Assembly: GCF_020745735.1 (NCBI RefSeq)
Contig: NC_083417.1
Location: 49,972,001 to 50,036,000 of the forward strand
Reading direction: 5' to 3'
DNA: 64,000 bases
Origin: Hemiscyllium ocellatum
Taxonomy: Eukaryota
Shown here one piece after another: positions 1 through 64,000 of this stretch. The notes beneath the pieces are model-generated. The model worked only from the letters and a program-made list of their open reading frames with translations. It was not told the origin of the DNA and did not search any database. Position numbers and translations under genes: made by a program. Within the stretch, counting starts at the first letter, position 1. The number at the start of each line of letters is the position of its first letter.

Positions 1-1720
1 CAATATAAATGACTTTACACTCTGCAATAACACATGGCTAGTTTGTAGAAATACCTAGAAATTACAAATCATTAATGTAAAATTCTGATGATGCCTCATG
101 ATTATTATATTATCTAATAATTATTATTTGTCATGCCTAAATGAATTATGAAACCTGAATATCAATCCAATGATAATCCAGTCCATTTATAACATATTAA
201 TTTATTACTAAGCACAAATGGTTCGTGATTGTGCCACTTGATATAGCAAAATTTAGCATCCTATCACATCATTCTGTAATATTCAGCTTCAGAAATGGAA
301 GATTAAAAATTACAATGGAGGATCTTGTGACATCTTAACTTTTTGTGTAAGACTACTGAGTCGGTTCCCAGTGCAGATTTATTGCAGTTACTACGAGTCA
401 ATGTGTTTTTGGTTGTGTTTTGAGATTGTGCCACACGCTCCATAAATAGTTCCGAGAATTAATTTTTTTTGACTAATTGTGGACAACACAGTGGTTGATA
501 AAAAAAATTGCTTTGTGATTTGCTCGCTGCATTCTCTGTTAATTTGTGCACTTGGACATAATGCTGTCAGTTAGCTGAGCATGCTCAGTGGCAAAGGCAG
601 GACTAATTTATTAAAGACATCCAAAAGTGCAAGAAGATTATTTAAAGGTGACATCTTGCAAGCTACTATAATACATAATGCAGCAAGATAACCATTAAAC
701 AGCTTCCATACCTGTTGGACAAGAACATAGACATGACATCTCAACTCTTTAGCATTCTCAGAAATGCTTTCGCAAGCCTCTTAAATTCTTTGTATAATAT
801 GGAGACCAAAAGTGTTTACAGAGGTAGCCTAACTGATTAAGTTTAACATCAGTTTTCCATTTAATATTAATTTAAACATAATTACTCTCATTATTCCAAC
901 AATTTAAACAAATAAAAACAAAAAAATCTCAGACAAATGTCCTAAAGTATCAGGTTCTGCATATATGTTGCCACTATTCTCTACAGTAACTTGGATATAG
1001 CAATCAGCATTGAATGGACAGTGTTCACTACTTAGCAAACTTAGATTGCACAAACATTCTATGGGCTTTTGAGTGGCAATTTAGAGCTACACAAGACTAT
1101 TTTCAATTCAGTGTCCTTTAAAGAATTCTCTGATTCATATGAGTAGGGTATGCAACAGTGAGGATTTTTGACAAATTGGATAGATAATTCCACATTGAGG
1201 CACGCAGCACCTAAACTAAGAAATACAAATTGGAATTTTAGTTGTCAAATTGCATACAGAAAGTTAAATAAAAGGAGGGAAAGAAAGATGAAATGATGGG
1301 AGAGAGTGATATAAGACGCTGAAAAATAAAGCTGAAAAATAGTTAATTTAAAAAAAACCTCCAACAAATATTTAAAATCTGGTGGAAGAGATTTAGGTTT
1401 ATACAATTAAACTTTTAGGGACAGCAAGGTTGTTTGGTAATTATTATGACTTACTAAATTGTTAAAAATGAATTTAAAGTTGAGTGCACCATCTATATCT
1501 TTTTATGGCATTTCAGTGGGGAACGAGTTGAATAGAGTAACTTAATGTCCTTTTGCCCGAAGAGCAAAACATACTGAACAGCACCTTCTACATTCTGTTT
1601 TGAAATGTGCTTGTGTGTATGCTGGAAATTACTGTCTTGAATATTCCACAATGATGATGAATGCTAATAATTTCACCATTATTCTTAATGTGAAATTTAG
1701 ACCAATATCCAAGAAGTAGC

Positions 1721-1955
1721 TTGCACATTCTCCCCGTGTCTGCGTGGGTTTCCTCCGGGTGCTTCGGTTTCCTCCCATAGTCCAAAAATGTGCAGGTCAG
1801 GTGAATTGGCCATGCTAAATTGCCCGTAGTGTTAGGTGAAGGGGTAAATGTAGGGGACTGGGTCTGGGTGGGTTGCGCCTCGGCGGGTCGGTGTGGACTT
1901 GTTGGGCCGAGGGGCCTGTTTCCACACTGTGAGTAAGTAATCTCATCTAATCTAA
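1721..1955 (+). mobile_element. 5'-truncated HE1-type V-SINE
   Basis: V-domain core ttgcacattctccccgtgtctgcgtgggtttcctccgggtgc, CR1-like tail ggcctgtttccacactgt and (ctaat)n end. Matches the copies at 19208 and 30405. Confidence 0.85.
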
Positions 1956-2851
1956 AAAAGCAGTATTGTTCAAACCCAAGCGAATGATGTTCACTCATTG
2001 AATTGTGGAATAACTGGCCAGGATGTACAGCCTTTGTTTCTGTCTGTCAAATAATTTTAAAGCACATTGTTTCTCAAATGTTTGAAACTTCAGGACAAGT
2101 TTTGGATATTCACCTCACTTGCTGATGATAATACATTAAAAGATAGCAATATGTGTACATGAGATATACCTATTGGCATGATCTGTGCTGCCAGTCAGTT
2201 GTTTGCAATAACCCTTGCAGGGAAAACAGCACTTTAAATGTTATACTAGATGATGGCATGGAAGCTGTTTAGTGGTTATCTTGCTGCATTATGAATTATA
2301 GTAACTTGCAAGATGTCTTGAAATGGTTAAAGGTGGATAAATCCCCCGGACCTGATCAGGTGTACCCGAGAACTCTGTGGGAAACTAGAGAAGTGATTGC
2401 TGGGTCTCTTGCTGAGATATTTGCTGGAGGTTGACAAACGTGGTGCCACTGTTTAAGAAGGGTGGTAAAGACAAGCCAGGGAACTATAGACCGGTGGGCC
2501 TGACCTCAGTGGCGGGCAAGTTGTTGGAGGGAATCCTGAGGGACAGGATGTACATGTATTTGGAAAGGCAAGGACTGATTCGGAATAGACAACATGGCTT
2601 TATGCGTGGGAAATCATGTCTCACAAATTTGATTGAGTTTTTTGAAGAAGTAACAAAGATGACTGATGAGGACAGAGCAGTAGATGTGATCTATATGGAC
2701 TTCAGTAAGGCGTTTGACAAGGTTCCCCGTGGGAGACTGATTAGCAAGGTTAGATCTCACGGAATACAGGGAGAACTAGCCATTTGGATACAGCTGCAAA
2801 TGTGTTGCTGGTCAAAGCACAGCAGGTTAGGCAGCATCTCAGGAATAGAGA

Positions 2852-2887
2852 ATTCGACGTTTCGAGCATAAGCCCTTCATCAGGAAT
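2852..2887 (-). ncRNA. Minimal type I hammerhead ribozyme motif (copy on the inverted arm)
   Basis: Exact reverse complement of 3271-3306. Confidence 0.78.
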
Positions 2888-3270
2888 AAGAGAGAGAGAG
2901 CCAAGCCGGCTGAGATAAAAGGTAGGGAGGAGGGACTAGGGGGAGGGGCGATGGAGGTGGGATAGGTGGACGGAGGTCAAGGTGAGGGTGATAGGCCGGA
3001 GTGGGGTGGGGGCGGAGAGGTCAGGAAGAGGATTGCAGGTTAGGAGGGCGGTGCTGAGTTGAGGGAACCGACTGAGACAAGGTGGGGGGAGGGCTCTCTC
3101 TCAGCACCGCCCTCCTAACTTGCAATCCTCTTCCTGACCTCTCCGCCCCCACCCCACTCCGGCCTATCACCCTCACCTTGACCTCCTTCCACCTATCCCA
3201 CCTCCATCGCCCCTCCCCCTAGTCCCTCCTCCCTACCTTTTATCTCAGCCGGCTTGGCTCTCTCTCTCTT

Positions 3271-3306
3271 ATTCCTGATGAAGGGCTTATGCTCGAAACG
3301 TCGAAT
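3271..3306 (+). ncRNA. Minimal type I hammerhead ribozyme motif
   Basis: AUUC-CUGAUGA-A-GGGC-UUAU-GCUC-GAAAC-GUC-GAAU. Full catalytic core, stem I AUUC/GAAU, stem II GGGC/GCUC and palindromic ACGU stem III. Predicted cut after C3302. Confidence 0.8.
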
Positions 3307-5282
3307 TCTCTATTCCTGAGATGCTGCCTAACCTGCTGTGCTTTGACCAGCAACACATTTGCAGCTGTGATCTCCAGCATCTGCAGACCTCATTTTTTAC
3401 CATTTGGATACAGAACTGGCTCAAAGGTAGAAGACAGAGGGTGGTGGTGGAGGGTTATTTTTCAGACTGGAGGCCTGTGACCAGTGGGTTGCCACAAGGA
3501 TCGGTGCTAGGTCCTCTACTTTTTGTCAATTACATAAATGATTTGGATGTGAGCATAAGAGGTACAGTTAGTAAGTTTGCAGATGACACCAAAATTGGAG
3601 GTGTAGTGGACAGTGAAGAGGGTTACCTCAGATTACAAGAGGATCTGGACCATATGGGCCAATGGGTTGAGAAGTGACAGGTGGAGTTTAATTCAGATAA
3701 ATGCGAGGTGCTACATTTTGGGAAAGCAAATCTTAGCAGGACTTATACACTTAATGGTAAGGTCCTAGGGAGTGTTGCTGAACAAAGAGACCTTGGAGTG
3801 CAGGTTCATAGCTCCTTGAAAGTGGAGTCGCAGGTAGATAGAATAGTGAAGAAGGCGTTTTGTATGCTTTTCTTTATTGGTCAGAGTATTGAGTACAGGA
3901 GTTGAGAGGTCATATTGTGGCTGTACTGGACATTGGTTAGGCTACTGTTGGAATATTGTGTGCAATTCTGGTCTCCTTCCTATCGGAAAGATGTTGTGAA
4001 ACTTGAAAGAGTTCAGAAAAGATTTACAAGGATGTTGCCAGGGTTGGAGGATTTGAGCTATAGGGAGAGTCTGAACAGGCTGGGGCTGTTTTCCCTGGAG
4101 AGTCGGAGGCTGAGGGGTGACCTTATAGAGGTTTACAAAATTATGAGGGGCATGGATAGGATAAATAGGCAAAGTCTTTTCCCTGGGGTTGGGGAGTCCA
4201 GAACTAGAAGGCATAGGTTTAGGTGAGAGGGGAAAGATATAAAAGAGACTTAAGGGGCAACATTTTCACGCAGAGGGTGGTACGTGTATGGAATGAGCTG
4301 CCAGAGGAAGTGGTGGAGGCTGGTACAATTGCAACATTTAAGAGGCATTTGGATGGGTATATGAATAGGAAGGGTTTGGAGGGCTATGGGCCAGGTGCTG
4401 GCAGGAGGGACTAGATTGGGTTGGGATATCTGGTCAGCATGGACAGGTTGGACTTGGAGGGCCTGTTTCCATGCTGTACATCTCAATGACTCTATGTTAC
4501 CTTATAATAATCTTCTTGCACTATTTCCATTCTCTGTTTTTTGTTGCTGTTGACTGGATGAGATGCCAATATCTGAATAACTCTTGTGCTGTCAATGGGT
4601 TATACTTGATATGAGGTATAAGCTTTACAATGAAAACAAAGCTCTCCGGTGATCATGACAAAATTCCTTTTATAACCAAAATGTGATTAAAATCTGGAAC
4701 ACAGTCCTTAAAAGCTGTTGAAGTTAGATCAATTGAAAATTTCAAGAAAAACTATACTTTTGTTAGGTGCATTCTGGAACCAAGGTGGATAACGGTGCAG
4801 AAAGGGACAGATGATCTCTTTTTAATGAGAGAGCAGTTTCAATGGGCTGGATGATCTACATGAGAGTTGTGAAAGCCAAACTTCAGTACTCTGTATCAGA
4901 GGATTAACATTTTATTTTTATAAATTGATTACATTAAGGACACTTAAGGCCATTTAGGAGATAACAAGATTACATCAATAAACTTGAGTCTCCATATTTT
5001 TCTCTCCTGTGTTGGAGAATATCTGAAGGAATGCCACAAAGTTATATTGTACCTTTTTGCAAAATTCTGAAATTCCAGAAGAAATAAAACTTTATTAAGC
5101 TGTCAGGAGGTTTCTTGTACAGACGTGACACCTTATTAAATGGTACGTCCATTGGCTGACAACACAAATAATCTTCAGCTGAGCAATGGTTTAGAATAGC
5201 GTGATGCAGGGTTGGCTGCAGGGAATGGAAAGCATACCGGTTTGGAAGCACTGTGCAGAGGAATACACTTTTTATTCATCCA

Positions 5283-6100
5283 CAGCAATGTGGACATTTC
5301 AGATAACCCAATATTTACTGCCCATTCTTAATTGTCTTGCACAAGGTGGTGGTGATCTACTTTCTTGAACTGCTGCAGTCCTTGGGGTGTAGGAACACCC
5401 ACAATGATGGTTGGAAAGGACTTACAGAACTTTGACCCAGCACTAGTGAGGACTTTAGTTCCAAGTCATGATAATGTGTGGAAGGGAAGTTCAAGTCACA
5501 GTATTCCCATGTATCTGCAGCCCTTATCCTTCAAGGTGGTAGAATTCTTGGTGAGTTACTGCGGTGTATCCTCTGGATAGTCATACTGCTGCCACTGTGT
5601 ATTGATGGTGGAGAAATGAATGTTGAATGAGGCAGGAATCATGCAAGCTACTTTGCCCTGGATAGTTTTGAGCTGCGTGCATATTATTTGAACTGAATCC
5701 ATCCAGGAAATATATTCCATTGCACACCTGACTTATGTATGTAGTTGGTGGACAAGCATTGGGAAGACAGGTGATGAGTTACCTACTGCAGAATCACTGG
5801 TCTCTCACCTGTCCTAGTAACCAAAGTACTTATGTGGCTGTTCCAGTTCAGATTTTGGTCAATGGTAACTCCTAGGAATTTGATAGTGATTTTGTTTTGG
5901 TAAAGCCATTGAAGGTGCTGGTTAGATTGTTTCACATTTGAGATAGACATTGCATGGTTTTGGGGGCCTGAAACTTTGTCAGGTCTTGCTGGATATGGAT
6001 TGGGACTACTTCCATTTCTGAGGAGTGTCAAATGTGCCGACTATCCTCATTTCTAGCCTCGTAATGAAGGAAAGTTCAGTAAAAGAGCAGCTGAAGAGTC
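5283..6100 (-). mobile_element. Old CR1/L2-group LINE 3' fragment
   Basis: Remnant FLGVTIDQNLNWNSHISTLVTR (RT C-terminal region). Related 3' ends lie near 16490 and at 20445-20810. Confidence 0.6.
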
Positions 6101-6949
6101 TTGGACCTAGGATATTAAAGAATTCTTGCTATTTAACATTCATGTTGCTTACCACACTGAAATATAATGCATGGGTGCAAACTGAGATTAAATCTAACGT
6201 ATTCGGGTAACTTGTGCTGTTGAACTCTAATGCTGTGATGCAGCACGCCTTTGAATAGACTGGATGATTGCAAATGAGGTAACCTTTGTGCTTTGCATGT
6301 AATCAACAATTTTCATACACTGTCTCTCCAAAGAGAAGTTCAAATTTCAATAATTCTTTTGGATAATGGCATGTAAAGTTATTGAATAGAACAAATACAG
6401 TTTGCATTTTAAGACTGATCCACCAAAGGAGAGATTAGTGCAGATGAATAACTATAACAAAATGTAAGGTTAGAAAAGTGATGAAAGAAGGAAGACAGGT
6501 AGAAAGACAAAGACATTAAGGGATGGAATTCTAGTGCTGAGGACCAAGGCAGCGGAAGGCATGGCCATCAAAGTTAGAATGATTAAAGCTGCAGGAATAA
6601 CAGCAACCAAAATTGGATTGGTATAAAGATCTCAAAGTCTTGAAGAGCTGGAAAATGTTACACAGATATGAAATAATGTGGCCATGGAGAAATATTCAAA
6701 TAAAGATGAAGACTCAAAAATGGAAGACGGATGTATTTCAAGCTTAAGTATTTTGAGAGTCACTGTAGGAAAATGTCATAGAGTTAAAAGTCAGCAGTCT
6801 TGATGATGGATTGGATATGTGGTTTGAAGCTCATCTTGAGGTCAAACAGCTCAAGGGGACAAAAGCTTCAAACAGTTGCCAGGGAAGGGAATGAAAATTG
6901 TGGTCAATGAACAAAGATTGTAGGAAGTGGTTTTGATCTTCCCAATATT

Positions 6950-7280
6950 TCCAAGACCTGAGTACAAAAATCAAAGTTGACACTCCAGTCATACTGCCGG
7001 AATACCACACTTTCTATGGAGAAGATTTTAAAGTTTGTCCTCTTAATAAAAGATCACATGACCGATTTCAAAGACAGCAGGAGAGTATCCCTGTTGTCTT
7101 GGCCGGTATCTATCCCTTAATCAACATCACAAAAACAGATCATCTGGTTATCATCACATTTGTCTTTCTAGAAACTTGCTGTCCACATACTGATTATTGT
7201 ACTTACTGAGTTATAACAGTGATTACATTTTAAAAGCACTTCATTCGCTGTAAAGTGCTTTAGCATGACCAGTGGTCATG
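6950..7280 (+). mobile_element. Degenerate Deu-domain SINE (SacSINE1/AmnSINE1-related)
   Basis: aaagatcacatg...tatctatcccttaatcaacatcac...catctggttatcatcacatt...cttcattcgctgtaaagtgcttt resembles the Deu-SINE core and tail as I recall them. Boundaries are approximate. Confidence 0.65.
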
Positions 7281-8341
7281 AAAAATACAAATAAATAAAC
7301 CATTTTTTCCTCTTTACTTTTGCTAATTGATTTTGGAGATTGTGGCCAGTTTTGAAGGTGGGGCCAATTTCTAAAACCATGTTTTCTTTTTAAATCAACA
7401 TTCAAAATAATGAAGCTCAATTTATGTTTATCGTAAATTTTGTTTAAAAGTCCTTGATCTTTTACACTAGTTTGATGAGTTTTTGGCAACTTGCAACAGT
7501 AAAATCAACAAACAGAAATTCAAAGCCAATACATTGTTGAATAAATGATGAGTGGAGAAATTAATGAGACAGACTGCTGTACTTTGTCCATGGTCCAAAT
7601 TTCTCTAATCTAGTGATTACCCTTGCCAGAATAACGTTGTTATCTGTTGTTTTCCAATATTGTTGAATCTGTTACATCTTTCACTGCGTTTGACTTGATG
7701 AACCTTGGCATTGTCTCAACTATTTACTGTGGCAGTGTCCTGCAGTATAATTTTTATCGTAACTTGAAAAGAAGGCACTAACCCCTTCTACAATCAGTGC
7801 ACGAGACAATTATGGTCATCATGTGATGGCCTGGAGGTTCTTCTCCAGAGAGTGCCCAAATTGGCTGTGATTGCTTTTGTTTGACAGTTTGCTTCTTGGC
7901 AACATATTGAAAATTGCTTCATCTGGGCAATGTCATGAACAGGTCCGGCTGCACTAGTGATACATTGATGAAAGAGAATGAACAAGAGAACAGCATGTTA
8001 TGGAATAGCTCCTCAGCATCTGGTCTTTGTAACATAGTTTGTTGATGTTTTCAGCCTGGAAAGGTAATGCCCCTTCAGAGGTGCAGTAATCTAGAGTACA
8101 AACAAAAGTCAGCTGTTGAGTTCATTAGACTTGAAGGCGAGCGGATGTTTTATCTTGCTCTTAATATACAATAATTTTGATTTAGACACTGGCTCCGTTA
8201 AAAGCCTTACATTGTCGCTGATGTATAACCTGTTCATTATGTACACAGAAAATTATAATGCAAACCATTTGCTTGATTTATCAAGTTAAAAGGTAGCCCT
8301 ATGGCTTGCGCTATCATCAATATTTATTCCTAAAACCTATT

Positions 8342-8568
8342 AGGAGAAAGTGAGGACTGCAGATGCTGGAGATCAGAGCTGAAAATGTGTTGCTGGAAAA
8401 GCACAGCAGGTCAGGCAGCATCAGGCAGGTCAGGAGCAGGAGAATCGCCGTTTCGGGCACAAGCCCTTCTTCAGGAAGAAGATTCCTGAAGAATAATCCT
8501 CATTCCTGAAGAATACCTCCTTGGATGCTGCCTGACCTGCTGCACTTTTCCAGCAACACATTTTCAGC
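8342..8568. mobile_element. Penelope-like mini fold-back insertion
   Basis: Tail gaggactgcagatgctggagatc, then inverted arms gagctgaaaatgtgttgctggaaaag...cttttccagcaacacattttcagctc. 14-bp duplication tcctaaaacctatt at 8328-8341 and 8569-8582. Damaged hammerhead in the centre. Confidence 0.82.
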
Positions 8569-9096
8569 TCCTAAAACCTATTGCTCATTTTGCTGTTGAG
8601 AGTGTTTGAGAGTCAGGCCATTTGTGGTTCATAAATTGCACTCCTGACTGATTTGCAACATTGTCTGGGATTTTCTTTATCCTTTTCCCCAGGTTTCAGG
8701 CTCACAGTGCAGATTGTAAACTGTAACCCTATTGAAGAATGAGAGCAGGTGCAGAGGAGTCTATTGTAAAGGCTTGCTTTTGTCTTGCCAACATCAGTGC
8801 AATGCTTAACATTGTTTAAAGCCTCCTCCCTCCAACCTCACCCAATCACACCCCACACCTGCCACTCCATGAATTTGTCATAGGCACTCACCCTGTATAC
8901 AATGTGTACAGTCTTTGGATGCCATACAACAAAAAATATTTGCATTTCTTGGGGAAAAAGAACAAACCTCTCATTCCCTAATAACAGCCTCCATCAAATA
9001 CATTATCATTAATATTGAAAATGACTGTATTAAAAACATCTGCTTTATAATACAACTCAAAAGTGACAATTTGAAGGTGTGAGGATATTATACTTA

Positions 9097-9443
9097 TTTG
9101 GATGCAAGTTTACTCACTGAGCTGGAAGGTTCATTTTCAAATGTTTCGTCACCATACTCGGTAACATCATCAGTGAGCCTCCGGTGAAGCACTGGTGTTA
9201 GTGACCCGCTTTCTGTTTATGTGTTTAGGTTTCCTTGGGTTGGTGATATCATTTGCTGTGGTGGTGTCATTTCCTGTTCTTTTTTCTCAGTGAGTGGTAA
9301 ATGGGGTCCAAGTTGATGTGTTTGTTGAAAGAATTTAGATTGGAATGTCATCCTTCTAGGAATTCTCGTGCATGTCTCTGTTCACTCAGTGAGCAAACTT
9401 ATATCCCGAACCTCAACCTGAGCTACAAATCTTCTCAAAACTC
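9097..9443 (-). mobile_element. Penelope-like 3' fragment from a different family, with short inverted pLTR and tail
   Basis: Minus strand reads QRHAREFLEG*HSNLNSFNKHINLDPIY (GIY-YIG C-terminus-like). Hammerhead-like CUGAUGA-U-GUUACC-GAGUAU-GGUGAC-GAAAC at 9137-9176. Inverted repeat aagtttactcactgag/ctcagtgagcaaactt. 10-bp duplication attatactta at 9087-9096 and 9444-9453. Confidence 0.78.
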
Positions 9444-11723
9444 ATTATACTTAGTTTTCAGACTACCAATGATTCTTCAGCAGGCTCTCTATTTTCTTTG
9501 TAAACTCTCAAACTTGCTGTATGTTTAATGTGCATCTAAATCCAACAACACTGGATGCAAATGGTGTAAGGAAATGGGGAACCCATCCCCAACAGCAGAT
9601 AATCCATGATTCAAACTCTATGCATTCTCGACACACAGAAAGACCAGAGTGAAATGTTGCAGGGTTGGGATTGAGGAGGAAAACTAGATCTTTGGGAAAG
9701 AAATTTGAAGTGTGTCTGTTTGACCAAATTGGACACATTTGGTCTCTTGCATCAAACCCTATTTTGAAGCATTTGTTATCACACAGGAAGGTGGGGTGAG
9801 CTGATGATAAACACCAGTCTCTGAACTCAACCACATTTCCATTTCACAGAGAGAGCATTTTTGTTTAGGAAGTGGTTTGTTTTGTATCTCTTCATTAAAC
9901 AGAATCATGAAATGTCAGTATAGCATCTTGAGGTATAGTAGTGGAATGGTTTTGTTACTGTACTTGGTGGGCCCTCTCAGCTGGAAAGCCAACCAGAAGC
10001 TAGTTAGCTTTAAAGCAGCAGCAGGTTGAGTTGGAGGTAAATTAGGGTGCATTAACATGGAAGGTTCCATTCTTCACCATTTTCAAAGTTTAAAAATAAG
10101 AAGTGGCCCATTCAGGTAGGCTGTGAATGTGTGTGTGGAGGAATGTGAGAGTTCACATGGATGCAAGTAGGAGAATTATTAAGTCAATGGTTCCTGATTT
10201 TGATTTTTATTCTTCCAATATTTCTATTCTACCAGTATGGACTAGATAAGAAACCTGGCATTGTGCACACATATGATAAAATAGTTATTTTGGAATGCAA
10301 ATAACTTTATAAAATATCATCTGATTTGAATAGATGTCAGTCAATCTTCTAGTTTGCTGTTAAATAAATCCAACTATAGAAATAGTCAAGCCTATAATAG
10401 ATAATATTTTGTGCTATATTACTGGTAGCATCCACCTACATTTCTGGACTTGTACTGTCCAGTGTACAACCGTTTGGGCTTTTTCTGAAGGTTTCTTTGG
10501 TCTAAAGGCATGAATTAACCAGCTGTTCACTTGGATTGATTCTGGTGGTGCACCATCTTGATGGCCTGTTTTGATCCATTTTGATTCTGGTACTTGTTAC
10601 CATACCCATTGAATTCCAATTGTGCAATATTGACAGCTTCCAAATCTACATCACCCTAACCTTTCTCCACCTCTAAATCCAACATTACATCACCAATTCC
10701 ACACTAAGTAAACTCCAATTTGTCTAAAATTCTGCGTGTTACTCTTTGCCACACGCTGATTTGCTAACAACATTGCTGTCTCTAACCTCAGTAGTTCGAA
10801 ACATCCAAATGTATCAAAGTCCAAATCATCACCTTTGTTTATGAATACCCCTCTTTATTCCTTCAATTATCCCTCAATATAGATTCTTTGCTTTCCAAAC
10901 TTTTGCACCCTTTGAATTTCTCGTCCTTCAGCTGCCATCAATATATAAACATTCATATTTTGGAGCCCTTTCTCCAAACATTCTCATTTTTCTACACCAC
11001 ATTCCATCTCAGAAAACTCTGTGAAACCTGCCTCTCTGAAAATATTCAGTTATCTCCCACAGGCCTTCACTCTTGGCTCCTAAATGACAGTTCATTTCTG
11101 GAAAATGCCTTGAATGCTTTCTTTTAATTATTTTCTTGAGTATTCATTGAGGTGAGAGGGAGTATGTCAAGCATCACATATTAGACCGCCGGGTGCAAAA
11201 TCAAGCTCTCGAGATTATACCCCCAAGAGTTTGGGCTTATCCCCAATGACAGAATAGCACCCTCTACAGGACATTTTCTAATTTTCTAAATCCATTAACT
11301 TTTCACTATTGCTACTTCATTCCGCATTTGGCCTTAATAACCATTAGAAAGGAAATAAGGGGAGGAATTATATGCAAGGCCAGATGTGAACTGTCAGTTT
11401 GCAACTCACGTATCACCATGTATCTCCTGACTCTTTTTACCATGTTTAAATATAAGTAAATGCTTGAACTTGAATGAAAATGAAGCAATTGGTGATGTCG
11501 ATCAGCAATAAAATGTTGGCATCTCAAATGGATTGGCAGTGCTGAAAAAATGTTAACATTGACAGTAGTAAAGCTATTGAAATGATATTTTAAAACTTTC
11601 ATATGAAAAATATTAAATATTGTTGAAAGAACAATGTAAATTTTTGCTCATGAGAGTGTGAAATTCTCTTGAAATGTTCTGTGAGCTTGATGAATTATAG
11701 GAACACTTCCCTTGTGTCTGCAG

Positions 11724-11827
11724 GTCTGGATCGATGCAGCAACTCAGATCTTTTATTCCCTTGGTGCTGGATTTGGAGTTATAATTGCATTTTCCAGTTA
11801 TAACAAATTTGATAACAACTGCTATCG
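11724..11827 (+). CDS. slc6a2: SLC6 monoamine transporter (NET-like), internal exon, TM6; 104 nt, phase 0-2
   Basis: Acceptor ttgtgtctgcag| and donor |gtaaga. Translates [41 protein letters not shown] and NKFDNNCY are NET-type (DAT has LGVGFG and NKFTNNCY). Missed by the ORF track. Confidence 0.93.
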
Positions 11828-12226
11828 GTAAGACTCTGAATGTTCATACTAAAAGTAACTGTGGGTCGCAGCCATTTCTTGCTCCACAGGTTTCTACTTG
11901 ATAGGCACATGGAATATTTCTCATCCTTTGGTTCCTTCTATATTGTTCATTTCCATAATCTGAATATAAGACACACTAGTCACATAGACAAAGGTGAAAA
12001 CTGAACAAATACCAATCTGTGGGCACATGCAGTGTTATAACCAAAGTTTGTTTATCTTTTTTGCTTCAGTTGTTTAATTGTTAAGTCATGCACATTACTC
12101 ATTTTGAAGAATTGTGAAATTTTTCTTGTTCACTTCATGGAACACAAAGTATAGACACACAGAAAAAGAAAATCATTAGACTTGTAAAGGAAATCCTGTA
12201 GATTATTTGTAAATGTGTTTGAATAA

Positions 12227-13152
12227 TGTTACGACTGAGGTTGGAGGAATTCACTGTCTCTCGCTCTCTAGTTTCACCCTTCAGTGGTCATAATATATAT
12301 TTAAATGCTTTACTCAGTCATGAATATGGCCAATTATATATTTTACTTATATTAGGTTTAGAATAAAACGATCCGTCAACCAGAATTCCTTAATAAATAA
12401 CAAAATGATTGATTTATCATAAAAATGAGACTTATTTGATGAAGATGTAAAGCTGACTGACACACAGTTTGAAATATGAAATTTTAAATATTTTCCCTTC
12501 TAAATACTGACCAGCAAATTTGCATGCGCACATATATGTACATGCAGGCATGCAAATAAGCAAAATGAAAAAACATTGTCAGCAAACATTAATTTTGAAG
12601 AAAAAAGACACTTTGGTGAATAACTGGCAGTTCTTGAAGGAAGAAAGGATAGTCTGTGAAATGTTCCAGGTGGCTTTCAGCCAGTGTCCTGACGCATGTA
12701 GACATGTGTTTACATGAAAGCAGCTGGCAGTTGTCCTTGGGACCTTTGCAGAGAGTCATCCTCCAGGAATCATTCAGACAAACTCTTTCAGAGGATTTTT
12801 CAGACAACAGCTGGATCTGTTATTACAGTGAACCCTCAAAAGAGTTTTCTCAGAAAGGTAGAGGATGAGCTGGGGAGCTTCTCTCTCTTTCTTTGCAAGT
12901 TATTGGGAATTTAGTTGGGGTACAATATCAAATAGCCATAACTCTTGGTGGTCACAAACATACAGCTGATTCCCAGTAAATCCAGCAAGTAGCAATTTTA
13001 GCTTAAACCATGTTATTTCTAATAGTTGATTTTCCGATAACCTGTTTTTAAAAATATATCATCTCAGCTCTCCAAATTAATCACTGTCCACAATCTTTTA
13101 AACATGAATTCACAAAAAAGTACAAATACAACATTAGTTCCTCTTTCATAAC
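12227..13152. mobile_element. Possible old solo LTR
   Basis: Starts tgttacga and ends tcataac, and the size is LTR-like. No clear target duplication. Confidence 0.3.
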
Positions 13153-13694
13153 TATGTGTTCATAGTTCATATATGTTCACACAAATGTGTATATTAATAT
13201 GTGTAAGATATCATGTCCTGACCTGCAAAGTTGAATTGTTCATAATCTCTTAAAAGATACAGAACCTTTTTTCATGGCTGTTATATCCTTTTATTCACTT
13301 AACAGTCAAAAGCTTGTATAAACATCATTTTAGCCCAAAAGATAGACTAGTTTTAATGAAAAACTGCATCAGCTTTCTGTTTTGTCCAAGTTTTACTTGT
13401 TAATTGTTGACTTAAATGACACAGACAGTAGAAACTAATATTACTTTATCCAGGGTATAATCTTTGGCAGTCAAGGGTAGCTAATTGAGGGATGCAGTGT
13501 CTGTGACAGTATCGGTAATTCTTTTCTGTTACATGGCTGCACCCTGGAAATAAAACTCATGCAGAAATTGCAAAACAAACTTCATCCAATTGAATTCCAT
13601 TTATGATGTATCCCAATAGCAAGACTGCATCAAGAATTGAAAGTTTAACTTGATATAGGTGGAATATTTTCTTTATCATGTCTTGGTAATATAG

Positions 13695-13912
13695 GTTTGA
13701 TTTGATTCATTATTGTCATATATACGGAGATACAAGGAAAAGTATTGTTTTGCGTGCTAACCAGACAAAAAATATCTTATGTAAGTACGTCAGGGTATTT
13801 GAACAGAATGCAGAATACAGTGTTACAGCTACAGAGAAGGTGCAGAGGAAGATCAACTCTAATATATGAATAGTCCATTCATAAGTCTGATAACAGCAGG
13901 GAAGAAGCTGGT
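13695..13912 (-). mobile_element. Non-LTR retrotransposon 3' end (possibly Rex1/RTE-type)
   Basis: (tttga)n-type tail followed by attattgtca...cagaatgcagaatacagtgttacagctacagag...cagggaagaagctg. Family assignment is from memory only. Confidence 0.4.
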
Positions 13913-14123
13913 GCAACAAGTACAATGCGGACACTATTTCAAGGCTTTTTCCTCACAAATCTGCAAATTGAATTCAGGAACACTATTTTCCAGTTATTTC
14001 CTGGTGTGACCTTTTAATGGACACCTGTAATGCTTCAGAAACGAACTTGATTGCTGAGAAAATCTTTTTTTATTTGAGTAACCTGTGATGTGTTTCTGTA
14101 AATACCAATTTGTATTCTGATCT

Positions 14124-14286
14124 GGGCATCCGTCAGCTCAGTTGGCTTGCAGATGGTTTGTGATGTAGAGTAACACCAGCAGCATGTGTTCAATTCCTGC
14201 ACTGAGGTTACCACGAAAGTTTCACCTACTCAAGCTCACCCCTCACCTGAGACTTGGTGACCCTAAGGTTAAACCACCAGCAGTTG

Positions 14287-14322
<36 letters not shown>

Positions 14323-14379
14323 CCTCTCTCAGAAGAGAGCAGCCCTATGGTCCTCTGGGACTTTGATGACTTTACCTTC
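14124..14379 (+). mobile_element. tRNA-headed SINE, family 2 (internal (CT)n, tail gactttacctt)
   Basis: A-box-like agctcagttgg and B-box-like gttcaattcc. Homologous to 49258-50031 and 32711-32971. Confidence 0.7.
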
Positions 14380-15575
14380 ACCAATTCAGAACTGAATGCA
14401 ATGTTGAGCTACATCTTCATTCTGCTATAGTGGAATTCAACCCAGAAAAGTGTGAGGTAAGGCAGTTGTGAAGGGCTAACAAGGCAGGGGATTTCACTAC
14501 GAACAGTAGGACTCTGCAAAATATTGAAGATCAGAGGGACTTTGGTATGCACATCTTTAGCTTCCTGGAGGCAGTAGGACAGGTAGATACGGTGGTTCAG
14601 AAGGCCTATGAGATACTTGCCTTTCTTAGTCAAGGCACAGAATACAGGAACAAGGAGGTTGTTGGTATGAAAGACTGGTTAGACCACAACTGACTTTGCA
14701 GCTGGAGACATGGAGTTTTGAGCAAAAATGTAACTTTAAATCAATGAACCAGTAACCAATCTTTATTAGCATAAACTCCGGTTTAACCATTTTCACTTTC
14801 CATCAGTCTCAGTTACTAATAGGTTTTAACAGGTTCAATGTTACACCCAATTATATTATTGATAATCCACTTATAAATCAAACTATTTAAATAAATACAA
14901 TGACTGTATATTTCAGTGTGTTGATTTTACAAATAGTATGTTGTTATGCAGACAACAATAAGGGCAATAGGTGTGAAATATTACTACTGGTTAATTAACT
15001 AATATGTCTGCTTTTACGTGTTTAGTCTTTTAGGTAAAAGAAAGTGATCAAAGAATTGTTAAATCCTTACTACTTAGAACCATCATCTGAAAGAAAGTGC
15101 TTGAAATGACAGTGATACACTTGTGCTGAAGCAAATACAGAGGATGATTGGTGTGATATTTTTGGAGGGAATTGGAAAACCATTGTAACCTTGAACAGAA
15201 TTGTTGAAATTCCATCTGCACCATGTTAAAGACTGCCATTTCTAAAATCAGTTGTATATATATTTTAAAAAATAATTTCAGAATTTCTGGTGACACTTTA
15301 TAGGGAAGAGAGCTTGAGCTGAAAAACAATGTCATTTTTTTTGGGGGGGTGATGTTTCTCCCTTTTGTGCACTCTAACTTCAACAGAGGATCTGAGAATG
15401 TCCCAGAGAACTGGTATAACCAACAAACAGCTTGGAGAAGTCTCCCTCCTTCCCTCTGCCTGCTCTCCACCCAAGAAATTCAACCTTTAAGTGTTGGCTT
15501 TTCAGTTGAAGCAAGAACAGGTACTCAGGACATAGGATGTCAGTCATCACTTAAAAGGTACACATTAAAGTCACA

Positions 15576-15740
15576 CATAGAGTCATACAGCATGGAAACA
15601 AACCCTTCAGTCCAACCAATCCATACCGAACATAATCCCAAACTAAACTAGTCCCACCTGCCTGCTCCTGGCCCATATCACTCAAAACCTTTCCTGTTCA
15701 TGTAGCTATCCAAATGATTTTAAATGTTGTAATTGTAACC
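15576..15740 (-). mobile_element. Short CR1 3' end
   Basis: catagagtcatacagcatggaaaca...ctagtcccacctgcc matches the 3' UTR of the longer CR1 copies. Confidence 0.75.
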
Positions 15741-17717
15741 CCAGCCACAACATTGCTACACTTCAACCTCCAAGGATGGTACGTGTATCAGGAAATCTGT
15801 TCACATTAAACCACTTAAACAAAATGTAAACCTGAAGTTAACAGCACATTCTCAAAGCATATTCCAGCGCAAAAGCCAGACATGACAATTTGAGGAATGT
15901 AATCTAAACACCTCCTATTTGTGGGGATGGTTAAGCATCATTATTCAGCAAATAAAATCGGAGGCATCCAATGTTTTCCATCAAAATGCCACCTTAAATC
16001 AATGAACCAGTAAAGCTTCCTTGATTATCATAGAGGGTCATTTCACAAACAACTCCAGTTGTTCAAATTCACTCATTTCAAATGTACATATTTGACATGC
16101 AAATCCTATGTCTTAGTTATAATAACAACATCTTATGTTAACTTATCCCACCACAACCACTCTCTCCTTCCTATAGAATTTGTACAGGAGCTCTGCTGGT
16201 GGGTCAATGTCATTATGGCAGGATTCTTATTCAGAGATGTTTGTGATAAAATAGTTGTTCTCCTGTAACATTGAGCATAAGATGTCAATGTTCACTGCTG
16301 CATTCATGTCAAGAAAGACTGTAAAGTATAAGAATAATGGGACCCTGACACAGAAGGATGGTGGGAGCATATATTCAAGGTAGAGACTGAAGTAGGGGAT
16401 GGAAGATGAGAGTGAAAAGGAAGAAAGCAAAGTAAAAGTGAATAAGAGACCAGCAGGTAGGAATGATGAGTAATTTTTATTCTCTCATGGGATGTAGCTG
16501 TCGCTGGCAAGGATTTATTGCCTATCCCCAGTTGTTCTTGAGAACGTCTTGGTAAATTGACTTCCTGAACCACTGCAGTCAATCTGGTTAAATGCATGAC
16601 AAGTGGGAGAAGTTGGCGGGGGGCGGGGGTAACAGTAAACAGATAGGATGAGATATGGGGAAGAGGATAATGGAGGAAGGAACAATGGAAATAAGATAAG
16701 AAGAGAGAGGAGAAAATTGAAGAGAGAGGAATAGGATGGAAAATGGAGATGGTGGGAGTAAATACATTGAGTGAGAAGAAGGTAGTTAGGCAAAAATGCC
16801 TCTTCAGGTCCATTTTGTGTGGATGTTTATAAATCTCTGAGCCGGGGTGCCAAGCATTCTGTCACTTTTAATTTTCCATTAGATCCAATTTCCAAATGAG
16901 TTCAGGGTAAAAGGATGATATTTAGGTGCCAGCTGAGTCAAAGTTGTCATTGAAGGCTCTAACATTATACTGGGTTGGATGATGATGGAGAAGTCAGCGA
17001 AATAATGTACCTTTGTATTAAGTGAAAGAAAGGGGGAAACTGTAGTATGGTCTACTTTATCGTCAAGTTTGTGCTGATTGTGAGAGGAAAATGAATGTTT
17101 ATCATGCAGTCGCAGTGATCAACTTAGTTCCATTGCCTGTTGTCACCAATGTTGTGCCACATCTCCAGTGGCTGCACGTACAATTGACCAATCAACTGGC
17201 ACGTGTCAAACACTTTCCAGACAGACTTTCTCCTGCCTTTCTCTGGTTGTACTGTAATATTGCAATGGGAGGCAAGATTAGATTTGGCATCATCAAACAA
17301 AGCCTTATACATCTGCTTCATGATCTAGGATTCCTTCACTTGATATTGGGCATTGAGTGTAGATGAGGCAGTGAGTTGACTAAACTGGGAGAAAGTGAAA
17401 TTACTGTTGGTTGACACCAGATGATGCTTCCGAGCTTGCAGGGATTGCCTGTTTTTTTCTCTCAAGTGGGAAAAGACATGAATACCATGTCTTGTATGGG
17501 TTAGAAATGCAGTCACTAGAGCTTATCCATGGGATTAATAATTACAGCATTACTATCTAATATTTTAATATCAAGATGGTAGATGAAATGATGGGTGGGT
17601 AGGTTACATCACATTTTCAGAAATCATTAAGGGAATATTAATTTATAAAATACATTTTCACAGTTTTAAATAAATTCTGCTCCTTGTGATCTGAATTTAG
17701 TCATTCCTATGCTGCAC

Positions 17718-18074
17718 GGGGGCGACACAGTAGCTCAGTGGTTAGCACTGCTGCCTCACAGCTAGGGACCTGGGTTTGATTCCAGCCTTGGGCACTGTCT
17801 GTGTGGAGTTTGCACATTCTCCCCATGTCTGCGTGGGTTTCCTCTGGGTGCTCTGGTTTCCTCCCACAGTCAAAAGATGTGTAGATTAGGTGAATTGGCC
17901 AAGCTAAAATGTTGCCCATAGTGTTTAGGGATGTGTAGGCTGGGTGCATTAGTCAGTGTAAATATAGAGTAATCAGGTAGGGGAATGGTTCTGGGTGGGT
18001 TACTCTTCAGAGGGTCAGTGTGGACTTGCTGGGCCTAAGGGCCTGTTTCCACACTGTAGGGATTCTATGATTCT
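17718..18074 (+). mobile_element. HE1-type V-SINE, older subfamily
   Basis: tRNA head (agctcagtggttagcac, ggtttgattcc), V core and CR1-like tail ending gattctat. Confidence 0.85.
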
Positions 18075-18867
18075 TCTACCCAGTGCCTTGGAGGTGGATG
18101 TACATACAGATTTTCAGCCTCCCCCTTCATACATGACTAAGAAGCACCACAGTGAACAATATTTGACATACAATTTAACATTGTAAAGCCAGTCGTAATG
18201 TCACCTGCAGGTGCAATTGGCACAAGAGTTAAATATTTACTCTCATTCTCAAAGTCTGACCCAGGAATTTACAGTGTATTTTAAGACGGAATGTGTGACT
18301 AACTCTGCACTTTTAATATGCAATGGAGTAAAAATGAGCATGGGAATTAAAAGTAGAAAAATTTGAAAGGAAGTCCACGCCAAGGTAAGGTTTTTCATTT
18401 TGAAGACTACAACTAATTGCCAAGTACACATAATTATTAATGATGCTGTACACATAAGTATAAGAATTAGCAGCCTATCAGCATACAAAGGTTCCATATC
18501 GTGGTACGAATACATTATTGGTGTAAACTGTATCATACAGTGTTAATGATAAAATAAATTGGAAATTGTAATATGTTCCTAACATTACATGTGGGAATTC
18601 AAGACCACAGGGAGGGTTTTCAACATGGCAGTCAGGCAAGGTGATCAGTCATCCTTTTTTTTATTATTATTAACCTATTTTTCTAAACAGCCTGCTCAGA
18701 TATGTTATTACTTTGGAGCAGATGAGACTTGAACCTTGGCCTCCCAGTCCATACTACCACTGTGCCACAAGATGACCCTTCGTTCAGCCATTTTAGAAAC
18801 TGCTTGATATTCATTTCAGTTGATTTCAATGAAAAAATAAGTTGGTAATTTTCTCTTTATGGGTAAC

Positions 18868-19021
18868 TAACATTTAAAAGGCACCTGGATGGATATATGA
18901 ATAGGAAGAGTTTGCAGGGATATGGGCCAAATGCTGGCAAATGGATTTAGATTTATTTAGGATATCCGGTTGTCATGGACGAAGGGTCTGTTTCTGTACT
19001 GTGTACCTCTATGACTCTATG
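18868..19021 (+). mobile_element. Short CR1 3' end
   Basis: catttaaaaggcacctggatggatatatgaatagga...ctctatgactctatg. Confidence 0.75.
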
Positions 19022-19207
19022 GCCTGCATCAGCCATCCTGGCAATAAATTGAAATTCAGGCTTGCAGGGTTTTTTTGTTTTGCAGAAGAGGTGGGATTGG
19101 AAGAGAGGTATGTGTAACACAATCCCCATTATGTTCTTCCTTTCATTTTTCCATAACTAATTCCTACAAGGTAACATAGAATAGAAACTGCGTCTATAAA
19201 CGCAGGT

Positions 19208-19518
19208 GGGGCGGCACGGTGGCACAGTGGTTAGCACTGCTGCCTCACAGCGCCTGTAGACCCGGGTTCAATTCCCGACTCAGGCGACTGACTGTGTGGA
19301 GTTTGCACGTTCTCCCCGTGTCTGCGTGGGTTTCCTCCGGGTGCTCCGGTTTCCTCCCACAGTCCAAAGATGTGCGGGTCAGGTGAATTGGCCAAGCTAA
19401 ATTGCCCGTAGTGTTAGGTAAGGGGTAAATGTAGGGGTATGGGTGGGTTGCGCTTCGGCGGGTCGGTGTGGACTTGTTGGACCGAAGGGCCTGTTTCCAC
19501 ACTGTAAGTCTAATCTAA
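19208..19518 (+). mobile_element. Full-length young HE1-type V-SINE
   Basis: A box tggcacagtgg, B box ggttcaattcc, V core, CR1-derived tail and taatctaa end. CpGs are retained. Confidence 0.9.
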
Positions 19519-19928
19519 ACTTGTCATATTATAATTGCATCCTCATCAATGAAGGGAATATGGTGCTGCTAATAGGAGGGGAGTGAAGTATAATTTTGAT
19601 GAATTCTCAAGACAGTTTTGCATTATAAAAACAGAGAAAGGAATTGACAATGGAAACGTTGACAAAAGGAATACATTCAGACCTAGGCTTTTTAAATATA
19701 TTATTGTTACAGTGGCAGGCATTTCCCTGCTCTCTGGTTACCTGTTAACCTTTCTGCTCCACGGTGATGTATTCAGATTTGAAGAAAAAAAAAGGCATTT
19801 GATCATTCAGACTAAACAGAATTGAGTCTCCATAATTTTATGTTTCAGGAGGTAAAAAGCTGAAAAATTGTAACATGAAGTTTCCATGGAGTTTCATCTT
19901 AAAATGTGATTATTCTTTTGTTGCTCAG

Positions 19929-20053
19929 AGATGCTATTCTTACCAGCTCCATCAACTGTGTGACAAGCTTCTTCTCAGGATTTGCAATTTTCTCTGTGTT
20001 GGGCTATATGGCGTTCAAGCACGGAGTTGATATTTCAGAAGTGGCAACAGATG
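19929..20053 (+). CDS. slc6a2: NET-like transporter internal exon, TM7/EL4; 125 nt, phase 2-1
   Basis: Acceptor ttttgttgctcag| and donor |gtaagc. Translates (R)[41 protein letters not shown](G). Phase matches the previous exon. Confidence 0.93.
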
Positions 20054-20094
20054 GTAAGCACTTTATACAGATTTTATTGTATGTTTTCAATTTC

Positions 20095-20262
20095 AAAAGC
20101 AAAATTTTGCAGATGTTGGAGATCTGAAATAAAAACAGAAAGAGATGGAAATACACAAGAGATTCTGGTTCTAATTAATTACCATCACCTAAACTTTTAA
20201 CTCTTTCTCTCTCCACACATCCTGTCACATCTGCTGAATGTTTCCAACACTTTTTGTTTTTA
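20095..20262. mobile_element. Degenerate Penelope-like mini fold-back element
   Basis: Tail tgcagatgttggagatctgaaataaaaacagaa with the complementary end ctgctgaatgtttccaacactttttgttttta. Lies 41 nt downstream of the exon donor. Confidence 0.55.
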
Positions 20263-22075
20263 ATACATTTTCAATTTAATATCTGATTTGCAAAATACAG
20301 ATAACAAAAAACTTCAGTTGGTTCAAGGCTCAAAACAGAGATTTTTTTATTCTCAAAATGTGAATTTGAATCTGAATCAGGACGTTTTGTGGATGTTACA
20401 AAAGTCATTTACATCTGTGTTTCAATTTTTAAAAAAATATTAATTCACGGGATGTGGACATCACTGGTCAAGCCTGTGTTTATTGCCCATTTAAATCCAT
20501 GACGACTTCCGTTTAGTAGGACAAGGGCAGAAGATGCATGGGGAATACCACCACCTTCAAGTTCCCCTTCAAGCCACTCACCATCCTGACTTGGAAATAA
20601 TATTGCACTTGCTTCACTGTCAAAGGGGTCAAAATCCTGGAATTCCCTCCCCAATGGCATTGTGGAGGGACTGCACAATCCAACACTGGCCAACCTATGA
20701 CAGGTGGACTACAGCAGTTCAAGGAGGCAGCTCACCTCCTCAAGGGCAGTTAGGGACAGGCAATAAATACTGGCCAACTAACAATGCCCACGTTCCACAG
20801 ATTGGTTAAAAATTGTTCTCAAAGGCGATCACATTGCTGTGGGTCTGGAGTTGCATGTGGTCCAGTCCTGACTAAGACAACAGATTTTCTTTCTGAAAAA
20901 AAATGTTTTGCCATTTGGTCAACTTTTTAATTCCAGATTTTTACTGAATTCAAATTCCACTATCGAATTTGAACCCATGCACCCAGAATATTAATCTGGG
21001 GATTCTGATTACTAGTCCAGTAATAGTATTGCAACACCAACACCTTCCTTGCATTTTAATCCATTAGGGCACAGAGATTAATATTAGTATCTCAGAGAAA
21101 CTGAATAAAGATGCAGCATTTCTATGAAGATTGAATATTTGTTACAGCTGTAAAATTGCAAGGGTTTGCTGTAAAATTTGACTGGATATGTCTGGCAAAG
21201 TGTTATGTATGCAGTTAGGGGTCCTGCCCCTTTAAGAGAGGTGATCATGTGACCTAGAGAGGCAGAGCTTGGGTCCAGTCTGGAGCTGGCTGTGGAGGTG
21301 TGGATGGTTAGTAAAATGCTCCTGTTCAGATTCACCATTTGTCTACCTGCTATATAATTCCTGGTTATAAAGGGAACACCAACATAACAGAAAGGATGAC
21401 TCTTTTGGCAAAGAGAAATTAAAATCTATTTGCTTCAAATTGGTTACATCATGGAAATAAATAATCTGAAAATTTCAACTTGGATTCCCAATGTTCATGG
21501 TATTGCAAATGCTGTTTATTTTTGGTAAAGAATAATTTCAAACAAATGTTTTTTTGCATTTCAATTCTGATTCATGTGCATTCCACCCATTTGTATCTTA
21601 AAATGCGCAAGAGGTATAGGACTCCCATGTCTGAGGCTATGTCTGTTTTTCAGCTTAATTCAAGATAGATTTACAGATAAGATGGTAAGTGATGTCTTGC
21701 CATTTTCAACAAGCTATGCCCTTGTACCTGAAAACAGGGGTGCAGATTGAAATAACTCTACAGATATTGGTATTCAGTCCCCAAGTCATCCTTTATTTGC
21801 ATGTGGAAAGTCATTGACAATGATCTCGCTCCCTCAGAAGCAACTCTCAGAGTGAACAGGATGTCTGACACTCCTGTTTTTCACTTTTTCTTTGGAGAGT
21901 TCTTGACAGTGACCAAGCTCCCACAGAGCCAGCTCTCAGAGTAAGCAGGATGTCTGTACTATTACTTATTTCCCATTTCTAAGTCACCCTTTATTTACAC
22001 GTGGAGATTCCTTTGCATGATCCAGCTCCTTCAGAGTCAGTGCTCAGAGTGAACAGGATGTCTGACACCCCTGTT

Positions 22076-22279
22076 CATTTTTTCTCTTTTCTCTTTTCTC
22101 TTTTCCCATGTCGCTTGTGTGCAGGTGTTGGACACAGTGAGAAACAACAAATGTGTAAATCTTTATTTATATTCCACCACCAGGAAGAAAGGAAACACCC
22201 GAGTGGACAGTAACAAGCAGTGCCCATCTGAAAGGGCAATGCTGCGATATCAAACAGTGAAGGGGAGAGCAGGGATTAA
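22076..22279 (-). mobile_element. Non-LTR retroposon 3' end (Tx1-like), copy 1, inside the LTR
   Basis: A-rich tail on the minus strand, flanked by acacccct and acactcct. Homologous to copies 2 and 3. Confidence 0.7.
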
Positions 22280-22286
22280 ACACTCC

Positions 22287-22543
22287 TTTTTTTTGTTTTT
22301 CTTTTTTCTTTATTATAACCCCCACACTACTACCCTAACTGCGGTAGTGCTTATTTTTCCTAGCACCCATGTTGTGTGTGTGCAGGTGTGAGACACAGTG
22401 AAAGACACAAGGTGTACAAATCGTTATTCAATTTCCATCATCAGGAAGAAAAGAAACACCCGAGTAGCCAGTGACAAGCAGTGCCCTTCACATCAAAGGG
22501 CAATGCTGCGTGATCAAATAGTAAAGGGGAAGACAGGGATTAA
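22287..22543 (-). mobile_element. Non-LTR retroposon 3' end (Tx1-like), copy 2, in tandem with copy 1
   Basis: A-rich tail, flanked by acactcct and acgctcct. Confidence 0.7.
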
Positions 22544-23613
22544 ACGCTCCTGTTTTTATCTGTCAGGCAGGGCTCCCTGATAGCACCAGGTTAGCAGCCC
22601 CAGTTAGGGAACTCATTCTGAGGTTCACCTGGCTGACTGCGTTACAATTACTACATCCCTCCCCCAAGTCCTAGGACATAAGCCTGTTCTTCTTCTTGTA
22701 GCTCCTCCTGGGGTGTTTTTACACCAGCTCAGGTTCCTCTGACTCTGCCCCAGATATGGGTGGCATGTAACATACAATAGCTCACCTCTTGTGCCCAGGG
22801 TGTCTTGGCAGAAATTCGTTCTTCTCTTCAGGTGGCAAATGTATTGAGGTGGTGACAGTCGGCTTATACATCACAGATTTTGAGGTATCTTTAATACTTG
22901 ACGGAGAGGGAGAAGCCACCGGTTCCATCAGCCTTTTCAACTGTTCCAGGGAGCTGGGCATTTTTTGCTCTGGCTCTGTTTGCAAGTTTGTAGCTTTCAT
23001 ATGGACCATGTGCTCATTCAGGACCGTCACACCTACCCAAACCTCATACATCAATGGAACTGATCTTGTGTCGACCTTGTCTCTCATCTTTGCAGGACCA
23101 TTTCCATGGTTCCTACACCAAACTTCATCCCCTGATACCAACCTTTCAGTTCTCACTGTACTCCGGCCTAGTGGGACTCTTTTGCTGTCTCCAGTCCACA
23201 TACCAGCGGCAACTACAATGGCTGACCGGCCCGGATCCTAAAGAAAATTTTAATCATTTGGCCGAGGCTTGGCTTTGTTTTGGGGTTTGCTTTGGGCTGA
23301 CCTAGAGTCCCTCTGTTCAGGATATGTCATAGAGTCATAGAGATATACAGCATGGAAGCATTCCCTTCGGTCCAACCTGTCCATGTCAACCAGATATCAC
23401 AACCCAATCTAGTCCCACCTGCCAGCACCGGCCCCATATCTCTCCAAACCATTCCTATTCATATACCCATCCACATGCCTTTAAAATGTTACAATTGTAC
23501 CAGCCTCCACCACTTCTTCTGGCAACCCATTCCATACACGTACCACCCTCTGTGTGAAAACGTTGCCCCTTAGGTCTCTTTTATATCTTTCCCCTCTTAC
23601 CAAAACCTATGCC

Positions 23614-23845
23614 AAGAATAGAAATTGAAGACTGCAGATGCTGGAGATTAGAGCTGAAAAATGTGTCGCTGGAAAAGCGCAGCAGGTCAGGCAACATCCA
23701 AGGAGCAGGAGAATCGACATTTCGGGCATAAGCCCTTCTTCAGGAACCTTCCTGAAAAAGGGCTTATGCCCAAAACGTCGATTATCCTGCTCCTTGGATG
23801 CTGCCTGACCTGCTGCGCTTTTCCAGCAATATATTTTTCAGCTCT
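23614..23845. mobile_element. Penelope-like mini fold-back insertion
   Basis: Tail, then 97-nt inverted arms at 23650-23746 and 23749-23845 with a 2-nt loop. Duplication aaacctatgcc at 23603-23613 and 23846-23856. Each arm has a hammerhead motif. Confidence 0.85.
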
Positions 23846-24528
23846 AAACCTATGCCCTCTAGTTCTGGACTCCCCCACCCCAGTGAAAAGACTTTGTCTA
23901 TTTATCCTATCCATGCCTCTCGTAATTTTGTAAACTTCTATAAGGTCACCCCTCAGCCTACGACACTCTAGGGAAAACAGTCCCAGCCTGTTCAGCCTCT
24001 CCCTATAGCTCAAATCCTCCACACCTGGCAAACTCCTTGTAAATCTTTCAAGTTTCACAACATCTTTCCAATAGGAAGGAGACCAGATTTGCACGCAACA
24101 TTCCAACAGTGGCCTAAACAATGTCCTGTAGAGCCGCAACATGACCTCCCAACTCCTGTACTCAATAATCTGACCAATAAAGGAAAGCATACCAAACGCC
24201 TTCTTCACAATTCCTATCTACCTACGACTCCACTTTCTAGGAGCTATGAACCTGCACTCCAAGGTCTCTTTGTTCAGCAACACTCCCTAGGACCTTACCA
24301 TTAAGTGTATAAGTCCTGCTAAGACTTGCTTTCCCAAAACGCAGCACCTCGCATTTATCTGAATTAAACTCCATGTGCCACTTCTCAGCTCATTGGCCGT
24401 TGGCCCATCTGATCAAGATCCTCTTGCAATCTGAGGTAACATTCTTCGCTGTCCACTACACCTCCAATTTTGGTGTCATCTACAAACCTGCTAACTGTAC
24501 CTCTTATGCTCGCATGCAAATCATTTAT

Positions 24529-24775
24529 TCTGGATCAGTGGTGCTGGAAGAGCACAGCAGTTCAGGCAGCATCCAATGAACAGCGAAATCGACGTTTCGG
24601 GCAAAAGCCCTTCATCAGGAATAAAGGCAGTGAGCTGGAAGCATGGAGAGTTAAGCTAGAGGAGGGTGGGGTGGGGAGAGAGTAGCATAGAGTACAATGG
24701 GTGAGTGGGGGAGGAGATGAAGGTGATAGGTCAGGGAGGAGAGGGTGGAGTGGATAGGTGGAAAAGAAGATAGGC
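24529..24775 (-). mobile_element. Penelope-like pLTR fragment (related subfamily) with intact hammerhead core
   Basis: Minus strand CUGAUGA-A-GGGC-UUUU-GCCC-GAAAC-GUC at 24587-24622. It replaces ~10 nt of the host CR1 relative to the copy at 3515-3542, with no duplication. Confidence 0.78.
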
Positions 24776-26065
24776 AGAAGTAGAGGACCTAGCACTGATC
24801 CTAGTGGCACTCCATTGGTCACAGGCCTCCAGTCTGAAAAACAACTGTCCACCACCACCCTCTATCTTCTAACGTTGAGCCAGTTCTGTATCCAAATGGC
24901 TAGTTCTCTCTGTATTCCATGAGATCTAACCTTGCTCACCAGTCTCCCATGGGGAACCTTGTTGAATGCCTTACTGAAGTCCATATAGATCACATCTATT
25001 GCTCTGTCCTCATCAATTCTCATTGTTACTTCTTCAAACAACTCAATCAAGTTTGTGAGACATGATTTCCCATGCACAAAGCCATGTTGACTATCCCTAA
25101 TCAGTCCTTACCTTTCCAAATAAATGTACATCCTGTCCCTCAGGAATCTCTCCAACAACTTGCTCACCACTGAGGTCAGGCTCACTGGTCTATAGTTCCC
25201 TGGCTTGTCCTTACCACCCTTCTTAAACAGTGGCACCACGTTTGCCAACCTCCAGTCTTCCGGCACCTCACCTGTGACTATCGATGATACAAGTATCTCA
25301 GCAAGAGGCATGTCCTGAGTCAAGTTATGCAATCGTCTTTACTCAAATGCTATTCCCCAAGCTCAGTCAGACTGGTGAGGGTCGATCAGAATACCCTGCA
25401 ACTCACATGCTCCACTTGCCACATATTCCAATAAGAAAGCCAATTGTAGTGCCTGTTTGAAGTCCAGTTAGGCTTCAGCTACAAGGCGTTTTTGCATGGT
25501 TACATCATTAATCCCACATACCAAACAGTCTCTCAGCATCACGTTAAAGGCTTCAACCAAAACCACATGCCTCTGTTAGTCAGTAAAATCTCAGTATGGA
25601 TTCCTCTAGTTCTTGAATTGCCTAAGAAAAATGATTGCAACTCAAAATTTTGGGGTCATACTATTCCTTAACTACGTCCGTCAACTCTTGAAAGGTTTTA
25701 GTATCTGGTGTCTCAGTGAAAGTGAGAGTCCGAATAACCAAAAAAGCTATGGGACTGCAAATTTTCAAGGGAATTACGTGTTGCCTTTCATCTGCCCCAA
25801 TGTCATTTGTCCAGAAAAAAATAACACATTCTTTCCACATACTGGACCCCAGTCTTTGATGGCAGGATTGAATGAGTCAAGCCTCCCAAATAACAGCTTG
25901 ATGCCAGAAATGCTTACCCCAACTCAAAATGACAATGAATCTCTTCAGGAGCATATTTGCTCTCAATGCCACAAAAATAGCTCCACAGAGGCTGGTGTCC
26001 AATCACCACGTCAGCCTTTATTTACATGTGGATAGCTCTCCAAGTGTCAGAACCTCTGACACTCC

Positions 26066-26329
26066 TTTTTTTTTAATATTTTAATCACCAGTATAAATGA
26101 CAAACAAACAGTGAACATGAACAGCAGTATACAAGAAACAACAATTTACAGGGAAAGGGAATGGCAAAGTCAGACCCCAAACCCTATCGTTCAACCAGTT
26201 TTCAGGTGAAATGGGGACAAACCTCAAATCCCACTTTCAGTCATTACAAAAATAATAAATACATACAAGACTTTCCAGTCAAATGAGAAACAGTGCATAG
26301 CATGCAGACACCCCCAGCAACCCAGTAAG
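26066..26329 (-). mobile_element. Unrelated A-tailed retroposon end inserted at the same LTR motif
   Basis: T9 tract directly after tctgacactcc, ending before atgctcctgtttt. No homology to the other three inserts. Confidence 0.55.
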
Positions 26330-26444
26330 GATGCTCCTGTTTTATTTGTTTTTTTGACACTGCTCCAGCTTCCTCAGAGCCAGTTCTCAGAGTGACCAGA
26401 CTCTCTAATACTCCTGGTTATTTTTACTGCTGACACTCCAGTTT

Positions 26445-26723
26445 ATTTATTTTTTCTTTTTTTTTCTTAAACCCCCACACTACTGCCTAACTGCGGTAGT
26501 GCTTATTTTTTCCCCAGCACCAATGTTGTGTGTGTGCAGGTGTGAGACACAGTGAAAGACGCACGCTGCATGAATCTTTATTCAGTTTCCACCACCAGGA
26601 AGAAAGGAAACACCCGAGTGGCCAGTGACAAGCAGAGCCCTTCACATCAAAGGGCAATGCTGTGTGATCAAACAGTGAAGGGGAGGGCAGGGATTAAATC
26701 AAAATAGAGTTGGAGGGGGAAGA
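26445..26723 (-). mobile_element. Non-LTR retroposon 3' end (Tx1-like), copy 3, inside the other LTR
   Basis: Flanked by acactccagttt and acactcctgttt. The minus strand begins with a putative ORF end SPSNSILI*, then AATAAA and an A-rich tail. Confidence 0.72.
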
Positions 26724-27684
26724 ACACTCCTGTTTTAATCTGTCAGCCATGGCTCCCTGATTGGACCAGATTAAAAGCCCCAATCAGGGAACTTTTATTC
26801 TATCAGGTCCACCTGGCTGACCTTGTTATAATCACTACAAAGATCCCCTTCTATCAGTGTCAATGCAAACTTGTTAGTATCTTTTATATTTGTCATCCTA
26901 TCTTTTTATTTTCAAACAAATTTGAATAACAACTGGGTTTGTCATGACATTAATAAAGTAATTCTTTAGGTTTTTCTTAAAGCCTTATTTATTTTGACCT
27001 GGAGAAAAGATTGAAATTGTACCTTGAATGATTTGATTGCTTCAATTACCAGTTGTGACATTGAATGTGGAAAGAAGACTATTAAGGGAGAAATAAAGCA
27101 TATGAGAGTTTAAGTGAGGTAACATTGATCCAAGCATATAGTACAAGTACAAAGGCCAGCAGAGTTTTGTATAAAGTAGTATGTAGTTATCAGTTGTTCA
27201 ATATGGTACGGAGACATGTGGACTGAAGTTCTGTTGCACGTCACAGATAAGCTCAGAGATGGATATGAATGAATCACTGATGAAAGTAAAAGAAAAATTG
27301 AGAATACTGGAAACTGAAACAGAAATCTGAATTTGCACAAAATCCATTGAAAATTTACTGGAACGAATGGCACAAACACTGTGGAAATACAATGCATTGT
27401 AATTTTATTGGTTTCAAATGGAACTTGTGAAACAGAAGGCCAAGTTTCAAAACTAAACAGAATTCTACAGTACATATGCTACAACCATTGCTTTTGTCCA
27501 GTGAGATTCCATAGTGGAAGCCTCGGCTCTGAAAACTATCCTTTTCTACCTAACATGGTATCAGTCCAGGTAAAATGTTCAGATCTCTTGATGCTTGAGG
27601 AAACAAATGGAATGTAGTCTGGCCTATCATGAAGAATGATGACTATGATGACTTCCCAAAGTCTTTATCAGTCTTCCCAAAATG

Positions 27685-28426
27685 TCATGATGTTAGTGTG
27701 TGAGTATGCAAGAGTGTGTATGTGTGTGGTTGTGTGTGTCAAGCGTGCGCGCACACACACAAACACAGACTCTCTCAGATACACAAGCACTGTCTCATGC
27801 GCACACACATACACTCCCACACTCACATCCATGCAAGCACCCTCTCACAGGCTTATACCCCATCATACTCACACACATACTTCACCAAGCTTATACACAC
27901 ACTCTCACATGCACTCACACCCACATGTACACATTCACCTAGTCTCTCCTGCATGCACACACATATATGTTTATGGGGTGAACCTGTATTTGCTGAATTA
28001 TATTTTTCTTTGCTCAAGAAATGCACAACCTACAGTCAATCCATGTAAGATTCTGTAAATCCCACTTTAGAAATAGAACCAGTCTAACACAAGATGGTGA
28101 CACAGACAGATTTTAACCTCACACCTTTAATGCATTGTCTGAGCTGAGATGACACATTAGGTTAGAAAACGTGAATGTGACTTAAAAGGAGTTCTAGGAT
28201 TTATATATTAATGATCCGAAACCAACAAAACCGTTCTAAAAGATGAAAGACTTAATCTAAGTTTGTTTAATATATTACAGCTGCATGACACTGTAACCTT
28301 TTGCTATAAATACTGTGTCTTATGGTCCTGCTCCACAGTTACCTGATGAAGCAGCAGCACTTTGAAAGCTGGTGCCTCCAAATAAACCTGTTAGACTATA
28401 ACTAGGTGTTGTGTGGTTTTTAACTT
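27685..28426 (+). mobile_element. Penelope-like 3' fragment (third family, CA-rich UTR) with decayed hammerhead
   Basis: cctgatgaagcagcagcactttgaaagctg at 28342-28371. End ccaaataaacctgttagactataac...gtttttaactt is shared with the element at 41834. 11-bp duplication ttcccaaaatg at 27674-27684 and 28427-28437. Confidence 0.72.
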
Positions 28427-29552
28427 TTCCCAAAATGAGTATTGTTCACATCAAATACCACTTACTAGCTCCTGCAGAAAATATTTAAGTTAGCTTGTCT
28501 CCTTAGTAATTAACTTATTGTGCTAATGAGAGCAATACATTCATTAGAAGTGGCAGGTCAGGCTATCAGACGATAAAATTTACCGTCCTCTCCTCCACAT
28601 TAGGTGTTAATATCTTCTCAGAGTTTGATCAAACCATCCTCTTTGTGGAAATAAAGTCATTTTGATTTATCATAGTTGTCAGCTTGTTCTTGTCACAATT
28701 TTGATGAAAAGGTGTAAATTCAGTGTATTAAAGCTCTGTCTTGCCAATTGTGTTGGTTATATGTGTATTTACGACTTATTCAACATTAATGAGCTCTTTA
28801 TCTGAGGGACACTTGTTCAGATTTGTTAATGATAGGAATTGGCCCACCATGTACAGACAAAATGAGTGATGTTTGACAGTAATTTTATCTTCTTTCCCAC
28901 TTTTCAAGCTCTCTTCCCCATTTTTATATTCTTAGATCCTTTCTCTCGTATTTGCAGCCTTACTTGCCCACTCCTCAGGTGTCACTCCCCTGCTGGCTGT
29001 CCTATTCCCAGCCTTGTTCCTCTGGCCAGTCAGCTGCACTCTCTCTGGCCTCTCTTCCTACCCAATAGCCCCTGGCATCATTGTCCCTGACCTAGCAGCT
29101 TTGTTTATTGCTGCTATTCGCTTTCTCTACACTGTTGCAACCACAGGCTGCTTATCTCTTGCTTTTGCTGCTGTTGGGTTCTCAGGGAGCATCTGTTCGC
29201 TGATTGGTCACATCAGTGACAGATTGGATTTTCACGAGAGTTTTGAGGGTTTTCAGGGTGAATTCACCTATTGCCCTCAGTATTTTGTGTCCTGCCTGAC
29301 AACTTGCAATTATATAAGTCCTGGAATGTAAGAAGCTATCCCAAAGTGATTCACAAAAGGTGTAATCAAAAACGTCTAGCTTACTGTGTTTACTGCTTCA
29401 GAGCAGTCTCCTCTACATTGGTGAGACCAAATGCTGACAGTGTGATCACTTTGTGGAATACCTCTGCTCTGTCCATGGGAATGAGCCTGACCTTCTGGTT
29501 GCTTGCTATTTCGATATACCATTTTGCTCTTATGCTTAACATCTTTGTGCAA

Positions 29553-30170
29553 GCAAATGCAAAACACTGCAGACATTGGAAATCTGAAGCAAACACAGAA
29601 AACCTTGAAAAAACTCAGCAGGTCTGGCACCATCCATGGAGAGACAGAAATAGAGTTAACATTTCAAGTTTGGTATGACATTTTTTTAGAACTAGTTTTT
29701 GTCTGAGGCCTACTGCAGTGCTCCAGTGAAGCCTAAAGCAACTTAAAGGAACAGAATCTCATTTTTGGTTTAGGCACGTTCAACAACTTCAAACCAGGAT
29801 CTTTATTCTCCACCTTGATTTCTCCCTTTGCTCCCCTCTGTTCCAAAGAAAGCCAATTTTGTTTATATGGGTTTGCTCTCAGCATTGTTTTCCTATTCTC
29901 TGCCATTACCTGGGCTATTAACACCTACTCTTCATCTCTATCTTTTCTCCAGTACAATTAACACTACTTTTGCCTCTGTTCCATCTTACATCTCCTCACT
30001 TCTTTCCAATAGTATAAAAAACATAATTTTATAGACCTCTTTAGTTCTGATAAGAGATCACACCAGATTCAAAATGTTAACCATGGCTCTATCTCCACAG
30101 TTACTGCCAGAACTGTTGATGTTCTCCAGCACTTTATGTTTTTATTTCAGATCTCCAGCACTTTGCTTTT
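29553..30170. mobile_element. Old Penelope-like element with inverted ends and an ORF remnant
   Basis: Left arm actcagcaggtctggcaccatccatggagagacag..gttaacattt versus right arm aaatgttaac..tctccacagttactgccagaactgttga. Internal KEQNLIFGLGT (GIY-YIG end-like) near 29746-29780. Confidence 0.6.
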
Positions 30171-30404
30171 GTAATGAGGAGGAGGAGTTGGGCAAGGATG
30201 AATCTTTGACAGATGGCTAATGAAATTGTATGGGCAACAGAAATATCAGATTAGGGCAATTGTTTAAGAAGGATGCTGGGAACAAGTTTGAAATTTATTT
30301 TCTTTTTGAGATTGTTCAGCGAAGTTCTGAAGAAGAATCTTTGTTGATGTATAACTAACTGATCAGTGTCACTCACTACTAACTTCAGTTGAGATTGCCA
30401 CCTT

Positions 30405-30722
30405 TTAGATTAGATTAGATTACTTACAGTGTGGAAACAGGCCCTTAGGCCCAACAAGTCCACACCGACCCGCCGAAGCGCAACCCACCCATACCCCTAC
30501 ATTTACCCCTTACCTAACACTACGGGCAATTTAGTATGGCCAATTCACCTGACCCGCATCTTTGGACTGTGGGAGGAAACCGGAGCACCCTGAGGAAACC
30601 CACACAGACACGGGGAGAACGTGCAAACTCCACACAGGGGTCAGTCGCCTGAGGCAGGAATTGAACCCGGGTTTCTAGCGCTGTGAGGCAGCAGTGCTAA
30701 CCACTGTGCCACCGTGCTGCCC
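30405..30722 (-). mobile_element. Full-length young HE1-type V-SINE
   Basis: Near reverse complement of 19208-19518, with a (ttaga)n tail. Confidence 0.9.
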
Positions 30723-31178
30723 ACGGTCCAAAACCAGTAAGAGACCAGGATAAAGCCTAAGCAGAAAGTGGAATCTTGGGCTGTGTTTTGATGTTTTTTT
30801 TAAAGTTTGATGAAAACTTTAAGTTGCTTTAATAATTATTGCTTGCAAACTAATGGTGAAAAACTGGACTTTTAAATTTAAAGCACAGTGATTTGTCCTC
30901 CAGCTTCTGTTTTAGGAATTTTCAGAAAGCTCATTCAGAAACTAATCTGAAGCCAGATTATTTAATGCCTGACTAGCCACTGAGCAGTGCTATCATTGTT
31001 CCTTCAAAATGTCTGTAATTATCTACAGGGATTTGCACCTTACAAGACTAATAAGCGTAAATACTGGAATTATTTGCCACTCTATTCCAAACTTATGTGG
31101 TATTTTCTTGTTTATCAATTACACTTTTATATAAACTCAGTGTACCAACTAATTTGCTGTGTGCTATTCTGTTTTCAG

Positions 31179-31291
31179 GTCCAGGCTTAGTGTTTGTTAT
31201 TTATCCTGAAGCAATCTCCACTCTCCCAGGGTCAACATTTTGGGCAATTATGTTCTTCATAATGCTGCTGACATTGGGAATTGACAGCTCA
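31179..31291 (+). CDS. slc6a2: NET-like transporter internal exon, EL4/TM8; 113 nt, phase 1-0
   Basis: Acceptor ctgttttcag| and donor |gtaagt. Translates [38 protein letters not shown]. The DSS ending is NET-type (DAT has DSA). Confidence 0.93.
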
Positions 31292-32710
31292 GTAAGTAAA
31301 ATGCAACTTTACCTCGTGTTCCTCACTGTTCTAATTCTAAACATCAGTAGTTCATAGGCTGGAATATAACCCAGGGAAACAAGGTGACCAGGCCAACTTA
31401 ATCGTGGGACAGATCTGTTATAGTCTTCTGGTGTTGGCAAACCTCCAACAATTCAATCAGAGATGGAATAGGTTAGTACAAGGAACTTGACACCTTGCGG
31501 TGGGATATCAATGAGCTTCATTAATTGACACCAATTATCCCTGACCCCACTGAAATTTACAGTTTGTTCAGGATTAACTGGGAGTCACCAGAGATTCCCT
31601 GTGCTGCCTAAAGGCTGTTCAGCAAACAGATTTGGATTTTCCAGCATCCTACCTGATTTTGGGTTGAGTGCTCATAGTCAAGCATTCAGTGTTCAATTGG
31701 GGGAACTGACAAAAGGAACAGAAGGCTCCACTGAATGCCATCCCCTTGCACTTGCCTCCAATCACCATGCTTCCCTTCCTAACCATCATCTCATTTCCCT
31801 GATTGTAGGGATCCTGGTGAAATCCTGGAGCAATACTAGCAGCAGCCACTGTTCCTGGTGGCAATTCTGGCAATAGAGAACTTGTCAGCCTCCATCTGGC
31901 ATATAATTTGGTTGTGCTTCTCCAATGAAAGTGAGGCAGATTTCCCATTGTTTCTCCAACTGGTGGATGAGAACTCTACCAGCATTAAATCCAGATCTTG
32001 AAATGGACAGCACAGGAACAGACCATTCAATCCACCTATGTTTGTGTTCCACATAAGAAAAACACTTTATTCTTGAAAGCAACTGAGTGCAACTTCAATG
32101 TTGAGAGACAACATGTATCATACTGTCAGGATCTCTGGTAGCAAATTCTTTAAAAGGATCCTTTAAAGATGGCTGCTGTGAAATACAGCAACATCTTCTA
32201 ACTTCTCTTGGTTTTAATGCTGGTCACTTTAAATAATATTAACTCAGCTTGAAGAGATGAATTTCCAATTCGTAAGCCTTGCCACCCTGCTATCACACTG
32301 ACATGAGTGTTTTCCTAGTTTACAACAGTTATTTTAGAGCCCTAATTTAAACTTTCCTCACTTCTAATATCTTGAGGATTAGTGAAGTTTCATGATGATT
32401 GTGTTGGCAGCGAGAGTTCTTTGTGGGCAATTCTACACCTTGATTCACAGCCATAACATAGTAGTTAAATAAAGCAATGATTACTCTCCGACCCAACACC
32501 CCTCAACCACAGCCCATGTGAATTCCACTTTCATCCAGTTATTTTACTTATGCCATTTCATCCCTCGTAGAAAATGCAAAGTTTTTCAATAAAAGGACAA
32601 GGGAGGGAGGGTATAATTTGTAACTACATTAGATATTCAGGCCTTCCTTAGGAACATCAGATGGTGAAATCTTAGACTTCGTTGAATTGTTTAACACCTA
32701 TTTGTCCTCA

Positions 32711-32971
32711 AAAGGTAAAGTTACCATAAAGTTATCATACTCCCAAAGAAGTGTAGGGCTGACCTCTCATTAGAAAGATGACTGCTGGTGAGTTTAACCT
32801 GACGGTCACACTCAGGCCAGTAATGTCGGCATGAAGGTCCCAATTTCTCAAACTTGCCCCTCGCCTGAGGTGTGGTGAACCTCAGGTTAAAATTACTAGC
32901 AGTCCTCTCTCTCTCTCTCTCTCTCTCTGAGAGAGTAGTCCTTCAATTGTGTGGGATTATGGCGACTTTTC
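32711..32971. mobile_element. Head-to-head pair of family-2 SINE 3' halves
   Basis: aaggtaaagttaccata...gtttaacctgacggtcac..ctcagg, followed by cctgaggtgtggtgaacctcaggttaaa...(ct)n...gattatggcgacttt. Confidence 0.6.
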
Positions 32972-34280
32972 CATTTCCAATCTACCCTAATCTCTGTCTC
33001 TTATTTAAAGTAATATCTATGGAGCTGATTAATTAGAACCTGGACTAATTCATTAGGTGGCCAATATCAATTGATATTTGAGATTTATTGAGATTATGAT
33101 TAGTTCATAATGGTGAAAGGAGCAAAGACTTAGAACTTCACTTTGAACCATGAAGTTTTAGAAAGTGAAATTTCCTTCACATTATCAACTACTCTTAATT
33201 TCAAATCTCAATTTGGAGAAAATGTTGTGCAAATAATCTCACCATGTGACTACAGATGTTCATGAAGAAACTTCACCACTATCTTCCCACTGACAACTAG
33301 GGATGGATACTAAATGCTGTCCTTTCAAATAATGTCTAAAGCCCAAGAATGAAGAAAATAAAAGAAACCTTATGTATCTTCACCTGCCATAGCTTTCACT
33401 GTTGGTGACTAGCAGATTAATGGATTGAAATTGTTGTCCATGCTGACACTAGTGAAATATAAAGAAATAGTGGGATGAGAGGATTCAGCTGAGCAAACAC
33501 AAAGATATCAATTTGCGGCTCGTTGCATTTTTGGTGTAATTTCATATAGTTACTCCCTTCTAATATTATTTTGATGCATGACTGATATTCTGCCATGCCA
33601 CAAACAAGAATTCATCTAGAAATACTAGAATACCTAGTTAACAGAAAATTGATGAGTTAAGTAATTTGAAATGCAGAGTTAGGAGGACACAAGTTTGTCC
33701 ACTCAATCACCAGATTTCACTCTTTCTGAAGTGACTCATAGATTTTGGCAGAAAAATTATTTCACTTGTCACATTGGCCTGAAAGGATACGACAGACAAT
33801 CGGTTTAGCCATCCACTATTAGATCCGTCTGGACTACACAGAGCTTTATCAGATCCTGCTCTGTTTGTTAACTCTATTCATTATTTCCAGGATCATTCAG
33901 GAATGCAAAGATAATCCCTGGTTTATTTTATCCACATAAAACTATGTTTCCGCCACCTCACCTCCAGTAAGTGCAAGAAAGTCATGTGTCTTTGACACAA
34001 AAGCGGACACCACCTTTAAGCTGTCTCTGCTGTGCTCCGCATTAAAAAAAACTTTCCTCATACATCTCCCTTAAAATTCCCCCTCTCACTTAAAACTTCT
34101 GCCCCCTAGTATATGACATTTACACCCTGGGAAAGAGACCCCAACTGTCCCCCCTTATCCATTCCCTCGTATTTTTATATACTTCTATCAGATCACCAGT
34201 CAGCCTCTGAAACTCTAATGGAAACAATGCAAGTTTTTCACCTTTATAGCTAAGACACTCCAATCCAGGCAACATCTTTG

Positions 34281-35667
34281 TAGAACATAGGACATAGAAG
34301 AGTACAGCACAGAACAGGCCCTTCAGCCCACGATATTGTGCCGACCATTGATCGTCATGTAAGGTGAACCTAATGTACAAACCCTCAAATTTCTGTGACC
34401 ATATGCATGTCCAGCAGTCTCTTAAATATCCCCAATGACTTCGCTTCCACAACTGCTGCTGGCAACGCATTCCATGCTCTCGCAACTCTCTGTGTAAAGA
34501 ACCCACCTCTGACATCCCCTCTATGCTTTCCGCCAAACAGCTTAAAACTATGACCCCTCGTGTTAACAATTTCTGTCCTGGGAAAAGGTCTCTGGCTATC
34601 AATTCTACCTATGCCTCTCATTACCTTATACACCTTAAATAGGTCCCCTCTCTTCCTTCTTTTTTCCAATGAAAAAAGTCTGAGCTCAGTCAACCTCTCT
34701 TCGTAAGATAAGCCCTTCATTCCAGACAGCATCCTGGTAAACCTCCTCTGAACACTCTCCAAAGCATCCACATCTTTCCTATAACAGGGCGACCAGAACT
34801 GGACACAGTATTCCAAGTGCGGTCTAACCAAAGTTTTATAGAGCTGCAACAAGATCTCATGGCTCTTAAACTCAATCCCCCTGTTAATGAAAGCCAAAAC
34901 ACCATATGTTTTCTTAACAACCCTGTCCACCTGGGTGGCAAGTTTAAGGGATCTATGTACTGGCATACCAAGATCCCGCTGTTCCTCCACACTGCCAAGA
35001 ATCCTATACTCAACTTCCAAGTTCGCCCTTCCAAAATGCATCACCCCGCATTTATCCAAGTTGAACTCCATCTGCCACTTCTCAGCCCATCTCTGCATCC
35101 TGTCAATGTCACGCTGCAGCCTACAACAGCCCTCTATACTGTCAACGACACCTCCAACCTTTGTGTCATCTACAAACTCGCTAAACCGTCCTTCAATCTC
35201 CTCATCCAAGTCATTAATAAAAATTACAAAGAGTAGAGGCCCAAGAACAGAGCCCTGTGGAACACCACTCTAGGCAGAATACTTTACTTCTACTACCACT
35301 CACTGTTTTCTGTGGACCAGCAATTCTGTATCCAGACAGCTAAATTTCCCTGTATCCCATTCTTCCTGACTTTCTGAACGAGCCTACAATGGGGAACCTT
35401 ATCAAATGCCTTGCTGAAGTCCATATACACCACGTCCACCGCTCGACCCTCATCAACTTGTCTAGTAACAGCCTCAAAGAACTCAATAAGATTTGTGAGG
35501 CATGACCTGCCCCTCACAAAGCCGTGCTGACTGCATTTAATCAAGCCATGCTCTTCCAGATGGTCATAAAGCCTATCCCCCAGAATCCTTTCTAACACCT
35601 TGTAAACGACAGACATGAGACTGACTGGCCTGTAATTGCCAGGGATTTCCCTATTTCCTTTCTTGAA
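34281..35667 (-). mobile_element. 5'-truncated CR1 LINE (second subfamily) abutting an older CR1 3' fragment at ~34050-34280
   Basis: 274-aa ORF with FVDDTK, LEYCVQFWSP and FFTQRVARAWNALP. Tail (ctatgtt)n. Confidence 0.92.
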
Positions 35668-36307
35668 GCACCATCCTCAATGAGCTCTTGTAGCAAAGGG
35701 GTAGTGTGCCTATCTCTGAACCAGGAGGCTCAGGTTCCAATCCCACTTGCTCCAGAGGTGTGTAATAATATCTCTGAACAGGTTGATGAGAAAATGCATT
35801 CACCATCCCTCTTCACTTTGGACCCCTTGGCTTGATTATAAACAGCTCAACTCTTCTGCATTGTCAGTATTTGGATGTCCTTTCTCAGGACCAAACCAGG
35901 GCTAGGTAAGACATCTAATTTTGCTGATGTGACTTATAGACTAGAAACAAGTGTGCCTTTTCCATGGACTTTCCCAGCATGCACCAGCAGCACTGAAGTG
36001 GAAAGCCTTAATCAGACATTCAAGTTTTAAGGACACCTTGAAAATTCATTCTTTGAGCTACCAGGAGTATCACTAAAATTTGTTCCTGTAGAACCTTAAG
36101 GCAAAGGCCTTTGGGCTCCAGCAAGACATAATTGATCTTCTCCCTTTAAATCTTTTGATCATTCAATGTATTTCTGAACTTTTCTGTGTTTCTTTTTACT
36201 TCTATTTATGTTGTTTTTTTGTTTAAAAACCCTTATATTTTGAGCATGTGATGAAGTCCCAATGCGTTAAAGGTTGAACTTATTCTTACATGGTTTATTT
36301 CACTTAG

Positions 36308-36436
36308 ATGGGTGGTATGGAGGCTGTTGTCACTGGAATTACAGATGATTTTAAGTCATTGAAGAATCACCGAAAGCTCTTCACATTGGTAACAGCCGGT
36401 GGAACTTTCCTGGTTGCCCTCTTCTGCATCACCAAT
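36308..36436 (+). CDS. slc6a2: NET-like transporter internal exon, TM8-TM9; 129 nt, phase 0-0
   Basis: Acceptor ttatttcacttag| and donor |gtaagt. Translates [43 protein letters not shown]. Confidence 0.93.
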
Positions 36437-36587
36437 GTAAGTGGCGGAAACTGTTTGAAAATCAATAGTGCAGCAGGATGTGCAGCAGGCTGTCAGTTTG
36501 TCAGCTGGATGCAAAACTGGAATTTGTGAATTAGTGTTTGTTCCATAAAATACTGGATTTTCATTGTCATTGATACCTATAATTGGT

Positions 36588-36645
36588 GACTGATTCACAA
36601 CAGCGGTTTTCCGACTGATTCACAACAGCGGTTTTCCAACTGATT
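36588..36645. repeat. 25-bp perfect tandem duplication
   Basis: gactgattcacaacagcggttttcc twice, plus a partial third copy. Confidence 0.9.
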
Positions 36646-37409
36646 GGCAAGTTGAAACTCTACCCACTGTTATGAGTAGTCCAACTGGTATTAGTTTTAT
36701 GGCATGATTGTTTTGGTGTTAATTCTATGTTTTCGAGAAGCTCTCAGTTTATGAATCAGAGCTGTGAATGGATTATTGGTCAATTACCAAAATTGAAAAC
36801 AAAACAAACCCAATCATTAAGTGGTGCATCTGGCTGAAGTAAGCTAATAAACCAATTTGTACATTAAGTAAGAACACAATTAAACATGAGCTTCAATTTT
36901 ACATTGTAGCAGCTTTAAATACTGCTCTCCAGATATTGAATAAGCAACTTCAACCACGAAGATGGTGCAGTGAGTTTGTTGCTTGTCTGATGAAGATAGT
37001 TGGAGTCCCCAACCACTTGCACGTTCAGGTCTCACTTCAATCCTGTCAGTGAATAGTATTTTTTGAGGCCTGATTAATTACAGAGGGCAGGAAGTCTGGT
37101 GGCTCCTCTTATGGATTCACTGACTGTAGAGCAAGGGATCTTGGTGAAGAGATGTGAAGGTTCCCTTTTGGATTGGTGAATTACTTAGTGGGGTAATTTA
37201 AGGATTAATGCACTCATTTGTATGAATAGTTTACAGGAATCCCTAAACAAACCTCTGGTTTGGCTGCTTTATGTACAGTATAAGGGGGTGGAGTATAAAT
37301 AACCCATTCTGTCCCCACTGATTTTCTAAAATTGCATTGAGTCATATTAACATCACTGGATTCAAATTTGCCTTGTCTAATGAAACCCCCAATATGTATT
37401 CCTCCAGTT

Positions 37410-38450
37410 ATAGAGTCCTACAACATGGAGACAGGCCCTTTGACCCAAACTGGTCCATGTTGACCAAAATGTCCATCAATGCTAACCCCATTTTCCTGCA
37501 CTTGCCCATATCCTTCTAGACATTTCCAATGCATGCATTTGCCCAAATGCCTTTTAAGATACCTGCCTCAACCACTTCTGCTGGCAGCTCATTCCATATG
37601 TGTACCACCCTCTGTTTAAAAAACGTTGCCCTCAGGTTCCCATTTATTCTTTCCCCTCTAACCTTAAACTGATGCCCTCTAGTCCTGATATCCCTACCCA
37701 AGGAAAAAGACTGAGTGCATTCACCCTATCTATGCCGGTCATGATCTTATACACTTCTATAAAATCCCCGTCAGTCTCCTACTGTCTAAACAAAAATATC
37801 TTAGCTTGTCCAATCTCTCCCTATAACGCAGTGCCTTGAGTCCTGGCAACATCCTTGTAAATTTCTTCTGCACTCTTTCCAGTTTAATAACATCCTTCCT
37901 ATAGCAAGATGACCAAAACTGAACACAATACTCCAAGTGTGACCTCACCAATATCCTACACAACTGCAACATAACTTCCCAACGTCTATATTCAGTGCCC
38001 TGACTGACAAAGGCCAGTGTGCGAAAAATTTTCTTGACTGCCTTGTCTACATGTAACTCCACTTTCAGACAACCATGCAACTGAACTCCAAGATCCCTGT
38101 GTTCCGCTACACTCCTTAAAGCCCTAGTCTTCACCATAAAACTCCTACCTTGATTTGACTATTCAAAATGCAAGATCTCACACTTATCTATATTAAACTC
38201 CATTTGCCATTTCTCAGCCCACTTCACTAGCTGATCAAGAACCTGCTGTAATTTCTGATGATATTCCACACTGTCCACGATACCACCTATTTGTCATCCT
38301 TAAACTAAAGCATGCCTTTAGTACATTCTTGTCCATATTATTGATGTAGATAGAGAACAGTAACGAGCACAGCAATGACCCCTGAGACACACCACTACTC
38401 ACAGGTCTCCAGTCCGACAGGTATCCTTCCACTATTACTCTGCTTCCTAC
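37410..38450 (-). mobile_element. Degenerate CR1 LINE 3' part
   Basis: ORF remnants HLEYCVQFWS, TRGHQFKV and SGVSQGSLL. Confidence 0.88.
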
Positions 38451-39501
38451 GCATAACAGCTCTGACTCATGCCTTTATCAGCAGTAAGCCATGAAAAATG
38501 TACAGCAATTATTTTTTATTTTATGCAGTTCGAAGGAATTATTTGGTGATACACTAAGACAAAGTCAAAAGTAGGCCAATTCAGTCTACTTTGCCATTCA
38601 ATGAGACTATGGCTAATCTAATAACCTTTAACTCCATTTTGCTGTGTTTTCCCCATAATTCTTGATTCTCTTATGGATTAAAAACATGACACACTTGAGA
38701 AAATGTAGAGACTCTTATTTCAACAGAAATGTGACTGAGTTAGAAGGTGTACTTGTAGTGGTTCCCTCTGTAAATAAACGTAAGATTGAGAAATGATGTA
38801 CTCCACCTTTTTCCAGAATAAAGCGGCCCAATACATCTTATCAAAGCTCCTGCAGTTAGTTACCAAGATGTCATTAGGAACAGGATGATAGATGTTCTAG
38901 TTTTCTTTGTGTCACCGTTACCAGCTATTCTATCCAAACGTGGGGTGTTGGGAGTGGGACGGGGTAGACAGGAGTTAATATCCGTTATATTAACAAGCAG
39001 CAGCAATGATTGATCTGTGTCATTTCTTACCAGCAGTTGGCTTATAGCAGGAAGGGAGAACATGGGAAGAAGGTGGAAATATCCTTTCAGGGGAACATGT
39101 CAACAAGGAATCTCAAATCTTCAATTAACAAATCTGTAGCAATTGTGTAGTTGCAATATGGCAAACTTTATCTTACCAGGCACCTTATGAACCAGCAAAA
39201 ATTTTATGCCCCAAATACCGGGAAAGTTTCTGTATTATTCTGTCTAGTTATTACAGTTTTTATAAATACATTTACCTCAATTTAAATATAGTTTTTTCAA
39301 TCAAATCACTTCACAACATTTCATCAGTTAATTTAATTGAGTCGATTTCTCCTCAAAGTCCGAGGAGTCAATTGAGGGCACAAGTGAGAAGGCTGTCTAC
39401 CAATAAGTTTTATTTAAGGCAGAGTTGCATTATTATTTGGAACTTTGTTTATCTGGACTATTTGATCAACTGATACAATCCTGGTCCCATAGGTGCTGCT
39501 T

Positions 39502-40197
39502 AGACAATTGACAATAGACAATAGGTGCAGGAGTAGGCCATTCAGCCCTTTGAGCCAGCACCATCATTCATTATGATCATGGCTGATCATCCACAATCCG
39601 TATCCTGTTCCTGCCGTATCCCCATAACCCTTGATTCCACTATCTTTAAGAGCTCTATCCATCTCTTTCTTGAAAGTATCCAGAGACTTGGCCTCCACTG
39701 CCTTCTGGGGCAGAGCATTCCATACACCCACCACTCTCTGGTTGAAGAAATTTCTCCTCAATTTTGTTCTAAATGGCCTACTTATTTTTAAAGTGTCTCC
39801 CCTGGTTCTAGACTCACACATCAGCGAAAACATGCTTCCTGCCTCCAGAGTGTCCAATCCTTTAATAACCTTATCAGTCTCAATCAGATCCCCTCTCATC
39901 CTTCTAAACTCATGTATATAAGAACAGTCACTCTAATCTTTCAACGTATGATAGGCCCACTATATCGGGAATTGACCTCGTGAATCTACGCTGCACTCCC
40001 TCAATAGCCAGAATGTCCTTCCTCAAATTTGGAGACCAAAACTGCACACACTACTCCAGGTGCAGTCTCACCAGGGTCCTGTACAGCTGCAGAAGGACCT
40101 CTTTGCTCTTATACTCAATTCCACTTGTTATGAAGGCCAGCATGGCATTAGCTTTCTTCACTGCCTGCTGCACCTGCATGCTTGCTTTCATTGACTG
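39502..40197 (-). mobile_element. CR1 LINE 3' part (third subfamily)
   Basis: MRGDLIET...FFNQRVVGVWNALP. Tail (gacaata)n on the + strand. Confidence 0.88.
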
Positions 40198-40301
40198 CTT
40201 AATCTGAAGTTTGCTGTGTATTGGATATGGTTGACATTAGTGTCATCATATATCATTGACTGCAGATTGCTTCAAACTTATAAGAATATCTAAAAAGAAT
40301 A

Positions 40302-40517
40302 CAGGTCATTCTGCTATAACACACATTTCATTCGCGCAAATTGGCTATAAAAAAATTAACGAATTGGATAACGCAAACTTTCTACCGAACAGGTATAGCG
40401 ATTTTCTATTAACGATCTTCTACAGTGTGATTTTCTAAAGTGGTTTTTCACAGAACGATTTTCTATAGCGTGAGGTTGCTGAGGAACACAACGGTCGCGT
40501 TATAGCAGAACAACCTA
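40302..40517. mobile_element. Tc1/mariner-pogo type MITE
   Basis: TIRs caggtcattctgctataac and gttatagcagaacaaccta, with TA on both sides. Internal gattttcta repeats. Confidence 0.75.
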
Positions 40518-40915
40518 TAGCGCCTTCCGTGACCTAACGATGCAGGAAAATGATTTACAGCCAAGAAAGTATTCTTTGAAATTTAGTCATTGATGAATTA
40601 TAGGGAATATAGCAGTAATTTGTAGGCAGCAACAATGTGGGAATAACCAGACAATCATTTTTTGTGACATTGATTAATTGAAAAGTATTAGTCAGGACAG
40701 TGTGGATTTCTCTCATGTTGTTTTTCAAAATTGTGCCATAAGTGGTTTCTTTTTATGTTCAGCTGAGCAGGCAGAGTCTTGCTGTAACATTTTATCTAAA
40801 CAATTGCAACTCTTATAGTCCATTTTGTCTTCAGTATTCCAAAAGTGCCAGCTTAGATTTTTGTACGGAAATGCATTGTTGGGATTTGAACCCATTGCCT
40901 TCAGAGTGAGTGAGA
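40518..40915 (-). mobile_element. Degenerate Deu-domain SINE; the MITE sits at the TA of its tail
   Basis: tagcgccttccgtgacc...tttacagccaagaaagta...accagacaatc...ttcaaaattgtgccat...gggatttgaaccca (B box on the minus strand). Confidence 0.6.
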
Positions 40916-41026
40916 CAACGTAACGACTAGGAGCAGGACTAGGCGATTCAGCCCCTGGATCTTGCTCTGTCATTTGATATGATATCATTCCAGGCTCAAC
41001 TCCACTTCCCTGCCCACTTGCCATAA

Positions 41027-44000
41027 CTGTGCAGGGATCCTCTGGGGCCGTTCCCCTCAATAATAAGTATACCGCTTTGGATACTTTTGAGGGGGGGACT
41101 ACCACAGGAAAGCCCATAGTGGCCAGGTCTCTGGCACTGAGCCTTGCTTTGTGGCTCAGAAGGGAACTGGGGAGAATAGAAAACTGCTAGTGGTAGGAGA
41201 CTCGTAGTTAAAGGAACAGACATGAGATTCTGTGGTCGCGAACGGGTCTCCCAGAAGATATGTTGCCTCCCAGGTGCCCACGTCTGGGATGTCTCTGATC
41301 AAGTCTACAAGATTCTGAAGCTGGAGTTGGAAGTTATGGTGCACATTGACAATGTGGAAAAGGGATGCGGATCTAAAAATTGATTTCAGGGAGTTAGGTT
41401 GGATGTTAAAATGCAGGATGAACGAATTAGTAATCCTAGGATTACTATCGGTGCCACATGCTAGTGAGGTGAGGAACAGGCAGCAAGTGCAGCTAAACAC
41501 ATGACTACAGGGCTGATGCAGGAGGGAGGGTTTCTGAGACGTAGATCATTGGGGTACCTTCTGGGGAAGGTGGGACCTGTACATGAAGGACAGGTTGCAC
41601 TTAAACTGGAAGGGCCCCATGTCCTGGGTGGGAGGATTGCTAGAGCACACTAGGATGGTTTAAACTAGTTTGGCAGAGGGATGGGAACCAGAGCTACAGA
41701 TCAGAGGAGAGAGTAGTTGTTGAATAGGCAGAAATAGAATGCAGAGTGTCTTTCAGGAAGGATACAAAGTTGATAGGGTAAAGGGATAGGTAAAAGTGTG
41801 TTTGTTTTAATACGAGGAGTGTCAGGAATAAGATTTAAAAAATCACACAACACCAGGTTATAGTCCAACAGGTTAATTTGGAAGCACTGCTCCGAAAGCT
41901 ATTGCTTCCAAATAAACCTGTTGGACGATAACCTGGTGTTGTGTGATTTTTAACTTTGTCCACCCCAGTTCAACCACCAGCTCCTCCACATCAGGAATAA
42001 GAGTGATAAGATTTAGAGCATGGATCAGTTCTTGGAACTACAATGTTGTGGCCATAACAGCGACACGGATTTCACAGGGGCAGGAATGTTCCAGGGTTTA
42101 GATCTTTTTAAAAAGAACAAGGTGTGGGGTAAAAGTGGAGGGGGAGTAGCATTGTTAATTAGAGAGTGCATCATAGCTGCAGAAAAGGAGATTGTTGAGG
42201 AGGGTTGTCTACTGAGTATGGTGGAAGTCAGTAACAGTAAAGGAGCAGTCACTTTATTGGGTGTTTTCTATAGACCTTCCATTAGCAGCAGAGAGACGGA
42301 GGAACAGATTGGACAGCAGATCTTGGAAAGTTGCAGATGTAGCAGTTGTTGACTTTAACTTGCCCAATATTAATTGGAACCTCCTTAGTAGAGATGGAAC
42401 AGATTTGTCAGGTGTATCCAGGAAGGATTCCTGACTCAATATGTAGATAGGCCGACTCGGGGAGGGGAGGGGGACACCATATTGGATTTGGTGCTAGGCA
42501 ATGGGCCAGGCCAGGTGTCAGATCTCTCAGTGGGAGAGCATTTTGATGACAGTGATCACAACTGCCTCACCTTTACCATAGCCATGGAGAGGGATAGGAA
42601 CAGACAGTATGGGAAGGTATTTAATTGGGGGGAGAGGAAATTATACTACTATTAGACAGGAGTTGTGGAGTATAAATTGGGAATAATTGTTCTACAGGGA
42701 ATGCACAACAGAAATGTGGAGGCTGTTCAAGGAGCACTTGTTGCGAGTGTTGGATAACGTTGTCCCATTGAGGCAGGCAAGGAATGGTAAGGTGAAGTAG
42801 CCTTGAATGACAACAGAAGAGGAGTTTCCCGTCAAAAGGATGAAAGAAGCTTACTTAAGGTTGAAGAAGTAAGGATGTAGCATAGCTTTAGAGGATCACA
42901 GATTAGCTAGGAAATAACTTAAAAGGGGATTGAGGAGAGCTAGGAGTGGGCATGAGAAAGCCTAGATGGAAAGGATAAGCAAAAACCCTATACTTATAAG
43001 GAATAAGAGAATGATCAGAGAGAGGGTAGGGCCGATCAGGGATAGCGGAGGGAACTTGTCTGAAGAGGTAGGGGAGGCCCTAAATGAGCTTTTTGCTTCA
43101 GTGTTCATTAGAGAGAGGAACCTTGTTGATAGTGAAAACACTGTGGACCAGGTTAATAGGCTTGAACAGATTGAAATTAAGAAAGTGAATGTGCTAGAAA
43201 TTCTGGGAAGCATCAAGATAGATAAGTTTCTGGGGCTGGACCAGATATATCCAAGGTTACTACGGGAAGTGAGGAATGAGATTGCTGCGCCTCTGGTGAT
43301 CTTTGCATCCACACTCTCCACGGGATTAGTACCGGATGTTGGAGGGGGGTGAATGTTGTTCTCGTGTTCAAGAAAGGGAATAGGGAAATCCCTGGGAATT
43401 ACAGACCAGTCAGTCTTACATCTGTGGTAAGCAACGTACTGGAAAGGTTTCTGAGAGAAAGGATTTATGACTATTTGGAAAAACATAGTTTGATTAAAGG
43501 TAGCCAGCGTGGCTTTGTCGGAGGCAGGTCATGCCTCACAAGCCTATTGAGTTCTTTGAGGATGTGGCGAGATAAGCTGACAAACTTCGAGTAGTAGATA
43601 TGGTGTATATGGATCTCAGTAAGGCATTTGATAAGGTTCCCCGTGGTAGGCTCATTCAGAAAGTTAGGAGATATGGGATACAGGAAAATTTGGCTGTCTA
43701 GATACAGACTTGGCTGGCCGAAAGAAGACAGTGAGTGGTAGTGGATGGAAAGTGTTCTGGCTGGAGGTCGCTGACCAATGGTGTCCCGCTGGGATCTGTT
43801 TTTGGGCCTCTGCTCTTTGTAGTTTTTATAGCTGACTTGGATGAAGAAATGAAAGATTGCATTAGTAGGTTTGCCAATGGCACAAAGGTTAATGCTTTTG
43901 TAGGTCGTGCCGAGGGTGTGTTGCAGGCTACAACAAGATATTGACAGGATGTGGAGCTGAGCGGAGAAGTGGTAGATGGAGTTCAACCTGGATAAATGCA

Positions 44001-44727
44001 AAGTGATTCATTTTGGAAGGTCGAATTGGAATGCTGAATACAGGGTTAAAGACAGGATTCTTCATAATTTGGAGGAACAGTGGGATCTTGGGGTCCACAT
44101 CAATAAATCCCTCAAATTTGCCACCCAAGTTGATAGGGCTGTTCAGAAGGCGTATGACGTTTTAGCTTTCATTAACAGCGGGATTGAGTTTAAGCCGTGG
44201 TTAGACAACACTTGGAATATTGTGTCGAGTTCTGGTCACCTCATTATAGGAAGGATGTAGATGCTTCAGAGACGGTGTCCTGCAGATTTACCAGGATGCT
44301 GTGTGGATTGGAAGGCTTGTCTTATGAAGAGAGGTTGAGTGAGCAAGGGCTTTTCACATTGGAGAGAAGAAGAAAGAGAGGTGACTTGTTAGAGGGGTAC
44401 AAGGTAATGTGAGGCATAGATAGAGTAGATAGACAGAAACTTCTCCCAGGGCAGAAATGGATGTCACAAGGGGTCATAATTTTAAGATGATTGGAGGAAG
44501 GTATAAGGGAGATGCCAGAGGTAGGTTTTTTACACAGAGAGTGTAAAGAGGTAGCTGCATGGAATGCACTGCCAGCGGTGATAGTAGAGTCAGAGATATT
44601 AGGGACATGTAAGTAACTGCTGGAAATTTACATAGATAGCAGTAAATCGCAGGTTGATCTTGGATTAAGATGAGTGCTTGGCACAACATCGTGGGCCAAA
44701 GAGCCTATACTGTGCTATACTGTTCTA
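41027..44727 (+). mobile_element. Long degenerate CR1 LINE: ORF1 SGNH-esterase part plus ORF2 (APE endonuclease and RT)
   Basis: ORF1 remnants VVGDS, CCLPGA and WDLYMKDRLHLN at ~41190-41610. ORF2 remnants GGGVALLI, GVFYRP, DSDHN, PGNYRPVSLTS and LEYCVEFWSP. Many stops and frameshifts. Confidence 0.9.
41834..41990. mobile_element. Penelope-like mini fold-back insertion (third family) near the start of CR1 ORF2
   Basis: ~50-nt inverted arms aaaaatcacacaacaccagg...ggaagca and tgcttcc...tgtgattttt around a half hammerhead (gctccgaaagcta), then a tail. 12-bp duplication tcaggaataaga at 41822-41833 and 41991-42002. Confidence 0.82.
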
Positions 44728-44729
44728 CA

Positions 44730-46980
44730 ACCCTTCAACCCATTACTAATTAAAACTCTGTCCATCTTCTTCTTAAATTTACTCAATGTTCCAGCATCTA
44801 GCATGCTCTGAGGTATTGAATTCCATAGATTCATGATCCTTTTGAGAGAAGAAATGTTGCCTAAGCAGTTTGAAATCTGCTATCCCTTATCCAAAAACAA
44901 TGACCTCTCATTCTAGATTGTCCTACATGACGAAATGGCTACTGTGTCAATCCCCTTTAGCACCTTATATGCTTCAATTAGATTTCCCTTCATTCTTCTA
45001 TACACCAAACAGTGGAGGCCTAAACTGCTCATCTCTCGTCATACGACAAACACTTCATCTTTTAAATCAATCTAGTGAACCTCTTCTGAACTGCTTTAAA
45101 TACAACTACATCCCTCCTCAAGTAAGGGGACCAAAACTGAATTCATTACTCCAGATGTGGTTTCATTAATGCCTTGTACAGTTGCTGCAACACTTCTCTA
45201 CTTTTATATTCTAGTTTTACAATAAATGCCAAAAATCCATTTGCTTTCTTTATTGCCTGCTACATACCAGTTCAGTGTGATTCATTTACAAAGACACTCA
45301 GATCCCCCTGCACTGAAACACAGCTCAGTCACTGCTTATTATATTGCTTCTATTGAGAAATAACCATGAACAACGCATTCAGTGCACACTGCAGGTAAAT
45401 ATTGACCGGGCATAAAGGGGACATTTGACCAGCAGGCAAAGTTGAGGAAGGCAGGTACTGCATGATTACCCTTTGGCCATCCATCTGTCCAACAGTTGGA
45501 AGATTTTGGAAACAGTTGGTGGGGAGGGGAATGGCTCAGAGCACAGCAGTGGAAGTCAAGTCCATGGTACTATGGGTGGCTCAGGGGAAAGAAAAGAATG
45601 GCAGGGCTATAGCGATAGGGATTTCAATAATAATGGACACAGGCATTTTTGTGGCTGCAGAAGAGACTCCAGCATGGTATGTCACCTTCCTGATGCCAGG
45701 GTCAAAGATATTTCAGAGTCTTTAAGGTATTCTGAAGGGAGAGGGTGAACAGCCAGTGAACATGGTGCCTAGTAGTACCAATGATAAAGGTAGAAGAAGG
45801 GGACATGGTTTTCCAAGCAGAATATATGGAGTTAGGATATCAATTTTACCAAATAGGACCTCAAAGAACCTCAGGGTGGCTACCTGTACCATGTGCTAGT
45901 GAGAATAAAAGTGACAGGATTTACCAGAAGAATACATGATTGTAGAAATGGTGTAGGAATGAGGGCGTCAGATTCCTGGTACATTGGAATGGATGCAAGT
46001 AGGTTGGGTTACTGGTGTTGTCAGGAAGCGTTTAACCTCGAATGGCAGAGGTTGGGAACCTGAGCAGGGAGAAAAAAAGAAAGGAAAAGAAGGATGTAAA
46101 CAAACAGCAGAAAGGTAATATGATAGAATTCTTCATTGAAATGGAGCGTGAAATAGTCAAGACCAAAACTAATGTCCTGAATCTAAGAGTATGAAGAGCA
46201 ATTGGTAAGGGTGGATTGGGAACCTTACTAAAGGGGTGATGGTGGTGGATAGTGGTTCATGTTTAAAGATCCTTTGCATAGATTACAACAATTATTCATT
46301 CCTGTCAGACACAAAAATAAAAGATGAAAAGTGGCTCAAACATAGCTTACAAAAGAAATTAGAGATACTATTAGGACAAATGAGGAGACATATAAAATTG
46401 CTAGAGAAAGCAGCAAGCCTGAGGTTTGGGAGCATTTAAAATTCAAAAAAGGACCAGAAGTCTGACCAAGATGGGGCAAATAGATTATAAGGATAAAATA
46501 ACAGGAAACTAAAACTAAATTGAAGCCTCTTTAAATAAAGAGAAAAAGATGAGTAAAGACAAAGATAGGTCCCCTACATTCTTACATCTTACTTATGTCA
46601 TGCTGGGCTATGGGCCATGTGCAGGAATATGGGATTAGAAAGAACATATGGGTATCCTTGGGTTGGCCAAATGACTCCCTTCTGTGCTGTATCATTTCTC
46701 TGCTTTCTATAGGTGAGGAAACCAAATGCAACAATACAAACAACAAAGTTTGCTGAAAATATAAAACTGGGTGGGAATGTAAGTTGTGAGGAGGATGCAA
46801 GGAGGTTTCAAACTTACTTAGGCAAGCTGAAGGAGTGAGTAAATATGGTACACCATGGCTAAATGTGAAGTTATAGACATTGGCATGAAAAATAGAAAGC
46901 ATAAATGATGATATATTAGGAAGTGTGGATGTACAAAGAGGTCTGGGTGTCCTTGTACATCAGCCAATGAAAGGCAGATA
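44730..46980. mobile_element. Cluster of old CR1 fragments (minus-strand 3' end at ~44730-45320; plus-strand ORF1/ORF2 remnants after it)
   Basis: Remnants FCGCRRDSSMVCHLPDARVKD (ORF1 esterase-like) and RT-region nucleotide similarity to the other copies. Confidence 0.6.
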
Positions 46981-46990
46981 CATTATATTC

Positions 46991-47311
46991 GATTCCCTAC
47001 AGTATGGAAACAGGCCCTTCAACCCATCAAGTCCACACTGACCCTCCAAAGAGTAACCCACCCAGACCCATTCTCCTACCCTGTATTTACCCCTGACTAA
47101 TGCACCTTACACTATGGACAATTTAGTATGACCAATTCACCTTGCCTGTACATCTCTGGACTGTGGGAGGAGATTGGAGCACCCGGAGGAAATCCACTCA
47201 GACACAGGGAGAATGTGCAAACTCCGCACAGGCAGTCGACCGAGGCTGGAATCGAACCTGGGTCTCTGGCGCTGTGAGGCAGCAGTGCAAACCACTGTGC
47301 CACCGTACTGC
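46991..47311 (-). mobile_element. HE1-type V-SINE
   Basis: Reverse complement of the tRNA head, V core and CR1-like tail. Confidence 0.85.
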
Positions 47312-49257
47312 AAATAGTATAGTGGCCTTCACTGATTTGATTTCAGAAGTAAGGGATGCCTCACTGCAGTCATACAGGCCTTGCTGAGTCCGCAGCTGGA
47401 ATACAGTTTTTGAACTCCATACTAATAAAGGATGTATTTGTCATAGAGAGGATAGGGTGGAGGTTCAGTCCTGTCCTATGAGGAGACATTGGTTCAACTT
47501 GGGCCTCCTGCTGCTCCTCATTTCTATCTAAGTTGAGACTAATGTACGTAGAGTGGCTTCTTATCAGAGTTGAGAAGTGGAAAACAGGTGAGGCAATTCT
47601 GAAAGTTAGTAATAGATTATACTAAATTTTAAATGTTAAAAGACTTAAGATTGTAGGGAAAAGGAAGAATAGAATGAAGTAAGGAATTTTACAGACTTGA
47701 AATGTTGGGAAAAAATTAATTAGCACAGCTGTGCACCTTGATTTTGTGCAGGGAAGAAGAAATTGGCATTGGTGATGTGATACTTGATGGATTAAATAAT
47801 ACTTGATGGATTAAAGCAAAATTTCAAGTGAATTAAAACAAGTAAAATTCAAATGTTTTGAAAAGCTACAATCGGAATTTCCTTTGAGTTTTTCAATTTC
47901 AATGGAAGATCAATGGAAACATTGTTATGCATGAATTTGCGGTTTCTGCTGAAGGTATGGCTGCCAGCTGGAAAAAACCACAAGATCAAAGTTTCGCAAG
48001 ATTTGCCAGGACTTCTGTTTACAATGTGGACAAGCTGAACAGACTACAGCTGCAACACTTTCACTCACTTGCAGTCTTCGGCCCATACCCTTGGCACAGT
48101 AGGCTGCAATATTATGCTTGCCACGCCAAATGACCTTGTGAAGAAAACATTAGAGACTTAACCAACTAATTGACTGAATCCACGAATATTAAATTAACCA
48201 AACTCTGCTTATGAAGAATGAGGATGGTAAACACTGTTTTAAAAAATAATGGGAGAACTCACATAGCTCTTTTAATTTTTTTTTCTGGAGACATATTTAG
48301 GATTGCTAATAGTGGAATGAATATAATAATTGTTCAACTAAACAAACAAAAAAGTTGGCCTCTAACAAGAAACCAAATAAGATCTTTAAATAGTCACAAG
48401 GAGAGATGCAGTAGCACAATCCAACTCTCCAGGTCTCACATTAGTCAGACATTCTGAAACTGAAATAAAGTGTTTGTTTAACAAACATTTATTTCTTAAT
48501 TACTTTGAATTAGTGTTGGCATCTGCTGGAACTTTGATCAAAGTGAGTTTTTGAAGAATATTTTCAGTTTTATTTTTAGCTACTGTATTTATAGCTGAGA
48601 TATATTTAAAGCTCATTATGTACCGAGCATACTCAGACTTTCAAAGTTAGCAATAAGTACACAATTTACATATTTTACATTTCCATTATGCGTCATTTCA
48701 TTGAATATTGTGGACAGTATAAAATCTCTATTAATCTTGTTCATCTTTGTTAACAAATATGTTTCATCCCATCACTGAGCAAATGTAATGTGTATAGTCT
48801 TGGTTGGTGAGACGAAGTATCCAATTTTTGCAAATGTCTAGGAAGCATTTTGGGAAGGATTTCTGACTATGGAGATTCTAATAAGGTTATGAGTCAGTTA
48901 TCTTCATTTTTGAAAATGCATTCTTTTCACATTGGAACAGAGGCAAGTATCAAGTGCTGGTGGGATGGATAGCTGCTTGAAGGGAAACTGATGACATTCT
49001 ATGCAAATACACATTCATTCTTTGTTACATTCTGATGCAACAAGGCTGAGTAATTGAATATATGTGATGTTTTAGTTGCACTTTGAGAATTTGCACTCAG
49101 ACATTTTAGGGTGGCTTGGGTAAATTGTCTCATATGGACTGATATGACGTTATATAATGGAAACAATCAGAAGCAGGAGGACTTGAGAGATTTCCTGGAG
49201 CATTGGCATGGATGCAGCATCCACTTGTCAGTATATGGTGTCCATATTAGTACAGAT

Positions 49258-50031
49258 GTGGGGCTGGTTAGTTCAGTTGTGTGGGTGACTGGTTTACGAT
49301 GCAGTGACACCAACAGCTCCGGTTCAATTGCCCTACTAGTTACAGTGACCAGGAAGGGCTCCCCTTCTTGATCTGTCCCCTCACCTAAGGCATGGCAACC
49401 TTTGGGCTGAACCACTACCAATCATCTCTCTCTAATGAGAGGGCAGCACTATGGTCTTGTGACTGTGCTGCCACTTTAAAAGATTATTTTGTCTTTTTGG
49501 GGGGTAGAGAGGTAACAGAGATACTGCACTGGCTACTCAAGATGACTTAATTAAACAACTTGTGAAGCCTTTGGGATCTGAAAGAGTTGGAAGCTTCAAT
49601 GAATGATTTCTAGCTGCTATTCTCTCTGAACCTTCTCTTGATATTTTTTCCTTCTGGGATTGGAGAACTGCATGTACAAATTGGTGTCTGAATTTGCCTT
49701 TTTGCTAAAGAGTGTGTATGTAGGATGTCACTCTATTGGAACAGTTAAGCAGTAATGGATACTGTATCTATTATTTGGTTAAGTTTTCCAGTAGTTAAGT
49801 TATTCTAAATCTCTATTTCTTGTGATTGAATTTTAACTATATAGTCTAAATAGATTGTGTTTTATGTAATGTCAAATAGTTTGAACAGTTGCATCGCATC
49901 TGGAACACGGCACTTCACATCGACCTTTTAAAGTAAGAAAAAGTTAGGATCTTAGGCTACCTTCTTAAAATATTTTGAGGGGTTCTGGTATGATCCATAA
50001 TGGTCTGATGAGATTATGGTGACTTTACCTT
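49258..50031 (+). mobile_element. Family-2 SINE split by a solo LTR (~49458-50002)
   Basis: The SINE body breaks at gcactatggtct and resumes gtctgatgagattatggtgactttacctt. The insert starts tgtgac and ends ccataatg, with gtct on both sides. Confidence 0.6.
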
Positions 50032-50663
50032 CAGTATTGATTTTAATATAGTGTCCAGCATTTTCTTTTTTAAAAAAAAACACATTTCCCACTTGATGCA
50101 AATCCTAGTACTATAATCTTCAACAACATTCCATCCAGTTCCCTGAGGCAGGATAATTCTGTACTGAGTTTTTGAGCTGAATCTGAAAAGAGTGTATATG
50201 CCTGGGCTGTTTATGTGTTTTATTCCAGATTAGTGGACCTTTACAGTTCCATATTCGTTAGAAAACTGTTACGTAATGTGGCTCATCTGTATAATACTAA
50301 ATGAAATCGCACATTAGTCATACAAGTCGATCATCACAAATCAACTCCATAGAATGTTAATGACTTCATCCTGTGAAAGGGAAGTGCTTATGGTTAATAT
50401 TAATATTTAGGAACTCAAATTTATATGTGCAGTTCAAAATATGAATATTGTTAATTATCCCATTACATAAAACTAGTGACTGCTCCACAGTAGTACAGAT
50501 TGCAGACAGTGAATTGAAGGTTTTTTGATGTTAACTTTTCAGCAAAACATTGGATATTGTCAAAATGGTTTAATTTTGGGCTTTTATAATTTTTAGCATT
50601 TGTTACCAAGAACAATCTATTGAAAACATTAAATATGAATTGTACTTTTTTAACTTCTTATAG

Positions 50664-50763
50664 GGTGGAATTTATGTGCTGACGTTACTAGATCAATTTG
50701 CCGCAGGGACAGCAATCCTATTTGGGGTATTAATAGAAGCCATTGGTGTATCTTGGTTTTATG
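50664..50763 (+). CDS. slc6a2: NET-like transporter internal exon, TM10; 100 nt, phase 0-1
   Basis: Acceptor taacttcttatag| and donor |gtaagt. Translates [33 protein letters not shown](G). Missed by the ORF track. Confidence 0.93.
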
Positions 50764-53700
50764 GTAAGTTTCACTCAGTTTTAAACTACTGAATTGCAAC
50801 ATTGAATGGCTTAAGGTAAACTCTTGTATGACGAAATTAATTCTATTGTGTTGGACATCTCTTTAAATATATCAGTGAAATATGGTACAAGGGCTATAGT
50901 GGACAGCACTAACACTTTGTACCTTTGTGTGTACAATAATTGTTGTCCATTAACTTGTTTTACTGATAAGGTTTAACTTCCACTTAGAAATATTATAGAA
51001 TACAAAACAGAAGAACCTGGGAAAACTCAACATAGCTGGCAGTATATGTGGAGAACAAAAGAAAGTACTTCCAGTCTTTAACATTTCATCTGAAAGCCAA
51101 AATTAGCAGTTTTTTGCTTTTATCTTAATGCTAATAAGATATGATTTCAGTTTAAGCTTTTAATCCACAATATGTACTTTCAATGTACTAACACAATGAT
51201 CTTTTTGAAAATACGAGGAGTCCAATACTGCATAATTGAATAGTCTGACATATTTTGTACTGGCAACTATGATAGAAGACTTTTGAATTCTCAGCCAGAT
51301 TATCAGTTTGATATTTGACTAAGTTCAGCTCATTTTCAGCAATAACTGTTCATTGTGGTTTGGAGAGAAGGAACAGAAGGATGGTGCTCTCTTGTAGCTC
51401 GTATCTTTTATTAAGAGGGAAAGACATTTGAGAAATGGGACAAACAATGATTCCAATGATTCTATCCATAAGTATACCATTTCTTAGATTACTGGACTAT
51501 TGTCAAAGTATAAACAAAAAGTTTTGCAACTGTATATTTCTACACTGGCAGAGTAAAGATCAGATTTTATTGTGTGCCGAATAATTCAAAGCTGTAGGAA
51601 ACAAGATGATTGTGTAACCCAGTAAAACCACATCTATGAAGACATTGTCAGCATTTTTCCATTGACTTGCAACATTAGAAAAAAGATAAAGATTTGTTCT
51701 CCTTATCATAGAGAATTCAGGTTGGTCATAATATGCCACTTTTAAAAGATAAAGGATATATTAGAATTCAGAATCAAAGAGCCATAATGCCATGCATCAG
51801 CCTTTCTAATGAGCACACCTTTGATTTCCTAATGTCTGAATAGCAAGTTTGTTGTGAGTGTTGACATCTATAATAAAAAGGGCATCATTTGGAAAAAGTA
51901 GCCTTTCTACAGGTATACATTGTCATTGATTTAACTATGATAAGCTGAGTAAACTGTCAAATCTAACCATGACAATTTAGAAATTAACCTTAATAAATAT
52001 GAAAAGTGAAACTAGTGTAAGGTTGATAATTACAATTTTTCATTAGAATGTAGAGTTTCATATCACTCACATTGTATAAAGTACAAAACATAAATCATTT
52101 GTAAATCAAATATTGGGACTTAACAGATCAGAATCTGCATGGATCATTAATTGGGTGGTATTGAGATGGAAGAACATTTTCCTGGTTTATGTGAAAACTG
52201 CTTTTCTTGTTGATGTTTTTTACACAGAATGTTGATGTACGTTAAAAGGTCTTGTATTAGTTGCAGGAAATTGTATCATTGCAGCATCAATACTGATTCC
52301 TTTTCAAATTAAAAAAAAAGTGTGATTCATAATTTGGTGGCATGTTGAAACCAATACAATAACACATTGTTATAAATCTGCACTATCAAAATTAGAGACT
52401 TCAACAACTTCACAGCAGGGCATTATAACATTTATAAGATTATTCTGATATCTTTAAATGGACAATGATGATTTTGATAATTAATATTGATGTATTTTCT
52501 TTTAATAAAGTTGATTTTGCTAATTACTGTTATTAAAATGAGTTTGAACATTAATATAAATAGACCGATAATTATAATGATGTTCCTCAAATCAAGATCT
52601 GTTTCTATATACCAGTAGAATTACTGCATTGGTAGCCATGCAGCTGCTCCAATTCAAGATGTCTGATGTATTAAGGCTTCTTGATGCTGTTAATGTTTCA
52701 AATGACACAAAATAACCCGATGTTTAGATGAAGATACTGCTTTATAGCTCTCAGCATTAATTAAAGTATGCTTATAATGTGATCTGGCATTTTATCCTCT
52801 ACCTCTTGACTGGAAGAAGATTCCAGAGGTCAAAGTGACCCATGGGATTATTGTCAAGGCCCTCGAGCCATAAGTAGCATTTAAGGAAAGTGAACATTAT
52901 TGAGGCATTTGGATTTAAGCATAATCATGAAAGTCATATAATCGTACTATGTTGGCATTTCACAGTACAATTGCAAGTGTCAATATCACCTTTACAGATC
53001 TGAACAATCAGTTAGAAAATAATCAGAAGGACTTAAACATGAAGTCACAGAAGTTTGTACTCTATGTTGAATAAATTACCTGCAGCCTATTCTAAATCAA
53101 GATGATATTTGATGCAGTAATTGATGCATTGTCAAAGTGAATAACTGTGATCATTCATGACTTGATCTTTATAACACAGAAGAAAATGATTAATTACGTT
53201 CTCAATTTTCTTTGAAAACAAGCTCATAGTCCATAAAGTTCATGTATGCATTTATATTCATCAAGATATTCAATGTTTATGCATGTTTCACATTATTTGT
53301 GGTAAAATATTAATCTTGACAATTTTAAAGCAAACATTTGGGAAGAATTTATGGTATTCCATTTCACCATGTGTCGTCAAATATTCACCAAACATCCAGT
53401 GAAAACACTGAACAAATATACTTTACAGCTTGTTTTGAGTTCAACTTAAAAACAGCTCGTAAGTTCAACAGTCAACGAAAATTCATCCAAACAGTCATGG
53501 AAAGCATATGAGCAGTTCAATCTGCTTTGATTTTGACCTCACTCAAGCAAGTGTACACTGCAGGATTCTTCAAATTATCCTTCCTTCCAATTTTTGCATC
53601 TGAGAGCAGAATAGTTTAATGACTAAATAATTCTTATTTCTGAGTAACTTCATAGGCATTTAGTCTCGAGTATGTTTTCACTTAGAATAGTTTCAAATGT

Positions 53701-55473
53701 AGCTGGTGAGATGTGGATGTGTGTATGTAACTGACGTAAACTGAACAATAGCTAAAGGAGAACTTTGGCAATGAGTCCAACTTTTATTCTGAGTCCAAAG
53801 AGTAAATTTTCATTTGTTACATGTCAGCTCACAGCTGCAGTTCTGAAAATATTTATCAAATAAGAAGAAGCATGAATCTGTTCTGCAAAAAAATGCAAAT
53901 TAATTTTGTGTACAAAGAGGCAGCAATTTGGAACCCAACACTCCGTTTTGTTTTCAGTTGTCAAACAGTTGCTTCAATAAGATGTTGTTTTAACTTTAGG
54001 ATTAGCCATAGTTAACATATATGATTGTTGTGCTAAAGTTTGAAACATTGATTGTTCAACAATAACAATTTTCTCTTTCTTATTAAATACTCTCAAAACC
54101 TAAATGTAGCATTTCTATTTATTTTTAGGACTGCCATTTGTTAATTAGTACGTGCATTGCCTAGCGTAGTGTAAGTGGAAGAAAGTGTGAAAAGATGCAT
54201 TGAATTTTTTTTAAAAGATCTGACCACTGCTTGAAAGATATTTTCACTCTTATGAAATATTCACATCAATAGCTGTATGGATCTCTTTTGTTTTATTAAC
54301 TGATTTACTTTTGTGAATCGTCATAACAAAGTAATTGTTCTAGGAATCAGCTCTGAAATATAAACAGACAATGCAAGAATAAACACTTGACATTTTGTTT
54401 CTTCTTTAACTCAGTGAAATAATCTAGTCTCTGGGCCATTAGGGAAGTGGATGTCGAGCTGAAAATGCATTTTAATACCCTGTGGAAGGCCTGCTGCATG
54501 GACTTATTTGGTAATTACTCAGAAATCCAATTCCAATAAATGATTCTCCTGTTCCTCAGGACCTTCTGGGAATGTTCTCAATTCTCAGTTATAATTGGCT
54601 ACTTCAGACAGCTCTGAAGAATAGTTATCCAAGAAATATTAACACAGAAATGACCTTAACAACCAGGCAAACTACACTACTGATTCTCCCCACCACCATC
54701 GTCACCTGATCCTCGACTACATCCATCTACCACCCTGTTCAGCACCCTCACTTGACCATCCACCCAACGCTTCTTAACATCACCTTGACTATCCAAATCC
54801 AATGCGGCTAGCTCCGTAACCACACATTTATTCCATTATAGGCTGACCACACATCACCTGATTGCCCTATCAACCATTCAATTACATGATACACCAACAC
54901 TTCTGACCAGTCTGTGTTTCTCTCCCAGCTACCCCTGCTAACCCAATCTGACTACCCCTCTCAACCTGCCTGACTGACCTCCTAAACTCAACCTGACCTG
55001 ATTGTCCATGTCAGTATAGTCACCTACTTTACACATTCACTAACATTGAAACTGGACCTGAGAACTCAGCATACGTTGCATAGTATTTGCTATAAAAAGG
55101 GGATGTTCATGTCTTGCCCAGATCCACTCTATTCCACTCTGACAAAGTTCTCAGATGGAGACTGTGAAAGTTCCAGAGTGAAATGCGCATCAGTGTTGAG
55201 TCAAAGGAATTTACAGTTGCAGTAACAATTGAAGGATAATTGCTGCTGCTCAGAATGCCGAGGCCAGAGTGCACCCACAATCAGAAAGGTGTATTTGTGT
55301 CATTTGCATTTGATGTAATCACAAGAATGAAGCAATTTTTCTGGCTCATATCTCACCCCAGTTCCATTTTTGGTTAAAGTTTGAATTGGAACATATACTC
55401 AACATGTTATCAGGAGTGTACATTTGGGCTTTCTGTCATGTTAGGAAATGACTAGGAACTAGGTTGACAATAA

Positions 55474-55619
55474 CAATAACAGAAATTACTGGAAAAGCTC
55501 AGCAGATCCAGCAGTGTCTGTGGAGAGAAATCAGTATTAACGTTTTGGGTTAGTGACCCTGCAGCAATTTCTGCTTTTGTTTCTGATTTACAGCATTTGC
55601 AATTCTTTTGGTTTTGACT
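55474..55619. mobile_element. Penelope-like mini fold-back element (fourth subfamily)
   Basis: cagaaattactg...cagcaatttctg plus tail. 14-bp duplication taggttgacaataa at 55460-55473 and 55620-55633. Confidence 0.7.
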
Positions 55620-55883
55620 TAGGTTGACAATAAGAATTTATAGTCTGGCTGGCAGCAGGATCCAGGACGGATGGGGTTTAGATCAGAGTCCAACAGGCAG
55701 GCGTGGGGCTCTAGGGGGGTTTCATTGTTTGTGCTGGTCAGCCTGTGCCAAGAGCAACATGGGGACAGTGATTGATACCTACTTGATCATAATTTAGTTT
55801 ACATAATCTCCCATATAAAGCAATTACAGAATTACTAAAGCCAATTTCAGATGCACATTGAAGCAATGATTCATGCAGGTGTT

Positions 55884-56028
55884 CAGATCAGGGTGGTGCT
55901 GGAAAAGCAGAGCAGGTCAGGCAGCATCCGAGGAGTGGGAAAATCGATGTTTCGGGCAAAAGCATCAGGAACAGAGGCGGGAAGCGTCCAGGGTGGAGAG
56001 ATGAATGTGGGGTGGAGGGGTGGGGAGC
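55884..56028 (-). mobile_element. Degenerate Penelope-like pLTR fragment
   Basis: Homologous to 24529-24775. The hammerhead core is partly deleted. Confidence 0.65.
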
Positions 56029-56180
56029 ATGCGGATCAGTCTCACATGTTTTTATCCTGTTGCTCCATAAGGTTTGCAGCATTAGACTGTGCAAACATTA
56101 AGTTGAAACTTACCAAATCAAAGTGAGGGAAATCCCCTGGTGTCAAATGACCAAAAAAACTATGTGTGATATCTTCGGGT

Positions 56181-56564
56181 AAAAAATGAGGTCTGCAGAT
56201 GCTGGAGATCACAGTTGAAAATGTGTTGCTGGTTAAAGCACAGCAGGTCAGGCAGCATCCAAGGAATAGGAAATTCGACGTTTCAGGCATAAGCCCTTCA
56301 TCAGGAATGAGGAGAGAGTGCCAGGCAGGCTAAGATAAAAGGTAGGGAGGAGGGACTTGGGGGAGGGGCGATGGAGATGTGATAGGTGGAAGGAGGTCAA
56401 GGTGAGGGTGATAGGCCGGAGTGGGGTGGGGGCGGAGAGGTTAGGAAGAAGATTGCAGGTTGGGAGGGCGGTGCTGAGTTGAGGGAACTGACTGAGACAA
56501 GGTGGGGGGAGGAGAAATGAGGAAACTGGAGAAATCCGAGATCATCCCTTGTGGTTGGAGGGTT
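56181..56564 (-). mobile_element. Penelope-like 3' end: ORF terminus, hammerhead and tail
   Basis: Minus strand reads TLQPQGMISDFSSFLISPPPTLSQ...* (GIY-YIG end motif TL.P.G.N-like). Hammerhead AUUC-CUGAUGA-A-GGGC-UUAU-GCCU-GAAAC-GUC-GAAU at 56273-56308. Same subfamily as 2794-3399. Confidence 0.85.
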
Positions 56565-56765
56565 ATCTACCCAGGAAATCAAGTTAACTGTGGCTACCAT
56601 TCACAAAATACAACAACAGTAGGGAAATGTTAGATCATAATTAAGGAAGGCAGTTGTTGAAATGTTATGAAATTCATAGGATGCTAGTATCAAGCAATAC
56701 TAATGTGAAATTAATGTATAACATTCTCTACAATTTAAGGCAGTTGGCAGAATGAACAGGAGCAC

Positions 56766-57260
56766 AAAGATGTTGTGAAACTTGAAAAGGTTCAGAAAGG
56801 ATTTACAAAGATGTTGCCAGGGTTGGAGGATTTGAGCTATAGGGAGAGGCTGAACAGGCTGGGGCTGTTTTCCCTGGAGTGTTGGAGGCTGAGGGGTGAC
56901 CTTATAGAGATTTACAAAATTATGAGGGGCATGGATAGGGTAAATAGGCTAAGTCTTTTCCCTGGGGTGGGGGAGTCCAGAGCTAGAGGACATAGGTTTA
57001 GGGTGAGAGGGGGAAGATATAAAAGAAACCCACGGGGCAACTTTTTCCATACGAGTATGGAATGAGCTGTCAGAGGAAGTGGTACAATTGCAACATTTAA
57101 GAGGCATTTGGATGGGTATATGAATAGGAAAGGTTTGGCGAGATATGGGTCAGGTGCTGGCAGGTGGGACTAGATTAGGTTGAGATATCTGGTCGTAATG
57201 GATGGGTTGGACCAAAGGGTCTGTTTCCATGCTGTACATCTTTATGACTCTATGACTCTA
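56766..57260 (+). mobile_element. CR1 3' end (same subfamily as 2311-4496)
   Basis: KLEKVQKGFTKMLPGLEDLSYRERL...LRGDLIEIYK. Tail (gactctat)n. Confidence 0.9.
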
Positions 57261-57376
57261 AAACAAAGACAGCATTGGTAAGACCGCATCTGGAGTAGTG
57301 TACAGTACTTGTCACAATCACACTCAATTACACTAATATGTTAGAAGAAGTTCAGAGAATGTTTACTGGACTAGTA

Positions 57377-57479
57377 AACTCAGTTCTGAGGAAGAGTCAC
57401 TGGACCCAAAATGTTAGTTTTGATTTCTCTTCACAGATGCTGCCAGACTTGCTGAGCTTTTCCAGTGATTTCTGGTTTT
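57377..57479 (+). mobile_element. Penelope-like pLTR fragment inside an old CR1 (~57275-57900)
   Basis: Decayed hammerhead ctgaggaagagtcactggacccaaaatgtt. 16-bp duplication with 1 mismatch, gttta(c/t)tggactagta, at 57361-57376 and 57480-57495. Confidence 0.7.
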
Positions 57480-58414
57480 GTTTATTGGACTAGTACCTGG
57501 AATGAATGGGTTGCCTGTAAAGGCTAGTCCTATATCCTGTAGAGTTTAGCAGAATGAAACATATAAGATCCTGAGGGGACTTGACTGGCTGAATGTGAAA
57601 AGGATGTGTTTCCTCTAGTGAAAGAATCTAGAACTAGGCATCACTCATTTAAAGCAGAGATGAAGAAACCTTTTTTTTGTTTCTGAGGCTTGAGTGTCAT
57701 TGGAATTGCTTTCCTCAGACAACAATGTGTGTAGAATCTTTAAATATGTTTAAGGTAGAGGTAGATAGATTGTTGATTACAGAGAGGATGAAAGATTATT
57801 GGGGATATTCAGGAATGTAGAGTTGAGGTTAAAATCTTATCAACCATGATTGCATTGAATGGCAGTGTCTCAAAGAGCTGAGTGACACACTTTTGCTGGT
57901 ATTTTTGTTTGTAAAAATATGAGAATGTCATTTCGCTGTCTCAGACTGTGCACTTGTGAGCTTTAGGCTTTGACAAGTCATTGGCCAGAAGAACATAATT
58001 CTACATCCAATAATGCTCTAAGTAAGAAAACCTGATGGTTACCTTGGATATTCCCCTGAGAATATCCTATGGCCAAACATTAACATTGTCCAACCTGAAC
58101 AATAATAACTTTGAGACTAGAGTTTAGAGAAAAACTTTGATTAGAGTTACATCCTTGAGGGAATTTGGAGTTTTAATGACACAAAATGGGTTTGCAGCCA
58201 TTTTACATCTCCTCTGATTTTTATATCAATTGTGGCACAGAAGATGGCATTGTTAGAGTTAGATGTTGGATAGAGTGAAATAGGCTGTGGAATTACAATG
58301 TAAGATACTGGTCTGGGGCTTATAATGTGGTCATGGAGCCAACACTGTGATTACTGTGTAATGGGTCAAGTTGCTGGGATACGAGCATCACAGACAAAAT
58401 CAATATTTACAGCT

Positions 58415-58785
58415 CATAGAGTAATACAGTATGGAAACAGACCCTTCAGTCCAACTCATCCATGCCTACCAAGCTTCCCAAACTAAACTAGTTCCATTTG
58501 CTTTCATTTGGTCGATATCTCTCTGAACCTTTCATATTCTTGTATCTGTCCAAATGTCTTTTAAAGGTTGGAACTGCATCTACGACTTCCTCTAGCAATT
58601 TATTCAATATATGCAACCCACCCTCTGTGTGAGAACATTATTCCTCAGGTTCTTTTTAAATCTTTCTCCATTCCTCTTAAAATTATGCCCTCCAACTTTG
58701 AATTCTCCCACCCCAAGTAAAAGACCTTTGCTATTCAATTTGTCCATGCCCCTTATGATTTTATAAACCTCTGTAAGATCACCCC
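58415..58785 (-). mobile_element. Degenerate CR1 3' end
   Basis: catagagtaatacagtatggaaacag...ccatgccccttatgattttataaacctct. Confidence 0.8.
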
Positions 58786-61700
58786 TTGACCACTTGAGAA
58801 GGTAGTGGCGGTTTGCCTTCTTGAACTGTTCTGATCCATGTAGGGTATATCCACAGTTCTGTTAGAAAAGCATTTACAAGGTTTTGACACAGCAACAGTG
58901 AAGGTATAACATTAAAGTGCCAAATCAGGATGCTTGGAGGGAGACTTGCCAGTTTTATTATTCCCATGCGCTTTGCACTGTAAGACATGATCAGTCAGTT
59001 TTAAATATTCTTTAACAAGATTTGGTGTATGACACATTAAGGGTGCCAAGGATTTCGGACAAGCTGAGGGAGCATTGGCTACCTGCAAAACTCAACCAGT
59101 TTATGTGGGACTTCAATATTTGAAACAAAATGACCCAATATGTAGGATAGAGTTTGGAAGACTTTAAAATGAGTGATGACTCTGTCGGGAATAGGAAGTT
59201 CAGTAAGCATGTCTTATTGCTCTCTCCTTATATTCACTCTTGAAACATATACAAATCGTTGGAGCACTTTGTTGGACATTCCAGAAATACAGTGGGGATT
59301 AACTCTAAATACAGTATGATCTGATGTTTTAAGGACCCTTACGCAGTTGATGTACAGATTGAACATGTGAAATGGATCTGGGACCTACATACCTACATCA
59401 ATGTTGAGTCAGTTTTATTGCTCCATATGGTTCTCATTGTGTGCTCAGTAGATATTCAGTGCATAGAAGGCATCACTAATCTTTTAGTTTAAATAAATTA
59501 TGATTTAAGTTAAAATTCTTTTGAGCAGAATCTCGGATGAAAGCATTAAATGTTTAGTTACTATAATCTTGGGGCATACTTTATTCCATTTACCTGCTCA
59601 AATCGATAGTTTTCTGAAAGTCAAAACTTAATTGTGTCTTACTAGGGCACCTTGTTTTCTATACCTTGCCTAAGAAGTAATATTAATCCAGCTGAAACAT
59701 TTTGAAGTTTGTTTGCACTAAACAGCTGAAGTAACAGAGCAAGGCCTATATCCTTATTTTGACAAATAATAATCCAGTCCCTGGTCTTCCAAACATCAAT
59801 TTATCATTCAGGATCCATTATTAGTGTAGCCAGTGTAAATATAAGTCTACTTCTTCACAACTGTTACCATTCCATAGTAAATAAAATACCTTTTAAAATA
59901 CTTTTCTTTATTTGAATACCATGATAATAAATTGTCTTACCACAAAGTATGAGAAAGTAAATCCAGAAGTTATTTTTAAAATGCAATGGAATTCTCTTGT
60001 ATTGAAAAATGGTGCATAATAAATTTGGCTTTGAAAACTTGATTAGAGACCAACTGACCATGGAGTGATAACATAAATACCATTAAAAAATTTTTTTTAA
60101 ATTGCCTATTAAACCTCCAAGATACCAGACAGGATGTGTATGCACATTTCCATCGAGAGGTATACCATCAACCACACTAATTTAAGAAAGAGAAAATGTC
60201 CAGAGCCCATGCCTGAAAGAGGAATTGATTACCTTCAATTCACAAAGAGCTACATTTTTGTTGGAGATTTCCCTTCAGGATGGCTTTGCTCAGGGACAGC
60301 AGCTGCCACACCTTGGAAATATAAAACCTATAAGGTAAGTTTTATGCATATTTATTTAACTAAACATACCAAATATAATCCCATTTAAAATAAAATAATA
60401 CTTACTGGTCTCAGTTTAATTTTTACTGTTTAACTACTCAGGCCTGTGGTTGAGATTGGGATAACTATAAAAGTTTGCTTTATTTGCATTTAAAATTAGA
60501 TTGCTTATCTTATTTCTGTAGATAATTCCTTCTAAATGGCAGTTTATGAAGTCTAAGATAAAAATGGATTGAAATTTTGTTGACTGGCACCTAGTTAAAC
60601 TTTTACAGTATTTGTATCAATTGATTTTTCACACGTGTGGATTTGAAATTTCTTGTAAACTAGAGTTATCACATTTGTGATAAATCAATGTGCAGCAGGC
60701 TAAATCAGTTGAAATGATTTAATTGTTTTGCATAAGTAATCCAAAAGAGAAAATCATGTCTTAATGAAGAACTAAAAGGATTGTGTGCAGTTGCATCATT
60801 TATTTTAATGGTTTAGTTGCACTGTTTCTGTTCCTTCATATGAATGCAAAAAAATCTGCAGTGTAATTGGTACATCTACAGCTGATACTCTTTGCATGTA
60901 CAGGGAATGAAGTCCTCAAATTAATCTTGAGTTGATGAGTGGTGTGAAATTGAGTGGAAACAGTTTAACAATGCTTTTGTTTGCACTTACTGTACTGTAC
61001 TATAATCACAATAGGTGCAAAGCAAATGTTTCATGATAGATTTGCAAGCTGTTTAATCTCAGCAACGAATTGACTACCCTGTTAATTCTTTGGGGGATTA
61101 AATATTTGACTCTAATGCCATGAGTTGAGCACAGAGCATGAATGCAATTCAAATTAATGAGACATTAGTTCTCATGGTTGTCATTGGTTATAACAAGTTC
61201 TTTTTGCCATTTTCGAGTGCATTTTTCAGAGGTTTACTCTGCTGAGTATTCTTAGCTCTGAATGATGGTCAACATTTTCTCTCCATTTTGATAAATGAGT
61301 TGTGTTTGCAGAAATTATTTGCCTAATTATTTCTTATTTGAAATCTTTGGATTGCATCCTTTGCCAAGGGTTGCCTGTTAGTTATATCAATCTGGTTTGA
61401 ATTTAAGAATCATTTTGTTTTATTGTTGTTCATTAACCTTGACAGGTTTTAACCTTTCCATTTAATCGAAGAAATTACCCTGAGGGACGTTCAGGGTAAT
61501 TTGTGGAATTTGTTTTTTTTTAATGTTTCCAAGCTATCTTCAACACCTTATCCACATTTTATTCTTTGCTGAATTAGTCCTTGAGTCACTGTTAAGTGAA
61601 GGAAACACAGCTTTAGTTTCGACTGTATATCCTTTTGTAAAGCTGGTTCCTTGCATGTAGAGAATGTGTGCAGAAATTATAATGTTCGCTTGCAAGTGGG

Positions 61701-61839
61701 CAATTAGATTGCTGTTTCTTTTGTGACTTGAAATAAAATGGCATTGTTTCTGTGGCAACTAAATTGAAAAGGATGGTTAAGCGTCCCACCCACGATTTAG
61801 CTGATGTTCTCATGTGTTTTCGAATTGCTTATGCTCTAG

Positions 61840-61940
61840 GAGTTGACAGATTCAGTGAAGATATCAGGCGAATGACCGGCTTCAAACCAGGTCTCTACTG
61901 GAGGCTCTGCTGGAAGTTTGTTAGCCCAGCCTTTTTACTG
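61840..61940 (+). CDS. slc6a2: NET-like transporter internal exon, IL5/TM11; 101 nt, phase 1-0
   Basis: Acceptor atgctctag| and donor |gtaagc. Translates GVDRFSEDIRRMTGFKPGLYWRLCWKFVSPAFLL, close to NET (GVDRFS...PGLYWRLCWKFVSPAFLL). The flanking exons were not found inside the window. Confidence 0.93.
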
Positions 61941-64000
61941 GTAAGCAAGCAATAGTAAAGTTAGCCCGATGTCTTAATACAATGTGAAACTTCAATTCAA
62001 CCCAGGTGGCAGACTGTCTGCTTCTTTGCTAAGGGACAGTTTTGTATTTTGGATGGGATAATAAGAGGGTGAAGTTCAGGCAATGGTTTAAATCTTAAAG
62101 AGGTGCCTGTCCCTCATGTCCACCTGGCAATTACTGAAGTTCTGGATGAAGTACCCACACATCCCACAAACACAGAGTCTGGTAGAAAACATTTGTGCAC
62201 TTGTCCCATTTCACTGTCGCCGCATCTCCCACCAAACACAAGTTATGATTGTAGAAACTGTCTTGTCTTCCATTTTGTGAGGGTGACTAAGGGCCTGAGA
62301 GAATGCAAAATGGGCCATAAATGATATAGCATAGTTCAAAACTGGGACAGTTTAAGGGAGAAATTCAGAGGTGTATTTAGATAGAAGACTTTTGTGGAAT
62401 TTTCAAGTTATCTAATATCTCTAGATCCTAATGTATTGGATTTGCTCCTAAGAATGAGTTAATTGACTGAATAAGGATGAACCAAAGAGTCAAAGAATTT
62501 TACATAGAAAAAGACCATCAAGCCAGTACCAATTCTTTATTGGAGCAATCTAAAACTAATCCCGCTGTGACCACTCCTTTCTGTAACCATACATCAGTCT
62601 GTTTTAAATACTAAAGAGAATCCTGTGCTAAAAATCTTAACACTTGTCAATACATAGGAGTTCAGAGTTTGTTGCACGCTGTAAATTTAGATTTAACAGG
62701 CAAAGACTGAGATTCTTACCTCCAGTGATGGGACAGCCCAGTACGGGTAATTCTGGCCTCTCATGACCTGACCCAGGAGAAATTGCTTTGGAAGCACTGA
62801 TTCAGATTCGGGGAGCTAGGTTTTATAGGAACGGTGGTGGATGACCCTTGAAACAGTGTTGAAGCTGCAAGGTGAAGAGCTGGGCTGTGAGGACCTGTAC
62901 AGGTCTACCTGTACTTTGTTTATGATATGGAAACAAAACAGTAAAACAATAAACAGCTTTCCAAATCTCATCTCTCACCCCCATGAAACCCAATCCACAA
63001 TTCTTATGCTCTCTCTTCCCCTCCATGCCAAATTATTCTCCTCTATCTAACCCCATCATAATCTAACCCCATTATTTATTACTTAGTTGAGACACCCACC
63101 ACTGGATTCTCTACTATCTACCAAAAGCCTAAGTTCACTGGTTTACTACACGTGATGAAGTTCCTATAGTTCAACGGGTACAAAATCACCTTTATCCACA
63201 ATCTCATGAATGGGACCCTAGCAATCTACTCACCGTATAATCTTGATACTAAGATTGGGCATATCAAAGTTATCCTGTAAAGTAATGGCTATCTAGATGA
63301 AAACTCATGAAAGGATGTGGCCACCACTTTTGTCACAAACAGTGCCCAGTAACGTCTGACAATCCTGAAAGGGGAAGATATCTTAAAATTTGAACAACAG
63401 GTGAAGCTGGCTGTCTCATGCTATTTTTTTGTAGTAAATACGAGTGGTGCCTACCACCAACAGATTTTGTAGTCAAGCTAACAATATGTTTTGCCAGCAC
63501 GTACAAGAATGATGTGAGTTGTAGGTTTTGGTGTTGGTGTGATGTTGGGTGGATAGGTATATATGCATCCAAATGGCTGGTGACCCATATAAAATGGCAC
63601 ATCTATTTAACTGATTGCAGTGCCCAGCATACTGATCATGCTTAGACAGCCTGTGTTCGCAAATTTAAGAATTCATAATTCCACTTCAAAAAGAGTTTAT
63701 AACGACTTGGAACTATCAATGAAATGCAGCTCATTGTTATAATTCAAGGTTATAAAATCAGCAATGCCATTACTTATCCCTGTATTGATAGTCCAAAGGT
63801 TTATGCCAACAGGCAGAGTGAGTAAAATAGCAAGTACTGATTTTTTTTTAAATACAGCAGATGGTTTCTTCCTCAACCCCCATCAAATATTTTAAAAAGT
63901 AGGAATGTTAGATTCCTTAATATCTCTCTTGACAACTTCAATATGTTTAAGCACTTTATTCTCACACACAAGTCTACCTTTAACAATTCTAAAGGCCAAC

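Follow-up and report, generated by a model that had tools for sequence, protein, structure and literature searches.

The LTR retroelement at 26839-21748 on the minus strand of the window, by which we mean the whole stretch of 64,000 nt analyzed here (G000:C50:49972001-50036000) from a 3.98-Gb genome that, by its repeat content, is likely a shark's, carries short A-tailed pieces of LTR sequence inside both of its LTRs. This raises the question of where these pieces come from and how they were stacked at one site. The element is composed of the following parts:

21748..26839, minus strand: whole host LTR element, starting with TG and ending with CA, with a 5-bp target-site duplication containing one mismatch
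26736..26839, minus strand: right (5') LTR head
26445..26735, minus strand: target copy, Tx1 LINE piece (ORF2 end and 3'UTR) and A-rich tail
26420..26444, minus strand: very short extra unit (about 26444-26426) and A-rich linker
26343..26421, minus strand: long extra unit reaching 26356, then an A-rich tail; the unit agrees with the LTR L255 at 64 of 69 nt
26071..26342, minus strand: target copy, member of a second A-tailed retroposon family (26330-26080) and tail
25973..26070, minus strand: native terminal unit of the right (5') LTR, internally deleted
25330..25970, minus strand: internal remnant of the host element, which we take to be gag-like (no Pfam match)
23326..25323, minus strand: unrelated dispersed LINE insertion in the internal region, presumably of CR1 type, with nested SINE pieces
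22660..23320, minus strand: internal remnant of the host element, presumably integrase-tail-like (no Pfam match)
22556..22655, minus strand: left (3') LTR head, U3-like, with CCAAT-like and TATA-like boxes and preceded by a polypurine tract
22292..22555, minus strand: target copy, 5'-truncated Tx1 LINE 3'UTR piece 1 (22545-22318) and A-rich tail
22077..22291, minus strand: target copy, LINE 3'UTR piece 2 (22280-22105) and a tail of a 7-nt A-rich repeat
21979..22076, minus strand: extra LTR unit U1, ending 11 nt past AATAAA, with private variants common to L216, L079 and L084
21958..21978, minus strand: decayed A-rich linker, its start common to L079 and L084; the target motif of U2 is lost
21893..21957, minus strand: extra LTR unit U2, forming in register with U1 the block that C1:6.59 Mb and C1:6.49 Mb also carry
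21880..21892, minus strand: A-rich tail of the transduced block
21748..21879, minus strand: native target motif, followed by the native 3' unit of the LTR with initiator-like site, AATAAA and terminal CA

The original prediction described three copies of one segment in the left LTR and one long and one very short copy in the right LTR. Copies of repeat family D14 were indeed located at 21820-21878, 21909-21967 and 22017-22075, with a further copy at 26360-26418 (68-85% identical to the reference copy), and the right LTR contains the very short (about 26444-26426) and the long copy (about 26421-26356). A tandem array was detected at 21814-21980 (score 197). The third left copy, at 21879-21748, constitutes the native end of the LTR and extends as far as the terminal CA and target-site duplication; the left LTR thus harbors two extra units, not three. 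The native terminal copy of the right LTR with its internal deletion (26070 to about 25973) had been missed. The extra copies vary in their end points, one of them stopping soon after AATAAA, as had been described. The middle copy (about 21957-21893), however, has lost the motif at which every copy was said to start and is absent from the motif scan, and the A-rich linker reported behind every copy follows the extra copies, but not the third one. Genome-wide, at least 1,844 candidate copies of the unit were found, which marks it as a repeat far beyond chance.

The host element shows paired TG...CA LTRs, a short duplication, a polypurine tract and a primer-site-like sequence. Its internal region contains gag-like and integrase-tail-like remnants and no RT region. 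No Pfam match above the cut-off was obtained for the element and the homolog search was also empty; it may belong to the Gypsy/Ty3 superfamily. In most of its copies only 113-142 bp separate the gag from the integrase remnant, with RT absent between them, and most copies are internally deleted (L238, L195, L045, L092 and others). Exact 5-bp target-site duplications were present in 3 of 10 LTR copies inspected. According to empty copies elsewhere, the native LTR consists of a head of ~100 nt, the target motif and a 3' unit of 133 nt. The target motif overlaps a TATA-like hexamer. Among the 14 LTR copies fitting a strict pattern, 13 have an initiator-like site 29 nt past the target and 8 a CCAAT upstream of it. 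The two LTRs of the window are 80-82% identical, while their first LINE pieces are 91% identical and have differing 5' junctions. The LTR element is old, and this divergence together with the differing junctions indicates that the arrays were likely built after its integration. The native units of the LTR pair (26070 and 21879) belong to different subtypes directly after the target, which is unexpected within one pair and suggests conversion or an old recombination.

The predicted proteins of the LINE found at this target place it in the Tx1 clade of non-LTR retrotransposons, by pairwise similarity nearer to Tx1L than to L1. One copy, L104, possesses open frames of 770 aa (ORF1) and 1312 aa (ORF2). 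ORF2 has an APE-type endonuclease (Exo_endo_phos, 3.6e-13), an RT domain (RVT_1, 1.4e-36) and a C-terminal zinc region (zf-RVT, 1.1e-4, below the curated cut-off), and ORF1 has a candidate zinc knuckle (zf-CCHC, E = 0.003 and 18 bits against a cut-off of 20.8). Compared with ORF2 of Xenopus Tx1 (Tx1L), ORF2 shows 51% identity at 100% coverage (1397 bits), whereas human L1 ORF2 reaches 280 bits. L104 (L104:2841-9101, minus strand, G000:C9:27.67 Mb) is a near full-length, likely recent Tx1 copy with both frames open, located inside a long array. Among the top-scoring other copies of the LINE, 17 of 29 3' ends lie within LTR sequence; Kojima 2015 (PMC4494074) takes more than 20% of flanks within a single type of sequence as the mark of Tx1 target preference, and this share is exceeded. 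A target-like motif follows the tail at 20 of 29 3' ends, counted with a loose pattern and without shuffle control. The LINE occupies the TATA-like box of the LTR and a copy of the target site brackets each insertion. As insertion duplicates the TATA-like target, arrays grow.

The head of the LINE is similar to the LTR unit. Thirty 5' ends of full-length LINE copies (L105-L134) were compared: 11 follow the target and an LTR unit, 16 follow a 3'UTR piece and 3 follow neither. The 3'UTR piece ahead of these 16 always stops at one fixed point, and having a piece of its own 3'UTR before its head provides the LINE with LTR-like direct repeats at both ends. In L177, L183, L187 and L192, among 24 of 28 loci processed, the upstream piece has no downstream partner. 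This suggests that transcription of the LINE starts upstream, and the LTR promoter is its likely source. The same target is also occupied, in the window (26080-26330) and in L123, L139, L148, L046 and L238, by members of a second family of A-tailed retroposons, whose sequence is unrelated to that of the LINE 3'UTR.

The number of units differs between LTRs. Among 29 other LTRs found by the unit, 20 have a single unit without LINE, 2 have LINE pieces only and 7 harbor extra A-tailed units. A LINE or the second retroposon was present at the target in 5 of 28 LTRs found by the head (30 loci minus the query and one duplicate). The original prediction had asked for such a count and had named a fixed number of units with invariant linkers or the lack of A-rich junctions as outcomes that would speak against it; numbers vary and the junctions are A-rich. 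Genome searches were made with the unique flank that some units carry beyond the LTR end. A donor was found in 11 of 11 cases, and the flank continues there without an A-run. In total 11 donors and 14 daughters were traced, with matches 78-97% identical and unique flanks of 28 to about 800 nt; L003, L094, L184, L193 and L195, with very short or repetitive flanks, were left out of these searches. Three donors have two daughters each, whose 3' ends differ.

At three non-LTR sites (L216, L033 and L034) a LINE end, an A-run, the target, an LTR piece and another A-run are enclosed in one duplication. This is the plain signature of LINE read-through, and it bears out the expected co-occurrence of extra units with LINE 3' ends, with two of the three cases coming from a search with the LINE as query. 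In L010, L027, L048 and L071 a local variant of the target brackets a LINE end, an A-run, a donor-type target, the unit and its flank; in L006, L225 and L234 this structure was ambiguous (all judged by eye). The donors of the former four are empty today. Read-through from the LINE is directly visible for some units and deduced for the rest.

The extra units of the window also lead to other loci. When the U1-linker-U2 block of L079 was searched against the genome, only L079 (C1:6.59 Mb), L084 (C1:6.49 Mb) and the window were recovered (159 bits; next match 92), and in all three U1 ends at the same point, the linker begins alike and U2 stands in the same register. Judged from this agreement, the window's U1-linker-U2 appears to have come as one block, which was cut at U2 position 77 and A-tailed; one event can deliver two units, as in this block. 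Identity between the window and the L079 block is only 84%, and U1 of L079 carries a deletion missing from U1 of the window. The template was therefore an earlier state of L079 or a common donor. With U2 alone as query, L079 was not singled out (score 100 vs 98). In L079, U2 continues into a primer-site-like region and a gag remnant, and a full-length LINE lies directly upstream; its second unit is probably native there. A unit of U1 type is also present in L216, which has two variants in common with the window, L079 and L084 that are private to these four. The genome search for the original donor of U1 gave only L216, L079 and L084, and the search for a donor of the second unit of L079 gave none better than generic copies. 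L079 and L084 are inverted segmental duplicates, 94-98% alike downstream. L084 is without the LINE body held by its duplicate and the private 3' end is identical in both, which fits recombinational loss or gain of the LINE body.

In the right LTR the long unit is closest to the empty solo LTR L255 (C55:58.69 Mb), with which its target variant also agrees. This link relies on the ranking in the search (103 bits, against 98 for the next match) and on the alignment; a motif count for the variants missed both L255 and the window's long unit, and the rarity of the variants is not taken from that count. In the left LTR, LINE 3'UTR pieces 1 and 2 have an identical 5' junction, and the 3' end is shorter in piece 2. 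The U1-linker-U2 block would have come first and the LINE pieces would have been added in front of it later.

The 3' ends of the units were mapped relative to the LTR poly(A) signal. From 60 calls of A-tailed units, 15 were dropped (native ends by A-rich sequence, the LTR's own AATAAA, and duplicates), as were 3 LINE-head pieces. The remaining 42 curated units end at positions 14-30 (19), 31-80 (14), 81-93 (1), 94-121 (3) and 122 or beyond (5). The cluster of 19, drawn from many loci and placed at about positions 18-27, halts just short of the initiator-like site. Unit ends 8-35 nt past the AATAAA of the LTR account for 3 of 42. The expected relation to the LTR poly(A) signal is thus mostly absent, and this signal was rejected as the main cause of the unit ends. 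An AATAAA created at the junction of tail and target was likewise rejected as the cause of the short-unit cluster, as most upstream linkers are without AATAAA (by eye). An AATAAA or ATTAAA within 45 nt upstream of the flank breakpoint was present in 0 of 7 daughters tested (7 of the 14). Several flank breakpoints coincide with short A-runs in the donor, and one L225 daughter ends about 12 nt past an AATAAA of the flank.

On the 5' side, adjoining pieces often have an identical junction and private variants in common and then diverge. From this pattern we infer that the cDNA paired with matching sequence downstream of the nick. The 5' joins would thus often be homology-guided, with long duplications (about 290 bp around the full-length L104 copy, about 95 bp in L027 and at least 40 bp in L175). 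Segments of the arrays are duplicated locally and almost exactly in L041, L052, L060, L184 and L110/L111, in some cases together with their private SINE insertions, and recombination, too, reshapes the arrays.

RNA data were available from a related species. In a single-cell poly(A) run (85% likeness) the LINE 3'UTR was covered ~600-fold on one strand and the unit ~45-fold. In the short reads of this one run the LINE 3'UTR and the unit occurred on one strand, and no RNA molecule spanning LINE and unit was observed. Poly(A) was found at about unit position 106, ~20 nt past AATAAA, in 16 reads (2% of one run), which indicates that the LTR poly(A) site is likely real.

Taken together, the extra LTR pieces are best explained as copies of other LTR loci at the target of the Tx1 LINE, likely as 3' transductions on read-through RNA, to which we assign a probability of about 0.78. 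RNA polymerase would run past the 3' end of the LINE into the LTR and further, and target-primed reverse transcription would begin at an A-rich 3' end. The cDNA may frequently pair with a match just downstream of the nick, so that units would start at the motif and long duplications would arise. The original prediction, that read-through transcripts of a target-specific LINE reinsert at the same site, holds insofar as the LINE is target-preferring, the target is regenerated, and LINE end and LTR piece travel together. The units, however, come from other loci and not from read-through of the LTR's own LINE.

Alternatively, the Tx1 proteins could have picked up in trans a LINE-free RNA that spans the LTR and starts from the LTR promoter or a host promoter, and homology could have guided its joining at the target. 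Donors do resemble a random draw of LTRs: 8 of the 11 flank-traced donors (L070, L166, L168, L207, L209, L233, L247 and L250) are empty solo LTRs, as is L255, and LINE parts are present at 3 of 11 donors, which does not differ from the 5 of 28 seen as background (Fisher p = 0.66). In the LINE-bearing donor L229 the LINE is only a 370-bp piece; at donor L209, contigs of other individuals showed no filled allele that stood out from the swamping family copies. Capture in trans also happens. A 370-nt unique sequence from L253 (C3:89.28 Mb), with neither LTR nor LINE, is inserted at the target in L226/L252 and ends 17 nt past AATAAA, and the second retroposon family shares the site. This insert shows short homology at its 5' join and resembles a retrocopy of the end of a cellular RNA. 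One daughter, the second unit of L010, begins at the initiator-like site, and sense RNA covers the LTR in the related species. In L071, L010, L048 and the window's long unit, however, donor-type variants extend upstream past the initiator-like site and reach into the target, and RNA begun at this site was therefore rejected as the general template. LTR heads, moreover, were found inside an array in 0 of 107 cases, the bracket structure occurs in four daughters whose donors are empty, and a LINE is present in all three off-target cases (two found by LINE query). The variants in the target, the missing heads and the brackets favour a LINE on the template, and the capture of LINE-free RNA is unlikely to be the general source of the units.

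It is still harder to reconcile the data with units that were never copied from RNA, in which the cut left end would have invaded another LTR as DNA, copied unit and flank, and then joined a poly(A)-only insertion. Such invasion would explain why donors are empty as often as the background LTRs, why units start at the motif, why breakpoints lack poly(A) signals and why several of them fall on short A-runs of the donor. It predicts a local target copy at the start of the unit, but this copy is of donor type in L048, L010, L027 and the window's long unit; daughters with a LINE tail upstream have only about 12 nt in common with the empty donors, and the off-target partnered cases offer no local LTR as a start, which makes this route highly improbable. 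Local duplication, whether through unequal crossover, through slippage or through a long target-site duplication formed around an insertion of poly(A) only, is refuted as the general cause and left as that of a minority of exact repeats. In its favor, near-exact tandem copies of unit and linker occur in L184 and L060, and 5' junctions are commonly duplicated locally. Against it, the foreign unique flanks have donors elsewhere and cannot be supplied by unequal crossover, a unit and the one after it agree in subtype in no more than 11 of 25 uncurated pairs, and the private variants of the window's units are common to other contigs and not to the native unit.

With 3' transduction on LINE read-through RNA as the preferred reading, the empty donors call for an account of the missing LINE. 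The donor LINE would have been lost later, most likely since the active allele never became fixed, and in some donors perhaps by recombination between terminal duplications. Loss of unfixed source alleles is the best reading; excision of the LINE by recombination or capture of LINE-free RNA may be alternatives. A more speculative, rather doubtful version is that the LINE is a hit-and-run element, which lands on the TATA box of the LTR to gain a promoter and is popped out by recombination between its terminal direct repeats, restoring the empty LTR. These repeats, of tens to hundreds of bases, would tentatively derive from the 5' head and homology-guided joining. If so, thousands of active copies would have vanished with the stacked transductions as their sole trace, and the arrays would be a dated chronicle of a self-erasing LINE lineage.

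Several components of this system are already known, as far as the portions of the cited papers used here go: Tx1 elements that prefer LTRs and tandem insertion around a duplication (PMC4494074, PMC2718515), and 3' transduction (PMC9311842). Kojima 2015 (PMC4494074) describes Tx1 LINEs targeting transposons, namely Xenopus Tx1L in Tx1D and the crocodilian Tx1-8_Crp and Tx1-4_AMi in LTR retrotransposons, as well as tandems of SINEU-3. The LINE described here belongs to the same clade (51% ORF2 identity to Tx1L) and likewise has its site in another transposon. Tandem insertions around the duplication, a second non-autonomous family and the proposed use of a flanking promoter are further shared features. 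In contrast, the portion of that paper considered contains no stacked 3' transductions, traced donors or long homology-guided duplications. Passages of Stage and Eickbush 2009 (PMC2718515) report that R1 arrays in 28S rDNA grow by insertion into the regenerated duplication, and that the R1 RNA carries target sequence at its 5' end, whose annealing to the target makes the joins precise. Array growth through a regenerated duplication and annealing of target sequence at the 5' join are common to both systems. R1 arrays, however, consist of LINE copies with a 14-bp duplication between them, whereas the arrays here also include A-tailed pieces from downstream of the target and foreign unique flank, and the homology used sits downstream of the nick.

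As in human L1/SVA 3' transduction, described in passages of PMC9311842, an A-tailed flank is copied to another chromosome, a source can have several offspring, some sources are missing from the reference, and lengths range from tens to hundreds of bases. According to the same passages, 6 of 7 prolific human donors have a poly(A) signal 10-40 nt upstream, compared with 0 of 7 tested breakpoints here. L1 is not site-specific and its transductions scatter, whereas those of the site-preferring LINE collect; human sources are mostly in the reference, whereas the donors here are mostly empty (PMC9311842). Repeated insertion at a preferred site is known to produce tandem TE dimers; the part of McGurk and Barbash 2018 (PMC5932611) considered describes dimers of whole elements, whereas here the flank of the target is transduced. 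The portion of PMC4640811 considered holds nothing on arrays of this kind. A literature search, with most subscription papers, Repbase and supplements outside its scope, gave no stacked transductions at an LTR target and no mostly empty donors; an earlier description is possible.

The site preference gathers transductions that L1 would scatter, and each LTR array thus becomes a readable log of donors and daughters. The arrays also form a natural test of how LINE 5' ends are joined, here by homology located downstream of the nick and with duplications of as much as about 290 bp, and of the share of fixed insertions that stems from source elements never fixed or excised. The LINE also carries LTR promoter and poly(A) sequence from chromosome to chromosome, along with as much as 800 nt of unique DNA.

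Elsewhere in the window, head-to-head SINE pairs form long inverted repeats (2790-3368, 23648-23847 and 8382-8564), among which inverted repeat I2 measures 269 nt at 99% and I25 99 nt at 92%.

What the first reader, a model, noticed from the sequence alone, without database searches (positions are those of the whole stretch)
21748..26839. One LTR motif is hit repeatedly by A-tailed retroposons: candidate sequence-specific LINE targeting an LTR retrotransposon
Seen: the motif TCTGACACTCCTGTTTT, or its ACACTCCT core, occurs about ten times across the two LTRs (near 21864, 21954, 22061, 22280, 22544, 26055, 26331, 26405, 26430 and 26724). At four sites an A-tailed insert (minus strand, same orientation as the LTR element) sits between two copies of the motif. 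Three inserts are homologous 3' ends (22076-22279, 22287-22543, 26445-26723) and one is unrelated (26066-26329). I did not see these inserts anywhere else in the 64 kb. On the minus strand the site reads gataaaaacaggagtgtcaga, the TATA-like position upstream of the LTR's AATAAA. Established: Tx1-clade LINEs are often target-specific, for snRNA/tRNA genes, microsatellites or another transposon. Inference: this is a Tx1-like family, possibly two, specific for a Gypsy LTR promoter. I do not know of this target being described, but cannot check.
Basis: partly seen in the sequence, partly recalled or inferred. Interest (0 to 1): 0.85.

Follow-up and report, generated by a model that had tools for sequence, protein, structure and literature searches.

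The report
Poly(A) retroposons stacked in shark LTRs
Both long terminal repeats of a decayed shark Gypsy-type retrotransposon carry small poly(A)-tailed retroposons inserted at the same short sequence beside the TATA box, which fits a target-preferring LINE/SINE system of a kind already described in crocodilians, but one locus cannot prove it.

Summary
Window 21748-26839 is one minus-strand, internally deleted Ty3/Gypsy-like element. It has TG..CA LTRs, a polypurine tract and a 4-5 bp target duplication. Its LTRs are 866 and 908 bp. LTRs of the same family in whale shark are about 234 bp, with a single uninterrupted copy of the motif just 3' of a CCAAT/TATAAA promoter. The extra length is three copies of a roughly 200-255 nt A-tailed element (A1, A2, A5), one unrelated A-tailed piece (B) with an ATTAAA signal, and extra partial R copies. 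Every unit restarts at A-run + (AAC)AGGAGTGT.

One correction: the three A copies share the same 5' end and differ at their 3' ends. They look like a SINE-like non-autonomous retroposon, not 5'-truncated LINE tails.

A1 and A5 differ less from each other than the LTRs proper do (p about 0.02-0.03). B and A2 each sit in only one LTR. Both points favour repeated chromosomal insertions over inheritance.

Best reading, about 50%: target-primed retroposition with a strong preference for this site, possibly Tx1-driven. No LINE coding sequence or genome-wide flank test was available. Tx1 families that prefer LTR retrotransposons, and tandem poly(A) SINEs sandwiching a target duplication, are already published, so novelty is modest.

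The parts
21743..21747 (-). Downstream copy of the element's target-site duplication (ATCTG on the minus strand)
   Evidence: Read. It matches ATCTT at 26840-26844 in 4 of 5 bases.
21748..22655 (-). 3' LTR, 908 bp (TGTAG...TTTCA), inflated by A1, A2 and extra R copies
   Evidence: The canonical family LTR is 234 bp (L001 10359-10592).
21748..21881 (-). R3-U5: terminal A-run + motif + R (AATAAA) + U5 of the 3' LTR
   Evidence: nhmmer profile positions 103-234.
21891..21956 (-). R2: truncated extra R copy. It starts at CAGAC and ends just after the AATAAA position in an A-rich stretch.
   Evidence: Its counterpart in the 5' LTR is Ra.
21957..22075 (-). Motif copy + R1: an extra, nearly complete R-U5 copy with no A-tail (unexplained)
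22076..22279 (-). A2: copy of the A element. Same 5' end as A1 and A5, 3'-shortened, with a (GAGAAAA)n tail. Present in the 3' LTR only.
22280..22286 (-). Motif copy GGAGTGT sandwiched between the A1 tail and the A2 5' end
22287..22543 (-). A1: 257-nt copy of the A element, with AATAAAG at the start of an interrupted A-tail
22544..22655 (-). U3 of the 3' LTR, ending in GATAAAAACAGGAGCGT (TATA-like box + motif)
22656..22665 (-). Polypurine tract GGGGGAGGGA abutting the 3' LTR
   Evidence: L001 has AGAGGAGGAGGGA at the same place.
22785..23237 (-). Stop-free remnant of the pol C-terminal (post-integrase) tail
   Evidence: It is homologous to whale-shark TE-derived models and to L001 9974-10470.
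23326..25310 (-). Nested LINE reverse-transcriptase fragment with hairpin repeats. It is not part of the Gypsy element.
   Evidence: The flanks are contiguous in L001 at 3514/3516.
25310..25973 (-). Leader and gag remnant, with stops and frameshifts
   Evidence: It is 74% identical to L001 2764-3516.
25974..26839 (-). 5' LTR, 866 bp, inflated by A5, B and Ra
25975..26065 (-). Motif + Rb-U5: terminal R-U5 of the 5' LTR, with a ~35-nt internal deletion
26066..26329 (-). B: 264-nt A-tailed insert unrelated to A, ending ATTAAA + 6 nt + A9. Present in the 5' LTR only.
26330..26444 (-). Two motif copies with a short tandem duplication, Ra (truncated R ending at AAATAAA), and a partial motif copy ACAGGAGCATCC
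26445..26698 (-). A5: copy of the A element in the 5' LTR, at the same position as A1 in the 3' LTR
26699..26723 (-). Unassigned extra nucleotides between the motif and the A5 5' end
   Evidence: Not significantly similar to the A 5' end.
26724..26839 (-). U3 of the 5' LTR, with a CCAAT box and GATTAAAACAGGAGTGT
26840..26844 (-). Upstream copy of the element's target-site duplication (ATCTT)

Best explanation
After an internally deleted Ty3/Gypsy-like element integrated, a poly(A)-dependent LINE machinery cut its LTRs repeatedly at one short site. The site is the A-run of the TATA-like box plus the next 8-14 bp (minus strand GATAAAAAC AGGAGTGT | CAGAC). Poly(A) RNAs were inserted there by target-primed reverse transcription.

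The proposed steps are as follows. The T-rich + strand is nicked at or next to the T-run and primes on the poly(A) tail. The second nick falls after GTGT. The motif is thereby duplicated on both sides of each insert, and every insert takes the orientation of the LTR.

The cargo was mostly a ~255-nt non-coding, SINE-like element with a fixed 5' end (A1, A2, A5) and once an unrelated polyadenylated RNA 3' end (B). Because two unrelated RNAs use the same site, the preference would lie in the endonuclease or the target, not in the RNA. A Tx1-clade LINE is the prime suspect.

Shown: the anatomy, the empty sites, and the flanking duplications. Inferred: independent chromosomal events, the TPRT mechanism, and the identity of the LINE.
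For: 1. Empty site. LTRs of the same family in whale shark (L001 5' and 3' LTR; a third copy read through protein P0020) are about 234 bp. In them CCAAT and TATAAA are followed directly by one motif copy, then R and U5.
2. Each of the four inserts has an A-rich tail abutting a motif copy and another motif copy at its 5' end. All share the LTR's orientation, as expected if the T-run strand is the primer.
3. B and A2 are each present in only one LTR, so they arose after integration.
4. A1 and A5 show 25 mismatches in 250 positions. The LTR proper shows 34 in 200 (Fisher p=0.035 two-sided, 0.02 one-sided). The A copies therefore look younger than the LTR split.
5. The A copies have different tails, and A2 ends at an internal A-rich stretch.
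6. A and B are absent from the other 62 kb of the window and from 121 kb of other shark loci. The window holds 339 TTTTA and 95 TTTTTA sites, so independent hits on one motif are not expected from generic A-run preference.
7. The boundaries of the extra R copies coincide with the same two breakpoints.
8. Precedent in PMC4494074: poly(A) SINEU elements and Tx1-Mar share a transposon target, tandem SINE copies 'sandwich a TSD', and two Tx1 families prefer LTR retrotransposons. PMC8455134 reports that whale shark has no full L1 but has Tx1.
Against: - No LINE ORF (APE or RT) related to A or B was found, and the partner is unknown.
- Only one filled locus and three or four empty LTRs were examined. 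The empty LTRs may come from another species.
- The flanking duplications are imperfect, and their 3' start varies. Three junctions keep AAC before AGGAGTGT and two do not.
- The 5' junction is constant while the 3' junction is fuzzier. This is the reverse of the usual TPRT pattern, unless co-transcribed target sequence or microhomology fixes the 5' end.
- The age argument for independence rests on about 60 substitutions. It could instead reflect gene conversion between the LTRs.
- R1 has no A-tail and is not explained by this model.
- The truncated R copy Ra/R2 is present in both LTRs, so some of the motif multiplication predates integration.
Confidence: 0.5

Rival explanations
1. Few real insertions, then DNA-level copying. 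On this view one A insertion, and separately B, entered at the only good T-run in the LTR through an unspecific poly(A) LINE endonuclease. The A-tail then attracted further hits. Unequal crossing-over between the flanking motif copies, replication slippage, and gene conversion between the two LTRs produced A1/A2/A5 and the R copies. No sequence-specific targeting is needed.
For: - A1 and A5 sit at the same position in both LTRs, and one alignment runs through U3 into A.
- All three A copies share exactly the same 5' junction.
- The region shows non-retroposon tandem duplications: Ra/R2, R1, and the A-run + motif duplication at 26398-26450.
- The site is a T5/A run, the type favoured by L1-like endonucleases (general knowledge).
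- Pairwise differences among the A copies (19, 24 and 29 mismatches) are not statistically separable.
Against: - A1 is closer to A5 (89.5%) than to its tandem neighbour A2 (86%). This is the opposite of a recent in-place duplication.
- A2 has a different 3' end and tail.
- The U3 sequence next to A is not homogenised between the LTRs (about 14% different; read), which argues against a conversion tract.
- B still needs a second independent hit within about 10 bp of the same motif, among 95-339 comparable sites in the window.
Confidence: 0.27
2. Capture during the element's own reverse transcription (LTR-mediated retroposition). On this view, inside the virus-like particle the Gypsy reverse transcriptase jumped at the U3/R border onto poly(A) tails of co-packaged RNAs, or of its own RNA, and back again. 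This built LTRs of the form U3 - X - An - R - U5.
For: - Template-switch chimeras between LTR elements and cellular RNAs, with microsimilarity or 2-26 nt of de novo sequence at junctions, are documented across animals (PMC5131818).
- The truncated R copy followed by A's and a fresh R (Ra/R2) is present in both LTRs, as a first-jump error would give.
- There is a 26-nt unassigned filler at the A5 junction.
- Poly(A) retroposons are otherwise not evident in the window.
Against: - Products of reverse transcription are identical in both LTRs at integration, yet B and A2 are each in one LTR only.
- A1 and A5 are less diverged than the LTRs.
- Published cases replace internal sequence rather than sit inside the LTR (PMC5131818).
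- The motif lies only 3-8 nt after the TATA box, about 15-20 nt upstream of where transcription, and hence R, should start. This is inferred from the usual 25-30 nt spacing.
- End-to-end jumps without complementarity are typical of non-LTR reverse transcriptases, not retroviral ones (abstract of 10.1101/792986).
Confidence: 0.1
3. The 'inserts' are native tandem repeats of this LTR family, that is, a fixed part of the consensus.
For: LTR U3/R regions often contain tandem repeats (general knowledge). Every unit here starts with the same motif.
Against: - Three whale-shark LTRs of the family lack all of the inserts.
- The units carry poly(A) signals and A-tails.
- B is unrelated to A and to the LTR.
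Confidence: 0.03

Closest known systems
Tx1-Mar LINEs and poly(A) SINEU elements of crocodilians (Kojima 2015, PMC4494074)
   Same: Short poly(A)-tailed non-autonomous retroposons and a LINE share one preferred site inside another transposon. TSDs are about 10-16 bp. Tandem SINE copies sandwich a copy of the TSD, as A1 - motif - A2 does here. That paper also discusses transcription depending on the flanking target.
   Different: The target there is a Mariner DNA transposon, and the SINE heads derive from U1/U2 snRNA. Here the target is a Gypsy LTR next to its TATA box, A has no recognisable RNA-gene head, and no partner LINE was identified.
Tx1-8_Crp and Tx1-4_AMi (crocodilian Tx1 families preferring specific LTR retrotransposons; PMC4494074)
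   Same: A poly(A)-type, target-preferring LINE lineage whose chosen target is an LTR retrotransposon.
   Different: The text I read mentions them in only one sentence, and I did not see the position within the LTR element. The host clade differs. Here only non-coding cargo is seen.
Tx1L in Tx1D (Xenopus), Keno in U2 genes, Kibi/Koshi in microsatellites (Tx1 clade, as summarised in PMC4494074)
   Same: Sequence-specific insertion by an APE-type endonuclease, with repeated use of one site.
   Different: Membership needs an RT/APE phylogeny, and no coding sequence is available here.
L1-driven Alu and processed-pseudogene insertion at TTTT/A sites and into older A-tails (general knowledge)
   Same: The primer is a T-run, TSDs begin with A's, orientation is fixed by the A-run, arrays are head-to-tail, and unrelated poly(A) RNAs are mobilised in trans.
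   Different: Full L1 is reported absent from cartilaginous fishes (PMC8455134). The concentration of hits on one motif exceeds what 95-339 equivalent sites in the window would predict.
LTR-mediated retroposition by template switching (Tan et al. 2016, PMC5131818)
   Same: Foreign RNA-derived sequence embedded in an LTR element, with short shared sequence or filler at the junctions.
   Different: There the retrocopy replaces internal sequence and is flanked by both LTRs. Here the inserts are inside the LTRs, carry A-tails, and differ between the two LTRs.

Membership tests
Tx1-clade target-specific LINE | ORF2 with APE endonuclease and RT that groups with Tx1 in an RT phylogeny | not testable with these tools
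   None of A1, A2, A5 or B contains a recognisable coding region. No homologue of A or B was found in the window or in 121 kb of shark loci. The source genome cannot be searched.
Tx1-clade target-specific LINE | 3' poly(A) tail and flanking target-site duplication | tested here: met
   All four inserts have A-rich tails. The flanking motif copies are 7-14 bp and imperfect.
Tx1-clade target-specific LINE | The same target flanks a large share of copies genome-wide (over 20% in PMC4494074) | not testable with these tools
   In the window 4 of 4 copies are at the motif, but they lie in one element and may not all be independent.
Tx1-clade target-specific LINE | Copies are 5'-truncated to variable extents with a common 3' end | tested here: not met
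   A1, A2 and A5 share the same 5' end and differ at the 3' end. B is a single copy.
SINE (LINE-dependent non-autonomous retroposon) | Short, non-coding, several copies with a common 5' end, an A-rich tail and TSDs | tested here: met
   Three copies of 204-257 nt, all starting TTAATCCCTG, each with an A-tail and flanking motif copies.
SINE (LINE-dependent non-autonomous retroposon) | Head derived from tRNA, 7SL, 5S or snRNA with an internal pol III promoter | tested here: not met
   There is no relevant Rfam match at E<=1 and no tRNA-like call in A. The fold is not better than shuffles (z=-1.1).
SINE (LINE-dependent non-autonomous retroposon) | 3' end shared with a partner LINE | not testable with these tools
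   No partner LINE sequence is available.
Processed pseudogene / mRNA 3' end (for B) | Polyadenylation signal 10-30 nt before an A-tail, and a parent gene elsewhere | tested here: inconclusive
   ATTAAA lies 6 nt before A9. No parent gene could be sought.
LTR-mediated retroposition (template switch in the particle) | The same chimeric structure in both LTRs or copies, with the retrocopy replacing element sequence | tested here: not met
   B is in the 5' LTR only and A2 is in the 3' LTR only. Nothing is replaced, and the motif is duplicated.
Ty3/Gypsy LTR retrotransposon (host element) | TG..CA LTRs, a polypurine tract next to the 3' LTR, and a short TSD | tested here: met
   TGTAG...TTTCA, GGGGGAGGGA at 22656-22665, and ATCTT/ATCTG flanks.
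Ty3/Gypsy LTR retrotransposon (host element) | pol with protease, RT and RNase H followed by integrase | tested here: inconclusive
   The window copy lacks the pol core. The homologous whale-shark copy has an integrase-core remnant (Pfam rve 29.5 bits, below the 32.6 cut-off) downstream of an RT-like ORF and a DTSA protease-like ORF (read by eye). The order is consistent with Gypsy or retrovirus-like elements.
Ty3/Gypsy LTR retrotransposon (host element) | Primer-binding site complementary to a tRNA 3' end | not tested
   The sequence after the 5' LTR (GTGGCATTGAGAGC) was not matched to a tRNA.

The most novel reading that the evidence does not exclude
A is a promoter-parasitic retroposon. Under this reading, its partner endonuclease recognises the few bases between the TATA box and the transcription start of one Gypsy LTR family. 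Each new copy is therefore placed in sense orientation directly under a ready-made pol II promoter and supplies its own poly(A) signal. A promoter-less SINE-like element could then propagate only by colonising, and at the same time disabling, the LTRs of another retrotransposon. This would be a parasite of a parasite, with the side effect of silencing the host element's transcription.
Probability: 0.15. Interest if true: 0.6.

Novelty: new member of a known kind. Interest (0 to 1): 0.35.

Why it matters
If confirmed genome-wide, this would add cartilaginous fishes and a Gypsy LTR promoter to the list of targets chosen by site-preferring poly(A) LINE/SINE systems.

It would also give a natural case in which one retroelement family inserts between the TATA box and transcription start of another. 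That bears on how transposons find 'safe' sites, and on how non-autonomous elements without an internal promoter get transcribed.

As it stands this is one old, decayed locus. It is useful as a lead for a repeat-library curator but not as a finding in its own right.

Tried and rejected
1. Fetching more copies of the LTR family. The pol-tail ORF found only whale-shark EukProt models without DNA. One RefSeq model (P0031) gave L001, which holds the single extra element.

2. An RT-like ORF of L001 used as query turned out to belong to a different retroelement nested in that copy. Loci L002-L004 therefore carry no LTR of this family. A Chiloscyllium locus had no DNA available. The protease ORF found nothing.

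3. A scan of metagenome contigs for a conserved 24-mer of A gave 0 hits.

4. Rfam and ARAGORN on the region gave no relevant RNA family or tRNA-like head in A or B.

5. RNA folding of A gave z = -1.1, and the two-sequence consensus fold has one compensatory pair. There is no evidence for a structured RNA.

6. I considered that the 26 nt before A5 is a local duplication of the A 5' end. This is not significant (683 of 2000 shuffles).

7. I considered that A is the R-U5 of a related LTR, because it has an internal AATAAAG. It has no similarity to any LTR sequence available.

8. I tried to use relationships among the R copies to order events. All pairs are 76-83% identical and give no resolution.

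9. Pfam on the long ORFs elsewhere in the window gave only one RVT_1 fragment and nothing Tx1-diagnostic.

Full report
**What is there**

The window is repeat-rich vertebrate sequence with no Ns. Read on the minus strand, 26839 to 21748 is a single LTR retrotransposon.
- The 5' LTR is 26839-25974 and the 3' LTR is 22655-21748. Both begin TGTAG, and the 3' LTR ends TTTCA.
- A polypurine tract GGGGGAGGGA abuts the 3' LTR.
- The flanks read ATCTT and ATCTG, a 4-5 bp target duplication.
- The interior holds a gag remnant, a nested LINE reverse-transcriptase fragment (23326-25310) and a stop-free pol C-terminal tail (22785-23237).

The tail ORF matches only whale-shark (Rhincodon typus) gene models at about 50% identity. 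The window therefore comes from a shark.

**A reference copy of the same family**

One of those models is a RefSeq 'SBK1' protein whose first exon derives from this transposon. It let me fetch a 57-kb whale-shark locus, L001. L001 contains a longer copy of the same element family.
- It is 74-86% identical to the window copy over gag, the pol tail, U3 and R-U5.
- It has protease-like, RT-like and integrase remnants in Gypsy/retrovirus order.
- Relative to it, the window copy has lost the whole pol core. The LINE fragment is a simple nested insertion, because its flanks are contiguous in L001.

**The empty site**

The L001 3' LTR is 234 bp. It runs U3 with a CCAAT box, then GATATAAACAGGACTGTCAGC, then R with AATAAAG, then U5 ending TTTCA. 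The 5' LTR has the same layout. A third whale-shark copy can be read through a predicted protein (P0020) that translates straight across U3, the TATA box, the motif, R and U5. A fourth (P0013) looks the same by eye.

**Anatomy of the inflated LTRs**

A profile built from the four LTR cores, searched with nhmmer, splits the window's LTRs into U3 + motif followed by several restarts. All restarts begin at profile positions 103-116, which is the A-run + motif. Reading the minus strand, with m for a motif copy:
- 3' LTR: U3 | m | A1 | m | A2 | m + R1 | R2 | m + R3-U5
- 5' LTR: U3 | m | 26 nt | A5 | m | short duplication | m + Ra | partial m | B | m + Rb-U5

The nine-base core with at most 1 mismatch is found 27 times in the window against 16 expected. 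Eight of those hits are the motif copies in the LTRs, and a ninth lies inside A5.

A1, A2 and A5 are homologous. All start at the same base (TTAATCCCTG) directly after GGAGYGT. They differ at the 3' end. A1 and A5 run about 255 nt into interrupted A-tails. A2 stops at an internal A-rich stretch and carries a (GAGAAAA)n tail.

B is unrelated to A. It ends with ATTAAA, six bases and A9, like an mRNA or LINE 3' end.

Neither A, B nor the LTR occurs elsewhere in the window or in 121 kb of whale-shark and zebra-shark loci.

They behave like a short non-autonomous element with a defined 5' end. A has no tRNA, 7SL, 5S or snRNA head and no significant fold.

**Were the hits independent?**

Three observations argue for repeated chromosomal insertion.
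- B is only in the 5' LTR and A2 only in the 3' LTR, although LTRs are identical at integration.
- A1 and A5 differ at 25 of 250 aligned positions. The LTR proper (U3 plus terminal R-U5) differs at 34 of 200 (Fisher p=0.035 two-sided, 0.02 one-sided). U3 next to A is not homogenised, so a conversion tract is not evident.
- A1 is closer to A5 (89.5%) than to its tandem neighbour A2 (86%), and the tails differ. That is not what a recent in-place duplication predicts.

Three observations argue the other way.
- The numbers are small.
- All A copies share one 5' junction.
- The region has clearly undergone DNA-level duplications too. The truncated R copy Ra/R2 is in both LTRs, so it probably predates integration. 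R1 has no tail. A short A-run + motif duplication is significant (20 of 2000 shuffles).

**Mechanism**

The recurrent breakpoints are two, 8-14 bp apart. One is at the A-run/AGGAGTGT border, where the tails end. The other is at GTGT|CAGAC, where the A copies begin and where R1 and R2 are joined. That is the footprint of a staggered cut followed by target-primed reverse transcription. The T-run on the + strand serves as primer, which also explains why every insert has the LTR's orientation.

Two unrelated poly(A) RNAs use the site, so any specificity would belong to the endonuclease or the target. A generic T-run preference alone is a poor fit if the events are independent, because the window has 95 TTTTTA and 339 TTTTA sites.

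Capture during the element's own reverse transcription (PMC5131818) fits the Ra/R2 duplication. It does not fit inserts that differ between the two LTRs.

**Comparison with what is known**

Whale shark is reported to have no full L1 but to possess Tx1 (PMC8455134). Tx1 is the LINE clade best known for target preference.

Kojima (PMC4494074) describes poly(A)-tailed SINEU elements in crocodilians that share a preferred site in a Mariner transposon with Tx1-Mar LINEs. That paper reports tandem SINE copies that 'sandwich a TSD', which is the A1 - motif - A2 picture. It also names two Tx1 families (Tx1-8_Crp, Tx1-4_AMi) that preferentially insert into specific LTR retrotransposons.

What would be new is the host lineage and the exact position next to the LTR's TATA box. 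Tx1 membership itself could not be tested, because no coding sequence is linked to A or B.

**Verdict**

My best estimate is about 50% for site-preferring, LINE-mediated retroposition into the LTR promoter site. A scenario with fewer insertions plus local duplication or conversion gets about 27%. Template switching in the particle gets about 10%. The decisive test is a genome-wide survey of A and B flanks and of LTR occupancy, which needs the source assembly. Interest is moderate to low: a plausible new member of a known kind, seen at one decayed locus.

Noticed in passing
window 20954-21025 (-): ARAGORN calls a tRNA-Ile (anticodon AAT) about 720 bp beyond the 3' LTR of the Gypsy element. I did not check whether it is a real gene or a SINE-derived pseudo-tRNA.
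   Followed up: no
window 23326-25310 (-), with hairpins at 23620-23850 and 24530-24780: A LINE reverse-transcriptase fragment is nested in the Gypsy interior. I read it as CR1-like; the Pfam RVT_1 hit is weak. It is itself interrupted by ~200-bp palindromic repeats. These repeats have many further copies in the window (e.g. 8345-8581, 56180-56307, 2789-2889, 3269-3360) and in whale-shark L001.
   Followed up: partly
L001 10001-10228 (whale shark NC_063352.1): The RefSeq whale-shark 'SBK1' model XP_048465686.1 takes its first ~75 residues from the pol-tail ORF of this Gypsy family, just upstream of the element's 3' LTR. This is either a transposon-derived first exon or an annotation artefact.
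   Followed up: no
L001 4480-7909; L002-L004 around 10000-12400: A different retroelement is nested in the whale-shark Gypsy copy. Its proteins carry RVT_1, HTH_animal and DUF8422. It matches three other shark loci on both strands, which suggests a head-to-head inverted-duplicate architecture.
   Followed up: partly
window 23036-23162 versus L001 3672-9974: The window's Gypsy copy lacks about 6.3 kb that is present in the whale-shark copy, covering protease to integrase core plus the nested element there. It is therefore an internally deleted, non-autonomous copy.
   Followed up: partly
whale-shark protein P0021 (no DNA available): In another whale-shark copy, the predicted protein reads from U3 (…PIREP) directly into LINE-like sequence (MLRLYRTLVRPLLEY…). 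This suggests a LINE insertion or a splice in U3, about 20 nt upstream of the TATA box and not at the motif.
   Followed up: no
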